A stretch of DNA of 24,970 bases from Candidatus Fraserbacteria bacterium RBG_16_55_9 (lineage in GTDB: Bacteria > Bipolaricaulota > Bipolaricaulia > RBG-16-55-9): positions 1 through 24,970 of the forward strand of contig MFGX01000122.1 in assembly GCA_001778455.1 (NCBI GenBank), given 5' to 3'. Positions 1-24,970 of the stretch are shown here, piece after piece. The position numbers were made by a program, and so were the translations under genes. Under the pieces are notes generated by a model. The model made no database searches and was not told the DNA's origin. It was given only the letters and a program-made list of their open reading frames with translations. How positions within the stretch are numbered: position 1 is the stretch's first letter; the number at the start of each line of letters is the position of its first letter.

Positions 1-223
1 CAGGATCGTAGTTAAGGAGCGGCACATTATGCTCAGCCATGAGCGCAAGCATCTGCCGATAGGTTACGCCTAAAACATCCGCAGCGTAGCGTATGGTTAT
101 CTCCCCCTCTTGGATGAGGGCGAGCAAGATGGATTGGAGTGCTTTAGTCTCGGCTTGCTTTTTGGAGCCCAGAGTTTCCAGTAGCTCCTCTGGTACATGC
201 AGCTCCACTTTCTTGAGCGCCAT
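1..223 (-). CDS. UPF0175-family protein (putative antitoxin-like HTH protein), runs off the left edge of the window
   Basis: Not in the ORF track because no stop lies in the window. Manual translation from ATG at 223 gives MALKKVELHVPEELLETLGSKKQAETKALQSILLALIQEGEITIRYAADVLGVTYRQMLALMAEHNVPLLNYDP... The segment 'L.QEG.IT...AA..LGV....ML.LM..HNVP...YD' matches my recollection of UPF0175. SD AAAGGAGAGG lies just upstream on the minus strand. Confidence 0.75.
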   Translation of the reverse strand, partial: MALKKVELHVPEELLETLGSKKQAETKALQSILLALIQEGEITIRYAADVLGVTYRQMLALMAEHNVPLLNYDP

Positions 224-287
224 TGCAACCTCTCCTTTGGATTGGACTATACTAACGGTTCCATAGGTCGTCGGTGTCGGTCGTTTA

Positions 288-315
288 AGTGTAGCAGTTT
301 CGGGTGCGGTGTCAA
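288..315 (-). promoter_or_regulatory. sigma70-type promoter for the UPF0175 gene, pointing away from oriC
   Basis: Minus strand reads TTGACA (315-310), 16 bp, TACACT (293-288), with TGC immediately before the -10 (extended -10). Confidence 0.65.
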
Positions 316-416
316 TGGCCTCCCCTTTGAAGAACAACCCCGACAAACGGTCCGGGTCGTCATGGCACCAATCGCGCATCATAAGATGCAATTGAGAATT
401 CATTTTATTCTTCCCC

Positions 417-616
417 TGTGGATAACCCTGTGGAAAACCCTGTTAAAAACCTGTGGAAAACTCACCCCATGCTGTGGAAAACCCCTGTGGAAAACTCCCC
501 ACCCAAGTTATCCACAGAAGTTATCCACAAGCGAGAGCCACTTTTCCACAACTTTTCCACAGCTCATTCCACAGGCGATCTTCAATTCTCATCAAGCGAA
601 AAGCCACTTTCCCACA
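417..616. repeat. Array of about 12 DnaA boxes (9-mer TT[AT]TCCACA) in two oppositely oriented groups
   Basis: Nine copies match the consensus TT(A/T)TNCACA or its reverse complement, and three are near-matches. Six face left (417-494) and six face right (508-616). Confidence 0.92.
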
Positions 617-630
617 GGATGAACGCCCCT

Positions 631-645
631 CTACTACTACTACTA
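631..645. promoter_or_regulatory. DnaA-trio tract (3'-GAT-5' x5 on the bottom strand)
   Basis: Top strand CTACTACTACTACTA lies 14 bp after the last DnaA box and a GC-rich patch (CGCCCC), and directly before an AT-rich run. This is the layout of the Bacillus subtilis basal unwinding system. Confidence 0.8.
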
Positions 646-710
646 GTTAATAAATATATATCTGTAGTCGTTGTTGTAAGGCCTCAGCTAGCCTAAGGGC
701 CAGAATGGCT

Positions 711-739
711 TTGTCTTGTATGGGAACTCCAAGTACAAT
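711..739 (+). promoter_or_regulatory. sigma70-type promoter for dciA and the GT4 gene, probably giving a leaderless mRNA
   Basis: TTGTCT (711-716), 17 bp, TACAAT (734-739). The ATG at 748 is 8 nt after the -10 and has no SD upstream. Confidence 0.6.
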
Positions 740-747
740 CTAGACCG

Positions 748-1290
748 ATGAGCACAATCACCCTAACAGAGATCCGTCGTATCTTTGAAAGACAAGGCTT
801 GGGGAAAGAATTCATAGAACAGGAACCGATGCTTCTCTGGTCTAGAGTCGTAGGTCAGCAGATGAGTCGACTGACGCAGCCTCTTCGAATTCGTCAAGGA
901 GTGCTCTATGTTGAGGCCACGAACCACGTAGTTGCCCAGCAGCTCAACCTAATGAAAAACGCCTATCTCAACAAACTCAATGGGCTCTTGAGCGAAGGGC
1001 GGCTGATGGATCTACGCTTCCGGGTGGGAGGACTCTCACAGCCCCTGGCCCAAGACCCACCCGAGGGAGAGCAGGTGAGCTTGCTGGAACGAGAGAAGCT
1101 GGAGCAGCTTCTCGACGAAGCGAAAGATCCTCAGCTTAGAAAAGCGTTTGAGTGTGTGATTCTCGCACTTGCCAAAAGAGATCGTGATAGAGCGGCCCGT
1201 GGCTACGCGCGGTGTGAGGTCTGCGGCGTCCACCACGACAGCGAGGGCCGGATCTGTTATTACTGCCAACAAGAAGGGCAGACCCTGTGA
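748..1290 (+). CDS. dciA: DUF721/DciA-family protein (replicative helicase loader candidate) with C-terminal Zn ribbon
   Basis: DUF721-like core 'LWSRVVGQQMSRLTQPLRIRQGVLYVEATNHVVAQQL...KLN...DLRFRVG'. C-terminal CEVC...CYYC Zn ribbon as in COG5512-type proteins. Directly adjacent to oriC. Confidence 0.78.
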   Translation: MSTITLTEIRRIFERQGLGKEFIEQEPMLLWSRVVGQQMSRLTQPLRIRQGVLYVEATNHVVAQQLNLMKNAYLNKLNGLLSEGRLMDLRFRVGGLSQPLAQDPPEGEQVSLLEREKLEQLLDEAKDPQLRKAFECVILALAKRDRDRAARGYARCEVCGVHHDSEGRICYYCQQEGQTL

Positions 1291-2459
1291 CGCTGACCAT
1301 TGGTTTCTTCACAGACACGTATGTGCCCCAGATCAACGGTGTGGCAACTCTCTTGCCCCTCTTGGATCGGCTGCTGACCCAGCAGGGGCACCGAGTCTAC
1401 ACATTCGCTCCTTCGTACCACGGGCATCGCTGGAGCCGAGAGGGTGAGCGAGTCTTTCGATTCCCCGCACTCAAGTTCCTCTATCACAAAGAGAGCCGTG
1501 TCACGATCCCGTATCACCGGGAAGCATGGCGGGCGTTTCAAGAGCTCGACGTGATCCATAGCCATACACCCTTTTCGCTTGGAATTCTCGCGATACGCAT
1601 CTCTCGAAGACAGAAAGTCCCGCACGTTCATACGTATCACACGCTCTTCACGGAATACCTGCACTACCTTCCCAAGTATCTACGGCCGACACCGACAATG
1701 GTCGGGCGAATCAGCTCTGCGTTTTGTAATCGCTGTGATGCCGTGACGGCTCCCTCCAATCCGATGAAAGAGGAACTCGTTTCCTATGGGATTACCGTTC
1801 CCATCCACACCTTGCCCTTCGGGATGGATCTGGAGCGTTTCACGGGGCCACCTCAAGTCGATGTGCGAAAGGAATGGCAAATTCAGGAAGGCGAGCGCCT
1901 GCTGCTCTGTGCTGGGCGTCTCTCCCGCGAGAAGAATGTTTCATTTCTTCTTCAGGCCTTCCCACGGGCGCTCCGGCGTTTGCCTGGCTTAAAGCTCATC
2001 ATTGTGGGCGACGGTCCCGCCCGAGGCGAGCTGGAACGCGAGGCGAGAGAGCTGGGCATCGCTGCACAGGTGATCTTCACGGGTTATCTACCCTGGGTGA
2101 CCCTCATCGACTACTATAAGAGCGCAGATCTCTTCGTCTATGCCTCCAAGACGGAAGCTCAAGGGATCGTCTTTGTGGAGGCCTTGGCCAGTGGGCTCCC
2201 TGTGGTGGCTGTAGGGGAGATGGGGGCCTTGGAGGCCATAGACCATGGAGTGAACGGGCTCTTGGTGAAAGACAACAAAGACGAGTTCGTAGAGGCCGTG
2301 GTGGGGCTGCTGGGCGATGAGGCACGCATGGTCGAGATGCGTCGCGCAGCCCTGCAGCGTGCCGAGAAGACGAGCATCCAACATTCCATCGAAACCCTCC
2401 ATGGGATCTATCATCAAATGCTCGAAACACGCCAATCCGTGGGCCAAGCCAGGCGATAG
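1287..2459 (+). CDS. GT4-family glycosyltransferase (resembles diacylglycerol glucosyltransferase-like enzymes)
   Basis: N-terminal IGFFTDTYVPQINGV, HSHTPFSLG, HTYHT, GRLSREKN and the E-x7-E motif EAQGIVFVE. GTG start overlaps the dciA stop (GTGA). Confidence 0.88.
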   Translation: MTLTIGFFTDTYVPQINGVATLLPLLDRLLTQQGHRVYTFAPSYHGHRWSREGERVFRFPALKFLYHKESRVTIPYHREAWRAFQELDVIHSHTPFSLGILAIRISRRQKVPHVHTYHTLFTEYLHYLPKYLRPTPTMVGRISSAFCNRCDAVTAPSNPMKEELVSYGITVPIHTLPFGMDLERFTGPPQVDVRKEWQIQEGERLLLCAGRLSREKNVSFLLQAFPRALRRLPGLKLIIVGDGPARGELEREARELGIAAQVIFTGYLPWVTLIDYYKSADLFVYASKTEAQGIVFVEALASGLPVVAVGEMGALEAIDHGVNGLLVKDNKDEFVEAVVGLLGDEARMVEMRRAALQRAEKTSIQHSIETLHGIYHQMLETRQSVGQARR

Positions 2460-2465
2460 TTTTTC

Positions 2466-2494
2466 TTGCGGGTCTCTGGGGGGTATGTTAGAAT
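2466..2494 (+). promoter_or_regulatory. sigma70-type promoter for hslVU
   Basis: TTGCGG (2466-2471), 17 bp, TAGAAT (2489-2494), with extended -10 TGT. The ATG at 2505 is 10 nt downstream with no SD. Confidence 0.6.
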
Positions 2495-2504
2495 GCCGCT
2501 TGCT

Positions 2505-3047
2505 ATGCGAATCCGCGGGACCACAATCCTGGCCATTCGATCCGAAGAAGAGCGAAAGGCGGTAGTCGCCGCCGACGGCCAAGCGACCATGAAGAATCAA
2601 ATCCTTAAGAGCACCATTCGAAAAGTGCACAAGATCTACGATAACCAGGTGTTGGTGGGCTTTGCAGGTACGACGGCGGACTCTCTTACGCTCTTTGAAC
2701 GCTTCGAGGGCAAGCTCAAGGATTGCGGCGGAAACCTAAAGAAAGCGGCTGTGGAACTGACCAAGGACTGGCGCTCGGATCGCGTGCTGCGCCGCTTGCA
2801 AGCCTTGATGGCCGTCGCAAGCCGTCAAGGGCTGCTGCTCATCTCCGGCTCCGGTGACGTGCTCGAACCCGATGACGGGATGGTTGGCCTGGGAAGCGGC
2901 GGTGCTTATGCGCTCTCTGCTGCCAGGGCCCTTCGACAAGAGACTCGTCTACCCATCCGCGAGATTGCCGAAAAGGCCTTGAAAATCGCAGGCGCGATCG
3001 ACATCTACACCAACCAAGAGATCACGATCGAAGAACTGGAATGGTAA
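2505..3047 (+). CDS. hslV: ATP-dependent protease subunit HslV (ClpQ)
   Basis: MRIRG-TTILAIR (short propeptide then catalytic Thr), ADGQAT, RKV, GFAGTTAD, GSGG, IDIYTN. Start moved from the track's 2466, which is the promoter -35, to ATG 2505. Confidence 0.95.
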   Translation: MRIRGTTILAIRSEEERKAVVAADGQATMKNQILKSTIRKVHKIYDNQVLVGFAGTTADSLTLFERFEGKLKDCGGNLKKAAVELTKDWRSDRVLRRLQALMAVASRQGLLLISGSGDVLEPDDGMVGLGSGGAYALSAARALRQETRLPIREIAEKALKIAGAIDIYTNQEITIEELEW

Positions 3048-3050
3048 GCT

Positions 3051-4421
3051 ATGAGTGAAATCATGGAGACCCAGCGTGCCGAGAGGCTCGATGCGCTTAG
3101 CCCGAAAGAGATCGTAGCCGAGCTGGACAAGTACATCGTCGGTCAGCGTGAGGCGAAGCGGGCCGTAGCTATCGCTCTTCGAAACCGCATTCGTCGCCAG
3201 CGAGTGCAGGGACCCCTGCGCCAGGAGATCCAGCCGAAAAATATCTTGATGATCGGTCCCACCGGCGTCGGCAAGACAGAAATCTCTCGACGCTTGGCGA
3301 AGCTGACTTCGTGCCCATTCTTGAAAGTGGAAGCGACGAAATTTACGGAGATCGGCTACGTAGGGCGCGATGTGGACTCGATGATCCGCGATCTGATTGA
3401 AGTGAGTTTGGGCATGGCCCGCGAGGAGGAGATTAAGCGCGTCGAGGTGGAAGCCCGCCGCCTGGTGGAGGAGCGCATCTTGGATGCACTCCTTCCCCGG
3501 CCCACGAGCACAGCGGAAGAGCGTGAAGCTTCGTTTGAAAACACTCGGGAGAAATTCCGCGAGAAGCTGTGTGCGGGCGAGCTGGAGGATCGCTACATCG
3601 AGATTCGCGCCCAAGAGTCCTCTCTTCCGAAGATCAACGTCTTCTCCAATGAAGGCCTGGAACAGATTGGCATCGATCTCAGCGTGATGGCCGATCTTAT
3701 GCCCCAGCGTACGGTGACCAAGAAACTCAAGATTCAGGAAGCGAGAGAACTTCTCTTCAATCAAGAAGCGGACAAACTTCTCAATCATGAAGAGATCCGG
3801 CGCCGTGGGCTCCAGCGTGCTGAAGAAACCGGGATCATCTTCATTGATGAGATCGATAAGCTGGGTGCTGGAGGACGCGAGGAGCGCCACGGTCCTGGCG
3901 TTTCGCGTCAGGGAGTGCAGCGCGATCTTCTGCCCCTACTCGATGGCACGACGGTCCGCACTCGTCACGGTCATATCTCGACAGGGAATATTTTATTCAT
4001 CGCGGCGGGGGCATTCACGATGGCGAAGCCCTCGGACCTCATCCCGGAACTTCAGGGGCGTCTTCCCATTCGTGTGGAACTCCATCCCTTGGTTGAAGAG
4101 GACTTGCAGCGCATCTTGACGGAGCCAGAAGATTCTTTAGTCAAACAATATCAGGCACTACTGGCTGTGGAAAATCTACAACTGGAGTTCACGGATGCAG
4201 CGATCCGCGAGATCGCGCGTATTGCCCATCGTCTCAACGAGTCGATGGAGAACATCGGCGCGCGCCGCTTGCAGACGGTGATGGAGAAGCTGATGGAGGA
4301 TATCTCGTTTGATACGGTGGATCTTCTCGAGAGCCGAAAATTCACTGTGGAAGCCGACTACGTAAATGAAAAACTCGTTCACATCGCGGAAGACCTTGAT
4401 TTGAGTCGGTATATTCTCTAG
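3051..4421 (+). CDS. hslU: ATP-dependent protease ATPase subunit HslU (ClpY)
   Basis: ELDKYIVGQ, Walker A GPTGVGKTE, pore loop GYVG, Walker B FIDEIDK, GVQRDLLP, IGARRL and C-terminal DLSRYIL. Confidence 0.97.
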   Translation: MSEIMETQRAERLDALSPKEIVAELDKYIVGQREAKRAVAIALRNRIRRQRVQGPLRQEIQPKNILMIGPTGVGKTEISRRLAKLTSCPFLKVEATKFTEIGYVGRDVDSMIRDLIEVSLGMAREEEIKRVEVEARRLVEERILDALLPRPTSTAEEREASFENTREKFREKLCAGELEDRYIEIRAQESSLPKINVFSNEGLEQIGIDLSVMADLMPQRTVTKKLKIQEARELLFNQEADKLLNHEEIRRRGLQRAEETGIIFIDEIDKLGAGGREERHGPGVSRQGVQRDLLPLLDGTTVRTRHGHISTGNILFIAAGAFTMAKPSDLIPELQGRLPIRVELHPLVEEDLQRILTEPEDSLVKQYQALLAVENLQLEFTDAAIREIARIAHRLNESMENIGARRLQTVMEKLMEDISFDTVDLLESRKFTVEADYVNEKLVHIAEDLDLSRYIL

Positions 4422-4602
4422 TCAAGGGTGCTCTCGACTACTCCATTCAATTCAACGTTCACTTGAGTGATTGATGCGGCACTACTGACATTATTCAACG
4501 ATCTCCAATTGCATTAGCCCTGGTACGTGTTGCCATGCGCTCCTAATAACGTACTGTCAATCTTCGCGCAAATTCTAGTATCATCGATTACTCACACGGA
4601 GC

Positions 4603-4644
4603 TTGCCCTAAACTCCAAATCGTATATACTGTACGTATGTACAG
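4603..4644 (+). promoter_or_regulatory. Putative promoter of the toxin-antitoxin operon with an overlapping palindromic operator
   Basis: TTGCCC (4603-4608), 16 bp, TATACT (4625-4630). The inverted repeat CTGTAC-GTAT-GTACAG (4629-4644) covers the end of the -10 and the predicted start site. Confidence 0.55.
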
Positions 4645-4667
4645 CAAGGAGGGAGTGTCATCCCTCT

Positions 4668-4946
4668 ATGGAATTCTATATCAGCGAATTCGACTGGGAT
4701 GAAGCCAACGCAGGGCATATCCAAGAGCGGCATCAAGTTTCTGCAGCGGAAGTGGAACAATGCTTCTCCAATCGTCGTAAAATCACGAAGAAACCTGGAT
4801 CACAAGATCGCTTTTATCTCTTTAGCAAAACGGATGGAGGCCGGCATCTTTTCATTGTGTTTCAATACAAAGGGTTAGGCATCGTTCGTCCGATCAGCGC
4901 TCGAGACATGGATAAACGTGAGCGCAAGTTCTACGAGAATCCTTGA
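4668..4946 (+). CDS. brnT: BrnT-family toxin (DUF497 ribonuclease, type II TA)
   Basis: FDWDEANAGHIQERHQVSAAEVEQCF ... RHLFIVF ... IVRPISARDMDKRERKFYE matches the BrnT pattern (F.WD..N...N..KH.V...E ... R.ISAR...E...Y). SD AAGGAGG at 4646-4652. Start moved from the track's 4527 to ATG 4668 (92 aa). Confidence 0.88.
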   Translation: MEFYISEFDWDEANAGHIQERHQVSAAEVEQCFSNRRKITKKPGSQDRFYLFSKTDGGRHLFIVFQYKGLGIVRPISARDMDKRERKFYENP

Positions 4947-4958
4947 GAAGGAGGGAAC

Positions 4959-5273
4959 ATGAAGAGAGTGCGGAAAGAAAAGAAGCTTACGATCCCAAAT
5001 TTCAAGTCGGAGCCAGAAGAGCAGGAATTCTGGGCCACGCATAGCGCAATTGACTATGAAATGGAGCAGGTGGAAGCCGAGGTCCGTGTGGACCTCATGG
5101 CGCGGACGCGGCTGGTCAGTCTGCGCTTGCCCCAGCGCCTGATCGCGGATCTGAAAGAGATCGCCGAAGCAGAGGGCTTGCCGTATCAGACACTGATGAA
5201 ACTGTGCTTGCAGAGATTTGTCGAGGTGCGTAAGACCAAGCAGCATCGAGTGCTCCAAGCCGCTCGTCGATAA
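4959..5273 (+). CDS. brnA: BrnA/CopG-like antitoxin with C-terminal ribbon-helix-helix domain
   Basis: IPNFKSEPEEQEFWATH (antitoxin N-terminal motif) and VSLRLPQRLIADLKEIAEAEGLPYQTLM (RHH). Strong SD GAAGGAGG. Lies directly after brnT. Confidence 0.85.
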   Translation: MKRVRKEKKLTIPNFKSEPEEQEFWATHSAIDYEMEQVEAEVRVDLMARTRLVSLRLPQRLIADLKEIAEAEGLPYQTLMKLCLQRFVEVRKTKQHRVLQAARR

Positions 5274-5304
5274 CAGCAGCAAAGTCCGCGTGATTCAGTG
5301 TCTC

Positions 5305-5333
5305 TTGCCCTCGTGCTGAAAACCTCGTAATAT
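5305..5333 (+). promoter_or_regulatory. Putative sigma70 promoter for thrS
   Basis: TTGCCC (5305-5310), 17 bp, TAATAT (5328-5333). Implies a leader of about 70 nt. Confidence 0.5.
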
Positions 5334-5409
5334 GGCTTCATCTTGCCAGCGGGGGCGGCCCGCAAGGTGACGGCCTGTCCGGTCCGCTGGTCACACCAAG
5401 GTGATTCAT

Positions 5410-7347
5410 ATGATCCTCAAACTGCCTGACGGTCGCAGGCTGGAGGTCAACGAGACCTGGCGGTCTGCCAAGACCCTGGGCGAAGCCCTTCAAGTACTCG
5501 ACCCCAAGCTCGCAAAGAAAGTCATCGGCGCTCGACGCAATGGCGAGTACGTCGATTTGTATTTCCGCCTGCCCTCGGAAGACGGCCAGCTGGAACTCTT
5601 GGCTCTGGAAGACGAGGGGGCGCAGTGGCTCTATCGCCACAGCATGGCCCATGTGATGGCTCAGGCCGTCAAACGTCTCTTTCCGGAAGCTAAATTGGCC
5701 ATCGGTCCGCCCATCGAAGAGGGTTTCTATTACGACTTCGATGTCCCAGAGCCCTTCAAGCCCGAAGACCTGGAGAAGATCGCTCAAGAGATGCAAAAAG
5801 TTGTCAAAGAGAACCACTCGTTCGAGCGGATGGAGGTCTCCCGCCAAGAAGCGATGAAGATGATCAAAGAGATGAAGGAGCCTTACAAGTTGGAGATTCT
5901 CAATGAGCTCGAAGAGGGGGAACAGATCTCTTTCTACAAAGACGGTGAATTCGTCGATCTCTGTCGCGGCCCTCATGTCCCCAGTTCCGGGTTAGTGAAA
6001 TACTTCCAGCTGCTCGAGATCGCTGGAGCCTACTGGCGCGGAGACGAGAAGAACAAGATGCTCCAGCGCATTTATGGAACAGCTTTCGCCAAGAAAGAAG
6101 ATCTCGAAGTATTCTTGAAGAGACGAGAGGAAGCCGCTCGCCGCGATCATCGCCGCCTGGGTCGTGAACTCGAGCTCTTCAGCATGGAAGAGGAAGTGGG
6201 TCCTGGGCTTATCTTCTGGCATCCCAAGGGGATGACCGTTCGGCGGGAGTTAGAGAAATTCGAAGTCGAAGAACACCTCAAGCGAGGCTATCAGTACGTC
6301 GCTACGCCCCATCTAGGCAAAGCAAAGCTCTGGGAGATCAGCGGCCACTTGAGCTACTACCGAGAGAACATGTTCCGAGTCGAGGTGGAGGGCCAAGAAT
6401 ACTTCGTCAAGCCCATGAACTGCCCTTTCCACATCATGATGTACAAGTCGAAGACCCGCTCGTACCGCGATCTGCCATTGAAGCTAGCAGAATATGGCAC
6501 CGTCTATCGCAACGAGAGAAGCGGCGTGCTGCACGGGTTACTGCGTGTGCGCATGATCACTCAGGATGATGCGCACATCTTCTGCGCGCCCGACCAAGCC
6601 CAAGGAATGGTGGCCGAAGTTGTCGATCTGGCTTTTCACATCTTGGGTACTCTGGGGTTCAAAGACTATGAAATCTCTCTCTCTGTGCGCGACCCGGAGA
6701 ACTTGAGTAAGTACGGGGGCACAGATGAAGACTGGCAGAAGGCCGAAGCCGCGCTCGAAGCCGTGCTGAAAGCGAAAGGGTTGCCCTACAAGCGCATGGA
6801 GGGCGAAGCCCAGTTCTATGGACCGAAGATTGACGTGCACGTGAAGGATGCCATTGGGCGTCTTTGGCAGCTTACGACCGTGCAGCTTGACTTCGTGCTG
6901 CCGGAACGCTTCGATTGCAAATACGCGGCAGACGATGGCCGAGAGCATCGTCCTTACATCATCCACCGGGCGCTCTTTGGAGCATTGGAGCGCTTCTTCG
7001 GCATCTTGATCGAGCATTATGCCGGGGCATTTCCAGTCTGGCTGGCACCCGTGCAAGTGGCCATTTTGCCCATTGCAGATCGGCATCTTGACTATGCGCA
7101 GTCCGTGCAAGAGAAGCTCAAAGCTGCGGGCATCCGCTCGGAACTAAGCTACTCCAAGCACAAGACTCTCAGCTATCGAGTGCGAGACGCTCAACTCCAG
7201 AAGATCCCCTACATGCTCGTGATGGGAGACAAAGAAGTAGAGAGCAGCTCGGTGGCGGTGCGTCTTCGCACGGGAGAGGATCTTGGGCCACAAAAGCCGG
7301 AGGCGTTCATCGAGGAGTTGGCACGAAAGGTTGCTGAGCGACGCTAA
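5410..7347 (+). CDS. thrS: Threonine--tRNA ligase
   Basis: TGS N-terminus, editing motifs HSMAH and DLCRGPH, Zn ligands KPMNCPFH, QDDAH and IHRA, motif 2 YRNERSGVLHGLLRVR, and anticodon-binding C-terminus. ATG 5410 preferred over GTG 5401 because SD AAGGTG lies at 5398-5403. Confidence 0.98.
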   Translation: MILKLPDGRRLEVNETWRSAKTLGEALQVLDPKLAKKVIGARRNGEYVDLYFRLPSEDGQLELLALEDEGAQWLYRHSMAHVMAQAVKRLFPEAKLAIGPPIEEGFYYDFDVPEPFKPEDLEKIAQEMQKVVKENHSFERMEVSRQEAMKMIKEMKEPYKLEILNELEEGEQISFYKDGEFVDLCRGPHVPSSGLVKYFQLLEIAGAYWRGDEKNKMLQRIYGTAFAKKEDLEVFLKRREEAARRDHRRLGRELELFSMEEEVGPGLIFWHPKGMTVRRELEKFEVEEHLKRGYQYVATPHLGKAKLWEISGHLSYYRENMFRVEVEGQEYFVKPMNCPFHIMMYKSKTRSYRDLPLKLAEYGTVYRNERSGVLHGLLRVRMITQDDAHIFCAPDQAQGMVAEVVDLAFHILGTLGFKDYEISLSVRDPENLSKYGGTDEDWQKAEAALEAVLKAKGLPYKRMEGEAQFYGPKIDVHVKDAIGRLWQLTTVQLDFVLPERFDCKYAADDGREHRPYIIHRALFGALERFFGILIEHYAGAFPVWLAPVQVAILPIADRHLDYAQSVQEKLKAAGIRSELSYSKHKTLSYRVRDAQLQKIPYMLVMGDKEVESSSVAVRLRTGEDLGPQKPEAFIEELARKVAERR

Positions 7348-7838
7348 AGGGATTTCGCCATCAGGTAGGCGTCTTCCCCGCTGCCGTAGTAGTTGGGGAA
7401 GCGCTCCTGGATGTGAAAGCCGAAGTTCTCATAGAGGCGAATCGCCGGGTCATTGCTCACACGAACTTCGAGCTCCGCACAGTCGGCCCCCAGCTCCTTG
7501 AGGTATTGCATTCCCTGGCGTAAGAGGAGACTTCCGAGACCCCGTCTGCGAAGACTGGGGTCGATGGCCAAGTTCATGATGTGGCCCCTGCGCTCCTCCA
7601 GATCGACTTGCTGCCCCACGAGCGCTCGGGTGCGTTTCTCCAGGCGCTCCCATAGAGAAGGGATCTTGATTCCAACGAGGATGTATCCCACGATCTGCTC
7701 CTCTTGCTCGTAGACCATAAATCCACTCTCTCCAAGATGCCCCCGGAGGAGCTCCACGGGCCATGGGGACTGAAACGAAGTCTTCTCGATCTCCAGGATA
7801 CGCTGGAGATCTCTCTCGGTTGCGGGGCGTATCACCAT
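7344..7838 (-). CDS. rimI: RimI-like N-acetyltransferase (GNAT)
   Basis: IRPATERDL...IEKTSFQSPW, GHIMNLAIDP, acetyl-CoA motif RRRGLG, LEVRVSNDPAIRLYENFGF, RFPNYY...EDAYLM. Convergent 4-bp overlap with the thrS stop. Confidence 0.9.
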   Translation of the reverse strand: MVIRPATERDLQRILEIEKTSFQSPWPVELLRGHLGESGFMVYEQEEQIVGYILVGIKIPSLWERLEKRTRALVGQQVDLEERRGHIMNLAIDPSLRRRGLGSLLLRQGMQYLKELGADCAELEVRVSNDPAIRLYENFGFHIQERFPNYYGSGEDAYLMAKSL

Positions 7839-7858
7839 GCGTGTGCACCTGCTGCGCG

Positions 7859-7867
7859 ATTATATCA
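7859..7867 (-). promoter_or_regulatory. Extended -10 promoter for rimI
   Basis: Minus strand TGA-TATAAT (7867-7859), 20 nt upstream of the ATG. No convincing -35. A 6-bp inverted repeat TGGAGC/GCTCCA (7872-7888) lies just upstream. Confidence 0.5.
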
Positions 7868-7985
7868 ACGCTGGAGCGTCCTGCTCCATAGATATCTGCA
7901 TATAAATGAGAAAGTGTCCTGATTATCATGTAAACTAAGTGGGGAGTAAAATGCTTTTCTGTACGCCATTTCCCCCGTAGAGAGC

Positions 7986-8014
7986 TTGACGGAAGCGCTG
8001 GTTTTTGCTACAAT
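7986..8014 (+). promoter_or_regulatory. sigma70 promoter for the hpf operon
   Basis: TTGACG (7986-7991), 17 bp, TACAAT (8009-8014), with extended -10 TGC. Confidence 0.75.
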
Positions 8015-8032
8015 ACTGTCCACACGAGGACG

Positions 8033-8557
8033 ATGAAAATCACACTAGCTGAACGGCACATGCAGGCAAGCGAGGCCCTACGCAGTTATGCTGTGGCCAA
8101 GGTCGAGCACCTCAGCCGCTACTTCAACGATGGGATCATCAGTGTGGATGTGATGCTCGAGGCGGAGAAGGAGCGGCAGATCTGCGAGCTGGTGGCCCAT
8201 CTCATTCGGAAGAAGATCCTGAAGGCCTCTGCGGAGGCCGAAGATATGCACGCGGCCGTCGATGCCGCCATCGATAGACTCAAGACGCAGTTGAGCCGCT
8301 ATAAGGGCCGCTTGAGGGAGAATCGATCCAAGGGCAGAGCACAGGAGGTCCCCGCGGAGCTCGATCATCCGTCGCGGGATCTCCAGCGAGTCCAGGTCTA
8401 CTTGAAGAAACCCATGACCCCCGAGGAAGCAATCCTCCAGCTGGAATCCTATCAGAAGAAGGATTTCCTCATCTTTATGGATGCCGAGCGCGAGGCACTC
8501 AGCGTCCTGAGGCGCCTATCGGATGGGCGGTATGAACTGCTGGAACCCGTCTACTAG
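8033..8557 (+). CDS. hpf: Ribosome hibernation promoting factor, long form (HPF/RaiA with S30AE C-terminal domain)
   Basis: MKITLAERHMQASEALRSYAVAKVEHL ... AEDMHAAVDAAIDRLKTQLSRYK. C-terminal KPMTPEEAILQLE...FLIF...SVL.R..DGRYELLEP. Confidence 0.93.
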   Translation: MKITLAERHMQASEALRSYAVAKVEHLSRYFNDGIISVDVMLEAEKERQICELVAHLIRKKILKASAEAEDMHAAVDAAIDRLKTQLSRYKGRLRENRSKGRAQEVPAELDHPSRDLQRVQVYLKKPMTPEEAILQLESYQKKDFLIFMDAEREALSVLRRLSDGRYELLEPVY

Positions 8558-8620
8558 GGGGGGGGAATTGGGGATCATGCGATGAGTAGGTAGAGATCGC
8601 ACGAGTATGGAGGGAAGGGG

Positions 8621-9643
8621 ATGGCCAAGGCAGTCTCTCTTTTTTCGGGAAGCCTTGCGAGCATCGTAGCCACCAAGTTGATCATGCAGGAACCCGGCGT
8701 GGAGGAGGTCAAGCTCCTTCACTTTCGTTCACCGTTTTTCCGTGACTACGACCTCAGCAAAGAGCTAGGAAAGGCGTATTTCAACGGTTCCTTCCGTAGC
8801 CAAAGCGTTAAGAAGGATTTTGCGGAGCTGACCAACATCCCTAGCGTGGGAGGATATGACATCAAGAACTGCTGCACCGGCTGCCGCAAGCTCATGATCC
8901 GCAAGGCCTTGCGCTACATGAAAAAAGTCGGTGCGGATTTCTTGGTTACCGGCGAGATCGTCGGCGTACGTGGCCTCGAGACAGAGGATATAGCTCGGCT
9001 GACGCAAGATGCAGGGGCAGAAGATCGTGTGCTTCGGCCGCTCTCTGCAAGGCTTCTGCCACCGACCCGAGCCGAGCGAGAAACTTGGGTCGAGCGGAGG
9101 CGTCTTAAGGGCTTCACGGCAGGTGACCGCTGCCAACTCATTCGACTCGCCCGGAAGCTAGGGATCGAAACGGAAGGTTTTTCTGCGGAGAGGCGTTGTA
9201 AGCTCGTCCTCCCCTATTTCGGTCAACGATTGGAAGATCTACTGCAAGAAGATCGCCTGACCCTGAACGGTCTAGAGTTGCTTGAATTCCCGCTCTACTA
9301 CAAGCGGCCTCCGGATGTGAAGATCGTGCTGGGCCGAGATGAGGAAGAGAAGAAGAGGCTGCAGAACTTCTTCCTTCCCGATGATCTGAGGCTCTATGTG
9401 CCCGTAAACGACGGCCCCATCGCTCTCGTGCGTGCCAATTGGCGTGAGAAGAGCGAGCGCGAGGTCCTTCAGATCATTGAGCTGGCCGCTCGGATCACGG
9501 CGATGCACGCCGACTTGGGCTCACGGCACCGCGTACAGGCCAATTATCGCTTCGAGAATTCTCAGGAGACCTATCGGATCAACATCGCGCCTTTCTCCTC
9601 CAAGCGCGACCTAGAGAAACACTGCATTCGGCTGGATTTCTAG
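8621..9643 (+). CDS. ThiI/MnmA-like adenine nucleotide alpha-hydrolase (PP-loop) family protein, degenerate active site
   Basis: KAVSLFSGSLAS (PP-loop-like), LHFRSPFF, CCTGCRKLMIRKA, GADFLVTGEIVG, VLRPLSARLLPPT and KIVLGR. This follows the layout of tRNA thiolase-like proteins, but several conserved residues are replaced. Confidence 0.72.
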   Translation: MAKAVSLFSGSLASIVATKLIMQEPGVEEVKLLHFRSPFFRDYDLSKELGKAYFNGSFRSQSVKKDFAELTNIPSVGGYDIKNCCTGCRKLMIRKALRYMKKVGADFLVTGEIVGVRGLETEDIARLTQDAGAEDRVLRPLSARLLPPTRAERETWVERRRLKGFTAGDRCQLIRLARKLGIETEGFSAERRCKLVLPYFGQRLEDLLQEDRLTLNGLELLEFPLYYKRPPDVKIVLGRDEEEKKRLQNFFLPDDLRLYVPVNDGPIALVRANWREKSEREVLQIIELAARITAMHADLGSRHRVQANYRFENSQETYRINIAPFSSKRDLEKHCIRLDF

Positions 9644-9653
9644 CTCCCTATCG

Positions 9654-11618
9654 ATGCCAACGTCAAGCGTGCTGGAATCCTTAAACCCAGAGCAACGTCA
9701 GGCCGTCACTCACATAGAAGGGCCTCTATTGATCCTTGCCGGGCCAGGCAGTGGTAAGACAAAGGTCATCACCCATCGGATCGCGTACCTGCTGGAGCAG
9801 GGCATCTCCTCTCAAAGCATCTTGGGAGTGACATTCACCAACAAGGCGGCGAACGAGATGCGCTCTCGCGTGGAAACCTTGCTGGACTCTGAACATCCGC
9901 TGCCCTGGATCCACACGTTTCACGCAACGTGTGCGCGGATTTTGAGAGCGCACATCTCTTGCCTATCTCCTCGCTACAGCAGCTATTTCTCCATCCTAGA
10001 TGAGGGCGACCAGCATGAGGTCATCACGCAGGCTTTGAAGGACCTCGATGTGGATTCGGATGAGGTCAGTCCCGGTATGTGTGCAGCCGTGATCGATCGG
10101 GCCAAGGACGAACTCGTCGGCCCGGAGGATTTCAAGGAGAAATACGCGGGGAAGCTCGATTCCTTCATACTGGAAGTGGTGGCCCGTGTCTATCGTCGCT
10201 ATCAAGAGATCCTAGAGACGAGCAATGCTCTCGACTTCGGGGATCTCTTGCGATTGGCTGTCCAGCTCTTGCACCAGCATCTGGACATCCTGAATCACTA
10301 CCGCGAACGGTTTCAGTATTTATTGGTCGATGAGTATCAAGACATCAACCACGCGCAGTACGTCTTCGCACGCACTCTCGCCGAGCGCTCGGGCAATATC
10401 GCCGTGGTGGGGGATGAGGATCAGGCCATCTTCAGCTGGAGAGGGTCAGATCCATCGTATATCTTGCGCTTTGAACGGGATTTCCCCCGCGCGCGGGTGA
10501 TTGAGCTTCGACGTCATTATCGATGGCCTCATGGAGATCGTATCTTCAAGGCTGCCCGCCACCTCATTGTCAACAATACCCTGAGGGTCAAGTCGAAGGA
10601 CTGGGCCGAACTGCAGGGCCAAGGCGAACCGATCCGACTCTGTATGGCTCGCGACGAGATCGATGAGGCCCAGGCCGTCGCCCAGGAGATTTCTCATCTC
10701 TGGCAAGTTGGGCGTATGGATTTGACCCAAATCGCTGTTCTCTATCGGGTGAACACCCTCTCGCGAGTTCTGGAAGAAGCGTTGATCCGCGAGCGGATCC
10801 CCTATGAGATCGTCCGTGGGTTGCGCTTCTATGAGCGCAGGGAAGTCAAGGATCTGTTGGCCTACCTGAAGTTTCTTTCCAATCCCGATGACGAGATCAG
10901 TCTCTTGAGGTCGCTCGCACGCCCCAAGAGGGGCCTAGGGGAGACATCACTTGGCAAGCTGAAACGCATTGCAGCTCAAGAAAAACTCCCTCTCTGGCGA
11001 GCAATGAAGAAGGTCTCTCAACAGCCCGAGGGTTCCCTCAAGGGTCAGCAGACTCAGTCCCTTGGGGAGTTCGTTTCGCTGATGGAAGAACTCCAGGAAC
11101 TCGCTCGGAGCCTTCCCCCCAGCGAGCTGGCCCAAGCGGTGCTGGAGAGGACAGGCTACCTGTCTGAGCTGTGGAAGAGTCCGGAGGGCGAAGAAAGATG
11201 GGGAAACATCCGGGAGTTGTTGGGACAGATGAAGGAGTATGAGCGAACTGGTGGGGGCGATCTGGCCGGATTTCTGGAGCAAATTGCCCTCCTTTCGGAT
11301 ATCGATCGGTACTCGGGCGAGGAGGGACGTGTGGCCTTGATGACGCTCCATGCGTCAAAGGGACTGGAATTCGACTGCGTTTTCATCATAGGGCTGGAGG
11401 AGAACCTGCTGCCGCACTCGCGGTCCGTTGCGGAGGAGATGCTGGAAGAGGAGCGCCGGCTTCTCTATGTGGGGATGACCCGCGCTCGTCGGCGGCTCTA
11501 TCTATCTTTCGCCCACCAGCGATCGCTCTATGGGAGCGTTGCGCTGAACGCTCCATCCCGGTTCCTCTCCGAGCTGCCCTCAGAGGACTTGGCCATGGTG
11601 GAAGTGGTGGGCGAATAG
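9654..11618 (+). CDS. pcrA: SF1 DNA helicase, UvrD/PcrA/Rep family
   Basis: LNPEQRQAV (Q motif), LAGPGSGKT, TFTNKAA, TFH, DEYQD, GDEDQAIFSWRG, LYRVN, TLHASKGLEF, EERRLLYVGMTRA, PSRFL. The exact start is uncertain (no SD), and pcrA versus uvrD is not resolved. Confidence 0.93.
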   Translation: MPTSSVLESLNPEQRQAVTHIEGPLLILAGPGSGKTKVITHRIAYLLEQGISSQSILGVTFTNKAANEMRSRVETLLDSEHPLPWIHTFHATCARILRAHISCLSPRYSSYFSILDEGDQHEVITQALKDLDVDSDEVSPGMCAAVIDRAKDELVGPEDFKEKYAGKLDSFILEVVARVYRRYQEILETSNALDFGDLLRLAVQLLHQHLDILNHYRERFQYLLVDEYQDINHAQYVFARTLAERSGNIAVVGDEDQAIFSWRGSDPSYILRFERDFPRARVIELRRHYRWPHGDRIFKAARHLIVNNTLRVKSKDWAELQGQGEPIRLCMARDEIDEAQAVAQEISHLWQVGRMDLTQIAVLYRVNTLSRVLEEALIRERIPYEIVRGLRFYERREVKDLLAYLKFLSNPDDEISLLRSLARPKRGLGETSLGKLKRIAAQEKLPLWRAMKKVSQQPEGSLKGQQTQSLGEFVSLMEELQELARSLPPSELAQAVLERTGYLSELWKSPEGEERWGNIRELLGQMKEYERTGGGDLAGFLEQIALLSDIDRYSGEEGRVALMTLHASKGLEFDCVFIIGLEENLLPHSRSVAEEMLEEERRLLYVGMTRARRRLYLSFAHQRSLYGSVALNAPSRFLSELPSEDLAMVEVVGE

Positions 11619-11626
11619 AAAGAAGG

Positions 11627-11654
11627 TTGAAACGGGTCCGATTTTGGGTATACT
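11627..11654 (+). promoter_or_regulatory. Putative dedicated sigma70 promoter for rpoC
   Basis: TTGAAA (11627-11632), 16 bp, TATACT (11649-11654), directly after the helicase stop codon. Implies a leader of about 175 nt. Confidence 0.62.
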
Positions 11655-11834
11655 TAAAGGTCACGATGCCTTTCTAGCTCAATTTGTGTACGCGGCAGAT
11701 ATGGGTTCGACAAGATCATTTCTACTGTTCCCGTGCTAAGGAAGATCGTTGATGGACGCGTTGGGAGCGCTTCTGTCTATTGATCGCGGAATCGTCCTCA
11801 AGAGATGAAACAAAGAGATGAGGGGTGAATTGAC

Positions 11835-14800
11835 TTGATCAGAGGAGATGACATCGCTCGGGTCCGGCTTGGGCTTGCCTCACCGGAGGAGATCAAGAGC
11901 TGGTCTCAAGGTGAGGTTACCGAGTCGGAGACGATCAACTATCGAACGTACAAACCGGAACGTGGGGGCCTCTACGCGGAGGAGATCTTCGGACCTGAGA
12001 AGGACTATGAGTGTGCCTGCGGCAAGCTGCGCGGCCGCAAGTATGAGGGACTCACCTGCGACAAGTGCAACGTGCTGGTGACCAGTCGTGACGTCCGACG
12101 CTCGAACATGGGCCACATTGAACTGGCCAGCCCCGTCGTGCATTTCTGGTACATCAAGGGCATATCCAGTCCCTTGAGCACGCTTTTGGGGATCAAGCGT
12201 AATACGCTGAAGAAGATCGCTTACTACGAAACCGAGCCACTCAATGAAGAGGTCTATCTTGTCCTTCGCTCACAGGAATCGGAGTTCGGGGTAGGGGAGA
12301 GGATCTACCGCTCGCAATACGAGATCCTGAGCCGCAAGAAGAAGATCACAGCCGAGCCGGCCTATGAAGTCCTCGAGGGCACGGAAGTACGTGCTCAGGC
12401 AGCTGGGCAAGTCACTTTTGAGGAGTTGAAGCTGGATAATGGCCAGATCTTGCGGGTCATTCGCATCGGTGATAAAGACCATATCGTCACTTCCCAGGCC
12501 CAGCTCACAGTGAAGAAGGGCAGCAAGGTGGAAGAGGGTGAGCTCCTGACCGCTTCCCCCGTGGGTCCAGAGGAGCTGATCTCGGAGACTCAACACAATC
12601 TCCTAAAGACGGTCTATCCTGATTTACAAGCCCAGCGGGCTCGAGAAGTGGTTGATAGCCTGGTCTTTCTGGTTACGTCCGTGAAGAACCCGTCATTGCC
12701 CTTCAAGGTTGGCGATCTGCTCTGGGAACCGGAGGTCCGCACCTATGAAAAACTCCACCCCAAGCAGTTTGAAGCCGCAGCGGGCGCCGAAGGGATTCAG
12801 GGGGTCTTGGGCAACCTGGACCTCGATACCTGGGCGGAAGAACTTAGGGCTCAAGTGGAAAACGAGGCAAGTTTAGGACGCAAGAAGAGGTTGCTCAAGC
12901 GTCTGGAGGTCGTCGATCAACTGAGAAAATCGGGTAACCGCGCTCAGGATATGGTGATGAGTATCATCCCGGTGCTTCCCCCGGAGCTGCGCCCGATCGT
13001 TCAGCTGGAAGGCGGAAAATTCGCGACGACGGATCTCAATGACCTTTATCGGCGGATCATCAACCGGAACAACCGTCTGAAGAAATTGCAGGAGATGGGC
13101 GCTCCGGAGATCATCTTGCGCAATGAGCGACGCATGCTCCAAGAGGCCGCCGATGCCCTCATCCATAATGAGAAGAAGGACAGCCCCATCTTGGGTCGGG
13201 ATAATCGTCCCCTAAAGTCCCTGAGCGAGCGCATCCAAGGCAAGCACGGACGCCTGCGGAGAAACCTCTTGGGTAAGCGCGTCGATTACTCCGGTCGTGC
13301 GGTAATTGTCGTCAACCCCAAGCTGAAGCTCCATCAGTGCGGCTTGCCCAAGAAGATGGCCTTGGAGCTCTTCAAGCCCTTCATCCTGCGGGAGCTCTCT
13401 CAGGAAGATTCCCATCACATCTCCAATTACGATGAAGTCAAGAACAAGGCCCTCTCGGGTGAGATGCCCAAGGTCTGGGATGTGTTGGAGAGGCTCATCA
13501 AGGAGCACCCCGTGCTGCTCAACCGCGCTCCCACCCTCCACCGACTGGGTATTCAAGCTTTTGAGCCCGTGCTGGTGGATGGGGAAGCCATACAGATCCA
13601 CCCGTTCGTCTGCCCGCCCTACAACGCGGACTTCGACGGCGACCAGATGGCCACCCATTTGCCGCTCTCCCCGAAGGCTATTCAGGAAGCTCGTGAGCGA
13701 ATGCTCTCTTCTCGCAATATCCTCTCGCCTGCCAGTGGCGTGCCGCTCACCCTACCCACCAAGGATTTCGTATTTGCGTTCTATTATCTCACCCTCGAAA
13801 ATCCCGAGGGTCGTGGAGCAGGGAAAGCCTTTGCCAGCTTGCGAGAGGCCGAGCGCGCCCGCGAAGTCGGCGTGATTGGAACCCATACCCCCGTCAAGGT
13901 TCGCATGGATGGGAAGTTGATCGATACGACCCTGGGTCGAGCCCAACTCAATCAACTTCTGCCCGAGGATCTACGAAATTACCAGAAGGCCTTTGATGCC
14001 GGAGACATCCAACAGACGATCATGGAGTGCTACCACCGCTATGGCAACGACCGGACGGTGGAGCTCCTGGATGCTCTCAAGGAGCTGGCGCTCTCCGCGA
14101 TGACCCAGTCGGGTCTTACGATCTCTGTTACCGATGCACTCATCCCACTGGAGAAGTCGGCCGTTCTTCTGGAGGCGCAGCAGCGCGTTGAGCGTATCCA
14201 TCAGATGTATGATCGGGGCTTGGCCACGGCAGACGATCGGCGCCAGGCTACGATCAAGGTCTGGATGGAAACCGTCGATCAGATGGAGAAGGCAACCATG
14301 CAACACCTCGCCCATTACCCCTTCAACCCGATTTACATGGTCGTCCGGTCCCGAGCCCGTGGAAGCGCCAACCAAGTAAAGCAGCTTGCGGGGATGAGAG
14401 GGCCAATGACCGATCCGGCAGGTCGGATCATCGAGATGCCGGTGAAGTCCAACTTCCGCGAGGGACTCAGCGTCATGGAATACTTCATCAGCACGCACGG
14501 TGGCCGCAAGGGTACGGCGGACACAGCGCTCAAGACCGCAGAGTCCGGCTACCTCACGCGCCGGCTCGTGGATGCGGCGGAAGAGCTCATCATCAAGGAA
14601 GAGGACTGTGGCACTCAGGCAGGAATTGAGATTGACCCTCTACGCTATAGTCGCGATGAGGTCATGCTGAACGTCGAGGAGCGCATCTACAGCCGCATCA
14701 CCGCTGAGCCCATCCGCTTTGGTGGGAAGGTCCTGCTCGAACGAGGTCAACCCATCGATCGCCATAAGGCGGAGGAACTGGGGCAGCTTGCGATGACCAC

Positions 14801-16814
14801 CTCTGCCAAAGAATCGAAGTTCATGGAGAAAGTGGTGGGTACCAAGAGCGTCCACGACGTGCGCGACCCGCAGAGTCAGACCGTGATTGTCACGCAGGAC
14901 GAGTTGATCACCGGCCACCTGGCCGAGCGGCTGAAGTCCAGCGGAGTGGAATCGGTGACAGTCCGACCTCGCATCGTCGTGCGTTCGGCTATGACGTGCG
15001 AAACCCGGCGAGGTGTGTGCCAGCAGTGCTATGGCTTGGATCTGAGCAACCATCAGCGGGTGGCGCTGGGTACCGCTGTGGGGGTGATCGCAGCTCAATC
15101 GATCGGCGAGCCGGGAACGCAGCTTACCATGAGAACGTTCCACACCGGCGGTGTCGTAGGAGAGGACATCACTCAAGGCTTGCCGCGTGCGGAGGAACTC
15201 TTCGAGGCGCGCAAATCGATCAAGAGTCAGGAAGCGTCGATCGCCGAGATCAGCGGCGTGGTCACCGCGATCACTTACACCGAAGAAGGGCGTGAGGAAG
15301 TCCATCTGCGAGGGGATGAGAAACGCATCCGGATCCCATCCATCCTGTGCCGGGTGGCCAAAGGGGATAAGGTGGAGGCGGAGTCGATCCTCTCCGCAAA
15401 GAGCCCGGCCAGTGGCATGATCCATGTAATGGAGAGCGATGGGGTACGGACTCTCTACCTCCTCGGTGAGGAAGATCGCGTCTATCTACTGCCTCCGGGA
15501 GTCTTGGCAGAAGTGAAGAACGGAGACTGGGTGGAAGAGGGAACACCTCTGAGTCAATCCTATCAAGAGGAGCCCATCGTGGCCCAGCGCGATGGGGCGG
15601 TGGTGGAGATCGTCGAGGATGGGGAGCGCTATATCTTCATCGAGGACAAAGAAGGCAACCGATTTCAGCACCGCCTGCCCCACGGCGCGCGCAAGAAAGT
15701 GGAAACAGGTGAGAAAGTCACTCGCGGGATGCAACTTTCTACTCGTTCGACGCCGTATGCGATCAAGGCCGAGCGTCCGGGTATGGCTGTGGTCGGCCAG
15801 GAGAAGGTCATCGTGTATACGCCCGACAAACATAATACCTTCTTGCTCACGGAAGACCTTGCGGTGCTAAAGGAAGACGGTACCCACGTTCAAGAAGGCG
15901 AGGAACTCTTCGAGCTCACGCTTCCTCCCCATGGCGTCTGTGCCATTGACAACGTGAAGAACCTCAAGAATGGGCTCGCGGAGGTGAGGCTCCGCTACGA
16001 GATGAAAGTTCTCTTGGTGAACGTGCCCACGGAAGGTCTTCAAGTGGGGGACAAGTTCCAAGAGGGAGACTTGCTCTCGAAAGGTGTCACCTCGCCTCAC
16101 TTGTTGCTAAAGGTGGCGGGTGTGGCCAAAACCCGAAATTATCTGCTGACCGAGATTCACAAGGTCTACAAGAGCCAGGGCGTGGAGATCAACGACAAGC
16201 ACATTGAAATCGTGATCCGCCAGATGCTCAACAATGTGCGCATCACGGACCCGGGCGACTCCCAGTTCTTCCCCAATCAAATGGTGATTCTAGAAGAGTT
16301 CCGTGAGGCGAACCGCCAGCTCACTCAGGAGAACCGAGAGATTCAAAGACAGCGAGAGGCGCTGATTGGCCGTCTCTTGATCAAGGATCTTCAGACAAAG
16401 GATCAGAAGATCGCGCAAAAAGGCGAAGAGGTCACGCACCGTACTTTGCAGCTGGCCCTTGAAGCAGGGATCAAGGAACTTGCGCTCGATCAGGGAGGGA
16501 AGGCGGAAATCGTACGCATCCGGGAGAAGAGACTACCCGTAGGTGAGCGGGTGCTCCTCAGGATCTCGAAAGCGGCGTTGGAGACAAAGTCTTGGCTGTC
16601 GGCGGCCTCCTTCCAACGGACGACCACGGTATTGGGGGAAGCAGCCCTGCGAGGCATGGAAGATCGCCTGGAGGGGCTTAAGCCCAACGTGATCCTGGGC
16701 CGACTCATCCCGGCGGGAACTGGATTTCTCCGCAACGGCAGCGAGAATGGAGCTTCTGCATCTCCCGTAGGGAAGTCAACAGGGGCATCCCAAGAGGCGG
16801 AAAGCAACTCCTAG
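11835..16814 (+). CDS. rpoC: DNA-directed RNA polymerase subunit beta' (1659 aa, with lineage-specific insertions)
   Basis: Zn ribbon CACG...[23 protein letters not shown], catalytic NADFDGD, bridge helix [23 protein letters not shown], trigger loop [16 protein letters not shown] and C-terminal IPAGTG. TTG start with SD GAGGGG. Confidence 0.99.
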
Positions 16815-16817
16815 CGC

Positions 16818-16846
16818 TTGACAGGGGGAACTCCATCTCGTATAAT
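16818..16846 (+). promoter_or_regulatory. Consensus sigma70 promoter of the str/S10 cluster
   Basis: Perfect TTGACA (16818-16823), 17 bp, TATAAT (16841-16846), starting 3 nt after the rpoC stop. Confidence 0.9.
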
Positions 16847-16943
16847 ATCCCCAATCAGCGCGAGTGAACCTCGTAAAGCCATTCTTTTCACATCGTGATA
16901 GTTTGGCGCTAAGAGAACGATTTGGATTTGGAAGGAAGACGAG

Positions 16944-17327
16944 ATGCCAACAATCAACCAGCTGGTGCGCAAAGGCCGCAAATCGGTCGCCGGGAAGAGC
17001 AAGGCGCCTTCGCTCGATCGCTGTCCGCAGAAGCGAGGCGTCTGCACTCGGGTATTCACCCGTACGCCGAAGAAGCCCAACTCCGCGCTTAGAAAAGTAG
17101 CGAGAGTGCGCCTAAGCAACGGGAAATACGTTACAGCCTACATCGGCGGAGAGGGACATAACCTGCAGGAGCACTCGATGGTGCTCGTGCGCGGGGGCCG
17201 TGTGCCGGATCTGCCCGGAGTGCGTTATCACACCGTGCGCGGCTCGCTCGACGCCGCAGGGGTTGAGGGTCGGCGCCAAGGACGTTCGAAGTACGGCTCC
17301 AAACGATCTGCGCCCGCCTCCAGCTGA
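16944..17327 (+). CDS. rpsL: 30S ribosomal protein S12
   Basis: [55 protein letters not shown]. Confidence 0.99.
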
Positions 17328-17335
17328 TGGGATGA

Positions 17336-17845
17336 ATGAATATGCTCAACAAGACCTTGGAGCGGATGATCCCAGGCCACAGGAGGGGGCGAGATCTGCC
17401 CCCCTTTCTCTACTCGGATCTCCGCTATGAGAGCAAGCTCGTTGAGAAGCTCATCAATTATCTGATGGAAGGCGGCAAGAAGTCCATATCTCGGCGCATT
17501 GTCTATAAGGCCTGTGATCTCCTGGAAGAGCGAAGCGGTCAGCCGGCGCTGGAGGTTTTCTATAAAGCTCTCAGCAACTGCATGCCCAAGCTAGAAACCC
17601 GCTCGCGCCGAGTGGGAGGCGCGGCCTACCAAGTGCCGTATGATGTACCCGAGGATCGACAAAAGACGCTGGCGATGCGCTGGATCGTCCGGGCGGCCCG
17701 CGAACGGGGCGAACGGACGATGGCGGAGTGCTTGGCAGCAGAGTTGATGGATGCTGCCCAGGGCCAAGGGAAGGCTCACGACAAGAAATTGGAAGCCCAC
17801 CGCATGGCAGAAGCCAACCGGCCTTTCGCCCACTATCGCTGGTAA
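17336..17845 (+). CDS. rpsG: 30S ribosomal protein S7 (start uncertain: 17336, 17342 or 17366)
   Basis: GKKSISRRIVY, RSRRVGGAAYQVP, LAMRWIV, HRMAEANRPFAHYRW. Confidence 0.96.
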   Translation: MNMLNKTLERMIPGHRRGRDLPPFLYSDLRYESKLVEKLINYLMEGGKKSISRRIVYKACDLLEERSGQPALEVFYKALSNCMPKLETRSRRVGGAAYQVPYDVPEDRQKTLAMRWIVRAARERGERTMAECLAAELMDAAQGQGKAHDKKLEAHRMAEANRPFAHYRW

Positions 17846-17890
17846 TCATCCGAGAGCGAGCGCGTTGGATTTCCCAAGAGGATTTGAGCT

Positions 17891-19999
17891 ATGGCCGATG
17901 TGACCACAAAGCAGAAGCAGAGCATCGAGAAACTGAGAAATATCGGGATCGTCGCCCACATTGATGCAGGGAAGACGACGACCACCGAACGAATCCTCTT
18001 TTTCACAGGAATGATCCATGAAACCGGCGATGTGGATGAGGGCGACACCCAGATGGACTGGATGCCCCAGGAACGGGAACGTGGCATCACGATCACAGCG
18101 GCCGCAACGCTCTGCCAGTGGCAAGGATACCAGATCAACCTTATTGATACCCCCGGCCACGTGGATTTCACGGCCGAAGTGGAACGATCGCTCCGGGTGC
18201 TCGATGGAGTCGTGACCATCTTCTCTGGAGTGGACATGGTCGAGTCTCAGACAGAAAAAGTATGGCGCCAAGCCGATAAATATAATATCCCCCGCCTGGC
18301 ATTCATCAACAAGATCGACCGCCCCGGAGCACAATACGAGCGCACAATTGAAATGATGGCCGAGCGATTGGGCACTCTTCCCCTGCCCCTTCAGATCCCC
18401 GCTGGCCATGGAGAAGAGCTTAAGGGCATGATCGATCTCTTGCAGATGAAGCTCATCGTATGGGACCAAACCACCAAGGGGATCAAGTACAGCTATGTCG
18501 ATATCCCGAGTGAGTTCGTCGAGTTGGCCGGACGGTATCGCGCGAAATTGCTAGAAACGCTGGCAGAAGTCGATGACTATGTGATGGAAAAGTATTTGAA
18601 CAACGAAGAGATCTCTGAGGCAGAACTGAAGAAGGCTCTCCGGAGGGCTTGCATCGAGAAGAGCTGTGTCCCAGTACTGGGTGGCTCTTCACTCAAGAAC
18701 GTTGGGGTCCAGCCGCTCCTAGATGCTGTCGTCGCGTATCTGCCTTCTCCTTTGGATCGAGGCCAGATCACCGGCATGCCGCTCGATGGGGCTTCTCCAG
18801 AGGGCAATGGCGCACAGATCATTCGCCAACCCACTTCTGAAGAGCCTCTGACCGCTTTGGCCTTCAAAGTCGTGGTCGATGAGTATACGGGCCGACTCGT
18901 CTACGTGCGCCTCTACTCGGGGCGGCTCGAGCAGGGCTCCTATGTGCTCAACTCCTCCAGCGGCAAGAAGGAGCGGGTCTCGCGTATCTTCCACATGCAC
19001 GCCAACAAGCGCCAGGAGGTCGAGGAGCTCACCGCAGGCGAGATTGGGGCCATCGTCGGCCCCAAGGAGCTCTCTACGGGAGATACCTTCTGTGATCCAG
19101 AGTATCCCATATTGCTAGAAAAGATTGAATTCCCCGAGCCCGTCATCTTTGCGGCTGTCGAAGCGAAGTCGGCTGCTGAAGAAGAAAAACTCACTACGAG
19201 CCTTCTCAAACTGGCTCAAGAAGATCCCACCTTCCGCATGAGAACCGATCCAGAGACAAACCAGATGATCATTTCGGGCATGGGAGAACTGCATCTTGAA
19301 ATCATCTTTGATCGATTGCTGCGTGAGTTCAATACCCAAGCCAAGATGGGTCGACCGCAGGTGGCTTACAAAGAGACGATTGCCGAACTCGTCGATGTGG
19401 AAGAGAAATTCGTCAAGCAGACGGGTGGGCGCGGACAGTACGGACACGTGCGCATAAAATTTGAGCCGCTCGCGCGGGGTCAAGGTTTCGAGTTCATCGA
19501 CGACACCAAAGGCGGTGTGATCCCTCGGGAGTATATCCCGGCGGTGGAAGATGGAGTCCTCGAAGCCATGGGCAGCGGTCCCTTGGCCGGTTTCCCCGTT
19601 GTGGATCTTAAGGCAACTCTCTACTATGGGTCGTTCCATGAGGTAGATTCCTCGGAAATCGCCTTCAAGACGGCGGGTGCGCGAGCACTGCGTACGGCCT
19701 TCCACCGCGCTAAAACCGTACTCCTTGAGCCCATCATGGAGGGGGAGATCATCACCCCGACGGAATACATCGGGGAGGTCGTCAGCGATCTCCACACGCG
19801 CCGCGGGGAGATCCGAGCGTTCGATGTCCACGGCAACACTCAGATCATTCGGGTTGTCATTCCTCTTGCAGAGACATTCGGATATGCGACCGTGCTGCGC
19901 TCGCTTAGCCAGGGTCGAGCGACCTATCAGTTTAAGTTCTCTCACTATGACATTGCTCCTGCCCGCATCAAGGAGGCCGTTTTGGAGGGGAAGAAGTAG
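17891..19999 (+). CDS. fusA: Elongation factor G
   Basis: RNIGIVAHIDAGKTTTTERIL, QERERGITI, DTPGHVDF, NKID, GMGELHL, KQTGGRGQYGHV, GSFHEVDSSE. Confidence 0.99.
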   Translation: MADVTTKQKQSIEKLRNIGIVAHIDAGKTTTTERILFFTGMIHETGDVDEGDTQMDWMPQERERGITITAAATLCQWQGYQINLIDTPGHVDFTAEVERSLRVLDGVVTIFSGVDMVESQTEKVWRQADKYNIPRLAFINKIDRPGAQYERTIEMMAERLGTLPLPLQIPAGHGEELKGMIDLLQMKLIVWDQTTKGIKYSYVDIPSEFVELAGRYRAKLLETLAEVDDYVMEKYLNNEEISEAELKKALRRACIEKSCVPVLGGSSLKNVGVQPLLDAVVAYLPSPLDRGQITGMPLDGASPEGNGAQIIRQPTSEEPLTALAFKVVVDEYTGRLVYVRLYSGRLEQGSYVLNSSSGKKERVSRIFHMHANKRQEVEELTAGEIGAIVGPKELSTGDTFCDPEYPILLEKIEFPEPVIFAAVEAKSAAEEEKLTTSLLKLAQEDPTFRMRTDPETNQMIISGMGELHLEIIFDRLLREFNTQAKMGRPQVAYKETIAELVDVEEKFVKQTGGRGQYGHVRIKFEPLARGQGFEFIDDTKGGVIPREYIPAVEDGVLEAMGSGPLAGFPVVDLKATLYYGSFHEVDSSEIAFKTAGARALRTAFHRAKTVLLEPIMEGEIITPTEYIGEVVSDLHTRRGEIRAFDVHGNTQIIRVVIPLAETFGYATVLRSLSQGRATYQFKFSHYDIAPARIKEAVLEGKK

Positions 20000-20308
20000 A
20001 TGGCTCGTGAAAAAATTCGCATTCGCCTGAAGAGCTACGACCATGAGCTGGTCGATGAGGCCATGCGCCGCATCGTCAAGACCGCTCAGGAGACGCGCGC
20101 CAAGATCTCCGGACCCATTCCACTTCCGACAGAGATCAAGCGCTATACGGTCTTGCGTTCGCCTCACGTGTACAAGACATCGATGGAGCACTTCGAGAGA
20201 CGGATCCACAAGAGACTCTTGGATATCCGTGAGCCGACCTCGGAGACGATCAATGCGCTCATGGATATCGAATTGCCCACGGGTATCGATATCGAAGTCA
20301 AGCTATAA
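20000..20308 (+). CDS. rpsJ: 30S ribosomal protein S10
   Basis: [45 protein letters not shown]. The ATG directly abuts the fusA stop. Confidence 0.99.
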
Positions 20309-20323
20309 ACGAGGAGAGACGAG

Positions 20324-20947
20324 ATGGCATTGGGAATGCTTGGGCGTAAATTGGGCATGATGCAGTGGTTTGACGCTCAGGGAAACGCGCTGGCGGCCAC
20401 GGTGATTGAGGCGGAACCGAACGTGGTTGTTCAGATCAAGACGGAGGAGAGCGATGGCTATCGCGGGCTCCAGATGGGATTTATCCGACTCAAAGAAGCG
20501 CGCGTCAATCGCTCCATCCAAGGGCGCTTTGAGAAGATCAAGGTCGAGCCGAGGCGCCATTTGAGGGAATTTCGCATGGACGATGTTTCCACGTATCAAG
20601 TGGGCCAAGAGATCACCGTGGGGATCTTCCAAGAGGGCGAACGGATCTGCGTGAGCGGGATCTCCAAAGGAAAAGGATTTGCGGGCGTGATGAAACGGCA
20701 TGATTTCCGGGGAGGAGATGCCTCGCACGGTTCGGATTCCCATCGTCGGCCGGGCTCGATCGGCAATATCCGCGCCACCGGTAAAGTCTTTCGGGGCCAC
20801 CCTATGGCCGGACATATGGGGGCCGAGCGCGTCACGGTCAAGGGGCTTATGGTACTCAAAGCCGATCTCGCTCGAAATCTGGTCGTGCTCAAAGGAGCTG
20901 TCCCCGGTCCTCGAGGGTGCCTGGTGGAGTTGAGGAAAGATGCCTAA
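20324..20947 (+). CDS. rplC: 50S ribosomal protein L3
   Basis: LGRKLGMMQ, GISKGKGFAGVMKRH, SHGS..HRRPGSIG, MAGHMG, VLKGAVPG. Confidence 0.98.
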   Translation: MALGMLGRKLGMMQWFDAQGNALAATVIEAEPNVVVQIKTEESDGYRGLQMGFIRLKEARVNRSIQGRFEKIKVEPRRHLREFRMDDVSTYQVGQEITVGIFQEGERICVSGISKGKGFAGVMKRHDFRGGDASHGSDSHRRPGSIGNIRATGKVFRGHPMAGHMGAERVTVKGLMVLKADLARNLVVLKGAVPGPRGCLVELRKDA

Positions 20948-21572
20948 AGTGAAGATGTTTAAGCTCGCCGGCGGCGAGGGCAAAGTGGAGATGGCCGACC
21001 AGCTGACGGAGGGACCGGTCCATCAGGATTTGTTGTTCCGGGCTTCTCAGAGCTACCTGGTCAACCAACGTCAAGGCACGCACGCGACGAAGACGCGCGC
21101 TCAGGTCGTGGGCAGTGGCCGTAAGCCCTGGCCTCAGAAACATACGGGAAATGCCCGCCACGGCTCATTCCAATCCCCCATCTGGGTCGGAGGGGGAATC
21201 ACCTTCGGTCCTCAGCCCAAAGAGTATCGTTATAAACTTCCTCAGAAGATGCGCAAGCAGGCGCTGGCTTCGGCCATTCGCGATCGTTATCAGAGCGATC
21301 GACTGGTCTTGATCGATCGACTGGAATTTGAAAAGCCGAAGACCAAAGAGGCAATTCGTATCCTGGAGCAACTGAGTATTCCGCAAGAAGAGACGCTTCT
21401 GGTCATCGTCTCCAAAGAAGAAAATGACTATCGGGTGCGAAGGTCATTCAGCAATCTACCGGGGGTAACGTGTGCGCCTGCGATAGGGGTGCACGCGTAT
21501 GAGGTGCTCAAGCACCAGCGCTTACTCGTCACTTCGGGGGCGCTTGAGGAACTTACAGTTAGGGTGGATTAA
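20940..21572 (+). CDS. rplD: 50S ribosomal protein L4
   Basis: RQGTHATKTRAQV.GSGRKPW.QK.TG.AR.GS..SPIWVGGG.TFGP.P. Confidence 0.98.
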   Translation: MPKVKMFKLAGGEGKVEMADQLTEGPVHQDLLFRASQSYLVNQRQGTHATKTRAQVVGSGRKPWPQKHTGNARHGSFQSPIWVGGGITFGPQPKEYRYKLPQKMRKQALASAIRDRYQSDRLVLIDRLEFEKPKTKEAIRILEQLSIPQEETLLVIVSKEENDYRVRRSFSNLPGVTCAPAIGVHAYEVLKHQRLLVTSGALEELTVRVD

Positions 21573-21573
21573 G

Positions 21574-21855
21574 ATGCATCTGGAAGATATCATTGTAGAG
21601 CCCATTGTGAGCGAGAAGGGCTGGAAGGGTCAGGACGACCGCAAGTACACGTTCCGGGTCCATCCCTCAGCCAATAAAATCGAGATCTGCCGGGCCATCG
21701 AGCGGATCTTCAAAGTGAAAGTCAACCGGGTCTGGACCATGGGCGTGAGCGGGAAACCTCGTCGCACGCGGTTTTATCAACAGGGTAAACGACCCGACTG
21801 GAAGAAAGCCATTGTGCAATTGGCTCCTGGCCAGCGAATCGAGATCTATCAGTAG
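21574..21855 (+). CDS. rplW: 50S ribosomal protein L23
   Basis: DIIVEPIVSEK, YTFRVHPSANKIEI..AIE.IFKVKV..V, WKKAIVQL. Start corrected from the track's 21499 to ATG 21574. Confidence 0.97.
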   Translation: MHLEDIIVEPIVSEKGWKGQDDRKYTFRVHPSANKIEICRAIERIFKVKVNRVWTMGVSGKPRRTRFYQQGKRPDWKKAIVQLAPGQRIEIYQ

Positions 21856-21874
21856 AATTCGAGGATGAATAACA

Positions 21875-22729
21875 ATGCCCACAAAGAGATTTAAACCGGT
21901 AAATCCGAGCTTGCGGCACGCAGAGTGGCCCGATTTCACCGAGCTAACCCGCGGAAAGAAGCCGGAGAAGAGTTTACTAAAGCCTCTCAAGAGGACCGGC
22001 GGACGAAACAACCAGGGGCGGATCACTTCCCGCAGACGTGGAGGCGGCCACAAACGGTGCTATCGTGTGATCGATTTCGCCCGGGATAAGCAAGGGATAC
22101 CGGCTAAGGTCGTCTCGAAAGAATACGACCCGAACCGCTCGGCATGGATCACGTTGTTGCAGTATTCCGACGGGGAGAAACGCTATATCCTCTCGCCCTT
22201 GGAGTTGGGGATCGGTTCGACGATCACCTCAGGGCAAGAAGGCATCGAAGCCCGACCGGGGAATGCGTTGCCCTTGAAGAAGATTCCGGAAGGCACGCTG
22301 GTGCATTGTGTGGAGTTCGCCCCCGGAGGCAAGGCCAAGCTCGCCCGAGCGGCGGGCACGGCCGTTCAACTAATGAGCTTGGAGGAGGGGAAGGCGCGCT
22401 TGAGGCTTCCTTCCGGAGAAATCCGGATTTTCCATGAGAATTGCATGGCAACGGTAGGGCAGGTGGGCAATGTGGATCACAAGAACGTCGTCCATGGACA
22501 AGCGGGTCGAGTACGCCATCTGGGTCGTAGACCCATCACCCGCGGTGTGGCACGCAACCCCGTGGACCACCCCCATGGTGGGGGCGAGGGCCGACACTAC
22601 GTGGGAGGTCCGCCGCGGACGTTTACCGGCAAGCCGGCCCTGGGCGTGCGCACGCGAAACAAACATAAGCCGAGTTCCAGGCTCATTGTGCTTCACGCTC
22701 GGGATGCTCGAAAGAAGAAGGGACGCTAA
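21875..22729 (+). CDS. rplB: 50S ribosomal protein L2
   Basis: [37 protein letters not shown]. Confidence 0.99.
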
Positions 22730-22731
22730 CC

Positions 22732-23016
22732 ATGGCGCGTTCAACTCGTAAGGGGCCTTTCGTCCACCCCAAGCTCATCAAGAAAGTTCAGAAGGCGAAG
22801 CGAGGCGATCTCAAGGAAATCATTACGTGGTCGCGCGCCTCGATGATCACGCCGGAGATGGTCGGGTTGACGATCAAGGTCCATAACGGTAAGATGCACA
22901 TACCCGTCCAGATTGTGGAGTCCATGGTGGGTCACAGGTTGGGGGAGTTTTCCCCGACCCGGGTCTTTAAGGCCCACGGTGGGGTCAAGAAGAAGCAGGC
23001 TCCGACACCTAAATAA
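22732..23016 (+). CDS. rpsS: 30S ribosomal protein S19
   Basis: [43 protein letters not shown]. Confidence 0.99.
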
Positions 23017-23034
23017 CCCGAGAGAGTGATTCGA

Positions 23035-23376
23035 ATGCAGGCCAAGGCCATAGCGAAGTGGGTACGCGTCTCGCCGGAGCGGGCGAGGCTCGTGGCGCGG
23101 GAGATCCAGGGCAAATCCGTCGACGAGGCATTGATGTTGGTGCAATTTGCTAAATCCAAAGGGGCCCGTGCGATCCACAAGGTTCTCGAGTCCGCTGTGG
23201 CGAATGCAGAGCATAACTACGAAATGGATGTGGATCGATTGATCGTTCGTGAGGCTCGCATCGATGGTGGACCGGTCCTCAAGCGCATGAAACCACGTGC
23301 GCGCGGCCGATCGGACGTCATCCAGCGACCGACGAGTCACATCACCGTTGTTGTGGCAGAGAGAGAGGGCAAGTAA
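23035..23376 (+). CDS. rplV: 50S ribosomal protein L22
   Basis: AKAIAKWVRVSPERARLV, LESAVANAEHN, KRMKPRARGR, TSHITVVV. ATG 23035 preferred; GTG 23026 is an alternative start. Confidence 0.97.
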   Translation: MQAKAIAKWVRVSPERARLVAREIQGKSVDEALMLVQFAKSKGARAIHKVLESAVANAEHNYEMDVDRLIVREARIDGGPVLKRMKPRARGRSDVIQRPTSHITVVVAEREGK

Positions 23377-24059
23377 TGGGGCAGAAAACCCATCCCTTAG
23401 GATTCCGGCTTGGGATCACCCGGAAGTGGAAGTCGAATTGGTTCAACGAGCGTAAAGCGGCGGACTATTTGGTGGAAGACCAGAAGATCCGCAAGTTGAT
23501 CAGCCAGCGCTATCACGGAGCAGGCATTGCGGAAGTGAACCTGGAGCGGCCCACAGAGGATCGAGTTTCCATTGTGATTCGCACGGCTCGACCGGGGATC
23601 ATCATCGGGAAGGGTGGCCAGGAGATCGATCAATTTCAAAAGAAGCTGGAAGAGATTCTGCGCCGAACCGTGAAGATCTCCATCAAGGAAGTCGAAGCTC
23701 CAGACCTTGAGGCCATTCTGGTGGGAGAAGAGATTGCGTACCGGGTGGAGAATCGATTTCCCATCCAGCGGGCAATGAAGGAAGTGGCAGGACGGGTGAT
23801 GGAGCACGGAGCCAAAGGGATCAAGATTCGCTGCAGTGGCCGACTGGGTGGAGCAGAGATTGCGCGCTCCATGGAGATCAAGCAGGGCCGGGTGCCGCTA
23901 CAGACGATCCGGGCAGACATTGATTACGGATTCACAGAGGCCTGGACGAAGTACGGCCCCATTGGCATTAAAGTCTGGCTCTTCCGTGGAGAGCACCTGC
24001 CCATGAAGGTGCAGCCCCCAGAGAAGCGAGGTGAGGCGGGTGCCGCTCCTAGCTCCTAA
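23376..24059 (+). CDS. rpsC: 30S ribosomal protein S3
   Basis: MGQKTHPLGFRLGI, ARPGIIIGKGG, SGRLGGAEIAR, GRVPLQTIRADIDYG. Confidence 0.99.
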   Translation: MGQKTHPLGFRLGITRKWKSNWFNERKAADYLVEDQKIRKLISQRYHGAGIAEVNLERPTEDRVSIVIRTARPGIIIGKGGQEIDQFQKKLEEILRRTVKISIKEVEAPDLEAILVGEEIAYRVENRFPIQRAMKEVAGRVMEHGAKGIKIRCSGRLGGAEIARSMEIKQGRVPLQTIRADIDYGFTEAWTKYGPIGIKVWLFRGEHLPMKVQPPEKRGEAGAAPSS

Positions 24060-24471
24060 GCGTACGAAGTTCCGCAAGGCCCATCGTGGGCGGCGCAAGG
24101 GCAAAGCGGTGGCGGGGAATCTCGTGGCCTTCGGTGAGTATGGCATTCAAGCCTTGGAGCCAGCGTGGATCACAGACAAGCAGATTGAGGCCTGCCGGAC
24201 GACTATGGTTCGAGAGCTCGAGCGCAACTCAAAGATTTGGATTCGCATCTTCCCCGATAAACCCGTGACGAGGTTGCCCGCCGAAACCCGTATGGGCAAG
24301 GGCAAAGGCGATGTGGATCATTATGTTGCTGTAGTCAAGTCGGGGCGAATTCTGTTTGAGGTGAGCGGGGTCACGCGAGCTCAGGTGGAGCGCATGCAAC
24401 AGTTGGTCTCTCATAAGCTTCCCATCAAGACGCGCGTGAGGGGGCGCCTGAAGTTGGGAGGCGAGCGATGA
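24040..24471 (+). CDS. rplP: 50S ribosomal protein L16
   Basis: [45 protein letters not shown] 24040 follows SD GAGGTG and overlaps the rpsC end by 20 nt. Confidence 0.97.
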
Positions 24472-24683
24472 AGGCTCAAGAGTTACGCGATCTGACAGAA
24501 GAAGAGTTGCAACAAAAAGAAGCCGAGCTCAAGCGGAAGCTCTTCACGTTGCGGTTCCAAGTGGCGACAGGTCAACAAGACAACACGGCTGCCCTAAAGG
24601 AAACGAAGCGAGATATCGCGCGCGTGAAGACGGTCCTTAGCGAGCAAGGGAAGAATAAGAGAGCGAAAGCGAGTGAAGGTTGA
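24468..24683 (+). CDS. rpmC: 50S ribosomal protein L29
   Basis: [14 protein letters not shown] ... LFTLRFQ.ATGQ ... [11 protein letters not shown]. Confidence 0.97.
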
Positions 24684-24967
24684 TGCCCATCCAAGAGCGA
24701 GTAGGGAAAGTCATTAGCGACAAGATGCAGAAGACGATCACGGTGCTCGTGGAAAGGCGGGTTCAGCATCCTCGCTATAAGAAATACATCCGCCGGCGGA
24801 AGAAGTTCCATGCGCACGATGAGCGGGAGGAAGCCTCCATAGGGGATATGGTGAGGATTCGGAAGACTCGACCGCTCAGCAAGCTGAAGCGCTGGCAGCT
24901 GGTGGAGATCATTCAACGCACACCCTCCGGACTTGCCGAGGTAAAAGAAGGGGCTGAAGCGTCGTGA
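24683..24967 (+). CDS. rpsQ: 30S ribosomal protein S17
   Basis: [17 protein letters not shown]...[28 protein letters not shown]. The ATG overlaps the rpmC stop (TGATG). Confidence 0.98.
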
Positions 24968-24970
24968 TTC

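Follow-up and report, generated by a model that had tools for sequence, protein, structure and literature searches.

Two opposed, mirror-spaced arrays of DnaA boxes in a predicted replication origin of an uncultured Bipolaricaulota bacterium

Close to the end of a contig from an uncultured Bipolaricaulota bacterium lies a dense group of DnaA boxes, directly followed by dciA, the gene for a helicase-loading factor. The host carries the NCBI label 'Candidatus Fraserbacteria', as does a relative from the same genus. The window, by which we mean the whole stretch of DNA that was analysed, corresponds to bases 1–24,970 of contig C122 (40,844 bases) and belongs to a MAG of 1.96 Mb that is 80% complete. 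Boxes were located by reading positions 361–720 and by scanning for TTWTNCACA, and a total of 12 were found in 417–616. The features of the locus are listed here, with the two box arrays designated by their position relative to the DUE.

389–410, no strand: AT-rich element of the left flank with the core AAATTGAGAAT, some 17 nt beyond the outermost distal box
417–425, minus strand: DnaA box L6 (TTATCCACA, perfect), the sixth of the DUE-distal array, 3 bp to the left of 429 and present in most relatives
429–494, minus strand: DUE-distal array L5–L1, boxes starting at 429, 441 (degenerate), 452, 473 and 486, with spacers 3-2-12-4
495–507, no strand: central spacer of 13 bp, GC-rich and box-free, separating the two head-to-head innermost boxes, with its midpoint at nt 501
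508–573, plus strand: DUE-proximal array R1–R5, boxes starting at 508, 521, 542, 553 and 565 (degenerate), with spacers 4-12-2-3
574–607, no strand: R5–R6 gap of 34 bp, conserved in length, a candidate bending site by position
608–616, plus strand: DnaA box R6 (TTTCCCACA), 34 bp to the right of 573, the anchor box of a putative basal unwinding system (BUS)
617–630, no strand: GC-rich spacer of 14 bp from R6 to the trios, also 14 bp in 11 of 12 relatives
631–646, minus strand: DnaA-trios, CTA five times on the top strand, which is 3'-GAT-5' on the bottom strand
647–662, no strand: AT-rich core of the putative unwinding element, from reading of the sequence and comparison of relatives
663–680, plus strand: inverted trio-like set (TAG/TTG repeats on the top strand), conserved in relatives, with no DnaA box beyond it
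748–1290, plus strand: dciA (helicase-loading factor; Pfam PF05258, E = 5.6e-16), directly downstream of the predicted origin

The original prediction described ten boxes in two opposed arrays centred on nt 501, and the box scan confirmed both the positions and the centre. The start of each box and the end of its partner add up to 1002 in every pair, which places the centre at nt 501, and the spacer series across 429–573 reads 3-2-12-4-[13]-4-12-2-3 exactly as had been claimed. Eight of the ten mirrored boxes are perfect matches to TTWTCCACA; those at 441 (TTTTTAACA) and 565 (CATTCCACA) have two mismatches each. The inventory of ten was correct as far as it went, but the boxes at 417–425 and 608–616 had been overlooked. 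There is no box at the mirror positions of these two (577–585 for L6 and 386–394 for R6), so the symmetry is confined to 429–573. The element as a whole is polar: a sixth contiguous box is present on the left only, and the 34-bp gap, R6, the trios and the AT core are present on the right only.

The left-flank element is found with the same motif at the same offset in relatives of families f1–f4 and in the contig L038, and is absent from family f5. It might be a promoter, a protein site or a minor unwinding element. A mirrored partner for this motif was sought and discarded, as the ATTCTCA in the R5–R6 gap is off the mirror position and is not conserved. A hidden low-affinity box within the 12-bp spacers was likewise rejected. 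Only the A at position -2 before the next box is conserved, and the change from 12 to 2 bp seen in f5 removes 10 bp, whereas a box with its spacer would account for 11 bp.

How widely is this arrangement distributed? One genome per GTDB species was scanned for the inner four-box core, defined by 4-bp inner spacers and a centre of 11–15 bp. This gave 18 loci, 14 of them labelled Ca. Bipolaricaulota, Acetothermia or Fraserbacteria, three 'Thermotogae' and one 'Nitrospirae' (L038, with the same architecture). Two of the 'Thermotogae' contigs are identical to loci of Bipolaricaulota (L029 to L015 and L034 to L010), and the third (L039) matches G019 in its contig coordinates. Within the phylum the core is present in 18/34 genomes of the order to which the window belongs versus 2/150 elsewhere, and a reversed control pattern gave 0. 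The spelling of the boxes shifts as a set between lineages: TTTTCAACA is used in family f4 (L010, L018, L019), TTTTGCACA/TTATGCACA in G010 of family f3 (L049/L036), and many boxes in genera g4 and g6 (L009, L014, L006) are TTTTCCCCA. Such lineage-wide shifts with the geometry unchanged suggest that box spelling co-evolves with domain IV of DnaA.

The original prediction proposed that orthologous origins be checked for spacer lengths that are conserved while the spacer sequences vary, and this is what is found. Oriented alignments identified the identical series 3-2-12-4-13-4-12-2-3 in ten genomes or contigs (G000, G001, G003, G007, G004, G008, G006, G019, G010 and L038), which represent six named genera in two families (f1 and f3) and the unplaced L038. 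In G010 two of the box slots have decayed and all boxes are of the GCACA type, with the frame kept. The only difference in G009 (f2) and in G005 is a centre of 12 bp. Across the order the centre is 13 bp in most genomes and 12, 14 or 15 bp in a few, and its sequence varies. Between genera, the boxes are 0.84–0.93 identical among genomes with the CCACA spelling and 0.64–0.71 identical to those of G010 with GCACA. Over the 55 spacer columns the identity between genera is 0.35–0.62, where about 0.41 is expected from composition, yet in nine genomes there is not one change of length over these 55 positions. The flanking DNA serves as a neutral yardstick for insertions and deletions. Among these genomes dciA starts 115–150 bp from R6, and within a single genus this distance can differ by 22 bp (142 versus 120). 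Indels thus accumulate freely less than 100 bp from an array element that has accepted none.

Where the geometry does change among the families, it changes in a restricted manner. Only spacers of 1–4 bp or 12–13 bp are used, those of 5–9 bp or of 14 bp and more being essentially absent, so that box starts are 10–13 or 21–22 bp apart. The earlier observation that start-to-start distances lie near one and two helical turns therefore extends across the families. In genus g10 of family f5 (G012, G015, G027) the 12-bp spacer of the proximal arm has become 2 bp, a loss of 10 bp that gives 4-2-2-3, and the distal arm is still 4-12-2-3. Genus g13 has 4-2-2 in both arms and is mirrored again (4-2-2 | 4-2-2). 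In G021 and G023 the innermost distal box is shifted by 2 bp (4+13 to 2+15), the centre of 15 bp being offset by the change of the inner spacer from 4 to 2 bp. G002 shows a compensated shift from 2+12 to 1+13, together with one extra base. Family f4 combines a distal arm of 4-13-2-13-2 with a proximal arm of 4-12-2-3. The changes are thus steps of about one helical turn or are compensated, a pattern in favour of a constraint on helical phase and contacts that acts on each arm and on the centre.

Is it then the two-fold symmetry that is selected, or the phasing within each arm? The original prediction favoured the former, and a symmetric head-to-head double pentamer or hexamer of DnaA that needs identical arms would be the natural form of this explanation. 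It has several observations on its side. Families f1 and f3 retain the exact mirror, from which f2 departs just in its 12-bp centre; the 13-bp centre is strongly conserved; g13 has lost 10 bp in both arms and is symmetric once more; and the unwinding element also has inverted sets of trios. However, the arms change independently, which argues against symmetry as the selected property: the proximal arm alone was shortened in g10 (G012, G015, G027), and the two arms differ in f4 (4-13-2-13-2 against 4-12-2-3). The full origin is also asymmetric, with six contiguous boxes on the left, five and a distant sixth on the right, and an unwinding element on one side. We therefore regard selection on two-fold symmetry itself as unlikely. 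The comparison of these sequences suggests instead that what is selected is probably the helical phasing inside each arm, together with the centre.

The mirror could also be a historical by-product of an old inverted duplication, with spacings that are under no selection and lengths that have merely stayed the same. The spacers of the two arms had been described as not being reverse complements of each other, and this is correct: with the left arm reverse-complemented, the arm-to-arm identity is 0.29 in the window and averages 0.39 over nine genomes compared with 0.41 in shuffles. Left arms of different genera are 0.59 identical. An identity between arms that is no better than that of shuffles indicates that there has been no recent duplication, gene conversion or concerted evolution, and a recent inverted duplication or gene conversion was rejected because the residual arm homology is absent. 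In composition, however, the arms are alike, as both have 59% G on the box strand and short spacers that are typically GG, GGG or GGAG. The mirror may have come from an inverted duplication that is older than the order and has left no trace in the sequence, or from convergence on one oligomer geometry. A by-product would be consistent with the uneven series 4-12-2-3 in both arms, which is most simply explained by duplication, and with the lower frequency of indels relative to substitutions. Yet the spacer sequences are near saturation with zero length change, the adjacent non-coding DNA varies by up to 35 bp, and the changes that are observed are 10-bp steps or compensated shifts. Unselected spacing is for these reasons improbable, and selection on phasing remains our preferred reading.

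Two further explanations concern what the region is. The region at 417–680 is predicted to be the chromosomal replication origin (oriC), complete with boxes, GC-rich spacer, trios and AT core. This identification is based on the sole box cluster together with the BUS layout, the skew and the synteny. The genome has 27 perfect copies of TTWTCCACA in 1.96 Mb, nine of which are in 417–561, and there is no second cluster of DnaA boxes in the rest of the 80% complete assembly. A BUS is defined as one or more DnaA boxes, a spacer of at most 16 bp, at least three trios with a central A, and then AT-rich DNA (PMC8287927). Here there are R6, 14 bp, five CTA repeats and an AT core. The trios are conserved as CTACnACnAC across the phylum, and the combination of box, spacer and CTAC-type trios is phylum-wide. 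The window's own genome is not matched by the phylum-wide pattern of box plus trios because its R6 is TTTCCCACA, which is a limit of the pattern and not an absence of the feature.

The putative unwinding element (631–680) is itself two-fold, since the CTA/CTAC trios and the inverted trio-like set flank the AT core on opposite strands, and this is so throughout the order. The formation of a hairpin or cruciform from the two trio sets was considered and rejected (DNA fold -3.5 kcal/mol, z = -0.09). There is no DnaA box beyond the second trio set in either the window or G001. In the outgroup G059 (L108:565–660) the inverted trios are followed by an inverted box, and in G084 (L110) there is an inverted box with no clear inverted trios. 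On the other side of the element, the R5–R6 gap is 33–35 bp in 12 genomes of f1–f3 while its sequence varies, and is 35 bp in G059. By analogy this gap may be a bending site; the genome holds several genes of the HU/IHF family, and by eye the 34 bp contain no convincing IHF consensus. In family f5 (L011–L013, L017, L021) the gap is 68 bp and includes an AT-rich stretch and a conserved palindrome (CGACTGACCGGTCGGTCG) that are absent from the window's family.

In a relative (G029:C11), cumulative GC skew is lowest at the orthologous cluster, at 258.5 kb of a 370-kb contig; this is a single long contig, and the skew on it reverses again 50 kb further on. GC skew is -0.041 to the left of the origin in G015 and +0.079 to its right on the window's contig, which ends at the origin. 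The gene order in outgroups is dnaA-oriC-dciA (L108–L111, which are G059, G038, G084 and G129, with Pfam confirmation for G059 and G038). In the window's family oriC and dciA are still together and dnaA is on another contig, the adjacency of dciA being conserved in f1. In G010 the origin still adjoins dnaA. There are no promoters within the arrays, and one promoter-like site is present at 711–739, ahead of dciA. Among known RNA families, the only match in 1–1300 is a spurious one to MIR821, far below threshold, which is caused by the inverted boxes.

If the cluster were not the origin, it might be a secondary cluster of boxes, comparable to datA/DARS or the Bacillus DBC, or else a promoter region through which DnaA controls dciA or the UPF0175 gene. 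The location of dnaA on another contig would be compatible with this, as would the placement of the cluster between two divergent genes and a genome so incomplete that a further cluster could be missing. However, this is the only cluster in the assembly, its trios and AT core are in the BUS arrangement, the skew minimum of a relative coincides with the orthologous cluster, and the same element is found directly after dnaA in outgroups and in G010. Additionally, the arrays have no promoter-like sites and the left-hand gene is not conserved. A function other than that of origin is very improbable.

Could the pattern have arisen by chance? In a crude null, each of the four spacers is taken independently from the pool of those in the sister families; P for 4-12-2-3 is then about 1e-3, and simply permuting the four gives 1/24. 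Conservation is a stronger argument against chance than the spacer-pool null. A chimeric inverted assembly had been named as a finding that would overturn the prediction, and it did not occur: contig X5 from an independent run spans 413–563 with zero differences, X1 spans 309–503 and X3, from a related strain, spans 525–675, with no joints and no structural difference. Predicted origins are often located within about 1 kb of a contig end (window 1–417, G009:C8:544, G002:C199:1189, G008:C56:1062, G025:C4:8), and that of G015:C1 is 3 kb from one; it seems that assembly tends to break off at the arrays or close by. Although the element is 417 nt from the start of its contig and related MAGs likewise have origins near contig ends, chance or an assembly artefact has next to no probability, given that independent Logan contigs cross nt 501 without differences, that the layout is repeated in more than 20 MAGs from different studies, in some of them mid-contig, and that the arms are not reverse complements.

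We therefore return to an origin with phased arrays, and to the initiator that would bind it. The dnaA gene of the window's genome is at G000:C14:43703–44900 (loci L001, L083, L085). About 20 aa precede its AAA+ domain, and an N-run scaffold gap in this assembly puts DnaA domains III and IV in different frames. The stop-to-stop frames of dnaA in relatives are 350–384 aa in 10 of 11 cases and 453 aa in one, with the AAA+ domain starting about 10–35 aa downstream of the earliest potential start codon. When all six frames were searched for Pfam DnaA_N, the order gave 0/34 genomes with a match and the rest of the phylum 136/150, where the frames that bear it are mostly about 430–570 aa. On these sequences DnaA lacks domains I–II throughout the order. 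Long-range contacts between DnaA molecules and the binding of helicase are functions of domain I, and contacts between close boxes are made by domain III (review, PMC5448010). A DnaA consisting of III–IV only would help to explain why the boxes are strong and their close, phased spacing is rigid. This tie between domain loss and rigid spacing would be one drawn from a single evolutionary event, and it is weakened by the outgroups G059 and G084, which have full-length DnaA and looser, roughly mirrored opposed arrays (a triple, a 12/13-bp gap and more boxes), so that the general plan is older than the loss of domains I–II.

The best overall explanation, and one that we consider probable, is an oriC with two opposed phased arrays for the same oligomer, in which it is the spacing and not the symmetry that is selected. 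For how it would function, we infer a filament model, a role for the left arm, bending of the gap and a link to the loss of domain I. The region at 429–573 would be the DnaA-oligomerisation region, its two mostly consensus arrays facing each other across the 13-bp centre. The right array (R1–R5), with R6, points at the BUS and would melt the AT core by nucleating a DnaA-ATP filament. The left array (L1–L6) would be the counterpart of the Right-DnaA subcomplex of E. coli, stabilising or extending the unwinding and helping to load the second helicase, in which DciA would be involved. Spacer lengths would be fixed because neighbouring DnaA protomers need compatible faces of the helix for AAA+ (domain III) contacts, and this phasing would matter most in an order whose DnaA is without domains I–II to bridge distant boxes. 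The arms would be mirror images because both are built for the same oligomer, and the mirror itself probably stems from an inverted duplication that predates the order.

A bolder version, which strikes us as unlikely, is that what domains I–II used to do is now done by the origin DNA. A rigid scaffold of 6 + 6 consensus boxes would hold two abutting, opposed oligomers of DnaA(III–IV), each acting on one of the inverted trio sets on either side of the AT core, and on this symmetric platform DciA would load two helicases without a contact between domain I and the helicase. If this is true, it would be a naturally minimal bacterial initiation system and suited to structure determination. In E. 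coli the spatial arrangement of the opposed DnaA subcomplexes and the DUE-distal role are still debated, and the picture is complicated by weak sites, by IHF/Fis and by DnaA domain I. The lineage described here would offer a natural simplification, with a DnaA of about 345 aa (AAA+ and DNA-binding domains only) and twelve strong boxes. Evolution has mapped the permitted spacings (1–4 or 12–13 bp, in 10-bp steps), the rules of phasing are testable in vitro, and a homogeneous complex for cryo-EM is plausible. It would also allow one to ask how helicase is recruited in a DciA-type system whose DnaA has no domain I. If this is merely a tidy origin of the E. coli type, the gain is modest, namely the first origin architecture described for Bipolaricaulota; a literature search found nothing relevant on mirror-symmetric DnaA boxes or on oriC in Bipolaricaulota.

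The origin of E. coli is the closest parallel for the two arrays. It has five plus five oppositely oriented boxes that carry two facing DnaA pentamers (PMC10316083; PMC9198467), including four plus four weak sites with a uniform 2-bp spacing within each half (PMC6070618). By direct reading the order in E. coli oriC is DUE, TGTGGATAA (R1), TTATACACA (R2) and TTATCCACA (R4). When flipped, the E. coli origin has the same orientation as the one described here, with the proximal array pointing at a one-sided unwinding element and the distal array inverted, and both have two opposed arrays of five boxes in the same orientation. A long gap sets off the DUE-adjacent box in each (R1-IHF-R5M in E. coli; R6, 34 bp and R5 here). 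The Right subcomplex of E. coli is not needed for unwinding; it aids DnaB loading and attaches to the portion of the ssDUE that lies farther away (PMC9198467). Sensitivity to helical phase between the halves is also shared; in E. coli deletions of 10 bp between the subcomplexes are tolerated and those of 5 bp and 18 bp are not (PMC9198467). The two opposed DnaA filaments that had been proposed for this locus thus fit the orientation of the boxes, but they are the established E. coli model (PMC10316083; PMC9198467) and are not novel.

There are also clear differences from E. coli. Nearly all boxes here are consensus, whereas those of E. coli are of low affinity and are filled from the high-affinity R1 and R4. 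The spacing here is 2, 3, 4 and 12 bp and is mirrored, unlike the uniform 2 bp of E. coli (PMC6070618). There is no middle box of the R2 type, and the halves abut across 13 bp. DnaA-trios are found here in place of the 13-mers of E. coli. The DnaA of this order is without domains I–II, whereas domain I in E. coli bridges boxes and binds the helicase, and the helicase partner would be DciA where E. coli has DnaC.

For the unwinding element the parallel is the BUS of Bacillus subtilis (DnaA boxes 6 and 7), with which box R6, the 14-bp GC-rich spacer, five 3'-GAT-5' trios and an AT core agree in canonical order and orientation (PMC8287927). It differs in having one clear box by the trios and an inverted trio set past the AT core, and the two-array region is outside the BUS definition. 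Thermotoga maritima oriC is similar in that its TAG/CTA repeats are the ssDNA-binding element, and in that the spacing and orientation of boxes decide the cooperation between DnaA molecules, 2 bp being optimal for direct repeats (PMC10316083). However, its boxes are 12-mers, and there are five of them, mostly in one direction, with no mirrored second array (PMC10316083). Other families of Bipolaricaulota (G059, G084, G038, G129) share the order dnaA-oriC-dciA, opposed groups of boxes, a gap of about 35 bp, R6, the 14-bp spacer and CTAC-type trios. Unlike the window's order they have fewer or weaker boxes, a centre of 28–39 bp and full-length DnaA, and they lack the inner 4-13-4 pair (2/150 genomes outside the order against 18/34 within it). 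Read against these known systems, the element appears to be a two-subcomplex region of the E. coli type joined to a BUS of the Bacillus type, and thus an unusually regular variant of a known design.
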